Of a DNA stretch of 64,000 nt, positions 1 to 64,000 are shown piece by piece (position 1 is the first letter of the stretch; each line of letters opens with the position of its first letter). A program made the position numbers and the translations under genes. The notes below the pieces were generated by a model. It searched no databases and had not been told where the DNA came from. It saw nothing but the letters and a program-made list of their open reading frames with translations. This DNA comes from Negaprion brevirostris (Eukaryota), in NCBI GenBank assembly GCA_030324005.1, contig JARDVH010000163.1, forward strand, positions 77,415,348 through 77,479,347. The letters run 5' to 3'.

Positions 1-71
1 ATCTTATTGAATGGCGGGGCAGGCTCGAAGGGCTAGATGGCCTACTCCTGCTCCTATTTCTTATGTTCTTA
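1..71 (+). mobile_element. CR1 LINE 3' tail (young)
   Basis: gaatggcggggcaggctcga...ggcctactcctgctcctatttcttatgttcttat, nearly identical to 2858-2903 and 58583-58654. Confidence 0.8.
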
Positions 72-1627
72 TAAAAAGTAGTAATAGGCATTAAAAACAA
101 ACAAAATTTTGAAAAAGATAATCAGGTCAAGTAGCACCCTCAGAGAGAGGAACATCAGAGTAATGCTTCAGCTCGATAACCTATTGCCTGAGAAACAGTT
201 ATGACCTTCCTCTCTCCATTGATCTGCACAGCATTTACTGTTTTTTGATCAGATTTCCAATAACTGCAATATTTTGTCTTTGTTCCAGTCCATTTCAATT
301 TTGCTTGAAATTCAATAAAAGATTTTTCTTTGCGAGCCCAGCTTATAACAAAGGGATTTTTCTTGTGGTGAGAGCAGTATTCTCCTCACTGACCCTGGAT
401 CCCAAAAACAGTTATCTAAGGCAGTGAAAGACAGGGGCTCCTTTCCACACGTGCTCCAAGGCAAAACAGAGACCAGATGAAGGATCCAAATTGCTCTCTG
501 TTATAAAAGTTCAATTTTTTTCCCTCTTCCAAAACAGGGCTCCTTCCAAAAGATCAAGAAAACACTGGTTCAAATGGATCCAACACTGATGCAACAGAAG
601 ATTTATAATTCAAGCTACTGAATACCCTTACAGGGCCTATTCTTTCCCCTAGATGAACTCAGTCTATCACCCTATAATTGTATTTTTACATCATGCTGCC
701 TTTCAGCGTTATCACCAGGATTTGATTGAATTGTCAGCTTTGCAATTAAAAAAGCAACAGAATGAGATTACAGGTTTGGTCCATTCAAACTTTTGTGTGT
801 GTGTAAAAAGCATTCAGAGCTGTATTGGGCTGAAGTACACTTGGTAGTAGTGGGTGGTATAAGACTTGACAAGTTAATTGCACCTCGCAACACTGAAGTG
901 TTGTGGGCTAAGCATAATTTTTCTGAAGAGAACCAATAAATTAAATAAACCCAGTGATGATACCGTAATTATATCTCTGAAACATAGCATATCTAATAGC
1001 AGTTTAACTTAAGCCCATGGATAAGTCTGGGTTATTTGTAGGATAGCACCAGGAAATGATGTGAAGGGAATCTGCAACCACTAGATGGTCTAACCTATGT
1101 TTTGAAATTGATTTTGATGCAACCAATGTTGCAAATGCCCAGAAAAAAAAGTTAACCAAGGAATATCGCTACCATCCACTCTCAACCTCAAAGTTGGAGG
1201 GCAGATGCAAGATCAATATGCCAACTTTTTTCAGTGCTAATTAAGATGTCTCCCCTTCTGGGCAGGAAACAAAGCTAATATATGGGCAACCTCCCCTGCT
1301 CTTCCCCAAATAGTGCAAAGGAATTTTTGTTTTGCATCAACTTGAGGGGTCAGATGGGGTCTCTGTGTAATCAGCCATTCAAAAGATGACACCTTCGGTA
1401 CTGCACTGGAGCATCAGCCTGGATTTTATGCTCACGTTCGTGGATTGGAATGCGACCCACGACTTTCTGAGAGATGAGATTGAGAGTGAAGTCTGCCATA
1501 CAAGCGAACACTTTGGGGTGTGGAGCCCATTCCACAGACTATTTTTTTGGTGTGTCCCTACAACTGTACTCCAGTTAAAAATCCAGGCCTTCAGGACTGA
1601 CAGACTTCCTTCTAAAAAGATATTTCA

Positions 1628-1939
<312 letters not shown>

Positions 1940-2686
1940 CTATGGACAGAAAAAAAGACAAGGATTTTTTTTAAAAAAGTATGTGTATGTCGTATGCTTC
2001 AGATGATGTTGATGCTCGAGTATTTGAACAATTTGGGTGTCAAGTGCCAGGTATGAGCAAACCTTCTACTTTTCCATGACAACATTCCGTAATATTAACA
2101 GTGCAACAATGAAACACTGTCTCTCTCTGGGCCATCTTGTGGGTATGATCTATTAAATAAGCAAAATTCTGCAAATGACGGAATTTGAAACCAGAGAACT
2201 CCTGAAAAACTCAGCAGGTCTGCCAGCATCTATTATTCCTGCACACTCTGTTCTAGTTAAATTTCATGCTGCCTTAGTTTTATGTTGTAGATCTCTTTGC
2301 TCTAGGAACTGGATCAAGGCTCAGTTTTAACGAAACCTGCATGGCAAATGCCCTAACTGGAAAACTTATACAGCATCTCTAAAGGAGAAAAATGTGAAAC
2401 TCCAGAGATAGAAATGGACACAAGGTCAAAAGAAAGATATTAGAAAGGTTACCAAAAGTTGGGTCTTCGAAAAAGTGTAGAGGCAGGAATGACTGAAAAT
2501 ATGGCCAAAGTGGCTGAAGACACGGCCACAAATGGGAGTGAAGGAGATGTAGAAGAGGTTAGAGAAAGAGAGTTTGTGGGTAGGAAAGTATGCAGGTAGA
2601 GAGGTGCAAGGACACAAAGGGATTTAACCCCTGGAGGTCAAGGTAAATCGAACAAGGGCAGAATGAATGTGAGCATGACATGGACT

Positions 2687-2903
2687 CTTAGAGGATGAGA
2701 GGGGGAACCTAGTGGTAGGGGATGGGGAAATGGCTGAGGTCTTAAATAACTTTTTTGNNNNNNNNNNNNNNNNNNNNNNNNNNNNNNNNNNNNNNNNNNN
2801 NNNNNNNNNNNNNNNNNNNNNNNNNNNNNNNNNNNNNNNNNNNNNNNNNNNNNNNNNAGGGCTGGATGGCCTACTCCTGCTCCTATTTCTTATGTTCTTA
2901 TGA
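2687..2903 (+). mobile_element. CR1 LINE (collapsed by gap)
   Basis: 5' side encodes EMAEVLNNFF (CR1 ORF2-like), 3' side is the CR1 tail; 100-N gap between. Confidence 0.7.
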
Positions 2904-3387
2904 ATAGGATATGAGCAGCAGAGTTTCAGACAAGATAAAGTTTACAGGAGACAGAGGGGATAGGCTGTCGAGCAAGAGAGCAACAGAATAGCCGAGCCTG
3001 GAGGTAAAGGCATAGACAAGAATTTCAGCAGCGTGGGCAGATAAAGATGATATAATGGAAGTGAGCGGTTTTTATCAAGTTGAAAACAGTTCGATTCAGT
3101 CTCTGATATTGTCTGGGGAAGGGATGAAATTCATGAAGAAGACAATAGAATTGTAATGAGGACTAAAACTGATGCCAGTTCATATGGTGCATCTTCGAGC
3201 AAGAGTCAATGGATTGTGAACAGCAGTGAGAGATGGCTGATTATTTATTTCCTCTTCCTCGGCCAGGGTTATTTCAACTAACACATTGTACACCAGAAAA
3301 TTTCTGAGCTGTACAGATCAGTACAGAGGGTGGAGTTTTTACCCATTTGGGCAGTAGCCGTTGAGGGGTTGTGGCCAAATTACTCAC

Positions 3388-3472
3388 ATGAGCTACTTCT
3401 TCCTTTGTCCCGATGACTCTGTCCTGAGAGAGTTTACTGAATTCCACATAATGATCATCTGTGAAAGAGTGC
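3388..3472 (-). CDS. DCAF1: DCAF1 coding exon 16
   Basis: [28 protein letters not shown]|GTGAGT; 85 nt. Confidence 0.95.
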
Positions 3473-3737
3473 CTGAAACAGAAAACACCAGGACCAAGTC
3501 AATTCCAGCAGCACAAATCCAAAGCAAACATTCAAGCACCTGTATCAGGTCTAGTGCAGATCATGTCTGTTTGGAGATTTCACCAAGATGCACTGTATTC
3601 CTTCTTAGGGCAAAAATATTTCTTCTTTCCATAATAACACACTCAAGTCTCAACTTCTACCCAAACGATTCCACCATTACGCTCCAGGCTCAGTATTCTA
3701 GCAGCAACACATCCATACTCAGTGAAGCAAGGATTTC

Positions 3738-3863
3738 AACATAGCGCAGGCTGGTACACACCAGCACCTCGCCAATGCAGCATAGGATTGTACACGCCAC
3801 CACCTACCCAACGCAACACAGACTGGTACATGCCAACACCTCCCCAAAACAACACAGGCTGGC
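3738..3863 (+). repeat. 36-bp degenerate minisatellite, about 3.5 copies
   Basis: Units such as atgcagcataggattgtacacgccaccacctaccca and acgcaacacagactggtacatgccaacacctcccca. Confidence 0.8.
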
Positions 3864-4521
3864 TTGCTGGTACATATCATCTCTGCAATGAATGCTGCAA
3901 TTAAAGCCAAGTTCATTGAGCCATCACAGACAATCCTATCATGCCTGTTTTCGGAACACCAGAAGAACTGAACTGACATTTTCTAACGTAATTAAATACC
4001 TAGACCTTGCTTTAGGTTAAAATAAATACATCTTTGTATTTATCTCAACAAAATTTTTTAAAGATGCACAGGGGTTCTGCAACTGGCCTCAATGCCCCTG
4101 AGCTAGAAAGGAGATAATCAACCAAAGTTACCTGCTCTGATAGCAGCCCAACAACGACTAATGAAAGTTAACATGGGCATTTGACAGATCAGAGTTTGAC
4201 ATGGTGTCAAAAATGAATAAGCATTTGAAAATTGAGGATTATTCCCCACATGCAATTGTCCAGGAGTGTTAGATCAAATCAGGAATCGAATTTCAAATTC
4301 TGTTGGAGAGACATTTGTTTAGAAGCTAAGGAATCCATCTCTGAAAATACCCCAGCTCTGTTGCACTGTTCCACTGTAATTCAAGCAAATGAAAGACTCC
4401 AGAACAACATCTGAAAGGATTTATCTGACAGAGTAAGAAATTCCTCAAAGCAGCAGCCAAAGTTGTACTTTTACTTCTGGCACCTGCAACCCTTGTACTT
4501 GGGTAAATCATTTTCACTTAC

Positions 4522-4604
4522 TTCATGTCGAAGACAGACTTCATTCCCCAGAGAGCAGAGAGGGGCTGACCCCAGCTTGCTGATGTCAATAACAAGGATC
4601 CATC
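4522..4604 (-). CDS. DCAF1: DCAF1 coding exon 15
   Basis: [27 protein letters not shown]+AA|GTAAGT; 83 nt. Confidence 0.95.
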
Positions 4605-5148
4605 CTGCAAGTGCATATGCACAAAAATTACAAAAAAATTAAAAAGTGGGTCTGATCGCATATGTAGTAATAACAGTTTGATGGCAACTGTTACATGACC
4701 CCATAATCAACATTATTAGACATTATCTGATTACTTTACCTGGGATTGTGTTATTCACAAATTGGCTATCACATACCCATAGGACATTAGCAACTACACT
4801 TCAAAAATTACATTACTGGCTGTAAAGCTCTTTGCAACAACCTGAGATTGTGAAAGGTGCTGCAGAAATGTATTTTCTGGATATCTGTCTCAAACTCATT
4901 GACCATTCTGGTCACCCACCATTACGTGACCTCATTGGAGAAAGTACTTACATCACCAGGAATTTAGGCTTGTAATTACGATTGCCACAAGGGTAGGATT
5001 CCGATTTTAGTTGAAAAACACAAGAGAAACTTGAGAATAAATCTCAGGCTGATTATACAAGATACTTGGCAGGAAACCAAGAGAGATGGTGCACAACAGT
5101 GTATTGACGGGATAAAAGCAAAATTCTGCGGATGCTGGCAATCTGAAT

Positions 5149-5313
5149 AAATGATGTGGAGATGCTGGCATTGGACTGGGGTAAACACGGTAAGAAGTCT
5201 TAAAACATCAGGTTAAAGTCCAATGGGTTTATTTGGTAGCGGGGCAAACGCTAGTAGCTTTTGCTACCAAATAAACCTGTTGGACTTTAACCTGGTGTCA
5301 TAAGACTTCTTAC
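5149..5313. mobile_element. Head-to-head Penelope-like termini inside a second Penelope-like repeat (about 5115-5465)
   Basis: 51-bp inverted arms 5190-5240 and 5263-5313; caatctgaat duplicated at 5139-5148 and 5313-5322. Confidence 0.65.
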
Positions 5314-6340
5314 AATCTGAATTAAAAACAGAAAATGCTAGTAAAATACTAAGCCGGTCTGGCAGCATCTGCGGAGAACTCTGAAAAAGTCTTAAGGAGC
5401 AAAACGTTAACCCTGTTTCTCTCTTCACAGATGCTGTGTTTTCCCAGCAACTTCTGTTTTTATTGTTGAAGGAATATGTGCGTTAGAAACAAATATTTTG
5501 AAAAGTGGCTGTGAAGGGAGAGGAAATAGAAAATCAAAACGACTAACTCATGTCACATATCAATTTACTGCTAATTTTGACTTTGGAAAGGCAAGATCAT
5601 AAAAATCAGGAGTAACTAAAAGACTGTCATAAAGGACTTCACATCATGATGAATTCTGTTAACAGTGCCTGGTGCCACAATCACTTGATGTTGTGTATCC
5701 CTGGTCTGAAGATAGATTGTCCTACTGGGGTTTCACAGCGCAAGTCCTGATCACCCTCCCGCATCCTACCATAAGCAACACTTTGTAATCAAGAGCCTAG
5801 ACAGGCAGTGTCTGTTAGGGCGTGTGACTGAGGCATCATTGCAGATTCCAGCAGACCTCCATAACCAGATCTCAGGAGTGGGAACCCTAGGCTACCTACA
5901 CCATCACCTGATTCAGATCAGACAACGGAGACCAAATTAGGCATCTTTGCTCTTACACATTTCAGCTATTCACTGATTAAAGCCACTGAGGAGTGGACAA
6001 TTGGTTCCTTCTTCAGAAATTGGGGCATTAAAAAACTTAGCATTCCAGTACTAAGGGAGACCAGATATTAAAATGTGGCTACCTGTCCCCTCAGTGAGGC
6101 AATTTCAAAAGAGTTTTCCTACATTGTGTGCCTGATATTTATCCCTTAACCAAAATCACTATAAAAAATAAATCTGACCATCACGACTGCAGGATCTTGT
6201 TTGCAAACTGGTTGTTGCATTTCTACACAAAAATAATTGAGGTTACGAAAGGTGTTGTCTTTCCTCACAAGTCTTTCTTCAGAAGTGTAAATATATACGC
6301 ACACTCTGCAGAGCATAATGCCTGATAATATCTCACTTAC

Positions 6341-6539
6341 CCTGGATGGCTCTAGATGTGTTATGGCAGAGTTATGGCAGGCATATGTGGCCTCCTCTTG
6401 GCCACTAAATAAGTTGTAAAGCTTGAGTTCTCCAGTACATGTTCCCAGCATCAGAAACCGCTCTCGGGCAGAGAATGCACAGCATGTAAAACCACTGCCT
6501 TCCTCATCGGACTCCCTGAACACAGAAATGGGCCGGAAC
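6341..6539 (-). CDS. DCAF1: DCAF1 coding exon 14 (start of WD40 region)
   Basis: [42 protein letters not shown]...ITHLEPSR|GTAAGT; 199 nt. Confidence 0.96.
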
Positions 6540-7854
6540 CTGCGGTGGGATACAGAACATAAATCCTTTACTTAAGGATGATCAGCTTATGCAGCGAATG
6601 AGACACTTCAAACTGACATCAGGCTTGGAATTAACTTGCATTGATATAAATTCTATTTACACCATCTCTCTTTGCACGGAACACAGTCACTGTTATGTTC
6701 TGCAACCAAGAGATCAGAAACAGGACAAAACACCAACACATCTGCACTTTTGGTGGGATTATTGGGGGAGGAATGTTGAGTTCATCAAGGTAAGAAATAT
6801 TACAGCTAGGGATGGAACACTTTCCATTTACACACTCAATTCCATATCATGTTCACCCTAAAAATTTATCTATGCTGCCATATCAAATACTTCCAGGTCA
6901 GGTACAATACATGTTACAGAATAAATTTTTTTCTATTTTGTTCCAAACACCCTTCAGGGCAGTGACAGTGTACATTAGATAAGCTCCCTTTAACATATGC
7001 CATTTATAACAAAGAACAAAAACAGCCCGGGAAACAGGCCCTTTGGCCCAACGAGCCCGTGCCGCCATCTTAACACCACCAGTCCCCCCCTCCACCCATG
7101 ACCCTTATCTAATGTTTTATGGCCATCCANNNNNNNNNNNNNNNNNNNNNNNNNNNNNNNNNNNNNNNNNNNNNNNNNNNNNNNNNNNNNNNNNNNNNNN
7201 NNNNNNNNNNNNNNNNNNNNNNNNNNNNNNNNNNNNNNNNNNNNNNNNNNNNNNNNNNNNNNNNNNNNNNNNNNNNNNNNNNNNNNNNNNNNNNNNNNNN
7301 NNNNNNNNNNNNNNNNNNNNNNNNNNNNNNNNNNNNNNNNNNNNNNNNNNNNNNNNNNNNNNNNNNNNNNNNNNNNNNNNNNNNNNNNNNNNNNNNNNNN
7401 NNNNNNNNNNNNNNNNNNNNNNNNNNNNNNNNNNNNNNNNNNNNNNNNNNNNNNNNNNNNNNNNNNNNNNNNNNNNNNNNNNNNNNNNNNNNNNNNNNNN
7501 NNNNNNNNNNNNNNNNNNNNNNNNNNNNNNNNNNNNNNNNNNNNNNNNNNNCCTCAGAAGCCAATCGGCAGCATAGTTTAGCAGAAGATTTTCATTAAAG
7601 GCAATGGGATCCCCTGAATTAACATCCCGAATCAAGTAAAAGAATAAAATTGCAGTCCGTGCCACTTACTCCAACCATGTTCACTATGGACAGTCTCAGT
7701 TGGGGAAACAACGTTAACTGTGGCATTACCAAGAGGCTATTACAGAGGCACCTCTTAAAGCAGATTAAGTTCACCGGCTATTTAGTGTCGATAAATCCTC
7801 AGATAAAAAAGATTGGGAGATTTCAGGCAATGGCAGCTCTAATCAGCTGGTAAG

Positions 7855-9365
7855 TTTCAGTGAGGAGCTGAAGGAAATCAATAGAGAAATGGTTTTGGGA
7901 AAATTAATGGGACTAAAAGTAGATAAATCTCCTGGACCTGATGATCTTCATCCAGAGTAGTTAAGGAAATGGCTCTAGAAACAGTAGAACCATTGGTAGT
8001 CATCTTCCAAAATTCTTTGGATTCTGAAATGGCTCCTAGAGACTGAAGGGTGGCTAATATAAGCCTGCTATTCAAAAAAGAGAGTTAGTGAGAAATCAGG
8101 GAACCATAGACCAATGAGCCTAGCATAGGTGGTAGGGAAGTTGCTGAGTCCATTATCAAGGATTTCATAGCACAGCAGTTGGAAAATCCAACAAAGTTAG
8201 CACAGATATACAAAGGGGAAATCACGCACGACAAATCTACTAGAATTCTTGACTAATAGAGGCGAACCAGTGGATGTGATTTATTTAGACTTCCAGAAAG
8301 CTTTCAACAGGGTCTTACCTAGCAGATTACTATGTAAAGTTAAAGCCCATGGGATTGTGGGTAGTGTCTTGAGATGGATAGAAAGTTGGTTAGCAGAGAG
8401 GAAGCAAAGGGTTGGAATAAATGGGTCTTTTTTTTGATTGGCAGACAGTGACTAATAGCAGTACTGTGGTGATCAGTGCTCGGATCCCAAGTATTCATAT
8501 TATATTAATGATTTGGATGAGGGACATAAGTGTAGTATCTCCACATTTACAAAGAACAGNNNNNNNNNNNNNNNNNNNNNNNNNNNNNNNNNNNNNNNNN
8601 NNNNNNNNNNNNNNNNNNNNNNNNNNNNNNNNNNNNNNNNNNNNNNNNNNNNNNNNNNNGTATAGTGCTGGCCCTTCAGCCCACCACATCTGCGCTGGCA
8701 CATGATCCTTTTTAAACTAAAGACCTTTTCCATCTACGAGGTCTTTAAGCCCTCTATTCTCTGCCTATTCATGTATCAGTGTTTTACTTCAACTTTATAA
8801 GGCATTGGTGAGGCCACACCAGGAGTGTACAGTTTTGGTGTCCTTACCTGAGGGTGTTTTTTGCTATAGAGAGAGTACAGCAATGGTTTACAAGCTAATT
8901 CTTGGAATGGCAAGACTGTCATATGAGGAGAGACTATATTGGTTAGGATTGTATTCATTGGAATTTAGAAGAGAGAAGGCATCTCATAGAAATTTATAAA
9001 ATTCTAACAAGAATGGACAGGGTAGATTCAGAAAGAATGTTCCAGATGGTGGGAGAATCCAGAACTAGGGGTCACAATTTGAGGATAAGGGATAAACATT
9101 TTAGGGCTGTGTGAGGAAAAGTATCTTCACCCAGAGAGTGCCGAATCTGTGGAATTCACTACTGTAGAAAGTAGTTGAGGCCAAACCATTGTGTGACTTC
9201 ACGAAGGAATTTGATTTAGCTCCTGGGGTTAAAGGGATCAAGGGGTATGGGGTGAAGATGAGATCAAGATATTGAATTTGGTGATCAGCCATGATCTTAA
9301 TGAATGGTGGAGAAGGCTCGAGGAATCAAATGGCCTACTCCTGCTTCTATTTACTACTATGTTTT
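7855..9365 (+). mobile_element. CR1 LINE, degenerate RT region and 3' tail
   Basis: KSPGPDDLHPRV.KE and VDVIYLDFQKAF...IESWLAERKQRVGING motifs with stops and frameshifts; tail at about 9290-9365. Confidence 0.88.
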
Positions 9366-9509
9366 GATACATATAAAGTTACCTTTGCCTGTGGCAGTTA
9401 TTTTAATTCTACAACCTATCATTATAGACAACCGGCAAATTTTTAGCACGACCACGCTCGCTTTAAGCAGTTTGTCTTGTGCAGGGAAATGTCTCCTGCA
9501 CAATGTTAC

Positions 9510-10791
9510 CTGCTGAAGATGAGATGCCGGTCAAAGCAGCCCCCATCCACTCCTCCGTACTTGGGGAAGGCAGACCTGTGCGTCACACGGGAGGTGAAAT
9601 TCAATGGTGCCTGCCGCCTCTGCTTTGGCTCAGGGCACTGGTGAGGGGTAAAGAGGGAAAAAGGAGGGCAGGTGACAACAGGATTCTTACAGCGGGCATG
9701 CTGTTCACGCAGGTACTCTGTTATAATGCTGTCCAAGGAGGGCGGCGATGGTAAGTGGCGGTCCAATTGCTTTTTAATGGCTGGCGTCTGGTTGTAAGCC
9801 CCATAGTCTGACTTTTGCCGAATTAGTCTCTGTTTCTTCAGGTTGGCACCATTGCAGGGAGATGGCTTCTCCTTGGAGAAGCTTATCTTGCCTATTATAG
9901 GTGAGCCATTGGTGCAGGAGAGCCCAGGGGTGGACTGGGCTCCTTGAGAAACTGCTACCTTTCCTTGGCAGGGTGATGAAAACGCAGGCAAATTGATGGT
10001 TCGTGATGAAATGCCATTGGCTAGTCTGGGCGTTCGTGGTAAGCTGACAGGGGAGGTGCCAGGGGCAGNNNNNNNNNNAGCAGTTACGAAGGCCGAAGAA
10101 TGTGGTGCTGCGGTCTGGATGGCTGGTGTCCTAGGAAGGTCACCCTCCTTGGTGAGCACTGAGGCAGTGTCGTGCAGGCCATGAGACACCAGGTGGTTGC
10201 GGATGAGTAACAGCAGTTCTTTCTCAGAGAAGGTGATCCGGGTTTGTGCTACCACGTCTGCCTTCTGAAGCCGGGCCAGCGAGACATCAGAGCCAATAGA
10301 CAATGGCTTCCCAGAGACACGCTCAATCAGCTCAGATGCGTACTTGCAGAATTTGACATGCTCATGCCGCTTGTCCTGTAGCACTGGCTCTCGCATCAGC
10401 TGCTGGATTTGACCACTGGTGAACAGGGGCAGCTTGCTGATAATCTGCTTCACAGCACTGCTCCGGGATAGGCCCACAAGTGCCTTGCACGCTAAGGTGC
10501 GGATCTGATCCGCATCTGTGATGGGTGCCTTCACAGTCAGCAGGGACAGCAGCACCTTGATACCATTGTTGGCCTGCACCATGTTCCACATCTTGGTGAG
10601 CACACTCTCTGTGCTCTTGGGGTTCTGCAAGCTCTTCCGACGAGGGGTCCCGGAGTTGAACTTGCCAATGCTGGAGATGCGCTTATCAGGCCCACAGACA
10701 CAATTGATAATGACCTGAAGTGCAGATTTCTGTGTCTCGGCATCGTTAGCAAAGATGTCCCCCTCAGCAACTCCGAGAATAATGCTCATCC
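9510..10791 (-). CDS. DCAF1: DCAF1 coding exon 13 (large exon including the LisH motif)
   Basis: MSIILGVAEG...EKELLLLIRNHLVSHGLHDTASVLTKEGDL (LisH)...SLDSIITEYLREQHARC...GCFDRHLIFS; 1282 nt including a 10-N gap that keeps frame. Confidence 0.97.
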
Positions 10792-11519
10792 CTGCAAGGG
10801 AAAAAGAACTTTTTAATGCAGGACACCATTTAATAGACCTATAACCACTAACTTTATAGCTCAAAAATAGTCTCTCCAACATCTGAATAGGAGCACAATT
10901 TTGCACTCAATGTTTCACAGCATTGAAACCTTAGTGCAAAGCACACAAACAACATGGGAAAGAGAAGATTTCACACTCACCACCATTCATCATTGAAATT
11001 CTAATAGCAGTGGCTTTTTGGTACAGATGGGGCTCCTGAGAACTCATCACCTAAGAATCTACAATTAAAGCTCTTCCTCATTGCGTTTACAAATAAATCG
11101 TCTGCCTCAACTTCCAAATGGCAGGATTCTCAAAAAGACAAAATGAGGAAATATGAAAGACTCAATCTTCAGTTATGAAGAGATCTGTCCCCGTCTCCCA
11201 GATCAGACACAGCATGAAGTAGATACAGAGTGAAGCTCCTTCTACTTTTCCCCAGCTAATAAGTCTCCAAATAGTTGAGCATTTAGCTATTTCTTGTACT
11301 GGTCAACAGACTGGAAGCATAGGACTGCTTGTCCTGTGAGCCCATGGCCATTAGAAATTGAATTAAGACAGCACTTTACAAGCAAGATTCTAATTTCATC
11401 TGATCAGTCTGGCAATCGATTTGCATGCAGAACCCAAATTAACATTATTGTATTTGTGATGGAAATTGTTGGTTTTTGAAGTTAATTTTTGAAGAAAGAA
11501 GAAAGTAAAACGTACTCAC

Positions 11520-11644
11520 CCACCGCAGTCACAGTAGATGACCCTTCATCCATCACATCTACTGGTTCAGCTAGCAAAAGCTGAGTCTTGGAAACCACAG
11601 TGAGGACAGCCAGCACATCTAGAGCAGAACGAACAGTATCACTC
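11520..11644 (-). CDS. DCAF1: DCAF1 coding exon 12
   Basis: SDTVRSALDVLAVLTVVSKTQLLLAEPVDVMDEGSSTVTAV+G|GTGAGT; 125 nt. Confidence 0.95.
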
Positions 11645-11704
11645 CTGAAGAAAGGAGAATGCAGAATTAAGGTAACACGCCTTACAATCAGAAATGGGCG
11701 AATA

Positions 11705-12330
11705 TACAGTAGGGAATAAATAAATGGCTATGGAATGAAATTTGTACTTTGCTTCAGTCTTCACAAAAGGAAGACATGAATAATGTACCAGAAGCACAGA
11801 GAGAAACATATTTTAGTGAGAAGCTGAAGGAAATCATTTCATTAGTAGAGAAATGGTTTTTGGGGATATTGATGGGATTGAAGATGGATAAATCTCCAGG
11901 TCCTGATAATCTTCATCCCAGAGTACTTAAGGAAGCAGCCCTGGAAATAATAGATCTATTGGTGGTTACTTTCCAAAATTCTTTTGACTCTGGAATAGTT
12001 CCTACAGATTGGAAGGTAGCTAATGTAAATTCACTATTCAAAAAGGGAGGTAGAGAGAAAGCAGGGAACTAGTTAGCCTAACATTGATACTAGGAAAGTT
12101 GCTAGAATCTATTACCAAGGATTTCATATCTCTGCATTTGAAAGGCATTGGTATAGTCAGACAAAGTCAACATGGATTTACAAGAGAAATCATGCTTGAC
12201 AAATTTTGGGATTTTTTGAGGATGTAGTTAATAAAGTTGACCAAGGAGAACCAATGGATGTGGTTTATTTAGACTTTCAGAAGGCTTTCAATAAGATTTT
12301 GTACAACAGATTACTTTGTAAAGCTAAAGC
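11705..12330 (+). mobile_element. CR1 LINE fragment
   Basis: DKSPGPDNLHPRVLKEAALEI...VPTDWKVANV.SLFKKGGRE. Confidence 0.88.
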
Positions 12331-15300
12331 AATTATGAAGGCAGACCTCCCTTCACTTGTGTCCCTGGGTATTTGAGATGTTCTCCATAATGAACCTATC
12401 ATTATAATCTTGAAAGCATCTATTCAGTAACTTCAACATATTTTCCTTTTTCAAAACAAAATTCAGCTTCCTTGTTCTTTCTTCGTAGCTTAAATTTCTA
12501 ATAACTGGGAACATCTTTGTTGCGTGACTGTTTACTTTCTCAAGAGGCAATAATGCCCTTTCACTGAGCCAATTTTCCAGTGAGTAAGCTGGCTGGCTCC
12601 AACCAGTAAGACTCACACAGGAATTGGGAAAGGGAGCATCTGTTGATGTCATTCAGTTCTCACTAGAATGCTTTAGCGAGTTTGCAATTTAGCTTCATGC
12701 CCAAGGAATTCTCTCTCTCTCACTCTATGTAAAAGTTTTGTATTACATACTAGACAATTACTGGCCCTTGAGACAAGTAAGCAGGCAACTGTCAAAGCTC
12801 ATTCCAATTATCAGACCTTCAAGATATGATGAAAGATTGAGGATCTTAAATTGGCTTTCTATGGAAAAGAGCAAACTTTGGGGCAATCAAATTAAAAAGT
12901 TAACAATTGGCCAGAATCTTCTTATTCAGTGAGTTCTGTATTTGAATAAGTTAACAATGAGAACCATTCAGGTGAGCAGTTTAAACTATATTAGGAGGCA
13001 GCACTTACTGTTCCTATAATGACACCAGAAACAATAAAATTGTGCATAATTTAAATAGGTAAAAATTAGAATTGAAATTATGAGATAACTTCCGCTGACT
13101 AGCGGTCTCTGTCTGATTGCAATGTTCAACAGACTGACCTTCACTGTAATTGCACCACTCCTGTCTTGCCCAACTTTCCACACTCAGGCTGAGAGGGGCA
13201 GGGGGTGTGCAGTACACCCTCGGCAGCATCAGTGCAGAGTAACTGTGACACTGAGATGTGAGTCACTACCCTTTTCACAGCGGTACCCTGTACAAGCGAG
13301 GGGCAGGGCAAGTAGGGAGGGTGTCCAGACTGGAGAGAGGGGTCAGAGCTGGATGCGGGTGGGACTGGGAGAGGTCAGAGCCAGAGGGGGTGGGGGGGTG
13401 CTGGACCAGGATGGGTCAGAGCCAGGGTCGGGGGGGGTTCAGACCGGAAGGGGCCGAAGTCAGAGTTAGCAATTTAAATCGCCTCTGTCTGATGGTTCCC
13501 AATTGTCCAGACGAAGTTAGCACTTCTGGGCAATTGTCGTACAAACTCTTACACGCGAACTTCCTGGAGAGATTCGACAACACATCTTTGGGGAACTGCA
13601 AATACGATGCTGGGAAACCTGGAAGCTATGGGCCATTATAGATAATACACCAAGATCTCAATGTATAGCCTCAGATGTATGTAAGTGCCTCTATCTGTAG
13701 TGGGGAACTGGGCTTCACCACACTGAAAGTCATATCCAGCATTGGCTGTGTTTCTGTCCGATAAATATAACTGCTGCATGGTGGGAGCGGAGAATCACAG
13801 GTGTTTAAGATTGAAAACACTTTCAATTCTTGAGGCATTTTAAGGTGCACCCTTTGAGAATTTATAGTTGACCTGAGGGCCAATTCTCTTTCATCCTAGT
13901 TTTCATCAATGTATGGGGTTTCATTAGGATCATGCATGCTGTACCTAATCATCGTTTACATGAAGCTGTTTCTAACTAAAGTTATCCAAGTATTTTCAAA
14001 ATAGTCCCATGAAAGGAAACTTCAAAAGGTTAAAATTCCTTTGGTTTTCCACCAATTTAAAGCAGAGAGCTGACCCATCCATTCCAATAAGGTGACTATA
14101 TTATAGTATAACCACAACATTTGAAGTGATTGGAGTTTCTTGTGAGTACTACAGTGGCTACATTTTGGGCAAGATTTTACATACTCACTCATCCCAAAAC
14201 CATAAAATCTCGCTGGAGGTCAATGGACCTTCCCCATTGTCTGTACCTCGCCTGCTCCGATTCCTGTGGCAGGCAGGCTGATAAAATTCCAGCCTATATG
14301 TCTTTTCATAATGATTGGGAGATATTTTACATTGTTGCTGGGCCATATAATTTCTTATAGCAAGTCCAAAATCTATTACCGAACCCTAATTTCCTTTGCG
14401 AAGATGGTGCTGAACTGCTTCAATCAGTGTGATGTAGGTTCAGCAACAACGCTGTTACAAAGGGGATTCCAGGATTTTGGGACTGTATCTTTAATTTGGG
14501 GTAAAATGGCAGAGTGAAGGAGATTGTTTGACCTGCTCTGAACTCTGCTGACAGCAAGTCTGGCTGACTTGGATGTTAAAGGGGAAAAGCATTCATGTCT
14601 GTAAACAATGACTGGAATATTGGAACTGATAATGGATAGACTGTTAAGGTGAGATTTTCCAGCCCTTTCTGCCAACTGAAGGTGACACTCCCATGGTGAG
14701 TTCCCTGACAGCATGGTTGGCGAGCAAAACAAATGGCTGTTGACTTCACAGTGGCTAATGAGGAGCTGCATTCACTGCTGGAAAACTTGCCCATGGGTGG
14801 GTCAGAAAAATCCCAGCAGAGTCTCCAATATCCCAGGAATGTCAGGTTTTGTAAATAGTTACACTTTGAGCCATTTATTTAATTCCAAGTTAGAATCGAG
14901 TTATGGGTCTAAAAGAGAACTAGTTTGCATTTCTACCTGGATGTGAGGCCTATGTGATTCATAGTGTCATGGAAATGGGTTTTGAGAAGATGAGAGTCTA
15001 TAGGAAGGCATTATAGGATTGGCTTACAGAATGTTTTCCAAAAGATGTATTGAATCTACCAGATAGGGCAGTTTTCAGAATCTGAGAGACAGGGGAGCTC
15101 AGTGATAGAAGCAACAAGTCTCTCCGGTTCACCATGCAAAATTGTAGTTGTGAACTCTCACTCAGCTTGAAGAGACTGCATTCATGAGGATTTAAACAAG
15201 ATTGAGAAATATTCACCTAGCCTTGGCTTGAGGAAAACATCTTTAATTCGTTCCCTACAATGAGACTCAGTTCTGGTATTACGAAGTACCCAGCTAAAAA

Positions 15301-16780
15301 AGGAAAACACATGAACGTATGAACAAGGAGTAGGCATAGGCCATTCAACTCATCCGGCCTGTTCCGCCATTTAATAACAGCTGATCTGACAGTAACCTCA
15401 AATCTGCTTCCTACCTATCCCTGACAACTAATCACCCTCTTGCTTGAAAAGGAAGCAAGTCCTCAGGAACTAAGAATTGGTGCCAGGAAAAGAGAGTTTT
15501 GCCTTGAGGGACAGAGTAAAGTATAACCGTGGCAGATTATTCTTTCATGTTTTAAAAGTTAAATGGAGTAAACTTTTCTCTAGCTTGGTGTATAATCTGC
15601 CTGCTGAAATTGTGCTTAGTCAATATTGATTTTAGTTTGTTTGTTATAGTAAATGTCTTAAACTTGAAATCTTGTTGGCTAATTCTTTCAGTCATTCACT
15701 GGAAGTTCAAGTTTCTTTTGAAAAGTTATTGGCCTCTATGGGAATTGTAACACTCGGGCTCTCCTGAGGAACTCCAGCAGTCACTGTTATGTTAAATAGA
15801 TCATTTACTCAATTAAAATAAGTGTTGCAAAACTTCAGGTTTATCAATTAACACGTCTGAGCTGTTTTGCATTGTTTGATAGCTGGTTTTCTTAATCTCT
15901 TTGTCTATCCAGATTCATTTTTGGAACTCCAGTTATGGAGTTCCTGCTGACGTTAAATTGGAGGACAGGTTGTTTTGAAATGTTGGGAGTTTTTAATTTT
16001 AACTAATAACAACTTTCAAAGTGCTAGAGTCCTCCCTCTCTCAACATACCTAAAAAGAACATTCCAGCTGGTTGCTATAACAACTGCAAATTCAGTAAAT
16101 GTATTTAATGGTAATTTAATCCAGACTCTCAGTTTTAACAATGCTGATGATCAGAGAAATTGCCAACTGTACATTCAACTGTTATAGGTCTCAGCTGGAA
16201 GCTTACTTCACTATAAGGGCTGCAGCTAAGTGAAATATGCTGAATTATTTTCTTGTACAGTTTAACTGGCACTTTCTGTAAACCTGCTTCATAGTTTACA
16301 GCTAAAATTAGATAGTCTGATGGAGTGTTTACTCATATGTTAGCCAAGACCAAAGCCATATGAGGATTAGTGTCAATTTACTGAGATTTTATAGTAACAA
16401 AGATCATTGTTGATGTTGTATTATCAGGAATTCTACAGCTAAAGGCATGCTCTGGTTTGAAGTAAGGAAGGGTTTATTGAGATGAGTGATATTTGGCACT
16501 GAGCTGGAGAGAAATATTCGAGCAAAGCTTAAGCATTTATCAGCCAATTTTTAAGCACAATCTGTTATTACAGCATTTGCCAAATGGATTTCAGGCTTAA
16601 AATCGGCTTCAGCCCAGTTGAAGGGCTGTTGACACAGGATCACATCGGGAGGAGGTGGGGGGGTGGTGTGGGAGGTGACANNNNNNNNNNNNNNNNNNNN
16701 NNNNNNNNNNNNNNNNNNNNNNNNNNNNNNNNNNNNNNNNNNNNNNNNNNNNNNNNNNNNNNNNNNNNNNNNNNNNNNNN

Positions 16781-17590
16781 AAGGATTTCATAACTCAGCA
16801 TTTGGAAGGCAGACAAAGTCAGCATGGATTTACAAAAGGAAAATCATGCTTGCCGAATCTATTTGAATTCTTTGAAGATGTAACTAGTAAAGTTGACCAA
16901 GGAGAACCAGTGGAGTTGGTTTATTTAGACTTTGAGAAGACTTTCGATAAGGTCTCACATAACAGACTATGAAAAGTTAAAACGCATGGGATTGCAGATA
17001 ATGCTGAGATGGACAGAAAGCTGGTTAGCTGATAGGAAGCAAAGAGTTGGCATAAAAGGGTCTTTTTCTGATTGGCAGTCAACAACTAGTGGGGTTCTGC
17101 AGGGATCTGTGCTAGGACCTCAACTGTTCACATTATATATTAATGCTTTGGAAGAGGGGACTGACTACTATCTCCAAATTTGTAGAAGATACAAAAATTG
17201 GATGGGAAGTTGAGCTATGAGGAGGATGCAGTATAATGTGGATAAATGTGAAGTTATTCACTTTGATAGCAATGATATGAAAACAGATTATTACTTGAAT
17301 GGGTGTAGATTGAGGGGGGGAGGATACTCAGATCTTGACGTCCTCGTGCATCATTCACTAAAAGTAAACGCGCAGGTGCAGCAGGCAGTAAAGGTTGCAA
17401 ATGGTATGGCCTTTGTAGCGAGAGGATTTGAGTATGGGGTAGGGATATTTTGCTGTAATTGTATAGGGCATTGGTGAGGCCACACTAGAGTACGGTGTGC
17501 AGTTTTGGTGTCCTTATCTGAGAAAGGATGTCCTTGCTAATAAAGGGAGTACAGCGAAGGTTTACCAGGCTAATTCCTGGGATGGCAGAA
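16781..17590 (+). mobile_element. CR1 LINE fragment
   Basis: WLADRKQRVGIKGSFSDWQSTTSGVLQGSVLGPQLFTLYIN; YNVDKCEVIHF. Confidence 0.88.
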
Positions 17591-17664
17591 ATAAAATTAA
17601 TGAAAAAAAACACCCACAGATTACTGAGCAAAGGCTAGACATTAAACGGTTGTTTTATACAGAA

Positions 17665-17985
17665 ATATAGAATCTCCACAGTGCAGAGAGAGGCGATTCG
17701 GCCAATCGAATCTGCACCCACTCTTTAAAAATGCATTTTATCCCAGCACCCACCACNNNNNNNNNNTCGCTGAAATCCCAAGTATTTATCATCTAACCTG
17801 TACATCTTTGGACTGTGGTAGGTTCAATCTACCTAACCTATACATCTTTGGACTGTAGTAGGAAACTGAAGCACTCTGAAGAAACCAATGTATACACAGA
17901 ATGCAAACTCCACACTGACAGGAAGCCAGGGCTGGAATCGAAACTGGGTCCCTACTGCTAACCTCTATGCCACCGTGCTGCCCCA
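17665..17985 (-). mobile_element. HE1-type SINE with internal tandem duplication
   Basis: Reverse complement of the family; ctaacct.tacatctttggactgt.gtagg occurs twice. Confidence 0.8.
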
Positions 17986-19331
17986 AATATAGTACAGAAA
18001 CAGAATCTCAACACAGATATCCTCCCACTTGACTTGGTCTCACTCTATCAGCAAATCCTTTTATTCCCTTACTTTGAAGACGTATCAGGTCACTCCTCAG
18101 CGATCCCTTTTCTAAAGAGGGTCGCCTCATCCAGTCTTTCCTGTTTTAGTTGAATAAACATTGACCAAGAAACCTACAGGCATTTGAACGGCCCTGTGGG
18201 ATCTTTTACATCCGGTGATGGCAGATGGATAGACAAAGCCTCAGTTTAACACCTCATCTGGAAGATGATACTTCAAAATCCAGCACTCCCTCAATACTGC
18301 ACTCCATCGCAAAGCTCTGGAGCGGGACTTGTAACTGAACCTAAGGCCTTCCAATTCAGGAGTGCGCACTATAACTGACAGCTTGACCAATCATAAAATC
18401 TGCACTCATGTCTGTTCGCTTTGAAATAACAAATTCTTTTCAACATGTAGATCAAAGTTTGTTTCTTTTAAACTCTAGTTTTCCTTCTGAACAGTTCCCA
18501 GATTAAATTTCAGTCAAGTGTCCTTTTAAACAATTTCTAATCTGCATATAACAAAAATTTAGGTGAGTCGGTATTTACTTTGGTAAGTGTAAAATCAAGT
18601 GTGACACAGGTGCCAAAACCCTTTCCTTAGGAGCGTATGTCAAATCACAACACCACATGCTGCAAGATTTCATAGACAATAATAATGTGGGACTAGACTG
18701 AATGTATCACATGCTCCCAACCTTGAACTCTGATGCTCAGAGGGAGGGAGAGAAGAGGAAAAGAACAATGTCGGTGGAGCAGAAGGGATGCAATGTCAGT
18801 GTACAGGGGACAACTGAAAGCCCTCATTTCTTTTGAATACAAACACTGTTTTTCAGTACAGTACTACATTGCTCCAGGCAAACAAGATGTACTGACATGA
18901 TAAAACTGTCTGCACAATACTCCACTATAGTTATCTGCTTGGATCATTTATAAACACTTTCAAACGAATCCTCACACTCACTCAAGTGATGTTACCCCCT
19001 GGAGATCTTCTCCAAGCAAAAATGTCTCTCAGAAACAAGTTCCTATTTAAGAATACAAACTTGACTAGGAGTCATCCAGGCCCTCAAAGTTAGCTTTATT
19101 TTCTCTCCACAGATGCTGTCAGATCTGCTGAGATTTTCCAGCATCTGCAGTACTGTTCTTTTATCTACTCCTCTATCTGCTGGATCTTCACTTGGTTCTC
19201 AACTGCAGAATGCCAGTAAGTGACAGCCTCAAATCCAACAGGTAGTCAGGTTCTGTGATACCACCAAAACAGCTAAAAAATATCTGCTTCTGAGAAGTGA
19301 GCTGAATCTGTTCACTTGCTCGCTTAGTTCC

Positions 19332-21126
19332 TGGAGGAACCTGGCAGAAATCCCTTGTCTATGGTTAGGATTGGAGAGAGAAGGTAAGTAATGTTGGGTT
19401 AGATAACTTACTAAGATGTTAAAGACCAGTAGATTGCAATTTGAAGGNNNNNNNNNNNNNNNNNNNNNNNNNNNNNNAAAACCAGCTAACCGTTATTCAG
19501 CTCCTAGACAGGTCTGTCCAAAACCTGTTTTGCCACAGTACATAGATTTATATTTATTCTGGATGCACTGACCTGGTACTAACAAACACTTTGTATAACC
19601 CTGTAGGTTGTTATCAGCAGAAGGGGACACATCAGCAGATAGGGGAACTATGCCTTACTTCTTCCCCTCCTTTTGTGGCAATTTCCCCCCTTCCCCCCAA
19701 GGCTCCTTATGGGTAAGCAGTTCTTCTTTGACACCTAATTAACATGCATATTCTCTAAATGTGCGCTCAACTAGTGAGAGGCGGGGAAAGGCAGCCATAG
19801 TAGATGGATCTGAACAAATCCTAGCTAACATACGTTCACTCTCACATGTAGCTGGCAAATGAACTACCACCAATTTTGTTCTAGATAAACTAGAACTGTA
19901 ACTAACTCCCATCTGACCTGGTTGAGATCAGTTAAGTTGAATGAAAACTGGGAGGATCTTATTCAACACAGCTCAACTGTAACCAAATGCTTGGATTTCT
20001 TTGTGTCTGTGACAAGGGTGACTTCCTGTATTTCAATAGCACAAAAATGGGAATACTTGAGCTGACTCAACACTGCTGTAGATTTGGTTACTGTAGCTGT
20101 ACTGTTGATTGTGCCGCCCTGAGGCATATCAACTCAAAGTCAGAAATAGGAAAGGTTACTAAGAAATCTCAAACTTCAGGAGTGGGTACCATTTCTCACT
20201 TTCTGCAAGGTTTATCTGGGTCAATTTTGTCAACTCCTTTACATTTCTGTACCCCTCTCCTGAACACCCAACTCTTTGATCAATCCTTTTAATATCCCTG
20301 TCCATAATCCATCATGCACTGCGTGACTACGCCTCTGAAGTGCCTCAAGATATTATTTTTTGTGAAATGCAAGTTACTATCCCAATCTTGTAATGTCCTG
20401 TTAGGGTCTCCCTAACCTTCCTGGCCACGGACATTTGTGACCTCCCAACAGAAGTGATTGAAAGTCTGAGGAACTTTTCTTGTTATGCTTAGAGTTAAAC
20501 CATTAAAGCTTGATTGCTTTTGCGCAATAAGTACCAGCAGTAATTAATAAATCAGGTTGTCATATTTCTTTTATGTATAAAGTGTAGTCACTCTCTCCCA
20601 CACCCCCACCCACTCGCACATGCACTCATCCCATGTGCACGCTTGCACATCCCCTCTCACGCACACATGCCCCAAGTACTCCTTTTGTGCACGCGCGCAC
20701 ACATCATTAACCCTCTCTCTCATATGTTGGTGATCTGCGTTCGCTCTGCACCCTATCCACGGCCCATCTCCCCCTTTACTATTCACTGACTCCTGCTACA
20801 CTAGCTGCTTCCCCCACTCCACTAGCCACATTCCTCGCTGCCAGCCCCAGGCTGCGGAACGCAGCTTTGCAAACCATGTCTTATTAGATTACCCAAGGAA
20901 ACATTTCAAAGAAAACAAGGTGCACTCTGTTCTCACTCCACTTTCTCAAACACTTGCTAAAACCAGTAACCATTATTCAAAACTGTGGAGCTCCATTCCA
21001 CTTTAATCCAGCCTTCAAACTGCAATCTACTGGTCTTTAACGTCTTAGTAAGTTATCTAACCCAATATTCCTTATCCTCTCTCTCCAATCCTAACCATAG
21101 GCATAGGATTTCTGCCAGGTTCTTCC
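19332..21126. repeat. Inverted repeat (arms 19332-19447 and 21012-21126)
   Basis: ttgggttagataacttactaagatgttaaagaccagtagattgca versus tgcaatctactggtctttaacgtcttagtaagttatctaacccaa. Confidence 0.88.
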
Positions 21127-21435
21127 AAAAATGAAAGTACTAGACATCTTAAGCTTCAAAAAAGCTGAAACTGTGAAGCAGTAGCTCTGCTGCCCTGACA
21201 TAAGGGCAGCTAGATTGTTGCATATATTTTAAACAGTTGCGTGCTTTAAAGTCCAATTATCAAGATGCATGTATTTTCAAAACCAACAAGAGTAAATTAA
21301 TTCAGTCCCATTGACACTGCTGAGCTATTTCACGGGAACTCAGAAGTAACAATAAACTAGAGGACAACATCTTTTAAGAGCACATTTTGCTGTAGTCCTT
21401 CAACCGGAAATGTGAAATCATGGGTCAAAGTCTAC

Positions 21436-21605
21436 CTGCCATAATAAGTCCTCCAGTCACAAGCGATGGATATGAGCTGTAACAAAAGTTGTACACAAGA
21501 GAGTTTGTGAAAGACTTCAGCTGGCTCCCAGTATAATCTTGTTGGGCCATATTCAATCAGAAACTCCATCATTTCCATAACCTGCTCATGGGTGTAGGAA
21601 CAAGC
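21436..21605 (-). CDS. DCAF1: DCAF1 coding exon 11
   Basis: ACSYTHEQVMEMMEFLIEYGPTRLYWEPAEVFHKLSCVQLLLQLISIACDWRTYYG+AG|GTAGAC; 170 nt. Confidence 0.95.
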
Positions 21606-23511
21606 CTAGAAGAGATTCAAAAAAAATGTGATTAGTTCCAATTGATACAACAGTAGCCATCTTAACATCTGTGGCTGCCAAGCTCATGAATCAGAGAGGA
21701 CACGAGAGCCACATTCAAGGGCAATAAATGAGGGTTGAGCAATAAATGCTGGCCTAGCCATCAACGCCCACACTCCATAAATGAATAAAAAAGGTGCAAA
21801 AACAGGCCAATTCTTAGACTGATCAACATTAGATCAATAAAAAGTTTCCTTGAAAAAAAACAGTCTTTGATCTGAGGCACAATTTCTAAATGGAAAATTA
21901 TATTCCTCACGTTATTATGCCTCTGGAAAGAAAAATATCCACAGCCGTGATTTGCTCTGGATGCAAACTGAAATGGGTTACTCAAACATGACCAGCTTTC
22001 TGTATGGGAAGATACAAAGTTACAATGGGACATTGTCCATGGATAATGTCACAAACCAACATGAATCAAAGCTTCTTAAACTAACATACACCCTCCATCT
22101 AAGTTAATATGTTTAGAAAGACGCCTACCCAACATTACACACACATCTAAGCTTCCCTCAGGGTCTCCCTAGCTGAGTAGAAAGATAAACATTTTTTAAA
22201 ATTAAAAATAAGCTATCCTTTTCACCCTTAAAGAAGCAGAACTCAACTTCACACAACATCAAAGCAACATGGCAAAGCATTTTGCACAAAAATTCTCACT
22301 TTGATACAGTGACAGGATACAATGACAGTTTTAGCCTGCTCACTGTTGAAAGGGACCTGGTATCTAAGAGAGAAGTCACTTAATAAAGCTTGGTTTAAAA
22401 TCTACATCCATCCTGAAGTTGCAGGGGCTACTTGAGAACATGTGGGTACGAGACACGAGCACACGTGGCTCTCAGTAAACTGGTTCATACAGACATCAAC
22501 ATGGTCTTCAATTTGTATAAAGGATAAACTTGAATAGCACCCAAAATAGTTGTTGTTGAAAAGGAGCGCAGCAGGAGACAATTTGATAACAACTCGATTT
22601 TTATCAATTCATTGATTCTATTTCCACCCTTCTCTCACCTGGTCCATTTCCAACATTTTCCTTTCTTGACTTCTTGGGTTTCTGGTGATAGACTGTCTGT
22701 CAATATTTGTTATGAGTCCATCAACTCAAGACAGCTATCTTAGAGCATAGAGTTGCACAGCACAGAAAAGGCCCGTCAGCCCATCAAGTCTCCACCAACA
22801 AGAACTACCATTAAAGTTGCGCGAATCTTATTTTCCAGCACGGTCCCATATCCTTGAATGTTGTGATTTTTCAAGTGCTATTCCAAATATTTTAATAGGT
22901 TGTAAGGCCTCCACCATCCCAGGCAGTGGATTCCAGAATCTCAGCACCCTCGGGGAGTGAAAATATTTTGTCTCAAATCCCCTCCTGCCCCTCATCGTAA
23001 AACTATGCCTCCTTGTGATTTACCCCTCAACCAAGAGGAACAGCTGCTTCCTAACACCCCATCCATATCCCATAATCTTATATACCTCAATCAGCCTTCT
23101 GGTCTAGCCTACACATGACTCAGGTTGACTCAACGTCTCGAGGACAATTAGGAATAGACAACAAATGCTGGCCTTGCTAACAACAAGCACATCTCATAGA
23201 TGATTAATAAGAAAAGCTATTTCAAAACCATTAACCAATCTCTTGTTATTTCATATCTCCAGAATGCAGTCTTTTTTCAAAACTTGATACTGAGTCGTAA
23301 GTTCTTGCCATTGAATATATTTTGCATTTGAAAGAAAATGGAGGACCTGTTCACCTGAATACTGTCCTAAAACTCGACTTTAGGGCCTATCCTCTCTCTT
23401 TTTGCTACAACTGTTTTGTAATTTTACAATATATTATTTGGTGTCAAAATCCCCCACCTACGCTGAAAAGACTTACAGCTCTCCACACAGGTTTCACATA
23501 TCTGTACGCAC

Positions 23512-23715
23512 CTTACATGGTGGATGAATAATAGCGCCTCCTTCTGTCCGTTGCAAGGATCTTTTCACATGCTCCAGTTTAATCCCCAAATGTGACTCGA
23601 AGTACCTACGTAATGCCATGCACGTGTGCTTGGCAGTTTGGCGACTGGCAAAGATCTCATCATCACTGAGCAGAGCACCCTGATCTTCCAGGTTTAAGAT
23701 TTCCAGTGTGCTGAT
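23512..23715 (-). CDS. DCAF1: DCAF1 coding exon 10
   Basis: ISTLEILNLEDQGALLSDDEIFASRQTAKHTCMALRRYFESHLG...RTEGGAIIHPPCK; tag|...|GTGCGT; 204 nt. Confidence 0.93.
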
Positions 23716-24500
23716 CTACAGAAGACATACAAACAAAACTAAATTCAGGTCACATGATCAAGTTAGGGCTTCTGAGCACAGATGGAACAAAGGAACAGAA
23801 GTCTATAGTCTCTCGAGCCTGTTCAGCTACTTACTNNNNNNNNNNNNNNNNNNNNNNNNNNNNNNNNNNNNNNCCTTAATTTTTTTGTTACATGTGAGTA
23901 TTAGAGTGAGATTTATCAGTCTTTTATTCTAGCCTTTTGGGAGAAAGTGTTCTAGACTGCTGCTCCCCTTTGTGTGAAACAACAGTGTACAATTTCCCTT
24001 CTAAATAAGTTTTAGGATCAAGTTCTCTTGACCACCCTGGCAAAGGAAATAATTCGTCTGTGTTTACCTGAACAAATTATTTCAACATTATAAACACCTG
24101 AATCAACTCACCAGAAGATAAATAGTTAACTGACAGAAAGAACAATATGGATATGGCTACAGCTACAAGTTTAAGGGACTACAGTTTATTCAAAACTCAT
24201 TTTTACAAACTCACTTTACATTTATTTAAGACTTTGTTTCTATTCAAAAGTTCATCTTTCCTGCTGGCTAGCGAGACCCTAATGTTTCTTCTCTGCCAGC
24301 CTTTCTATTACATTTCTCTGCAATCTGGGACAGCAATTTATTACCTTGGCTCAGTTGCCCCATTGATGTGGATATTTGTGTGCAATTTTCTTCAGCATAT
24401 TTCTCTCAGCTCCAGACATAATGAGGAAATGTCACCACACCAACCCAGAGCCAGTTTACGGCATAAACAAAATAATGGCAAACAAAAAAGTCAACCATAC

Positions 24501-24680
24501 CAGGTTAACGACTCGCCGTAGACCATCTTGCTTATCGAAAAGCTCCAGGATGGAACGGAAGGCGAACGAGATGGAGAAAAACATGGTGGCGTGACAGCGG
24601 CCCGACTCATGGGAACACTCCAACAGCCACAGGGTGTAGCTGACAACATCAGACAGTACATACTGCGGTAACAAGCAAAC
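24501..24680 (-). CDS. DCAF1: DCAF1 coding exon 9
   Basis: [60 protein letters not shown]; cag|...|GTATGG; 180 nt. Confidence 0.95.
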
Positions 24681-25508
24681 CTGGAGGCAAAAGAACAAAG
24701 ATTATCAGGCTGCACAGGCAACAAATACCTGCAATAAATGAGCAAAGGAAAGAAAGGCCTGGCATTTACATACCACTTTTCATAAGCTCAGGACATTCCA
24801 NNNNNNNNNNNNNNNNNNNNNNNNNNNNNNNNNNNNNNNNNNNNNNNNNNNNNNNNNNNNNNNNNNNNNNNNNNNNNNNNNNNNNNNNNNNNNNNNNNNN
24901 GACATTCCAAAGCACTTTGCAGCCAATATACTTGGAACGGGATTTGTGTCAACAATCTTGCAATTCAGAGGCTTGAATGTTACCAACTGAGCCACAACTA
25001 GACAGTTTGAATTTATATGACATCTTTGACAGAGAACATCACAAGGCACTTCACGGAAGTGTTATCAGTCAACATCTGAGGTAGAGCCGGGGACACTGGG
25101 GCAGCAAAAAGCTTTGTCAAAGAGGTCGGTTTTTGGGAGCTCTTAAAGGATGAGAGTGGGGTGGAAATGCAGAGAAACTTATTCATAGACTTAGGAGCTG
25201 AATACTGAAGGCAGAGCTGCCAACAGTGATCAAAGGAAATTAGGGATACTAATTTATAAAGAATAATACCAACAGAAATAATCTTAAAAACTGAATTCTC
25301 AGGCCCTAGAAACAAAACATACCATCAAAGCAGCTGTTAGATCACTGCAGCTCAGTCAGAATCCATTCCAAAAGAGAAGAAACAGCATCAAATAATTCTT
25401 AAATCCTCTACATCATATTACAGCATTGTGCATGAAGCTCATCTCTCAACAATACAGGACACCAAACCAAGTAGTTTGGAATCCTTCCCAGCTCTATGCT
25501 AGACTCAC

Positions 25509-25667
25509 CCGTTCCATTGCATCCTGGTTGTAAGCCAAATAGTACAAACACAGGGATACACCAGTGGCAGCCATGGAGGGCCGAGGGATCTCCAGCAACT
25601 TCTGAACTCCTTCGTGAGCCACAAACTCTGCAGCAAATTTTTTGTGCAACAACAGAGAGGCCAAGTA
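25509..25667 (-). CDS. DCAF1: DCAF1 coding exon 8
   Basis: [53 protein letters not shown]; cag|...|GTGAGT; 159 nt. Confidence 0.95.
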
Positions 25668-27479
25668 CTGCAGAGGAGGAAAGACAGTTGTTAAACAAAC
25701 TGTTCGGAAATAGTGGGGCCGATAGCTAGTTTATTTCACAAGTGTTATGGCAGTGATTCAGTGACAAAGCTCCCCCCATGAAGTCCACTTGTGCAGCCCA
25801 TGCTACAAAGACAGCCAACAATGAGACAGTCAGCATTTCACTACTTCCCAGACTAGGTTCTATATTGAGGAAAGACTATAACAATTAGCAACAAATTAGT
25901 CCATCAGCCCCTCTCTATGTCATCTCACCCGGTCTTCCCTACCCCATCTAACAGCTTTTCCTCACCTGAAGGTACTGATTCATGCTACAATCAAGAATCT
26001 CACTCAAATGACTAATGACTGTGTAAATAGTGCAAACACTGCAGCAAATACTGTCCTTGTCCACTGAATGCTCAAGCATGCATTCCAGCGGAGATCACAA
26101 GAGAGCAGAAGTGATTAATTTCCTCCTCCAATTCTTAGTCTGGAGCACTGAGGTAAGCTGAAGTTACTCTACCATCAACCTAGCTACGATCAGTAAATTC
26201 AGCATAGGAGAGAACCTGCTGCCTTTGGTGCACAAACACAGCAGGTCGAAAGGAACAAATAGAGCCGAGGTAGAAGATCAGCTACAATCCCACTAAATGG
26301 TAGAGGTCCAATTCCTAGCCCTTTCTGGTGGCACATTTGAGTGCTGATGTCAGTATAAGCAGCCCTGGGCTAGGAATTGGGAAACTAGCCAGAGATTCAC
26401 ACTTCTAATTAGCTTTCCCTTGTGGAAATTGGACAGGGATGTCTGAAGACAGGATCAGACTGATCTGCAATTAACAATTCAAATCAACAGACATCTGCCC
26501 ATTCCTGAATTTTCTTCCCATCTTCCCTAAAGATGTTAACTCAAACTGGGACCTAACAGCACCTTCTATTGACTCACTCAAGTGGGGACTTTTCTTGTGC
26601 ACTCAGATACACAAATCTGGTGTGATGCTATAATGCCTTTAAGAAATGTATTTTAAATCATGTTCTGTGTCTTTTTTCAAGCAAGCTTGGCCTTTCTGTT
26701 TTGGCACCATGCTGTCTATACCAGTATCTTTCATTGTTGAAGCAATATAATGGACATCTTATTTATTTTCAATTTGGTGTAATGCAGTGTCCTGGAGTTT
26801 TATGACCTGTTTTGAATAGTTGGTGAAGAATGATTGGAAGGTCAGGTTAAACCTTGGGACAGTGCTTTTTACAGGAGAAACTCAAAGGTTTTACTTCCAT
26901 TTTGGCAGAAGCTGTTGAGACTACAGACTGAAAGCAACATTCTCAGTCTCTCTGAAGTGAAAATTCTGCTGTGAGGTGCAACTAGAAGCTATAGGCAAAC
27001 AGTATCTGTGTGTCTCAAGGTATGCAAAAAGTTCCAGGACTGAGGAGGCCTGTGTTTTCAATTCAGCATAGAAAGAAATAATCTACAACAGGGGTTGGAA
27101 AGCTGCAAGGTCCAGCATCATATGAGTGTACTTACTTTTTGTGCCAAGCCTAGAACATTTGTGAGGGTTGTTTAGCATGGAACAAGAAACTCAGCTGTTA
27201 AGACTTATACAATGTTATAATTGTGCTTTTTGTAATTGGTAGAAGTTATTGCTTATTTTTCTTATTATAGTTCAATTTCTTAAGAAAATTTTGTTTGATA
27301 AAATCTCCCTAGTGGGTGTCTTGAATTATACCTTGAGTGAAGCATCATATGCTCACCTGTGCCAAATTCAAAGTGCAAGACTTATGGTCTAGGTTGACTT
27401 CACAAAACACTTTGGAGCTTCTGACCTAGATTATAACACTAGAAGTAGCAATGACAGTTAATCAGTCCAAAAAAAAAAC

Positions 27480-27830
27480 AACATACTAAGCATTTCTAAA
27501 GGCTTAGATTTGAAAATGAGATGTTATGTTAAACATACATTAAATCCTGTTTAGATAACATTTAGAGTACCATGCTGAGTTCTGGTTTTTGTATTAGGAA
27601 AATGATAGAGGCAAATGGAAAGGTACAATAATAATTTCCAAGGAGGCAGAGAGAATATAACTATCAAGAAAGCTTTAATAAGTCAGCTGGCTTTTGAGGA
27701 AAAAAATGCCGAGCAACCTTATAGCAGTCTTTGACATTGCAAAAAGGTTTAATGAAGTATTGGAACATATTTCCACTTAGTGGTGAAGAGAGAATGGGCC
27801 AAAATAGAAGATGGGCATTAATAAACCCAT
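27480..27830 (+). mobile_element. Very old CR1-like 3' fragment (a minus-strand CR1 tail also at 28330-28408)
   Basis: Degenerate ...catttagagtaccatgctgagttctgg... block resembling the LEYCVQFW region. Confidence 0.5.
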
Positions 27831-27864
27831 CAGGGAATCCATGGCAACTATATTACCAAGAGCA

Positions 27865-28092
27865 GGGGGGTCAGTTAGCTAAGTTGGCTGGATGGCTAGT
27901 TCATGATGCAGGGCAATGCCAACAGCGCAGGTTCAATTCCCATACTGGCTGAGATTATTCATGAATTCATTATTCAGTATCTTTTCTACCTTGCTCTTTG
28001 CCCGATAGGTGGTGACCCCCAGGTTAAATGACCACAAGTCAGCTCTCTAACAAAATGGGAGTGCAGCCCATGATCTTCTGGGAATATGGCAG
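27865..28092 (+). mobile_element. tRNA-head SINE, fourth family
   Basis: tagctaagttgg (A-box-like) and ggttcaattccc (B-box-like) followed by a short body. Confidence 0.5.
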
Positions 28093-28929
28093 AGCAAATT
28101 ACCAAAAACACTTAGAATGTAGAAGTCGCTACTAATAGCAGGGCTGAACAGCTTAGATGCATCTAAAGGAAAGTGTGAAATACACAAAGAAATGAATAGA
28201 AGAATATGCGAATGGGTTGCCAGAAAGAGTGATGACAAGAGGCTCATGTGCAGCAAAAATATTGACATAGACCTACTGAAATAAATGGTCTGTTTGTATG
28301 TCACTCACTTTATGCAATTCGGTCACATAAAAACATAAGAAGTAGGAGCAGGAGTAGGCCATCTAGCCCTTTGAGCCTGCCCCGCCATTCAATAAGATCA
28401 TGGCTGATNNNNNNNNNNNNNNNNNNNNNNNNNNNNNNNNNNNNNNNNNNNNNNNNNNNNNNNNNNNNNNNNNNNNNNNNNNNNNNNNNNNNNNNNNNNN
28501 NNNNNNNNCCCTATTTGAAGGAACACTACCAACCTTTCTCATGCCCCCTACTCCCTTTATTATTGGGACATCCTCAACATTTTCCCCAGACAGTGAGAAC
28601 TGGCAGGCCAATTTACCATGGGGCAGCTTATTTGAATCTAATTCTGTCCTCACTAATATTTATACAGGTGGGTTTTCTGGAAGGGATTACTGCATAATGT
28701 GAAGAATTAAGCATGTTGAATTTTTCTCCTAACAGGAGTGCTGCAGCTGATGGCAGTACCTCTACCAACCAAGCACAGCTACTGAACTTGGTTTCTGAGA
28801 CTCTATTTTGCATCAGGCAATTCACTTACTAAATGGAAAATGGCAGTAGACTGATATTTATGGCTAACATGTGCAGAACAGAGTGAATGGAACGTTCCAT
28901 CAGCCAACACTTGGTCAATGCTCTCATAC

Positions 28930-29031
28930 CTTAAGTGCTTCGAAGGTGAGCTGGACATCATTAGTCTGCTTTAGATCAATGTAGTACATCAGCAGTTCTC
29001 GAGCACCAAGCTGCATGAACACAGCCAACAA
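28930..29031 (-). CDS. DCAF1: DCAF1 coding exon 7
   Basis: LLAVFMQLGARELLMYYIDLKQTNDVQLTFEALK; tag|...|GTATGA; 102 nt. Confidence 0.95.
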
Positions 29032-29868
29032 CTAGTAAAAATCAGAAACGATGAGTTATTATTAGAAGGCAAGCCTGTAAAGCTCACCAAGTGTCATCAA
29101 TTGAATTTCACACCAGCACACAATCAGACATAATGCAATTCCCTTCAAAAAAACTGAAGTACGATTGCTGCAAGTTCTCAACCAATAAACCTAGGATCTA
29201 GAGTTCAAGGTCTGGCTAATTTTCATCTCCAATCCTGGGTCACACAGAGCAAACTATAGATCAAATAACAACGTTCAGCTTGGTGATGTGCCACTGACGT
29301 CTATTGGCAGAATTTTGGAACTGCATCATCTGTCAAATTCTTCCACAACTCAAACTGTTTTCTTCTAAAAGAACACCAAACTAGTCCCTGAAGAGGGCAA
29401 CTCTAATGGGATGCTCAGGACACTGGCCAACTCTGGGACTTCTCAAGAACCTTTTCTCTGTGATACCAGGCAATGAATATAAAGGTCAACTCTGGCAGCT
29501 CTATGAATCTTGCCTATGATCAGCGAACCGACATGGAGCGAAGAACTTTGTGGTTCAGTTTTAGTCATCAGTGCGGGGATAACACCACTGTCTGGACTTT
29601 GCTCAAAGTGCCAGGCATTGATTATAATCAGAAAGGATAGATCGAAGAGCTTGAACTCAAAATGGGGCCGTCTGAAATAGAGTATTCCCATTTTTGGAAA
29701 CCGTGAATACAACAAGCTGAGATATCATGGTACTGCACCAACAGTCTGATGCCTTTATTTATCTGTGCATGCACATCCGTACAGATGTAAAATATGAGAT
29801 AAACAAACAAGATAGGTTGCTGCATGCTTTAGACCTGAAGCAGCTCTTCAGAATGTAAACTGAACTTA

Positions 29869-31262
29869 ATTGTCCCTGTTAAGGTATAACCAAAAGATTA
29901 TCAAAGTTTCACCTCTGAGAATGCACTAATGTGAGAAACTACTGGAATAGTTACCGTTCTTAAAAGATAGTCCTTGGGTCTTGGCGTAATAGGCATAAAT
30001 GGCCATCTGTGCTCTTTCCATGAAGTGGTTTTTCCAAAAGTGTTCTTTGCTTGGTTTGATTCTGGCTACCATGTTACATGGCGAGAAACATTACACAGGA
30101 TGTGGAAGACCAACAAGAATGATCCATAGTGTAGAAGCAAATAAGCCAGAATCAGTGGCACNNNNNNNNNNNNNNNNNNNNNNNNNNNNNNNNNNNNNNN
30201 NNNNNNNNNNNNNNNNNNNNNNNNNNNNNNNNNNNNNNNNNNNNNNNNNNNNNNNNNNNNNAGTGGTAAACTATTAGATTAAGTTTCCGTAAAGGAACAC
30301 AGCTCCACTTACAGAGCACATTAAGTATGACTAGGTTTTGCAATAAAACATCAACTTATGTTGAGCACCTCCACAGGAGGTTGGCTAAAATTCAAAGGAC
30401 AATCCTGAAAAAACTTGAGAATAGGCCATCCAGCCAATCAAAATTGATCCTTCTGGTATTCCAGCTCTCCCACTATAACAATCAACATTTTGAATGTCGC
30501 AATATCTCCATTTCTGCTCATCCCACATGTTTACTGCTCCTAGTTAAGATGCCCTTTCCAATAAAATGTTTTAATTTAAATTTAAGCCCTCAGTCCTAAG
30601 TAATCTGAAGTGATGTTCTGAGTAATCTGTACACCAGAGTTACTTATATACTCTGCAGCCTGGAAAGAAAAGACAAGTTACCCTTAGAACGATAGAACTC
30701 CTACAGTGCAGAAAGAGGCCATTCAGCTCGAGTCTGCAGCAACTCTCCGAAAGATCATCCCATGAAGGCCCTCATTTCCACCCTATCCCTGCATGTTTAT
30801 CATGGTTAATCCACCTAATTTTCATATCCTTGGAATATGGGAGAAAATCAAATCACCCAGAGGAAACCAATACAGACATGGGGAGAACATGCAAACTCCA
30901 CGGAGTCATCCAAGGCTAGAACTGGACTCAGGCCCCTAATGCTGTGAGACAGCAGTGCTAACCACTATGCCACCNNNNNNNNNNNNNNNNNATTTGCTTC
31001 TACACTATGGATCATTCTTGTTGGTCTTCCACATCCTGTGTAATGTTTCTCGCCATGTAACATGATAGCCAGACTCAAACCAAGCAAAGAACACTTTTGG
31101 AAAAACCACTTCACGGAAAGAACACAGAGGGCCATTTATGCTTATTACGCCAAGACCCAAGGACTGTCTTTTAAGAACGATAACTATTCCAATAGTTTCT
31201 CACATTAGTGCATTCTCAGAGGTGAAACTTTGATAATCTTTCGGTTATCAAACAGGGAAAAT
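29869..31262. repeat. Long inverted repeat (core arms 29886-30142 and 30992-31248)
   Basis: I count 10 mismatches over the 257-bp core. Confidence 0.9.
30690..30975 (-). mobile_element. HE1-type SINE
   Basis: ...atgcaaactccac...cagcagtgctaaccactatgccacc. Confidence 0.8.
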
Positions 31263-31633
31263 GATGACCCCATCCTCAAAAGAAACAACTCTGACTACAA
31301 ACACTCAAAATAAAACTATTAATCTTGCACATCAGCCACTCAGGATGACATATGGTAGAGTGGGCTGCTGATCTGCTAATTATTGGAATCTAGCAGGGAC
31401 TATTATTTTGAAACCACCACTACTTACTGACTCCAAGAATTCTATCCAGATGAGTTTGTCAGCCCTTAACCCAGGTCTAGTGAACAAGGGTCTACAGCCC
31501 AGAACCAAAAATTAAATTTGTACCTCACCTTTCACAAAATCAGGATCAAAGCACCTTACAGCTAATTGATTGCAGTCACTTCATTAATGTAAGGAAACTA
31601 TCCCAAAATGACAGACAGAATGGGCCAAACAAA

Positions 31634-31925
31634 TGGGCAGCACGGTGGTTAACACTGCTGCCTTTCAGCATCAGGGACCCGGGTTCAATTCTGTCCTTGG
31701 GCAACTGTCTGCATGGAATTTTTGTCTTCTCCAGTGTTTGCATGGGTTTCCTCCCATTCTCCAGAGATGTGCAGGTCAGGTTGATTGGTCATACTAAATT
31801 AACTTAGTGTCAGGGGATTAGCAGGCCAAGTACATGGGATAACGAGATAGGACCTGGGTGGGATTGTTGACAATGCAGTCTCGATGGGCCAAACGGCCTC
31901 CTCATGCACTGTTGGGATTCTATGG
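31634..31925 (+). mobile_element. HE1-type SINE
   Basis: Aligns by eye with 50753-51099. Confidence 0.82.
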
Positions 31926-32456
31926 CCACAGTGCAAAATGAAGTTTCATACTGGGGTAGCAGGGGATTCTTCTATATCTAAACTGTCTATACTTGACCTG
32001 GAAGCATTTGCTTCCAACATCATATCATATTTAGCCCTCACATAAAAATAAAGTCATTAACGAAACTAATTCTGGTACGATAGCAAAAGGGTTCCATTAC
32101 TGGGCTAATAATCAAACCCAGAGAACAATTTCAAATCTCATTTAGAAAATATATCTAGCTTTTTAAACACATTAGTAAAAGCAACCATGAAGCAATTGGA
32201 TTGCTGTAAAAATNNNNNNNNNNTTGGATCATTAAAGCCCTTTAGGAGAGAAAATCTACTATTCCAACCTGGCCTACATGTGACTCTAATTCTATGCAAA
32301 CATGGTTGACTTCTAACTGCCTTTGGAAGAACCTAGCAAACCCCTCAACTGTATCAAACTTCTCAGGGATAACTAGGAATGAACAATAAATAACTCAATG
32401 TTTGCAATGTCCAAATCCCAAGAATAATTTTGTCTTAAGTCAGCCTCATTACTTAC

Positions 32457-32957
32457 CTCCTGATATTCCCCCAAGGGCGTCAAGTACTGTAGAATTAACC
32501 TTTGCTCAATAGCAGAGGTTAAAGGGAAAAGGTTATAATTATTGCCAATCACCCAAGATGACATTTCTGACCAGCTGTTCGACTGCTCGTTGCATATTCG
32601 TTCAGAGTCCAAGTTGCTAAAGCTGAGTCTCTGTTTAGTTGCTTTCCTTACATTCTCCATCTCAGTCCTTTGCCCATTCTTCCCCTTCACTCCATCCTCA
32701 TGTTCTGTGTTCTTCATAGTGGAGTTGACCCTGCTGCTGGTTTTGTGTGAGGAATTAATTTGGAAGGACACATCGTCAGTGCAGTTCTCACCATCTTCGG
32801 CTTTCGATGTATCGCCATAGTCCATGTCCACCGCCTCCTCGTCCATTGGAAGCAGTGGTGTGAAGTGTGGTCTCCGTGGACTCTGCCACTTCATCTTCTG
32901 ATTGTTTTCCAAGTCTTGTATTTGTAAATCTCGCAAGCGCTGCAACATCACTGGCAC
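32457..32957 (-). CDS. DCAF1: DCAF1 coding exon 6
   Basis: VPVMLQRLRDLQ...PLLPMDEEAVDMDYGD...IEQRLILQYLTPLGEYQE; aag|...|GTAAGT; 501 nt. Confidence 0.93.
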
Positions 32958-33604
32958 CTTTACGCAAGTTAGAAATGGATCGTTAATACTGTACATAAAT
33001 AAGAGGAAGGCGGCCCCTGGTTTAATTTCTAAACAATTACAAAATTAATTAGTTTCATTTTTAAACCAATTTCAATGCTGCTTTAGAATCAAAAGAACTT
33101 GTCTTTGTACTGAGGATTTAAATTCTCCAGAGAGCAACCACAGGGGTCACCGAGGAAAAGGGGTTTCACTTAAATTCTCCAAATTCAGCCTCCAGCAATG
33201 TTCTAAAGAACATGAGCATTTTACACCCTACTGACCTCAATGTTGACTTCAGTGGCTTCAGTCCCAACCATCTTTCTTACTTTCTGTCAGACAGCTGCTG
33301 GTAATGGATGTGGCTGCACTAGAGCCAATGGAGTGATGGGGCTGTGTTTTGGGGCTTGGGATGAGAATTGTTCATCGATGCACCACCAGTGGAGTAACCC
33401 ACATCCCTGGAATTTACCTCTTGTCACATTCCTGCACCATGACACCCCTACTCCCCCTTTGTATATCACTGTTTACAACCCTTCTTTACTTTTCTCATTA
33501 GCACTCTACTTCACCATTGATCATCACTTGCCACTTAATTACTCCTGACCCTCTTCCAAAATAAAAATTCCTCTTCAAAGTTGTTTAAAAGCCGTTCATT
33601 TTTA

Positions 33605-33715
33605 GCACCTTCCAGTTCTGATGAAAGGCCACTGGACTGATCAGTTCTCTCTCTCTCCACGAAAAGTATCTGAGTGTGTCTGAGCACTTCTAGTATTTGC
33701 TGCTTTTATTTCACT
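33605..33715 (+). mobile_element. Second Penelope-like family remnant (related pieces near 100-280, 2160-2235, 19095-19165)
   Basis: cagttctgatgaaagg...ctctctccac...tgagcacttctagtatttgctgcttttatttca; shares blocks with 5325-5465. Confidence 0.45.
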
Positions 33716-36344
33716 GAAAAGCCACTCCAGTAAACAGTGAAAGAAGAAATGCAGAAAATCAGGCCTGAACTACCATGAGGCCTACTATTCCAACACTACA
33801 TTGACACCATTAGGTAAAGGAAGGAGGGTTAGTCGCAAGGGTGAGAGTGGCAGAGGACAAAAAAGGAACTCAATTTTTTTGTGACAAGAAATCATGTAAT
33901 TATAGCACTTACATTTGTAGCAAAATGCAAATACTGCTAAGTCACTTCAAATAAGTGAAATTGTTAGACTTTGAGTGGGAAGAAGCACATTTTCCCTTTG
34001 TTTCCCTTCTATTACTATTAAGTTTATGGACCAATGCATCTGCATCAAATCACCAAAGTGACTTCAGCATTTAATGCAGTTTAGTGCATTTAATACAGGA
34101 TGAAGACATTGATCTGATTCAAAGTCTAGACTAACTACAGAACATGAACGTCCTGGAATATTGTGCACGTGAAGGCAAGCAAAGGACTTTGCAAACTGTT
34201 ACCTAATGTGACCCCATTTTAACTTACCACCAACTTTTCAAGGGCAATTAGGGATGGGTGAAAAATACTGGTCTTTCCAGGAGTGTCCACATCCCACAAA
34301 GGGATAAAAACATAGCTCCTGAAAATTAATGTGACCCCTGACCCCCGACACCAGCAAAAACAAAACAGGGATATTGCAGCATAGTAACATTTAGTATATA
34401 AAAGTATGTGGATCATGTAAGAAAATTATTTTATGTACTCAGGTTTTAGCCAAAGTCTCACATCCCTTTCGTGTTGGCAGACTTCCCACCCATCCACAAT
34501 ATAATCAGCCCCTCTCCCCAACCACACACGCATGTCGTCTTCCCAACCTCTTCCACCTCACTCACTCTGCTGCCTTTCAAAACCTCAGCCCCTCCCCATG
34601 CATCCACTCAGCAGCTCAACTGTGCCACTGAACCGCTCTGTTGCCCCTTCATGGCCAGGCTATGCCACCATGACTTAAAGCTGTCAATATATATTGCTGA
34701 AAATCCAGAGGTTTTTGACTCTAGCGCATACTGTGTTCCCTTTTGGTGATATTTTCCTACTTCTATTGTAATTCAACTAGCAGAGAATAAAGTGGTGACA
34801 TTCCCTAAAACTGGCACCTTTCCAGTACAAGTGGCGAACCTCTGGTTGTTCCCTGCCCGTGAACCGGCACTCCACCCGAGTGGTGGNNNNNNNNNNNNNN
34901 NNNNNNNNNNNNNNNNNNNNNNNNNNNNNNNNNNNNNNNNNNNNNNNNNNNNNNNNNNNNNNNNNNNNNNNNNNNNNNNNNNNNNNNNNNNNNNNNNNNN
35001 NNTTTGATTGCACTGAAGGTGGCAGCAGCCGAGGAGAGGCAGAGGTCAGAAAAAAAGGGACAGATTCCATTATCCAAAAGTTGGAATTTCATCAAGTGGT
35101 GGAAGTTTTTCAAAATTAGTTCCATTATAATTGCAGGGATAGATGCTGGAGCTTTGATGGGGGCAGGAGGGGCGACAGAGAGAAACTTGCACTATTTCTT
35201 CAACAGCTGTCAAAGGCCCTTATGAATCTTAAGCAGAAACCATATTAACTGGTCAGACTGTCAGCATCACCCCTTCCTCATCCCAACAGCAAGTGTGATG
35301 ATATGAACCAGTGCTCAAGTGTCCCAACCTATTGACATTAACTATGCCACTGCAGGAGTCTAACTGGTGGCTAGCAGGTGGCTGTTGCAAAATGGTCCAT
35401 GTGTCCTCCATTTAATCCAAGCACTGTCAACCACTAGGCCCACTGAAGATGTTCCTTCCCATGCATAATATACACACCTATGTTCCTTCACACTGTAAAT
35501 ACTCAGGCACAAAATAGACATCATGTCATCTCATACAGGCTGAATAACTGCTCCTACTTGAGCGGTTATGAATCTTTACTTTGTAACTAAATGTACTTTG
35601 AAACATATAGAGTCATAGAGGTTTATATCACAGCAACTTAACAAATGATTTTTATGCAGGTTTACACAGCAACAAAAAAGACAATTGAATTGATTTATTG
35701 TCACATGTATTGGGAAACAGTGAAAAACATTGTTTCTTGCATGCTATACAGACAAAATATACTGTTCATAGACTACACAGGGGAGAAGGACAGGAGAGGG
35801 TGCAGTGTTGCAGAGAAATGGGGTTAGACTTGCAACTTCACAAGATTGAATTCTTGCTGGAATAAGGGAAACATGGAGATGGAGTTCAACGGCTTGGGAG
35901 GATTACTGGGAATTTTAAAAAATTTATATTGATTGTCAGAGCCATCCACTTCTTCTCTGGAACCTTCCTGAAAAGCAGTAGAGGCCAGAGATTTGGCAAG
36001 CACCTTCACTTGGAGCTGAGAAATGACCCAAGGAGACCCATCAAAAAAGGAAAAGAAAACTAAACCTCCCTTGCACTTATGAAGACAACACAGTATGTAG
36101 ACAATGGTGGTGGACAGCAGGAACAGTCACTTATCCTGGAAAGGTTACATCAGATTGCAAAACAGCAAATGTAACTCTATTCAAGAAAGGAAACAGTAAA
36201 TATCAAACTGCAGGCCAGTTAGCACAACATTTGTCATAGTTAAATTGCTGCAATCAATTACGGAGGTTACAAGAGGGCACTTAGTAAATCTAATGCAATC
36301 AAGCAAAGTGAACATAGTTTTGTGAAAATGAAATCATAAATGTT

Positions 36345-36618
36345 AAAGTTTATTAGTCACAAGTAAGGCTTACATTAACACTGCAATAAAATTACTGTGA
36401 AATTCCCCTAGTCGCTATAGTCCGGCACCTGTTCGGGTCAATACACCTAACCAGCAAGTCTTTCAGAATGTGGGAGGACACTGGAGCATGCGGAGGAAAC
36501 CCATGCAGATACAAGGAGAACGTGCAAACTCCATACAGACAATGACCCAAGCCGGGAACCGAACCCAGCTCCCTGGCGCAGTGAAGCAGCAGTGCTAACC
36601 ACTGTGCTATCATGCACC
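36345..36618 (-). mobile_element. SINE with HE1-type head and a different 3' tail
   Basis: Head and body match the HE1 copies; tail 36345-36440 does not match their CR1-like tail. Confidence 0.7.
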
Positions 36619-37295
36619 TGGCACGGTATCATGTTGACTAATTTATTGGAATTCCTTGAGAAAGTAACAAGCAACGTGGAGAAAGGGGAACCTGCCAATG
36701 TGCTGTCCCAAGATTCTCAAGACATTTGATAAGGTGTCACATCAAAGATTACTGCATAAAATAAGAGCTCATGATGTGTGGGATAACATATTTGCAGGGA
36801 TAGAGGATTGGTTAGCTAACAGGAAGCAGAGAGTAGGAATCACTGTATATTTTCAAGCTGGCAAGATGTGACAAGTGGAAGGCCACAGGAATCAGTGCTG
36901 GGACCTCAACTATTTACAANNNNNNNNNNNNNNNNNNNNNNNNNNNNNNNNNNNNNNNNNNNNNNNNNNNNNNNNNNNNNNNNNNNNNNNNNNNNNNNNN
37001 NNNNNNNNNNNNNNNNNNNTGACAAGTGGAAGGCCACAGGAATCAGTGCTGGGACCTCAACTATGTACAATGTACAGCAATAACTTGGATGCAAGGACTG
37101 AATGTATGTTTGCTAAAGATAGGTAAGTAGGTTCTGAAGGATATAAAAAAAATCTGCAAAGGGACATAAATTAAGTGAGTGGACAAAAATTTGCAGATAC
37201 AGCATGACGTAGGAAAATGTGAACTTGATCATTGTTGATAGGAAGAATAGAAAAGCAGCATATTATTTAAATGAAGAGAGCTGGCAGATATAGGA

Positions 37296-37492
37296 GGCCA
37301 TGATGTTGATTACCTGTAAATACTCGCATTCCAACCATTGTTTTGTAAATTGAGTTTGTGTCTTTATATGCCCTGAAGGTGAACAGAACTCCGACTCTCC
37401 TGACAAAGGAGCAGTGTTCCGAAACCTAGTGGCTTTTGCTACCAAATAAATCTGTTGGACATTAACCTGGTATTGTGAGACTTCTTACTGAG
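37296..37492 (+). mobile_element. Penelope-like terminal fragment inserted in a CR1, 10-bp TSD
   Basis: Aligns by eye with 52210-52390; flanked by agatatagga at 37286-37295 and 37493-37502. Confidence 0.7.
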
Positions 37493-37660
37493 AGATATAG
37501 GAAGGACTTAGAGATTTAGGCATCCTGGGGTGTGAAAACAAAAGGTAGCACACATGTAGGTAGTGATTAGGAAAGCAAATTGAATGTTGCTCTATTGCAA
37601 GAGAAATAGAATATAGAAGGATATTTTGCTACAATTGTACAGAGTGTTGGTGAGATCATG

Positions 37661-38557
37661 GGGATGATTCTCCAGATGGTAGACTCGACTGGAGGCTATT
37701 TTGCGGGCTCCCCACGCCCAGGCCCCTGAGGCTGTGACTGCTGGATTTCTGGTGCCATCAGCTATGCACCAGAAATCAACATGGAGCTGTATAATTTATG
37801 GAAAGTAGAATTAGTATGTAACCCCAGGCCCGCTAGTGCCTCTGCTCTCACCAGGAGTGTTTCACCCCAGCGGGGGTTACAATAGCTCACCACTTGCAGG
37901 GAGCTGATGGTCTGACTCTGTTGGAATGGAGAGAGGCCATTGAGGCCCCCCAGAAGGTTGGAATTAGGGGCGAGGGGGGTATTCCCAACTTAGCAGTGCT
38001 AATCTGACCCCCTGGCACTGCCTAACAGGTGAAGTGGCAATGCCCAGGGGGCATCTTGGCACCACCCACCAGATATTGAACTGTGCCAAAGGGATAGGTC
38101 CTCAGTGGGGTGTGTGGGGTCCTGCTGCCACACTGCATTCGGTGGTTACAGAGCGAAGGAGTCCAGCGATCTTGATGCTGACAGATCANNNNNNNNNNNN
38201 NNNNNNNNNNNNNNNNNNNNNNNNNNNNNNNNNNNNNNNNNNNNNNNNNNNNNNNNNNNNNNNNNNNNNNNNNNNNNNNNNNNNNNNNCGCTGAGTGACA
38301 GAGCGAAGGAGGCCAGCGATCTTGATGCTGACAGATCAACGGATGCACAGTGGCCTGCTCAGTGCTATGTTGCTGGCCTCTCCAGCAGGAATAGGCCCCG
38401 GTCCTGTTTTTTTTTTAAACGTAGTTTACACTAGGGCACTATGCAGTGCAGAGTGTTGGAGATTCATTTTGAAAGTCCCACTGAAAATAACAATGGGATT
38501 TGCTCCAGTTTTTACACAAATTTGACACTTAGAATTTTTTTGAGAGAATCCCATCCC
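37661..38557. mobile_element. Non-autonomous DNA transposon inserted into a CR1 LINE
   Basis: Imperfect TIRs gggatgattctcc / gagaatcccatccc; ATG duplicated on both sides; CR1 sequence resumes across the insertion. Confidence 0.65.
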
Positions 38558-39271
38558 ATGTCTGCAATACTGTGTACAGTTTTGATCTCCTTATTTAAGG
38601 AAGGATAAATACATTAGAAGCGCTAGAAGTTTCATCTGATTGATACCTGGGATTATCTAATGAGGAAAGGCTGGGCCTGTATACATTCAAGTTTGGAATA
38701 TTGAGAGGTGAAACACAAGATCCTTAGGAGAAGGAATCCTTAAGAGTCACCTGACAGAGTAGATACAGAAAGGATGTTTCCTCTTCTTGGGAGAGACAGG
38801 GACTCCCATTTAAAACAGATGAGAAGAAATATTTTCTCTTAGCAGGTTGAAAGTTGTTGGAATTCTACCCTGGATAGTAGTGAATGCAGATTCATTGAAC
38901 ATTTTAAAGACAGAAATTGATAGATTATTGACTAACAAAAGTGTCAAAAGCTTTTGGGATAGGCAGAATATGGAATTGAGACTGCAATCAGATCAACCGT
39001 AATCTTACTGAAAGACAGAGCAAGCTGAAGGGTTCGAAAAGCCTTCTGCTAATTTATATTTTCACATGTAGCTTCCCCGTAACTGCTTTTTGAAAAGGAT
39101 AGTTTGGAGACGAGCAATGGAACCAAACATTTCTCTAACCTTAGTTCCAAATTTTATTTGGCTTTTGGATCCTGAGATAACTAGCAAAGCTCAAATATGG
39201 TGAATCCACTGGCAATGTATTACTGGAATCACCCCAAATACAAATACTGGGTTTCCTCAAAGCTGGCGTTT

Positions 39272-39326
39272 GTTACCAAATAAACCTGTTGGACTTTAAC
39301 CTGATGTTATGAGATTTCTTACTGTG
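39272..39326 (+). mobile_element. Short Penelope-like terminal remnant
   Basis: gttaccaaataaacctgttggactttaacctgatgttatgagatttcttactgtg, same end as the other copies. Confidence 0.6.
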
Positions 39327-39358
39327 TTTCTTCAAAGCAGCAGCATCACATTCCTTAC

Positions 39359-39496
39359 CATCTGTGAGTTTTCTTCCCGGTAGTTGGCAGCAATGTCTTG
39401 ATTTTCCATGGCTCCAGCAAGGAGGCCAGTGGCGTAAGTTCTCAAAGGCTGATCGCTCTCTTTTGCCCACTTGAACAAGTTTTCAACAATCCCCTC
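39359..39496 (-). CDS. DCAF1: DCAF1 coding exon 5
   Basis: EGIVENLFKWAKESDQPLRTYATGLLAGAMENQDIAANYREENSQM; tag|...|GTAAGG; 138 nt. Confidence 0.95.
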
Positions 39497-40860
39497 CTAA
39501 AGAGAGAATAGCACAGCAGCAATGGATAAGAATTCTCTTAGTCAACAAATTCTCTCCCACAGTTCATTAAATGACTTAACACTGAAAATTAAGTGACCTA
39601 AATTGGATAATGAATGTTGGTTTAATTTTTTTTCATTGGTAGGGAAATAAGGCATTTGGGAATAATGTGGGAAATTGAGTTGAGGTAGATGAGCCATGGT
39701 AACACTGATGGTGAAGCAGGCTTTGGAAGCTGGGGTGGGGAGCAAATGATCCACTTCTGGGCCCATTTCTTATGTTTCATACTGAGTTCAACTTCTCTCA
39801 AAAGGCCATTTGTTGTGTGTGAGCTAAGACAGTATGTGCAGTCAGAATTTATGATGTNNNNNNNNNNNNNNNNNNNNNNNNNNNNNNNNNNNNNNNNNNN
39901 NNNNNNNNNNNNNNNNNNNNNNNNNNNNNNNNNNNNNNNNNNNNNNNNNNNNNNNNNNNNNNNNNNNNNNNNNNNNNNNNNNNNNNNNNNNNNNNNNNNN
40001 NNNNNNNNNNNNNNNNNNNNNNNNNNNNNNNNNNNNNNNNNNNNNNNNNNNNNNNNNNNNNNNNNNNNNNNNNNNNNNNNNNNNNNNNNNNNNNNNNNNN
40101 NNNNNNNNNNNNNNNNNNNNNNNNNNNNNNNNNNNNNNNNNNNNNNNNNNNNNNNNNNNNNNNNNNNNNNNNNNNNNNNNNNNNNNNNNNNNNNNNNNNN
40201 NNNNNNNNNNNNNNNNNNNNNNNNNNNNNNNNNNNNNNNNNNNNNNNNNNNNNNNNNNNNNNNNNNNNNNNNNNNNNNNNNNNNNNNNNNNNNNNNNNNN
40301 NNNNNNNNNNNNNNNNNNNNNNNNNNNNNNNNNNNNNNNNNNNNNNNNNNNNNNNNNNNNNNNNNNNNNNNNNNNNNNNNNNNNNNNNNNNNNNNNNNNN
40401 NNNNNNNNNNNNNNNNNNNNNNNNNNNNNNNNNNNNNNNNNNNNNNNNNNNNNNNNNNNNNNNNNNNNNNNNNNNNNNNNNNNNNNNNNNNNNNNNNNNN
40501 NNNNNNNNNNNNNNNNNNNNNNNNNNNNNNNNNNNNNNNNNNNNNNNNNNNNNNNNNNNNNACCCCCGTTTTAAGCAGCAATAAAAGGACATCTCCAGTC
40601 TAGCCACCAACAATGATATCAGCTGAATCACAGAGAGCATGATTTAAAAAAAAAACTCTTAAACGTACACTAACATCACAATGGTCATCAACAATGCTAC
40701 AGATGTGGATGCTTCAATTAATCTAATATATGATAAAGCTGAATGCTGTGCCCTTCATCACTTGATGACTGTAAGATCAGTTTACCATTTTAATATTTCA
40801 TAAACAGGATACAACCCAACAGGCGAACATCCTCACTCTCAACAGCATCCTTCCTCCTAC

Positions 40861-40974
40861 CTTCTCCTGAAAGACAACAGCAGTTTCTAGTCCTGGCATG
40901 ATATCCAACAGGAGACGGCATGCTGACGTATTGACTGAAGGATCTCTACTGGTCATCACGTACGTATTCACCAA
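40861..40974 (-). CDS. DCAF1: DCAF1 coding exon 4
   Basis: LVNTYVMTSRDPSVNTSACRLLLDIMPGLETAVVFQEK; cag|...|GTAGGA; 114 nt. Confidence 0.95.
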
Positions 40975-41524
40975 CTGTCCAGGGATCAAAGATAGAGGAA
41001 ATGAGGAAAAATAAAATTAAAATATGTAAAGGAAACAAGTGTATGTTTTTCTGCTCACAAACAAATGGCACAGTGGCTTAGTATTGAACTTTTTCTAAAA
41101 TACTCCTTCGCACCCTCTCCATTTTATTAGCTAAAGGCAGCATGAGATTCAATCCTGTGAAATGTAAACTTCATGAACAGTTGTTTAATCATATCTAGAA
41201 TAGCTGAGCCGGAAGACATGGCCTGTGCTTGAATGGTGTTAAATTTAAGACAAATCTGCAGAATCACTGGCCTCAATTTTAACACCCCACTCTTCCTCAC
41301 ACTCCCCAAACCTCTACTGAACATGGAGATATCAGGATCACAATCTCGTTTCTACCTGCTGAAGTCTTGCCAGGCCATGAGTGATAGACAAGGCCTAATT
41401 AACATACCAAAGTCACAGCCCAGTGACTTCACTGGTGCAGGAACTTAAATTTATCAGCAAGCAATGGAAGGCCTGGCTTGTTGGATTTCCAGCAACTGAT
41501 CTTTCTTATTTTATATATTTTTTT

Positions 41525-43940
41525 CTTTAGTGCAGTAGGAGGCCCATTGAGTCTATACCAACTCTTTGAGAGAGCAACTTATCCACACCAGTCTCTCCCC
41601 CTATCCCCGCAACCTCGCACATTTACCATGGCGAATCCACTTAACCTGCACATCTTTGGACTGTGGGAGGAAACTGGAGCACCCGAAGGAAACCCACATA
41701 GACATGATGAGAACATGCAAACTCCACAGAGTCACCCAAGTCTGGAACTGAACATAGATTCCTGGCTCTTTGCTAGCCACTGTGCAACATGCTGCCCTGA
41801 GGCAAGAGCTACCAACTCCCCAAAATGTCTCTTTCAGCACATCTTACAAGCTGGAGCAGAAATATTAATTCTTCAGAAGCCTTTGGCCTCCTTGAACCCA
41901 CATCACCAACCTCCACCCTCAGCTTTCCTGACTGGGAGGCTCACCCTAAGTTGGACTTCCTATGCTCATAGTTGATCTCAAAGATATTGTTTCTATGAAC
42001 AATTTGATTGGATTTATTGTCACATGTATTAGTATACTGTGAAAAGTACTGTTTCTTGTGCACTAGACAAAGCATACCATTCATAGAGAAGGCAAGGAGA
42101 GTGTGCAGAATATAATGTTACAGTCATAACTAGGGTGTAGAGAAAGATCAACTTAATGCAAGGTAAGTCCATTCAAAAGTCTGAAGGCAGCAGGGAAGAA
42201 GCTGTTTTTGAGTCAGTTGGTACATGACCTCAGACTTTTGTATCTTTTTCCCAATGGAAGAAGGTGGAAAAGAGAATGTTTAGGGTGCATGGGATCCTTA
42301 ATTATGTTGGCAGCTTGGTCGAGGCAATGGGAAGTGTAGACAGAGTCAATGGATGGGAGGATAGTTTGCGTGATGGATTGGGCTACTTCACAACCTTTTG
42401 TAGTTCCTTGCGGTCTTGGGCAACAAGGATTTATCACCACCTAATCCCTATAGTGTAGAAAGAGGCCATCTGGCCCATCAAGTCTGCGCCAATTCTCCAA
42501 AATAACACCCCAACCCAGGCCCTCCCCATCCCAACACATTTACTGCCTAGCCTGCACATCTCTGTATATTCAGGGGCAATTTAGTATGACCGATCCATCT
42601 AACCAGTATATCTTTGGAATGTGGGAGAAAAAAACCGTAGCACCTGCAGAAAACCCATGCAGACATGGGGAAAATGTGCAAACTCTACACAAACAGCTAC
42701 CAAAGGCCAGAATTGAACCCAGGTCCCTGGCGCTGTGAGCCAGACCACTGTACCAATGTGCCACCCAAAACATTAATTTTTTTAAAATATTAATGCTTCC
42801 ACTGTGTCCATGCTCTGGGGAGAACTCCCATGCATCTGACACGTGAGCCTTTAAGTAGCCATGTCACCATGTGCCCACTTGGTTTATAGGTGCGATCTTT
42901 CAGATATTAGACGGAGGCCTCTTCTGTATATTCGGCGTATGTTTAAGATCTCAAGCTTCTACTTTATTGAAGAACGGAGTGGTGCTAACTTTGTGAAGGG
43001 TGCTATATAAATGCAAAGCAATTCCAGTGTAAAAGTGATCACAGAGGCAGTTGTAGAGAGTTCAATTGGATCCACCCTGAGATTTTTGGGCAGGTTGCTC
43101 CCTCTTATGGTATAATTGGGCAATTGACACCCATGAAATTTTCATGACTCTTTCTTGGAACATGAGCATCGCCGGCAAGGCTAGCCATTATTGTCCATCT
43201 CTAATTCCCCTTGAGAAGGTGGTGTTCAGCTGTCTTCTTGAACCACTGAACTCCATGTGGTGCAATTACACTCTCAGCACTATTTCCTGTGGCTGTTTGA
43301 ATGGCTTAATTTCAGAGGACAATCAAGTGTCAACTACATTGCTATGGGACTGCAGTCGCATGTAGGCTAGACTGCGTGAGGAGGGCAAATTTCTTCTCCT
43401 GGAGGGCATTAGTGAATTAGATGGGTCCTTATAAAAAGACAGTAATTTCATGATCATTATTAATGAGCCTACCATTTTATTCTAGATTTGTTAATTCATT
43501 GAATATATATTTCCCCCAGTTGCCATGGTGGGATTTTAACTGGTGCATTCATTCTAGAATATTGCAATGTTGCAACAATTCCTGGATGTTTTGGATGTCT
43601 ATTAGTTTTTGACCCCTTTTCTGAAACACAATATAATAACTGGGGATTGATTTTCATAGAATCAAAGAATCCCTACAGTGCCATTTGGCCCACCAACTCT
43701 GCACCAGCAACATTTCCACCCAGGCCCTATCCCTGTAATCCCATGTATTGACCCTGCTTATCCCTCAATACTAGGGTCAATTTAGCATGGCCAATCTACT
43801 TAAACTGCACATCTTTGGAACGTGGGAAGAAACCAGGGCACCTGAAGGAAGCCCACACAGACACAGGGAGAAAGTACAAACTCCACACAGGCAGTGACCC
43901 GAGGTCGGAATTAAACTGGACCTCTGATGCTGTGCCACAA
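41525..43940 (-). mobile_element. Cluster of three HE1-type SINEs (about 41525-41795, 42445-42765, 43655-43940)
   Basis: Each carries cacatctttgga.tgtggga..aaa...gcac...gaaa.cca...agaca...caaactc.acac. Confidence 0.8.
42002..42428 (-). mobile_element. Rex1/Babar-like LINE 3' end
   Basis: ORF 42213-42440 LPSIDSVYTSHCL..AANIIKDP.HP.HSLFHLLP.GKRYKSLR; other copies 35685-35830, 44042-44195, and an RT scrap at 51100-51170. Confidence 0.75.
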
Positions 43941-46532
43941 TNNNNNNNNNNNNNNNNNNNNNNNNNNNNNNNNNNNNNNNNNNNNNNNNNNNNNNNNNNN
44001 NNNNNNNNNNNNNNNNNNNNNNNNNNNNNNNNNNNNNNNNNAACTTAATGCAAGGTAAGTCCATTCAAAAGTCTGAAGGCAGCAGGGAAGAAGCTGTTTT
44101 TGAGTCGGTTGGTACGTGATCTCAGACTTTTGTATTTTTCCCCAATGGCAAAAGGTGGAAGAGAATGTGTCTGGGATGCATGGGGTCCTTAATTACAAGC
44201 AACAAACAAGTGGTCAATCTAGAATGACCTTCAGAGATACAGTTCACCTGCTGAGAATGCAGGCTAATAATCGATTTTAGCTAGGGATCAGTTTGTTTTC
44301 ATCTGAGTTGATGCATTTTTTAAATTTACTTTTCTCCCCATGGAGTTTCAGAATAGGGCTTTAATTAGGTTGATTGTCAGTTATGTGCTTAAAGGGAGGA
44401 GCTAAGCTTACAGAGAAAAGCAGGCAGTTACTGCCAGGTTCTGAAAGAAGAAAGAGGTGTCTCTCGCTCTCCCTTGGCTACTGTTTGGGATCTGCTAGGA
44501 GAAACAGCTCAGTCTATCTCTCTCTCTCCCCACAGGTATCCTGGAGGCTCAAGAACTGGCAGTTCAAGTACACAGTAAGCTTGTCTGCTGCTAACTGATA
44601 CTAAAGAGTTTAAATCTATGAGAGAAATAGTTCTTGAATTAGAACTAATTAGAAGTAGGTTAGCAGTTAAGAATTGTATCTTATGTTCAAGTATTTCAAT
44701 TGGTACAAGTTAAGCCAATTCATTTGTTATTAGTTAAACTGTACTGTTAAATAAAGTTTGTTTTAATAAAAGCTTCCTAATATGTCAATAGAATCACATC
44801 TGGAGTGAAACACCTTGGGTGGAATTGGGGAGGGGGGGGGGTAAGGTGTAGACTATGTGAAGGTCCATTGACAACAGGCAGGATTTTCTGGTCTTGGGGT
44901 GATTATCGCCAGAAAATCCGACTCTTTATTCCCACACTAATGCCAAAATAGAAAAAAACTGTTGGGATCTAGTTGGGTTTCTGATCCAAACTTTAATGTC
45001 GTCTGTATGATTCTTCATTAAAAAATATACTAAACTGATCTCAACATCTTACTCTTCACCTTTGTCCTGTTTCTTCTTCTTCAAGTATCCTCTACCCTTT
45101 CTATGAAAAACGTAGTGGTTGCTGCGTCAACTACTCTCAGCGGTAAGGCAATCCACTTGCCAAGAAGACAGCTTAAATATAAATTCCTAACCCTGCCTCA
45201 CTCAATTATAATTCTAAATTGATAACTCCTTCTCCTTCCACAGAGAAAATCTACAAGTTCACAATATAAAATTCCTTCACAATGCCAGGATTTTCACCTG
45301 TACTATTAATCCCAGACATCCATTCTCAGTGCTGATCATTAACCCCACCCTACTCTCTACCCCATTATCCATTGTACCACCAGCATTGTTTTTATTTTAA
45401 AATGCCTCTTCTAATCAAAGTTATTTTCTTTTTTCATCCAGGGAAAGTGGGCGGGCGGAAGAACGAGAACTGGTGCAGTTGCACTTGTGCACAATCAATG
45501 CTACTTTAGATTGGCTGATTAGGAAGAACAGGAGAACAGGCCAAAGAGGATCCTCAAGCGATTTCATTCTCTTTTTGGAACAGAAGCTGTGTGATATCAG
45601 AGGAAAAAAGAGACCCAAATTCACTTCCTCCCACTGTGTTGTTATTGGATTTAACATCTATAGCATTGAAATTTATTTTGCTGTCAAACTCTATTTTCTG
45701 TGATGAGGGGGGTGCTATGACTGTTAGTAGTTCACTATGCATATGTACCATGATGTCCCCATCAACATCCATTACCCTGAGGCAAAGTTGTGAACCCCTC
45801 CAATCACAGAACTGTCTCCCACTACAAGTTCAAAGGAAAAAAGGAAAATTACTACTGTTTCGCCTCATTATCAAAACCAAAAGAATAGTTAATCAGTTTC
45901 CCAAATTAAAAAAAAAATTGTCCTATGGTTTAAAAAAAAAATTGGCTATCTACACAATAGAATGTGGTTACTTTTGATTGGTTTATCTTAACTGGTTTTG
46001 CAAACTGGAAATCACCTGCATCCTAGAACAGCTCCATTAAAGATAGATGAACTTTGATATGAGAGTGTGGGTACAAGGAAACCAAGGGTGTTGGAAGCAG
46101 ATTATCATTCAGAGAATCAGCTGAATACTTGAACAAAAAATTACAGAACAGTATGGAAAGAGCAGACAAATGGGATTAATTGGCTTGCAGTACCAAAGAG
46201 CTGGCACAAACACAATGAAATGAATGGCCTCCTTCTGTGCTGCGAGAATCAGAATGGCTCAGAAAGAAGCTATATGGCCCATCAAATCCAGGCCAGCATG
46301 CTGTAGAACAATCTAATCAGCTTCAGACGCCTGCTCCAGGCCAATAGCTCTCTCAAGTATCATCCAATCTCCTTTTGAAATTATTGATCATTTTTGCTTC
46401 CATCACCTAAGTACGCAATGTATCATTCTATGGTTAGAAGAATTTGGACTTCAAATAGTTGCACCTCATCTATGATTCTGCCCAAGTTTGCTTTTTGCTG
46501 CACTCGCATTACTTAGCAATAGACATACATAC

Positions 46533-46606
46533 CGAATTCATAAAATCATCATTTTTGAAGAGTATTTTTAACAGATGTCCAAGTCTACATTCTGGATCTG
46601 CTCGAC
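46533..46606 (-). CDS. DCAF1: DCAF1 coding exon 3
   Basis: tttttcag|GT; RADPECRLGHLLKILFKNDDFMNS|GTATGT; 74 nt. Confidence 0.95.
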
Positions 46607-47084
46607 CTGAAAAAAAAATTATCTGCACGTTACAAAGACTAGCACATTTTTTATATTAGGTTCCAGCAATCAAAGCTTAATAACTATTGATCAAGGTCAA
46701 TTGAGTTTCATGTAGGGGTCAACCTGATATTTTACATCAATCCCAGGCAGAAGTGATACTTTTGCAAGAATGCCCAGAAATTGATTAGTAACATTTCCAG
46801 ATTTTGAGAGAGTTCAGCAACTTAAAGTTTAAAAAATGTTTCAAGTTGGATGGATTCTATAAGAGTTGTCTCTCTTTCAGACAAGCAGACAGCACAGCAC
46901 AGCACAGCACAGGAGACCACTGGCCGAACCTCTGAAGAAGCTGCACAATTACTCATACTCCACTTAGGGGGCCAAGAAAGGTACATTGTTTCAAAGCACC
47001 AGTGGCAGATCAACTATATAAGTTGAGATAATGCAGTAAATTTGTTAGCGTGATGACTGTAGCTGCTATAGATATGTATATATA

Positions 47085-47741
47085 TAGTTTTCTAATGTTT
47101 ATGGGGAATGTTTTAAAATTGAGCTGTTTTTCACACGCGGTCAGTATTTATGGAATGAATACAGCTCAGATGCTGGGAGAGCAGGATAACTACTCGTTTC
47201 AGCCATGAAGTGTTTACTTATGAGAGAGATGATGGCTTTTGTTTATAGATGAAGATTTCTCCTGGGGTTTTTGATTAGGTTGATTGACAGTGACATGTGG
47301 TAAGGTAATAAAGAAGGAGCTAAATCTGTAGCAGAATAACAGCTTTCAGTTGTGGCTGGGGTTTGTTTAAAGACAGGTCTGCAAACTGCTCAAACTCAAT
47401 CTCGCTCCGAAACCTTCAAGACTGTTTATACCCCTTACAGCAAGTAAGTGAAACTTTAAGTCTGTATGAGAACATTGCTTACTTAGAACTGAAAGTGTTA
47501 AGTTAGAAATTAAAGTTGTTTTTTTTTAAACTATTGTTCTTTTGTTAAGAGTTAAATTACCTCATTTTGTTAGTTATATGTAAATTGTATTGTGAAATAA
47601 AGTTTGTTATACTCTAAAAGATCCCTAATTTGTTAGCGGAATTATTCCTGGAATGAAACATCCTATCCTTATATTTATACCAAAAAAGAAAAATTGTTGG
47701 CTTCCTAATATAATTTGGGATTTTAGTCCAGGGCCCTAACA
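47085..47741 (+). mobile_element. Solo-LTR-like repeat (related copies about 14850-15752, 26660-27438, 44200-44998, 53860-54387)
   Basis: Shared 3' block aataaagtttgtt...tccctaatttg...ctggaatgaaacatcc...ccaaaatagaaaa...ending in taaca. Confidence 0.55.
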
Positions 47742-47994
47742 TTAAGAAAATTAATGCATTTCAGTTATGCTATAACATTACCAGTTCAACATGTGAAACA
47801 AAATGGGTCTTAGCCAGAGGAATCCCTCCAAACTCACTTTCAGTTTGCAGCCACCTGGGTGAGGCTCATGGCTTAGGAACCAGCAGCACAGGTGATCATT
47901 CTTGAGCAAGAGGTTTCAGTCATTACTTCAAAAGTACCTCACTGTACGTGGAATATGTTAGGCAATCTCATTGCACTGCTAGTACTAGTTCCCA

Positions 47995-49600
47995 GAGCAC
48001 AAACGACAAAAGGAGCAGGCCTTTCAAGCTAGCTCCACCATTCAATAAAACCATGAATGATCTTGAATCTCAAATCATCTTCCAATGCTTACCCACACTT
48101 CTTGATTCCCTTGGTAACCAAAAACCGATGTATTGGTTTTTAATATACTCACTAACGGAACATTTTCAGCTCCCAGGATAGATAGAGAATTTCAAAGGAT
48201 TCACAACGGAGTGAAGAAATTTCTCCTGCTCAATCCTGAATGAGACTATGATCCCGAGCTGTAGACAATCCAACCAAAGGAAACATCCTCCCAGCATGTA
48301 CTGTGACAAATCCCTTAAGTTTGTATGTTTCAATTAGTTTGCCCTCACTCTTCACTCAAGTGAATACAGACCAGTTGACTCAATTTCTCTTCATAGGATA
48401 AATCATACATTCCAGAAATAGTTTTGGTGCAACGGTTGTTGCATTCCCTCTTAAGGCAAGTATACTCTTCCCTAGATAAGGGGAGGATACACAATTCTCC
48501 TAATATAATTGAAATCTTCTTTACTCTTACACTCCCATCCTTTTGTTTTAAAGGTGAACAGACACTTCATATTCTCCACCGTGCACTTCACCTGCATGTT
48601 AGCTTTATGATTTGTGTACAAGGGCACCTATTTCTCTCTGAATACCAACATTTCCCATCTCTTACCATTTAAAAACACTCCACTTTTTTCTTACCAATTG
48701 GCTAACTTCGCACTTCTCCACATTATATTCCATCTGCCACATTCTTGTTCACTCACTTAACTCACCTAATAGCAGCATCTGCATTCTCCCTAACCTCTTT
48801 CTCATAGGAGGCGGCCATTTGGCCCATCAAGTTTGCACATCAACAATTCCACCCAAGTTCTTACCCAGTAAATCCTATGTATCTACCCTGCCACCAAGTG
48901 ACAGTTTTACATGGCCAATCAACCTAACCTGCACATCTTTGCACCGTGGGAGGAAACCGGAGCACCCGTAGGAAACCCACACAGACACACAGAGCACATG
49001 CAAACTTCACACAGACAGTGACCGAAGCTGGAAGTGAACCAGGGTCCCTGGTGTGTGATCCAAGCTTGTGTTTTTAAATGATAACTTTTCTGTTTGTAAT
49101 CACTCACCTAACCTTTGCATCAGCAGCAAACTTGGATACATTGTTCTCCATTCCCTCATCTAAATCATTGATAGGGATTGTAAGTAGCAATCATTGATAC
49201 GGATTTTAATTGGCAAAAACCCAAACATTGATCCCTGTGATATCCTATTAATTATAGTCTGTCAACCTGAAAATGACCCATTCACTCCTACTTTGTTTTC
49301 TATCCATTAATTAATCCTTAATCCATGCCAATATTACCATGACCTTTATTTGTCTAACACTTAGGTAGCACCTTATCAAATTTTTTAAAAATTCAAATAA
49401 ACTGGTTTTCCTCTCACCTACCATGCCAGCTACACTTCAAAAACTAATTCCCTTCCTTAAATCTCTGTTAAATCTGATCAATATTAGGATTCTTGAAGTG
49501 CCCTGTTACCAAACTCTCTAATAACTGATTTCCTTATTATTGATGTCAAGACAAATAGTCTGCTGTTGTTCATTTTCTCTCTCCCTCTTTCCTTGAATAG
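47995..49600 (-). mobile_element. Old CR1 LINE (minus) with an internal HE1-type SINE at about 48805-49060
   Basis: Reverse-complement CR1 tail at 48005-48065 followed by RT-region remnants. Confidence 0.7.
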
Positions 49601-49724
49601 TTACAATTGCTACCAATGGCAACTCAGGAACAATGGAGTAGCAGCACAATTATACAATTGGCTATTTGGAGTTTTGCAATGAGTCCACTTGAAATCACGC
49701 ACTAAACATATGCTTTCCCTGGAA

Positions 49725-50231
49725 GTTCTTTTCATGTACCTAACAAGTAAAATGAACTCAAATTAACTTAGGGACAAATTAAGAGGGGCAGCCCCCAAAA
49801 AGGGAAGACGGCCCAAACAGAAACCAAAGTCCAAAGGAAACTTAAAACATTAAATCAAAATGTGATTATAAGGGCCTAAAACACACACCAGCCCCGGCGG
49901 GCCCAGAAGGTGCCAACCCCGCCCATGGACACCGCACGCTCCCACTCCAGGGACACCAGGCCGCGAACGTAGCCGCAGTAGAGGGTCAGGCAGTCGGGAT
50001 GGACAGCCCTGTCGATCGGCCGCTGCCTGGACCTACTGATGGCACGTCTCGCCAGGCCTAGGAGCAGGTTCACGAGGAGGTCAGCGTCCCGATACGCCCC
50101 TCTCCGCACCAGGTGCCTGTAGATCAGGAGCGTGGGACGGAAGTGCAAACAAAACATCAATAAAAGGTGTTTGAGAAAACCAAAAAGGGTGTGCAATCTA
50201 TAACACAAAACATAGACATGGTCCACAGACT
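49725..50231 (-). mobile_element. Tx1-like (L1-clade) retrotransposon, 5'-truncated 3' end
   Basis: ORF 49876-50226 (DHVYVLCYRLHTLF...LHFRPTLLIY...DLLVNLLLGLARRAI.RSR) resembles the recalled C-terminus of Xenopus Tx1 ORF2; CpG-rich; imperfect 16-bp TSD at 49709-49724 and 50232-50247. Confidence 0.75.
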
Positions 50232-50752
50232 TATGCTCTCTCTGGAAACTACATAGTCACCAAGTGAACAGGAACATGTCTCCAGTTAACTGAACAAAGG
50301 GAGATTCTCTGTGTTACTGCTTCTTAATCACAACACTATATTTTATTTTTCCAAAACATTTTTGAAGTGTTCTGCTCATGTCACTGGTATGATTACCTAG
50401 TCTGAGAAACAAAAGCAATTGAATTAGGTTTTTATTCCAGCAAATAGGTTTTAACCATTTAAGAGAGTGTCTTAATGATGCATTTTCATTCAATTCATTC
50501 ACGGGAAAGTGGCTAGCGCTGTCTGCGTGGGTTTCCTTCAAGTTTCCCTCCACAATCCAAAGATGGGCGGGTTAGGTTGATTGGCCATGCTAAATTGTCC
50601 CTTAATGTCTGGGGATTAGCGGGGTAAATATGTGGGATTACGGGAATAGGGCCTGGGTGGAATTGTGGCCGGTGCAGAATTGATGGGCCGAATGGCCTCC
50701 TTCTGCATTGTAGGGATTCTACAGTTCTGAATGGAGCCGTGTTAATAGTCAT

Positions 50753-51099
50753 GGGCGGCACGGTAGCACAGTGGTTAGCACTGCTGCTTTACAGCTCCAG
50801 GTCCTGGGTTCGATTCCCGTCTCGGGTCACTGTCTGTGTGGAGTTTGCACATTCTCCTCGTGTCTGTGTGGGTTTCCTCTGAGTACTCCGGTTTCCTCCC
50901 ACAGTCCAAAGATGTGCGGGTTAGGTTAATTGGCCATGCTAAGAAATTGCCCCTTAGTGTCCAGGGTTGTGTAGATTAGCGGGATTAGTGGGTATAATAT
51001 GTAGGGATGTAGGGGTAGGGCCTGGGTGGGATTGTGTTTGGTGCAGACTCGATGGACCGAAAGGCCTCTTTCTGCATTGTAGGGTTCTATGATTCGATG
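50753..51099 (+). mobile_element. Full-length HE1-type V-SINE (truncated copy adjacent at about 50515-50725)
   Basis: tRNA-like head gggcggcacggtagcacagtggttagcac...gggttcgattccc with A/B boxes; central ggttaggttaattggccatgct; CR1-like tail. Confidence 0.88.
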
Positions 51100-52148
51100 A
51101 TACACTTCTTGAAGTCGATGACCATCTCTTTAACTTTGTTGACATTGAAGGAGAAACATTGTTGTCGTCATGTCAGGAACTTTTGGAACTTGACTTGGGA
51201 TAAACTTTGATCTGGGCCCTCTGCCCAAAGCAGTCAGGCCCACTATGTTTTACATTGGATTAAAAGGAACAGTTTAAAACATAACCATCTTATGATGTCC
51301 AGTGGTCATAAGTGTGTGGCAAAATCTAATGTCAGGCTATGTCCATTTTACATGATGGAAATATTATTTAAAGCTTAAAATGAGTCAGATTGCATGTAGT
51401 TTAAATCATAAATTCAACAACCTGATTCGATTTCCCATGAAATGCACCTAGTGTTTGATGCCATTGTTACGTGGAATTAGTCTTCAGGTATTTCTGTGCA
51501 GATGAAGATATTCGTGCTGCGCAAAGCCTGTATAGCTACATGTTTCACATTCTACTGTACCACCCTTTTGGGGTTTGTGCTAACCCTTTTTGAAATTGTT
51601 AGTCAGTTTTTGGCTCTCCCGAATGACAGGTGTATGCATCACTTAAACCTCTAAGGAGCACATTGGAAATTTGTTAGGCAGCCCATCTGTCCAGACCTTA
51701 GTGAATATGTTCACAGTACAAAACTGCCTGCGCTTCAGCACTTTTTCAAAATAAATTGTTAATGTCATTCAGAAAGACTGCAATTATGACTGGTGTGGGA
51801 AGTGGAACATTCTTACAATAGAACACAATGCTCTGAAGTTGGTACTCATGCACGTTTTTAGGGAAGAACAGAGAGAACGTTACATCTAATATGTGCTGTG
51901 CCCCGATTAAGTGCTAATGGGCATTAGATGCTAATAATAGGTGCCAAATGAGGGGGGGAGTATTCTGTTGCCAAAATGAGAATGAGAAAGATTTAATTAA
52001 TGAGACAAATTTGGTTCCTAAATTCAAAGTGCGCATGAAGCAATGTGCNNNNNNNNNNNNNNNNNNNNNNNNNNNNNNNNNNNNNNNNNNNNNNNNNNNN
52101 NNNNNNNNNNNNNNNNNNNNNNNNNNNNNNNNNNNNNNNNNNNNNNNN

Positions 52149-52391
52149 ACACATCTCTTTAACCTGTGCTTAACACTCTCTCCACTCACATTGTCTGTAC
52201 CTTTAAGACTTGATTACCTGTAAAGGCTCGCACTTCAATCATCATTTTGTAAATTGAGTTTGTGTCTTATATGCTCTGTGAATAGGGCTCCCACTCACCT
52301 GATGAAGGAGCAGCAAGTGCTCCGAAAGCTAGTGGCTTTTGCTACCAAATAAACCTGTTGGACTTTAATCTGGTGTTGTGAGACTTCTCAC
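52149..52391 (+). mobile_element. Penelope-like element terminal repeat (carries the hammerhead)
   Basis: Shares the end ...gctaccaaataaacctgttggactttaa..tggtgttgtgagacttct with copies at 5263, 37440 and 39275; left side runs into an N gap. Confidence 0.7.
52296..52334 (+). ncRNA. Minimal hammerhead ribozyme motif (Penelope-associated type)
   Basis: cac-CTGATGA-a-GGAGCA-gcaag-TGCTCC-GAAA-GC-TA-gtg: both core boxes, 6-bp stem II, palindromic AGCT stem III, CUA triplet, short cac/gtg stem I. Confidence 0.7.
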
Positions 52392-52551
52392 CAAAATGAC
52401 CACATTTATTAGCATACATTCCCCATTCGTTGGCCTCTGGAATTGCTGCCCAGTTCAATGGCAGGCCTCTTCTCAAATAACACTATTCAGATTTGGTCGG
52501 TGAGTCAGCTGTTGCCACTGCACCTATTGAAATGCAAGAGGTCAAGCTTAC

Positions 52552-52628
52552 CTGGATGCCTATCATCAAAAGGATCAGGGTCAGCCTTATGGTACTCCTC
52601 AGTCTCCTTCTCAATGAGGTCTGAAATT
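52552..52628 (-). CDS. DCAF1: DCAF1 coding exon 2
   Basis: ttctttttag|A; ISDLIEKETEEYHKADPDPFDDRHP+G|GTAAGC; 77 nt. Confidence 0.95.
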
Positions 52629-53167
52629 CTAAAAAGAAAAATGACCATTCTTTCAGCACAGTAACCCGAAATACCATCTTCAGGCTATTTGATCTGTGTT
52701 ATGTCTATGTCCCCAGTTAACTGAACAAAAGGGGAATTCTCTACATTAGTGCTTCTCAATCACAACACTTTTCTGTTTTCCTGAAACATTTTAAAGTTTT
52801 GCTCATGTCACTGATATGATTACCTAATCTGGGAAATCAAGGTCGAATTAGATTTTTATTCCAGTAAATGAGTTTTAACCATTTAAGGGAGTGTCTTAAC
52901 GGTGCATGTTCATTCAACTCTTTCAGGGGGAGGTGGTGGCATTGTTACTGAATTAGTAATCCAGAGACCAGGGAACAAATCCCACTATGGCAGATGGAAA
53001 AATTTGAATTCAATAAAAGTCTGGAATTAGGGAAGTCCAAATGATGACCATGAAACCATTGTTGATTGTCAAATGTCTTTTAGGGAAGAAAATCTGCTGT
53101 TGTTACTTGGTGTGCCGACATGTGTCTCCAGGTCCACAACGATGTGGTTGACTCTTAATTGTCCTCT

Positions 53168-53501
53168 TAAATGTTTGCCAGATATACTGGCCGGCTGCTG
53201 ACTAAGTCTGAAATTTTAAACATTCCCCTTAAACATAAATATATATTTATAATTCATGGCAGTATGAATGTTGACATTCAGTTATGGGATGTGGAACTGT
53301 CCTCTGAAATGGTTTAGCAAGCAGTTCAAGGGCAATGAGGGATGGGCAATAAATGCTGACCCAGTTAGCACCACCCACATCCCATAACTGAATTTCAAAA
53401 TTCATACTGCCATAGATTATAAATATATATTTTTGTTTAAGGGGCATGTTTAAAATTTCAGATTTATTCTGCAGGTAGCCAGTATGTCTGGCAAACATTT
53501 A
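53168..53501. repeat. Inverted repeat (arms 53168-53294 and 53375-53501)
   Basis: taaatgtttgccagat...gttatgggatgtgg versus ccacatcccataac...ctggcaaacattta. Confidence 0.9.
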
Positions 53502-53761
53502 GCTCAACGATTGTAAAAACAAGTTCAAGACTAATTTCAGCTAGGTACTTGGTACATTGATAGAGTTAATGGACTTCTATTTACTTAAGTTTCCCCATGG
53601 GATTTTTGATAGAGTGATCGACAAGGTCATGCGATGATGTGGTTTTACATGCATAGCTAAGCCTGTAGCAGAAAAGTACCTTCTACCATTCTGGCTGAGA
53701 ACTATTTGAAGACTGAGGATGGAATCCTCTCTCCCCTCACTGTCATGGGAACTATAGCCAG

Positions 53762-53854
53762 CAGGCCAGAAATTTTGATGGACCATTTAAAGGTCCATTG
53801 ACCTTGGGCAGCAATTTCCAGCCTTGGGGCGAGCACGGCCAGAAAATCTCATCC
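53762..53854. mobile_element. Short MITE-like element (copies about 44817-44922 and, inverted, 14166-14294)
   Basis: Shared aaggtccattgac...gatttt...cttggggc...ccagaaaatc block with imperfect terminal inverted repeats. Confidence 0.55.
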
Positions 53855-54657
53855 TAGGGTTTCTACAAGCTGCCCGAGGCTCATTTTCACTTAAAGCTTC
53901 AAGCCTATTGACTTTCATTATAGNNNNNNNNNNNNNNNNNNNNNNNNNNNNNNNNNNNNNNNNNNNNNNNNNNNNNNNNNNNNNNNNNNNNNNNNNNNNN
54001 NNNNNNNNNNNNNNNNNNNNNNNTTTCACTTAAAGCTTCAAGACTATTGACTTTCATTATAGCAAGTATATTTATGGTTAACAACAGTATTTAACTGGCA
54101 TTTACATCTCTAAGAGAAATGTTGCTTATTTGGAACTGAAAGTGATTAATTAGAAATTAGTTTCCTTTCACTTTCAAATGTTGTTCAACTATTAACAGTT
54201 AAGCTGCTTCATTTGTTAGTTATATTTAAACTGTTTTATCAAATAAGATTTTACTATAAAAAAATCCCTAATTTGACAGTGGAATTAATCCTGGAATGAA
54301 ACATCCAATCTTCACATTTGTGCCAAAATAGAAAAATAGTTGGCTCCTAGTCTGGCATCCTAATGTAATTTGTTTAGGGCCCTAACAACTCCAAAAATTG
54401 AACTGATTCTGATGTGATCATCCAAGTTAATGTTTTTAACAAAAACTTTTCTGTTTGTAATGGTAACTACTTTTCTTGGGGAATGGAACACTTTCCACTT
54501 TGGTGAGTCAGTGTTGCATCAAGCACTCACAGGTGTAGTTTGCATAATTATATGCAGAATAAAGCTCCTCCTATTGTTTTGTGGGTTAACTCATGGCCTA
54601 ATCTATATGGAGAAAGTTTCCCTTTAGTGATTGACTTAGGTCTGACTTGAGCAGAGT

Positions 54658-54972
54658 TCATAGATCATAGAACCCTACAGTGCAGAAGGCAGCCATTCAG
54701 CTCACTGAACCTGCACCAATCACAATCCCACCCAGGCCCTATCCCTGTAACCCCATGCATTTACCCTAGCTAATCTCCCTGACATTAAGGGGAAATATAG
54801 TATGCCCAATCCACCTAACCCACACATCTTTGGACTATGGGAGAAAACCAGAGCATCTGGAGAAAACCCATGCATACACAGAGAACATGCAAACTCCACA
54901 CAGACAGTCACCCAAACCAGGAATGGATCCTGGATTCCTGGTGCTGAGGCAGCAGTGCTAACCACTGTGCAA
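54658..54972 (-). mobile_element. HE1-type SINE
   Basis: Reverse complement of the 50753 copy, tail to head. Confidence 0.82.
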
Positions 54973-55399
54973 CAAGACTAATTTATTTACATTATATATA
55001 CTAAGCTACATGTTCAGTATACCTCTGTTGCATGCAGACTATTTCATATTCCTTAGAGTTCCTAGCCCACGAGTGCTGTTTCATCATGATATGCATCACT
55101 ATATCATCACCCACTGTGTGACATCTACAATACCATAGTGGCAAATGCTGACCTTGCCAGCAACATTCACGTGAATGGAAAATAAAATTGTCCAGACACT
55201 GTCTCCCAAATGCAGTCTTGACTCCTCTCTTCCCAACCCCAATGGGCACTTTACCCCCCACAACTACCCCCAGTTCATCATGTCTTACCATCCCCAGCTG
55301 CAGCATCCAATTTTTCACTGAGTGCCATAAATCCCAAGATAAACTAATGTTTTGACTTGAGAGTCAGAATTTCCAACCTCTACATTCCTAACTGCTTAC

Positions 55400-55509
55400 T
55401 TGGTCAAGACAGGGACAACATTCTGCCCATTGTTGTTCTCCCTTTCCCATTGCTCCAGTAATGAAGTAAGCTCAGCTTTGGAATCAACATTTGCAGGAAC
55501 GGAAGCCAT
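55400..55509 (-). CDS. DCAF1: DCAF1 coding exon 1 (start codon; exon begins 55517 with 8 nt of UTR)
   Basis: ctctcaccag|GCTCAACA ATG; MASVPANVDSKAELTSLLEQWERENNNGQNVVPVLT+AA|GTAAGC; 110 nt. Confidence 0.95.
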
Positions 55510-56689
55510 TGTTGAGCCTGGTGAGAGGGCAGAGAAAGAGTCAATAAATTGTTAGGTACACTAGAATCACCACTCTCTCCCTCCCTAGTCCATTCCTTAT
55601 ACTTATCTTTGAGATGGAGTTTTAATTCCAGTTGATTTGGGATTGGAACCCACAAAAAATATTGCACCTTTTATTCTGACAGTGCTGTTCTAACATAATA
55701 TCAGAAAGATGCTGCAAAAGCTTTGGGATTCCCACTGACAGATGAGTTGCACAAGCTTAATATCCAAGGCTGCATGACTTGAACCGTGGGTCAAAATTCA
55801 CCCGTGACTCTCATAACAAAGTGATCTCACTAAGTAGCAGGTTGATCGTTTAAATGTATCTTGTCTCCCCCCAGTCTACATTAATCCCATCTGATCAAAG
55901 TCAGTTTAAACACCAAAATGGATTTATTACACTTTAGCAGACTAGACCAAAAATAACAGCAATGAGGGAGAAACTGTTATGGTCAGAGGGCTTTTCTGTG
56001 CTACTTATTACTTGGAGTCAGTGACAGTCAATGCTGAGCTAACCCTCCAGCTCCAGCAAGTTGCTAAGAGAGCGCTGCGTTGTAAAATACCTTTGACGTG
56101 GTTTACTGCTCACCCTCTTTTGCCTGTGGTACTCAGCAAACGCTCAGTTACAGACACTTGAGCCTATCTGGCTGTGGGTTACAGATCAAACCAAGCTTTT
56201 TTGTTCCCTCCCCTCTTTCATATTGCAAAAAGTCATCATTGTACAGTAAAAGAGAAACTTTATAAGTGAATATGAATATTTCAGTCGTGCACTTTTGAGA
56301 GGTCAATGAGACACAAATAAAAATATAATAACAAGGCAGATATTTTATTCTGGAAGCCTGGAATAAAGTGCAAACACTTTAATTTCCTTCTCATGGTATA
56401 CACCACATGAAGCGTGGTCTTCAACATGTACGACATTTTCTAAAATCAAATTTAAAAGATGTAATCATCAGATCCAATCATCCACACACATTATAGGTTC
56501 ATCCATTTAATTGTTTTGCAATGCTCTTCTTTGTTTCAAATTACTCCCCACATTCGTCCATGTACCATCTAGACACAGTAAAAGTGAAGAGAATTGTATT
56601 TTTGTAACTTAGCTGAACACACCATGAAGATTACACAATGTACACTTTACTGAAACTGCACTGACAACTCTGATATTACAACAAGAATT

Positions 56690-57360
56690 TGCAATTATAC
56701 AGAGCCTCTAACATACTAAATCCACCCCAAGATGTTTCTCAGGATCATTATCGGACAAAGGGTTGACATCACCCAAATGAGGAGGTTTCATGGCAAATGA
56801 CCAAAAGCATGGTCAAAGAAACATCTTAAAAAATCAAAAAGAGCTGGAGAAAAAAGGGAAGCTTCCCCTTCGGGAGGGAATTTGAGTTCAGGCCTTGGCA
56901 ATTGAAGACGAGTGAAGGAGTCATGAAAATCAGGCGCACAAGATGCCAGAACTGTAAGAAGTATGAAGGACTGCAGGAGATAAAGAGTGCTAAGGCCACG
57001 TAGGGACACAAGAATAAGAGCTTTCAAATAGAGAAATTGCCAGACAGGATATCAGTAAGCACAAGGGCAGTGAATGAATGGGACATGGTATGAATTAGGT
57101 TACAAGCAATTTTGGACGAACAAGTTTGTGGAGGGGCAAGGTGCAATATTGACCAGGAGCGTCTGGGAATAATTGTATATACATAGAAAATGTTTTTGAA
57201 TAAGAAATGATAACATCAGATAGTTGAGACTGGTTGAAGATAAGCAATGTTACAGTGATGGGAGCAGGCAGGTCTGGATGATGGAGTGGACCTGGGATTG
57301 AAGTCCAGTTTAGGATTAAATAGAAAACCAAGCAGAGTGTCCTATTGTGTGTGGATGAAG
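56690..57360 (-). mobile_element. Old L2-like LINE remnant (similar purine-rich decay at about 2400-3200 and 25020-25250)
   Basis: Purine-rich degenerate blocks resembling reverse-strand L2 3' ends; weak. Confidence 0.4.
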
Positions 57361-57459
57361 GACAATCAATAAGATAAAATTCCAAGTATCTGATTACCTA
57401 AGTAACGAGACTTGGCACTTCAAGGATGCCACCAAATGAAGTAAGTGACTGGAACTGAT

Positions 57460-57830
57460 GCTCCCTTCTGAGTTCAAAAGACTGTGGGTTCAACTTCCAT
57501 TTTAGGATTTGAGGACATAATTCAGACTGACACTCCAGTGCTGCTGCATCGTCTCTCAGACAAGATGTCAGATGAACCTGCACAGGTGAAGGCAAAAAAC
57601 CTCTATGGCTATATTCAAATAAGAACAGGGCATTGATCCATCAATCAATATCAAAGCAGATTAACTGGCCACCTTTCTCATTACCACATGGGGGATTATA
57701 TTGTGCTCAAACTGGCTGCCATTTCTCCCTACATTATAACAGCAACCATACTTGCAACGTAATTAGTTAAATGTGAAGCTTTTTGGAATGTACTTGTGGG
57801 AAATCTATTGTTTCAATACACGTTCTTTTG
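57460..57830 (+). mobile_element. Deu-domain SINE (SacSINE1/AmnSINE1-like); other copies about 1295-1480(-), 4715-4875(+), 18145-18380(-), 24750-24935(-)
   Basis: gactgacactccagtgc...aaactggctgccatttc...tacattataacagcaaccatactt, matching the recalled Deu-SINE body and tail. Confidence 0.6.
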
Positions 57831-58174
57831 CTCTATGTAAGCATTTGTGACTCAGAACTGGCCTTCCCTTACGATTACCCTATTCAAAAAAAGTGACATT
57901 TTTAAACATTTATCAAAGGATAAACCTAATGTAATGACTTTTATTTATTAAAGAACTATGGAAGCTAAGGCTCACATGCCCAGTCAATCTTGATCGTCAG
58001 TATAGTCCTCTATTTCTTTATCCTAAATGCGATTCTTTAGCTTCCTTTTAAATGTATATACGCTTTTCACCTCAGCTACCCCTTGTACTGCAGTCTAATC
58101 ACTCTCAGGGTAAAGAAGTTACTTCAAAACAGTAATTTGCAGCAATGTTACAATGGAATTATTAAATGGGATTT

Positions 58175-58817
58175 AGAAACATAGAAACCCTACAGCACAC
58201 ATAGGCCATTCGGCTCATCAAGTCTGCACCGACCACAATCCCACCCAGGCCCCACCCCCACATCCACCCACTAATCCCTCCAACCTATGCATTCCAGGAC
58301 ACTATGGACAATTTTAGCATGACCAATCAACCTAGGTAAATTGTAGGTAAAATGTTAGAATCCGTCATCAAGGAGAAAATAGCGAGTCATCTTGAGGAGA
58401 ATTGTTTGATAGAGCAGACGCAGCATGGTTTCGTTAAGGGGAAGTCGTGTCTGACAAATTTATTGGAGTTCTATGAGGATGTNNNNNNNNNNNNNNNNNN
58501 NNNNNNNNNNNNNNNNNNNNNNNNNNNNNNNNNNNNNNNNNNNNNNNNNNNNNNNNNNNNNNNNNNNNNNNNNNNNNNNNNNCATGATCTTATTGAATGG
58601 CGGGGCAGGCTCGAGGGGCTAGATGGCCTACTCCTGCTCCTATTTCTTATGTTCTAACCTGCACATCTTTGGACTGTGGGAGGAAACCGGAGTACCTGGA
58701 AGAAACCCACGCAGACACGAGGAGAATGTGCAAACCCCACACAGAGTGACCCAAGTGGGGAATCGAACCCAGGTCCCTGGAGCTGCGAAGCAGCAGTGCT
58801 AACAACTGTGCTACCGT
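58175..58817 (-). mobile_element. HE1-type SINE split by a CR1 insertion
   Basis: Tail half 58175-58334, head half 58655-58817. Confidence 0.82.
58335..58654 (+). mobile_element. Young CR1 (collapsed by gap) inside an HE1-type SINE
   Basis: MLESVIKEKIASHLE...QHGFVKGKSCLTNLLEFYED and an intact tail; SINE continues on both sides. Confidence 0.85.
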
Positions 58818-58949
58818 ACCAGACTTCTATTAACTTCATTGCTCACTTCATAGGTATGGAAACAAGAAAGAGAGTTCAATGTGAACTATAAATAGCAGCA
58901 ATGTCACTAGGAATAAGCATTGTGCGGTGTGTGTGAACTATCTACTCAC

Positions 58950-58996
58950 CGACATTGTACAATTACAGAATGTGTTCTTCCACACCTATGTCGTGC
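58950..58996 (-). other. Candidate 47-nt 5'-UTR exon of DCAF1
   Basis: Acceptor gttttctctag| and donor TCG|GTGAGT in non-repeat sequence upstream of the ATG exon, whose own acceptor requires an upstream exon. Confidence 0.55.
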
Positions 58997-59479
58997 CTAG
59001 AGAAAACATTTTACACTGAGGCGAGGTACTTGCATGAGGTACTACAGATTAAAAGGCACCTCTTCTTCCCAGCATGCTACAACTTACCATGGTACATCTT
59101 AAAATGCTCATTATGTTTCTCAAAAGTAGAGCAATGTTTTCATGCTGTTCCTCTTTACAATTATGTATGTAGAGCACAGTGCTGGTGTAACACAACTCAA
59201 AATACAGCTGTGACTGGGTAAGACAGGAGTTAGTTTTGTTTTGCTAGGTGTTTTCACAGTTCAAGTAGACAAAATTTTACATGGATAAATGTATGAGTGT
59301 TCAATGCAGCACAAAAGAGCATTGCCATGATAACAGTTCCAGCAAATTTCAATGAGTTAAGAGTTTACCATGAGTAATCTAAATTACAGAAACACAACTG
59401 TGCACGTGAACTCTCTAATACCCTGCTTATCATACTGCGATATCACTTATAACTTGGTTATATTCTCTTTCACCAAGGA

Positions 59480-59840
59480 TAACATCCACTGACTCTGTCT
59501 ACACTTCCCGCTGCCTCGGCAAAGCAGCCAGCATAAGTAAGGACCCCACACACCCCGGACGTTCTCTCTTCCACCTTCTTCTATCGGGAAAAAGATAGAA
59601 AAGTCTGAGGTCACATATCAACCAACTCAAAAACAGCTTCTTCCCTGCTACTGTCAGACTTTTGAATGGACTTACGTTGCATTAAATTGATATTTCGCTA
59701 CACCTTAGCTATGATAGTAACACTTCATTCTGCACTCTCGTTCCCTTCTCTATGAACGGTACGCTTTGTCTGTATAGTGCGCAAAAAACAATACTTTTCA
59801 CTGTATGTTAATACATGTGACAATAATAAATCAAATCAAG
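59480..59840 (+). mobile_element. Rex1/Babar-like LINE 3' end
   Basis: Reverse complement of 42002-42350; ends caataataaatcaaatca. Confidence 0.75.
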
Positions 59841-59854
59841 TGGAATTTAAATTG

Positions 59855-60178
59855 AGGGAGGCAATGGCCTAATGGTATTACCTGGTATAATCCAGAAACT
59901 CAGCTAATGTTGTGGGACATCCTGCCAAGCCAGATGGCAGACTTTGAATTCAATAAAAAATATCTGAAATTACGAATCTACTGATGACCATTGTCGATTG
60001 TCATAAAAACCCATCTGGTTCACTAATGTCCTCTAGGGAAGGAAATCTGCCATCCTTACCTGGCCTAAATGTAACTCCAGAGCCACTGGAGCTCAACTGT
60101 CCTCCAAGGGCAACCAGGGATGGGCAAGAAATGCTGGCCAACCAGCAACACCTATGTCCCACGAATAAATGAAAAAAA
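59855..60178 (+). mobile_element. tRNA-head SINE, third family (copies about 52925-53385, 32150-32400, 43150-43540(-); tails near 21715, 23110, 34225)
   Basis: Shared aaaacccatctggttcactaatgtcc.ctagggaaggaaatctgc core and gatgggcaa.aaatgctggcc tail; family name not established. Confidence 0.7.
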
Positions 60179-61854
60179 TTAAACAAACATCTTTAGAATA
60201 AGATGCGTCACAAAAATGGGCATCAACCTAAAGCAGGAAATGTCATCACAGAATCAAGTAAACACTGCCTTCATTCTGTTCTCACTTTTCCTAATAATGT
60301 TAGATTACGGTCATACACTCCACAACAGGAGCTGTAAAAGGGATTTACTCTTGCAACGCTAAGGTTAGAATTTATAAATAGTACCGCCACTGGGATTTCA
60401 AAGAGTAATACCATGCCTGTGAAATTCTCATACTGTATCTACATGAACCGAAAGCAGCCATTGGTAGACTCATTGTTCCAAACTCGAGTTGTGCCTGAAG
60501 AGGGATGCGTAATAATGGAATAACAATGGAACTGGTGAAGCAGCTTAAGTGGACAAATTAAGAGCATTGGAGGAGAAGTATGATATCTCAAACCTCTCAA
60601 CTTCACTCAGCTATATTTAACGAGGGACCCATCATTAGGCATCAATAGAATAAGATGAGTCTAATTTGGTTTGCATTCCCACAAACGTAGGACAGAGAAA
60701 CAAAAATTTGTTAGGATAGATACATGGAGTACAAGTCCAAAACAAGAGCAGTGCATGAATTCAGGAAGTTTTTTTTCAGTCGTAAATTTCTCCTCAAAAG
60801 GCTTTGTACGCTGGAATAATTGAAATTTAAAAGACTTTGATCAATATATTTTTGTTAGGCCAGCATAACAAGAGACATGGACGAGGAGTGGGTTGAGGTA
60901 GATCAGTCATGCTTGTAGAATATTAACTAAATAGCAAAATACATTGCTAGGGTTAATCAGAACACTGATACACAGATATCCAAGTACCAATTAGAAACAT
61001 CAAATGTACCAGAACTCTGAAATTCGGAAGACCAGGGAACTTCTTCCTCTCCCTTGAAAAACTGTTAAATCCAAGCCTGATCCCTTCACTGATATAGATG
61101 TCTGAAACCCAGTGCCAAATACATTTCTGCTCCTTGACATATCATGCCCTAAAAGGCATGGGAACCACGGACTTCCACTGAATTGGTCCATGATTATGCT
61201 TGGCAAAATATAGCAGTAGTTTGCTGCTGCTTTCTGCAGTTGGGTGGCCCAACAAACTCACTTGCTCTTACCATGAAATGGTTACAGCACAGGGGGCAAT
61301 TTGGCCTATCTTATCCATGCCAGCCTGAGGACACCTAGGTGCCCTTTCTAATCCCACCTTCTTGTAGATTACAGCAAAGTGCAGATCCAGCACTTTTAAA
61401 AGAGTTTAAGGTACCTGCCTCCACCATCAACTCGGATAGAAGATACCAAACACCCACCATCCTTTGCATAAAAAAGTTCTTCCACGTGTCCATTCTACAC
61501 CTACTGCCACTTATCTTGATGTTCCCTGGTTCTAGAATTCTCCATCAAGGGAAACCTTGCCACGTGCTACATCAAAAGGAATTACAAACCGATGATCATT
61601 CTGTCTACTCCATCACCAACACTTCCATTGTCGTTAAATTGAACCTGGAGTTTCTGGCCCAGAGGTAGGAATGCTATCACTCAGGTTCAATGGATTCCGA
61701 GATATCTCCAAGTTTAATAAACTATCTGCAGATCCCACATGTGCGGCTGGTGGTTCTTGGAAGGACATCAAAGATGAGTTGAATTATTTGAGATGAGGTG
61801 AGATGAGATGGGTTGGGTTGTTGAGGTTTGTACATTCTCCAAAACCTCGACTTT

Positions 61855-62110
61855 GCCTCTGTATTTTCCTGACGACATCTCTGTGTTCAGTGCCTTCCTG
61901 AATGAAACTTCTTCATTCGCCCCCAACACTAGCACAGTGTATGCCATCTACAAGATGCACTGCAGTAACTCCCCTAGACTCCTTCAAATGGCACCTATCA
62001 AACCCACAATTGCTACCATCTAAATGACAGGCACATGGGAAGACCAACAGGATGCCCTCCAAACCACACACCATCCTCACTTCGAAATACATCAATGTTC
62101 CTTTGTGTTA
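61855..62110 (+). mobile_element. LINE 3'-region fragment
   Basis: cacagtgtatgccatctacaagatgcactgcag...ctccaaaccacacaccatcctcactt; related scrap at about 3580-3680. Confidence 0.5.
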
Positions 62111-64000
62111 TTAGGTCAACGTTAGTGGGGTAAATACAGGGGGTTGCAGAAATAGTGTCAGAGTGGCCTGGGTTAGATGGTCTGTTGGGGACTCAATGGG
62201 TTAAATGGCCTCCTTCTGCACTGAAGGGATTTTATGAAGTCCTGTTATAACTTCACCAGGTTAGCAACTCATTTGAAGCCCATAAATATCCTCATCATGA
62301 TCTGCTATTTTGACAAGTTTTGTACAGCCTGCAAACTTTATAATGCCATTCGTTTCCTAAACTGATGTCTAGATCACTCATGAAAACTGACAACCGTCCC
62401 TCAATTTGAAAAACATCCAATCATCACTACGAGTTGTCAATTTGTATCCAGATTGCCACTTTCTCTTTAATTCTAGACTGGCATCTCCACAAGCCTACCG
62501 AATATCATACCCATGCCTTCCAGAAGTGTATACATATACTATAGGCTTACAGCACTACCTTAATTAACCTTCTCTAATCTATAATAAATAGTGTGTGTTT
62601 GTATTGCTCTTTGGTCAGGTTGATTTGGTTGGTGGAGCCTGGCACATACCTCTCTCCAGGCCCAATTACTAGCACCTTGGATCCCACTGCCTCCCCAGGT
62701 CTAAGTGCTCCAAGCCTAGGTCGTGACATGCTCTGAACATTCAAGCAAACTTTGTCTGATTTAAATTGCTGTGAAGCACCTTGGGACAATCAAGCACGTT
62801 AAAGGCACTATAGGTGCAAATTCCTATATGAATTAGAAGTCCTTTTTGTTCTTATTAATATTTTACCCAGGCAGCTAGCATTTGGTAGATTTACACTGGG
62901 ATTCCTGTCAATTACACAACAATCACACCACGAGAACTGACAATAGATGTATTATACATGACCCCAGTATAAAAGGATCCGAGTTGGTTTTAGGTCAGGA
63001 AAATGCATTTGGAGCTTATTATACAATATTTTAAACATCTAATTAGAGTCCTGGCCCTGATTCTTCCATCTGGCCGAATGCAGAACCAAGAGCCCACACT
63101 CAGATTCACTCTCTGAATACCAGCTCCTCCTCTTGACAGACCACAGCATTTTGCTTTCAAAGCACGGAGCTAAGGTTAAATTTAGGCGAAAACCTGGGGC
63201 CACCTGTGGAGAGCTGTTCTGAGCAATGCATTTTAGATTGGATATAAAACAATGAAAAAGGTATAATATGGAATACTGCCAAGGATGAAGATTATACTTA
63301 TGAAAGAGAGAAGAGGACTTATTTGACTGTGAAGATTAAGGAGGCTCCTGATTACACTCTTCATAATTCTGAAGATTTAAGATGAAGTAATGGCTTCACA
63401 GAAAGTTACAGTTCAGAAACAGGTAACTGAGTTCACCAATAAAATGATTGTTCCCTCTGGTTGTAGGGACAGTAATGGGAAAGGCAACATTCAAGGCAAT
63501 ATAAGAAAACATTCTGTATACTAGCTTGTTAAAATGTAATATGTAATTAGAGTATAAGAATGTAATAATTGGAGTATAAAGTGTTGCTGAAGCTAAGCAC
63601 AAAATTTATTTTAAAACAGATAGCTGTTCCCAATTCTTCTTTTCAGAAGAGTTTGAAATATTTCTAAGAATGGAATCAAACACACTATTACCTCCAAATT
63701 ACTCAATATCGAATAGTGTAGCAGAAAGTAATATATAGACTGAGAGGGGTCTCTGCAGGAGTGTTTGCTGGGACAAGCGAGGTTGTAATTTCTATGTTAC
63801 TCTTTGATACAGGCTAGAGAATTTTGTTCCCTTACAGAATAGCCCCACAGTCTATAACAGGTTGCTCTCCTTGAATTACTGTTTAAACGTGTTCCCAGGA
63901 TAAAGCCTGATGTCAATAACAAAGTAAGAGAAAAGCAAGAAAAGAGTCCTGAAACATGAGAATTCAGTGCTGATTATGATTAAAAACTAAGGTGATAAGG

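What the first reader, a model, noticed from the sequence alone, without database searches (positions are those of the whole stretch)
52296..52334. Intact minimal hammerhead ribozyme in a Penelope-like repeat, antisense to DCAF1
Seen: cac CTGATGA a GGAGCA gcaag TGCTCC GAAA GC TA gtg, with both catalytic boxes, a perfect 6-bp stem II, a self-complementary AGCT in place of stem III, a CUA cleavage triplet and a 3-4 bp stem I. Established: Penelope-like elements carry such minimal hammerheads in their terminal repeats, and these are thought to cleave as dimers. Inference: this is a ribozyme-bearing Penelope or retrozyme-like family of sharks. The N gap at 52049-52148 may hide a second tandem copy that would supply the dimer partner. 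The motif sits about 220 bp from coding exon 2 on the opposite strand.
Basis: partly seen in the sequence, partly recalled or inferred. Interest (0 to 1): 0.75.

Follow-up and report, generated by a model that had tools for sequence, protein, structure and literature searches.

The report
Shark Penelope-repeat minimal hammerhead relic
The small self-cutting-RNA motif is really there, but it is one copy of a very abundant shark repeat that is likely the tail end of a Penelope-type jumping gene, a pairing described in 2014, and this lone old copy, facing backwards in a DCAF1 intron, probably does nothing.

Summary
The motif is exactly as described (52296-52334, +). It is the only minimal-hammerhead match in the window, and such a match arose in 4 of 300 simulated windows. 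It lies in a repeat (52149-52392) onto which 38,000-74,000 contigs per genomic run map. The family keeps both boxes, the AGCT palindrome and stem I. Its stem II is 5 bp; the 'perfect 6 bp' comes from a 4-nt insertion in this copy. All four hallmarks of Penelope minimal hammerheads (Cervera and De la Pena 2014) are met. The family also shows dispersed 5'-truncated copies, ragged 3' tails and head-to-head fold-backs, as Penelope-like elements do. No linked RT/GIY-YIG frame could be retrieved, so that membership is inferred. The host is a shark. The copy is old and antisense, so DCAF1 pre-mRNA carries no ribozyme. In context its GAAA box is predicted to be sequestered. The 100-N gap is probably 2.5 kb or more; a partner there is neither shown nor excluded. 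The scan noted this kind of thing before in other shark genomes (36 notes). Ordinary: a new member of a known kind.

The parts
52149..52392 (+). Visible part of a high-copy repeat, likely the 3' pseudo-LTR of a Penelope-like element; its 5' part runs into the gap
   Evidence: Summed contig depth 7e4-4e6 against about 4-13 in the flanks in run X1; 38,252 contigs laid; the family consensus continues for 30 letters upstream of 52149. Four other copies or fragments in the window.
52295..52335 (+). Minimal type I hammerhead motif, with stem I of 3 Watson-Crick pairs plus 1 U-G
52299..52306 (+). Core box C3-A9 plus the extra unpaired A before stem II
   Evidence: the extra nucleotide is a min-HHR hallmark in PMC4209133
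52307..52323 (+). Stem II, 6 bp with a 5-nt loop in this copy; 5 bp with a 3-nt loop in the family
   Evidence: Pair probability about 0.9 for five of six pairs in six of seven contexts, 0.12 in one; 4 nt left out at 52312 in 57, 61 and 65 contigs of the three genomic runs; same 4-nt gap in the 37k copy
52324..52331 (+). GAAA box, self-complementary AGCT (15.1-16.1) in place of helix III, and CUA triplet; predicted cut after 52331
   Evidence: a two-strand fold can form a 4-bp helix III; cleavage untested
52324..52340 (+). Predicted competing 7-bp hairpin that hides the GAAA box and the cleavage site
   Evidence: Probability 0.25-0.73 in the six contexts that include it; stem I probability 0.06 or less in those contexts
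52049..52148 (.). Assembly gap written as 100 N, true size probably 2.5 kb or more
   Evidence: 12 of 21 gaps in the window are exactly 100 N; contigs X3 record 25 and X12 record 9 run on 2,627 and 2,574 letters beyond the left edge
52552..52628 (-). DCAF1 coding exon 2; the motif lies antisense in the following intron
55400..55509 (-). DCAF1 coding exon 1
37306..37488 (+). Second family copy, 5'-truncated, with a decayed hammerhead (G8 changed to A, palindrome broken, one G-U in stem II)
   Evidence: 22 mismatches in 178 aligned bases
5150..5313 (.). Head-to-head fold-back of two 3' ends of the family, without a complete hammerhead; the left arm carries a longer tail
   Evidence: 51-nt arms 5190-5240 and 5263-5313, 90% complementary
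39264..39322 (+). 3' tail fragment of the family, without the hammerhead

Best explanation
The motif is a minimal type I hammerhead sequence inherited from a very abundant shark repeat that is likely the 3' pseudo-LTR of a Penelope-like retrotransposon, and this lone, old, antisense copy is probably inert. Shown: the motif, the family, its abundance and spread, the orientation against DCAF1. Inferred from published elements: in the active parent element two hammerheads of a tandem transcript would pair through their AGCU palindromes to build helix III, or the element's protein would help one fold, and the RNA would be cut weakly after position 17 (52331 here). Reverse transcription from the RNA's 3' region that stops early would scatter short tail copies, some with an inverted arm. 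This copy would be one such insertion, made before the host split from organism D and drifting since; it kept its core by inheritance and gained a sixth stem II pair by a 4-nt insertion.
For: All four non-descriptor hallmarks of PLE min-HHRs in PMC4209133 are present or partly seen: a sequence family, extra nucleotide before 10.1, G10.1-C11.1, palindromic 15.2-16.2. 38,252, 72,217 and 74,421 contigs lay on the stretch in X1, X3, X12, with deep cover confined to 52149-52392. Family loose-end consensuses keep both boxes, GGAGC/GCTCC and CAC/GTG, and vary at N7 (T/C), loop 2 and position 17 (A/C), all tolerated positions. Copies start at different places and end at a ragged tail. An inverted joint 52293/52345 recurs in 9, 5 and 13 contigs and a fold-back lies in the window, matching the 5' truncation, inverted copy and tail described for PLEs in PMC8557442. 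X12 record 16 bridges the element's end (40 letters) and unique flank, in an organism differing at 31 of 447 letters in the left flank; so the insertion is old. At about 6% decay per copy, 14 core sites stay intact with probability about 0.41, and 1 of the 2 window copies spanning the motif is intact. Lone min-HHRs did not cleave in PMC4209133; the anole PLE hammerhead needed the PLE protein and was dispensable for insertion in vitro in PMC11167929; 1 of 9 Xenopus dimers cleaved in bioRxiv 10.64898/2026.07.22.740005.
Against: No RT or GIY-YIG frame was linked to this family, so 'Penelope' rests on architecture alone. No compensatory change in stem II is visible in the rows shown, and the T/C changes at N7 and loop 2 could be CpG decay. 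Depth does not rise steadily towards the 3' end (1.3e6 at 52176-207, 7e4 at 52272-303, 4e6 at 52336-67 in X1). The gap is unresolved and could hold an ORF or a second copy. Whether the orthologous copies keep the hammerhead could not be seen, because their contigs break inside the repeat.
Confidence: 0.8

Rival explanations
1. The family is a non-autonomous, hammerhead-bearing element (non-LTR retrozyme or short PLE derivative) that borrows the Penelope protein and may cycle through tandem or circular RNA; it has no ORF of its own.
For: No ORF link found. Extreme abundance of a short unit. The 2026 preprint reports non-LTR retrozymes, mean consensus 363 bp, in its one chondrichthyan genome and derives such elements from pLTRs.
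Against: No tandem array of this repeat in the window. 3' loose ends run into unlike flanks (agreement 0.43-0.51). The only joint listed with 5 or more contigs in each of the three genomic runs is inverted. Retrozymes in PMC7229834 carry canonical hammerheads in tandem, while minimal ones go with PLEs.
Confidence: 0.12
2. This particular copy is active or co-opted: a partner hammerhead in the gap, or another transcript, completes the dimer, and a plus-strand RNA antisense to DCAF1 is cut at 52331.
For: All core letters are intact, and the 4-nt insertion lengthens rather than breaks stem II. The insertion is shared with another organism. A two-strand structure with both active sites can be drawn at -25.5 kcal/mol. 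The gap is unseen.
Against: That structure is less stable than two separate monomers (-27.4) even at 43 nt, and far above the two-strand minimum (-40.8) at 56 nt; stem I has probability 0.06 or less once flanks are added. An intact core is expected by chance in a large share of copies. The DCAF1 strand has no hammerhead match. Orthologous contigs cross about 2.6 kb of the gap unbroken, whereas the locus-specific contigs listed stop inside this repeat on the right side.
Confidence: 0.06
3. The motif is a chance arrangement of bases in an unrelated repeat.
For: No Rfam hammerhead model matches, even at E 10. The loose two-box pattern is common by chance.
Against: 4 of 300 and 0 of 300 simulated windows match the relaxed and strict descriptors. 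The features not in the descriptor also match, and subfamily differences fall on tolerated positions. Rfam's hammerhead models have a helix III (own knowledge), so a miss is expected.
Confidence: 0.02

Closest known systems
Minimal hammerheads (min-HHR) in the pseudo-LTRs of metazoan Penelope-like elements (Cervera and De la Pena 2014, PMC4209133; parts 1-2 of 4 read)
   Same: No helix III, palindromic 15.2-16.2, extra nucleotide before stem II, G10.1-C11.1, stem II longer than 4 bp, short stem I, mostly solo genome-wide copies, several variants per genome.
   Different: Host is a shark; the parts read name fishes, coelacanth, Xenopus and reptiles, and 2 of 3 supplement files held no shark term. 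Family stem II is 5 bp (6-8 in the examples described there). Abundance appears higher than the 4,000-9,000 motifs given for coelacanth and Xenopus, though contig counts are not copy numbers.
Poseidon element of Anolis carolinensis (PAc) hammerhead (Frangieh et al. 2024, PMC11167929; parts 1-2 of 4 read)
   Same: Vertebrate PLE hammerhead with stems I and II only, followed by a variable tail some tens of bases downstream of the cut site.
   Different: In PAc the ORF starts inside the hammerhead; no ORF was linked here. PAc cleavage was shown and is protein-assisted; nothing is shown here.
Non-LTR retrozymes of animals (Cervera and De la Pena 2020, PMC7229834, passages; Li, Clavereau and Pollet 2026, bioRxiv 10.64898/2026.07.22.740005, parts 1-3 of 5)
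   Same: Type I hammerhead in a short repeat; reported in one chondrichthyan genome together with PLEs.
   Different: Defined by tandem units each with a hammerhead; this copy is solo as far as visible and the family looks dispersed. Whether it is one of the preprint's chondrichthyan families is unknown (supplements not seen).

Membership tests
min-HHR (Cervera and De la Pena 2014) | Core CUGANGA, GAAA and UH with closing stem I | tested here: met
   family consensus
min-HHR (Cervera and De la Pena 2014) | Extra nucleotide between 9 and 10.1, and G10.1-C11.1 pair | tested here: met
   A52306; G52307-C52323
min-HHR (Cervera and De la Pena 2014) | No helix III; palindromic 15.2-16.2 | tested here: met
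   AGCT 52327-30; kept in family loose-end consensuses
min-HHR (Cervera and De la Pena 2014) | Consensus families with covariation and compensatory changes | tested here: inconclusive
   Family exists and variants fall at N7, loop 2 and position 17; no compensatory stem II change in the rows shown, 68 rows hidden; the 37k copy has one G-U
min-HHR (Cervera and De la Pena 2014) | Weak self-cleavage as dimer or with extended helix III | not testable with these tools
   Folding only
Penelope-like elements (EN+) | Single ORF with telomerase-like RT and GIY-YIG endonuclease next to the pLTR | tested here: inconclusive
   No genome held; tail-frame protein search blank; collection scans blank or chance
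Penelope-like elements (EN+) | Hammerhead near the 3' end, followed by a variable tail | tested here: met
   Copies stop near 52388-52392 or run on; loose-end consensus continues about 20 letters, then flanks differ
Penelope-like elements (EN+) | Frequent 5' truncation and adjacent inverted truncated copies | tested here: met
   Window copies start at reference positions 52210, about 52325-52333, 52325 and 52341; fold-back 5190-5313; inverted joint in 9, 5, 13 contigs
Penelope-like elements (EN+) | Partial-tandem pLTR-ORF-pLTR copies | not testable with these tools
   Needs a long-read assembly
Non-LTR retrozymes | Tandem units, each with a type I hammerhead | tested here: not met
   No array in the window; no recurrent head-to-tail joint among 15 of 140 listed; the gap is unseen
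Non-LTR retrozymes | Circular and linear unit-length RNA | not testable with these tools
   Only contigs available
Rfam hammerhead families | Covariance-model match | tested here: not met
   No hammerhead hit up to E 10

The most novel reading that the evidence does not exclude
This shark family is one of the most abundant ribozyme-bearing repeats in a vertebrate and carries a built-in off-switch: a hairpin that hides the GAAA box and cut site until the Penelope protein or a second copy refolds it. Its recurrent fold-back junction just 5' of the hammerhead (52293/52345) would mark where the ribozyme fold halts or redirects reverse transcription, tying the motif to the insertion mechanism.
Probability: 0.1. 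Interest if true: 0.45.

Novelty: new member of a known kind. Interest (0 to 1): 0.15.

Why it matters
Little as a single locus. Minimal hammerheads in Penelope repeats are published for fishes, coelacanth, amphibians and reptiles, and hammerhead repeats plus PLEs are reported for one cartilaginous fish. What these ribozymes do for Penelope elements is still open (PMC11167929, PMC8557442). A family with tens of thousands of fragments in several sharks would be good material for a population-level test of which positions were under selection in active lineages, but this old antisense copy is not the one to study.

Tried and rejected
Own genome: none held. Rfam: no hammerhead hit in 48000-56000 or 52250-52400. 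Collection scans with family motifs: none in viral contigs or prokaryote genomes; 3 metagenome matches did not extend beyond 20-24 bases and were dropped as chance. Protein search with the 40-residue open frame over the longest tail (5093-5212, minus), looking for longer proteins: no candidate, weak evidence. Sequencing runs: no RNA holder listed. Run X19 (RNA is a guess) had depth in 9 of 30 bins, essentially the repeat, and none over 52432-52540; this says nothing about this copy. No listed contig spans the gap. No tRNA head near the element; the bacterial promoter scan is uninformative for a shark. A 22-nt, 82% inverted match 51916-37/52406-27 was set aside as probable chance. Earlier scan notes by sequence and for this genome: none. 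Print searches for a shark Penelope hammerhead gave a review where 'shark' is the ribozyme's namesake and the 2026 preprint; subscription papers and Repbase or Dfam were not searchable, and unseen supplements (file 1 of PMC4209133; all of the preprint's) may list this family.

Full report
Observation. The 39 bases at 52296-52334 read as described, and the hammerhead numbering puts the cut after A52331. A descriptor for minimal hammerheads finds this site and no other on either strand of the window. First-order Markov simulations of the window matched in 4 of 300 cases, and in 0 of 300 with stricter rules set after seeing the motif. The two boxes alone are not enriched (9 matches, chance mean 4.9). 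Rfam gives no hammerhead hit, which I expect from own knowledge that its models include helix III.

Setting. The window holds DCAF1 on the minus strand. Coding exon 1 is at 55400-55509 and exon 2 at 52552-52628, so the motif lies 218 bases into the next intron, on the other strand. The DCAF1 transcript therefore carries the reverse complement, which has no match. The host is a shark: a 186-residue DCAF1 segment is 99% identical to Mustelus asterias, 98% to Scyliorhinus torazame, 94% to the whale shark, 91% to a ray, 85% to Callorhinchus and at most 73% to the other 115 listed proteins (120 of 441 listed).

The family. Self-comparison finds four other pieces in the window: 37306-37488, 39264-39322, and a head-to-head pair at 5190-5313. 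Only the 37k copy spans the hammerhead, and it is decayed. Laying public contigs on 51600-52540 at 80% likeness (4 of 24 listed runs) put 38,252, 72,217, 74,421 and 1,962 contigs on the stretch, with deep cover confined to 52149-52392. These are fragments, not copy numbers, but the repeat is plainly very abundant in at least three organisms. Loose-end consensuses keep both boxes, a GGAGC/GCTCC stem, the palindrome and CAC/GTG. They vary at N7 (T or C), in loop 2 (AGC or AGT) and at position 17 (A or C). The first two could be CpG decay; the third is a transversion that keeps the cleavage rule. Four letters at 52312 are left out in 57, 61 and 65 contigs, and in the 37k copy, so the family stem II is 5 bp and the sixth pair here comes from an insertion. 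No compensatory change in stem II appears in the rows shown; 68 rows were hidden.

Is it Penelope? PMC4209133 (parts 1-2 of 4) lists the traits of minimal hammerheads in Penelope-like elements: consensus families, an extra base before stem II, G10.1-C11.1 and a palindromic 15.2-16.2. All are present, covariation excepted. PMC8557442 (12 of 18 passages) describes PLE insertions as 5'-truncated, often with an adjacent inverted copy and an optional 30-40 bp tail. Here copies start at different places, most stop near 52388-52392 while some run on, and an opposite-strand joint 52293/52345 recurs in 9, 5 and 13 contigs. The defining RT plus GIY-YIG frame could not be linked: no genome is held, and searches were blank or chance. 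Membership is therefore inferred. Against a retrozyme reading, there is no array in the window, 3' ends run into unlike flanks, and no recurrent head-to-tail joint is among the 15 of 140 listed.

The gap. Twelve of the 21 gaps are exactly 100 N, which suggests a placeholder. Contigs of two other organisms align up to 52046-52048 and continue 2,574 and 2,627 letters (records 9 and 25). Their letters were not shown. The gap is probably 2.5 kb or more and ends inside the repeat. Because the locus-specific contigs listed stop inside this repeat on the right side, a well-preserved second copy early in the gap is unlikely, but a diverged copy or an ORF remnant is not excluded.

Is this copy active? 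It is old: X12 record 16 joins 40 letters of the element's end to unique flank in an organism that differs at 31 of 447 letters in the left flank. The two window copies differ at 22 of 178 bases, about 6% each; at that rate 14 core sites survive with probability about 0.41 and 30 sites with about 0.15 (crude, uniform rate). An intact core needs no selection. Folding keeps stem II in six of seven contexts, but stem I falls to 0.06 or less once flanks are added, and a hairpin 52324-52340 hides the GAAA box and cut site with probability 0.25-0.73. The two-site dimer scores -25.5 kcal/mol against -27.4 for two monomers at 43 nt; such models ignore core contacts, so this is only a hint. In print, a lone min-HHR did not cleave and dimers cleaved weakly; the anole PLE hammerhead cleaved only with the element's protein and was not needed for insertion in vitro (PMC11167929, parts 1-2 of 4); 1 of 9 Xenopus dimers cleaved (bioRxiv 10.64898/2026.07.22.740005, parts 1-3 of 5).

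Novelty. The class is known since 2014. The 2026 preprint reports hammerhead retrozymes in its one chondrichthyan genome and PLEs in five vertebrate classes; its supplements were not seen. Searches found no paper describing this shark family; PMC7229834 (12 of 30 passages) has no mention of 'shark', and PMC6155905 (passages) uses it only for the ribozyme's name. Earlier notes of this scan record the same kind of motif in other shark genomes (36 notes hold the search words); these are unchecked AI notes and I did not test whether they concern the same family. Verdict: correct catch, ordinary object; new member of a known kind; interest 0.15.

Noticed in passing
window 53168-53501: Long fold-back: 127-nt arms, 90% complementary, 80 nt apart; gives sub-threshold miRNA-precursor hits in Rfam. 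Part of the spacer matches 21714-21786. Looks like an inverted insertion or a miniature inverted-repeat element in DCAF1 intron 1.
   Followed up: no
window 5150-5462: Fold-back of two 3' ends of this family, directly followed by a second, older inverted pair (5323-5349/5436-5462 and 5363-5377/5422-5436) of another repeat.
   Followed up: partly
family joint at window 52293/52345: An opposite-strand junction recurs at the same two places in three genomic runs (9, 5, 13 contigs); one arm stops 6 bases 5' of the first core base, not at the cut site. Unexplained.
   Followed up: no
window 37270-37525: The second copy's flanks share a 9-10 nt word on both sides, a possible target-site duplication, with about 10 extra bases before the element.
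   Followed up: no
window 36920-37019 and 53924-54023: These 100-N gaps are flanked by duplicated sequence (51 and 39 bases), which suggests assembly overlap artefacts; the gap at 52049 has no such overlap.
   Followed up: partly
window 50500-51100, 54660-54975, 58650-58820 and others: Many copies of a second abundant repeat that I recall as the HE1-type SINE of sharks; the name comes from memory, not from a call.
   Followed up: no
window 37306-37488 and 52149-52392: Both copies that span the hammerhead, and the 39k tail, are antisense to DCAF1; too few to call a bias.
   Followed up: no
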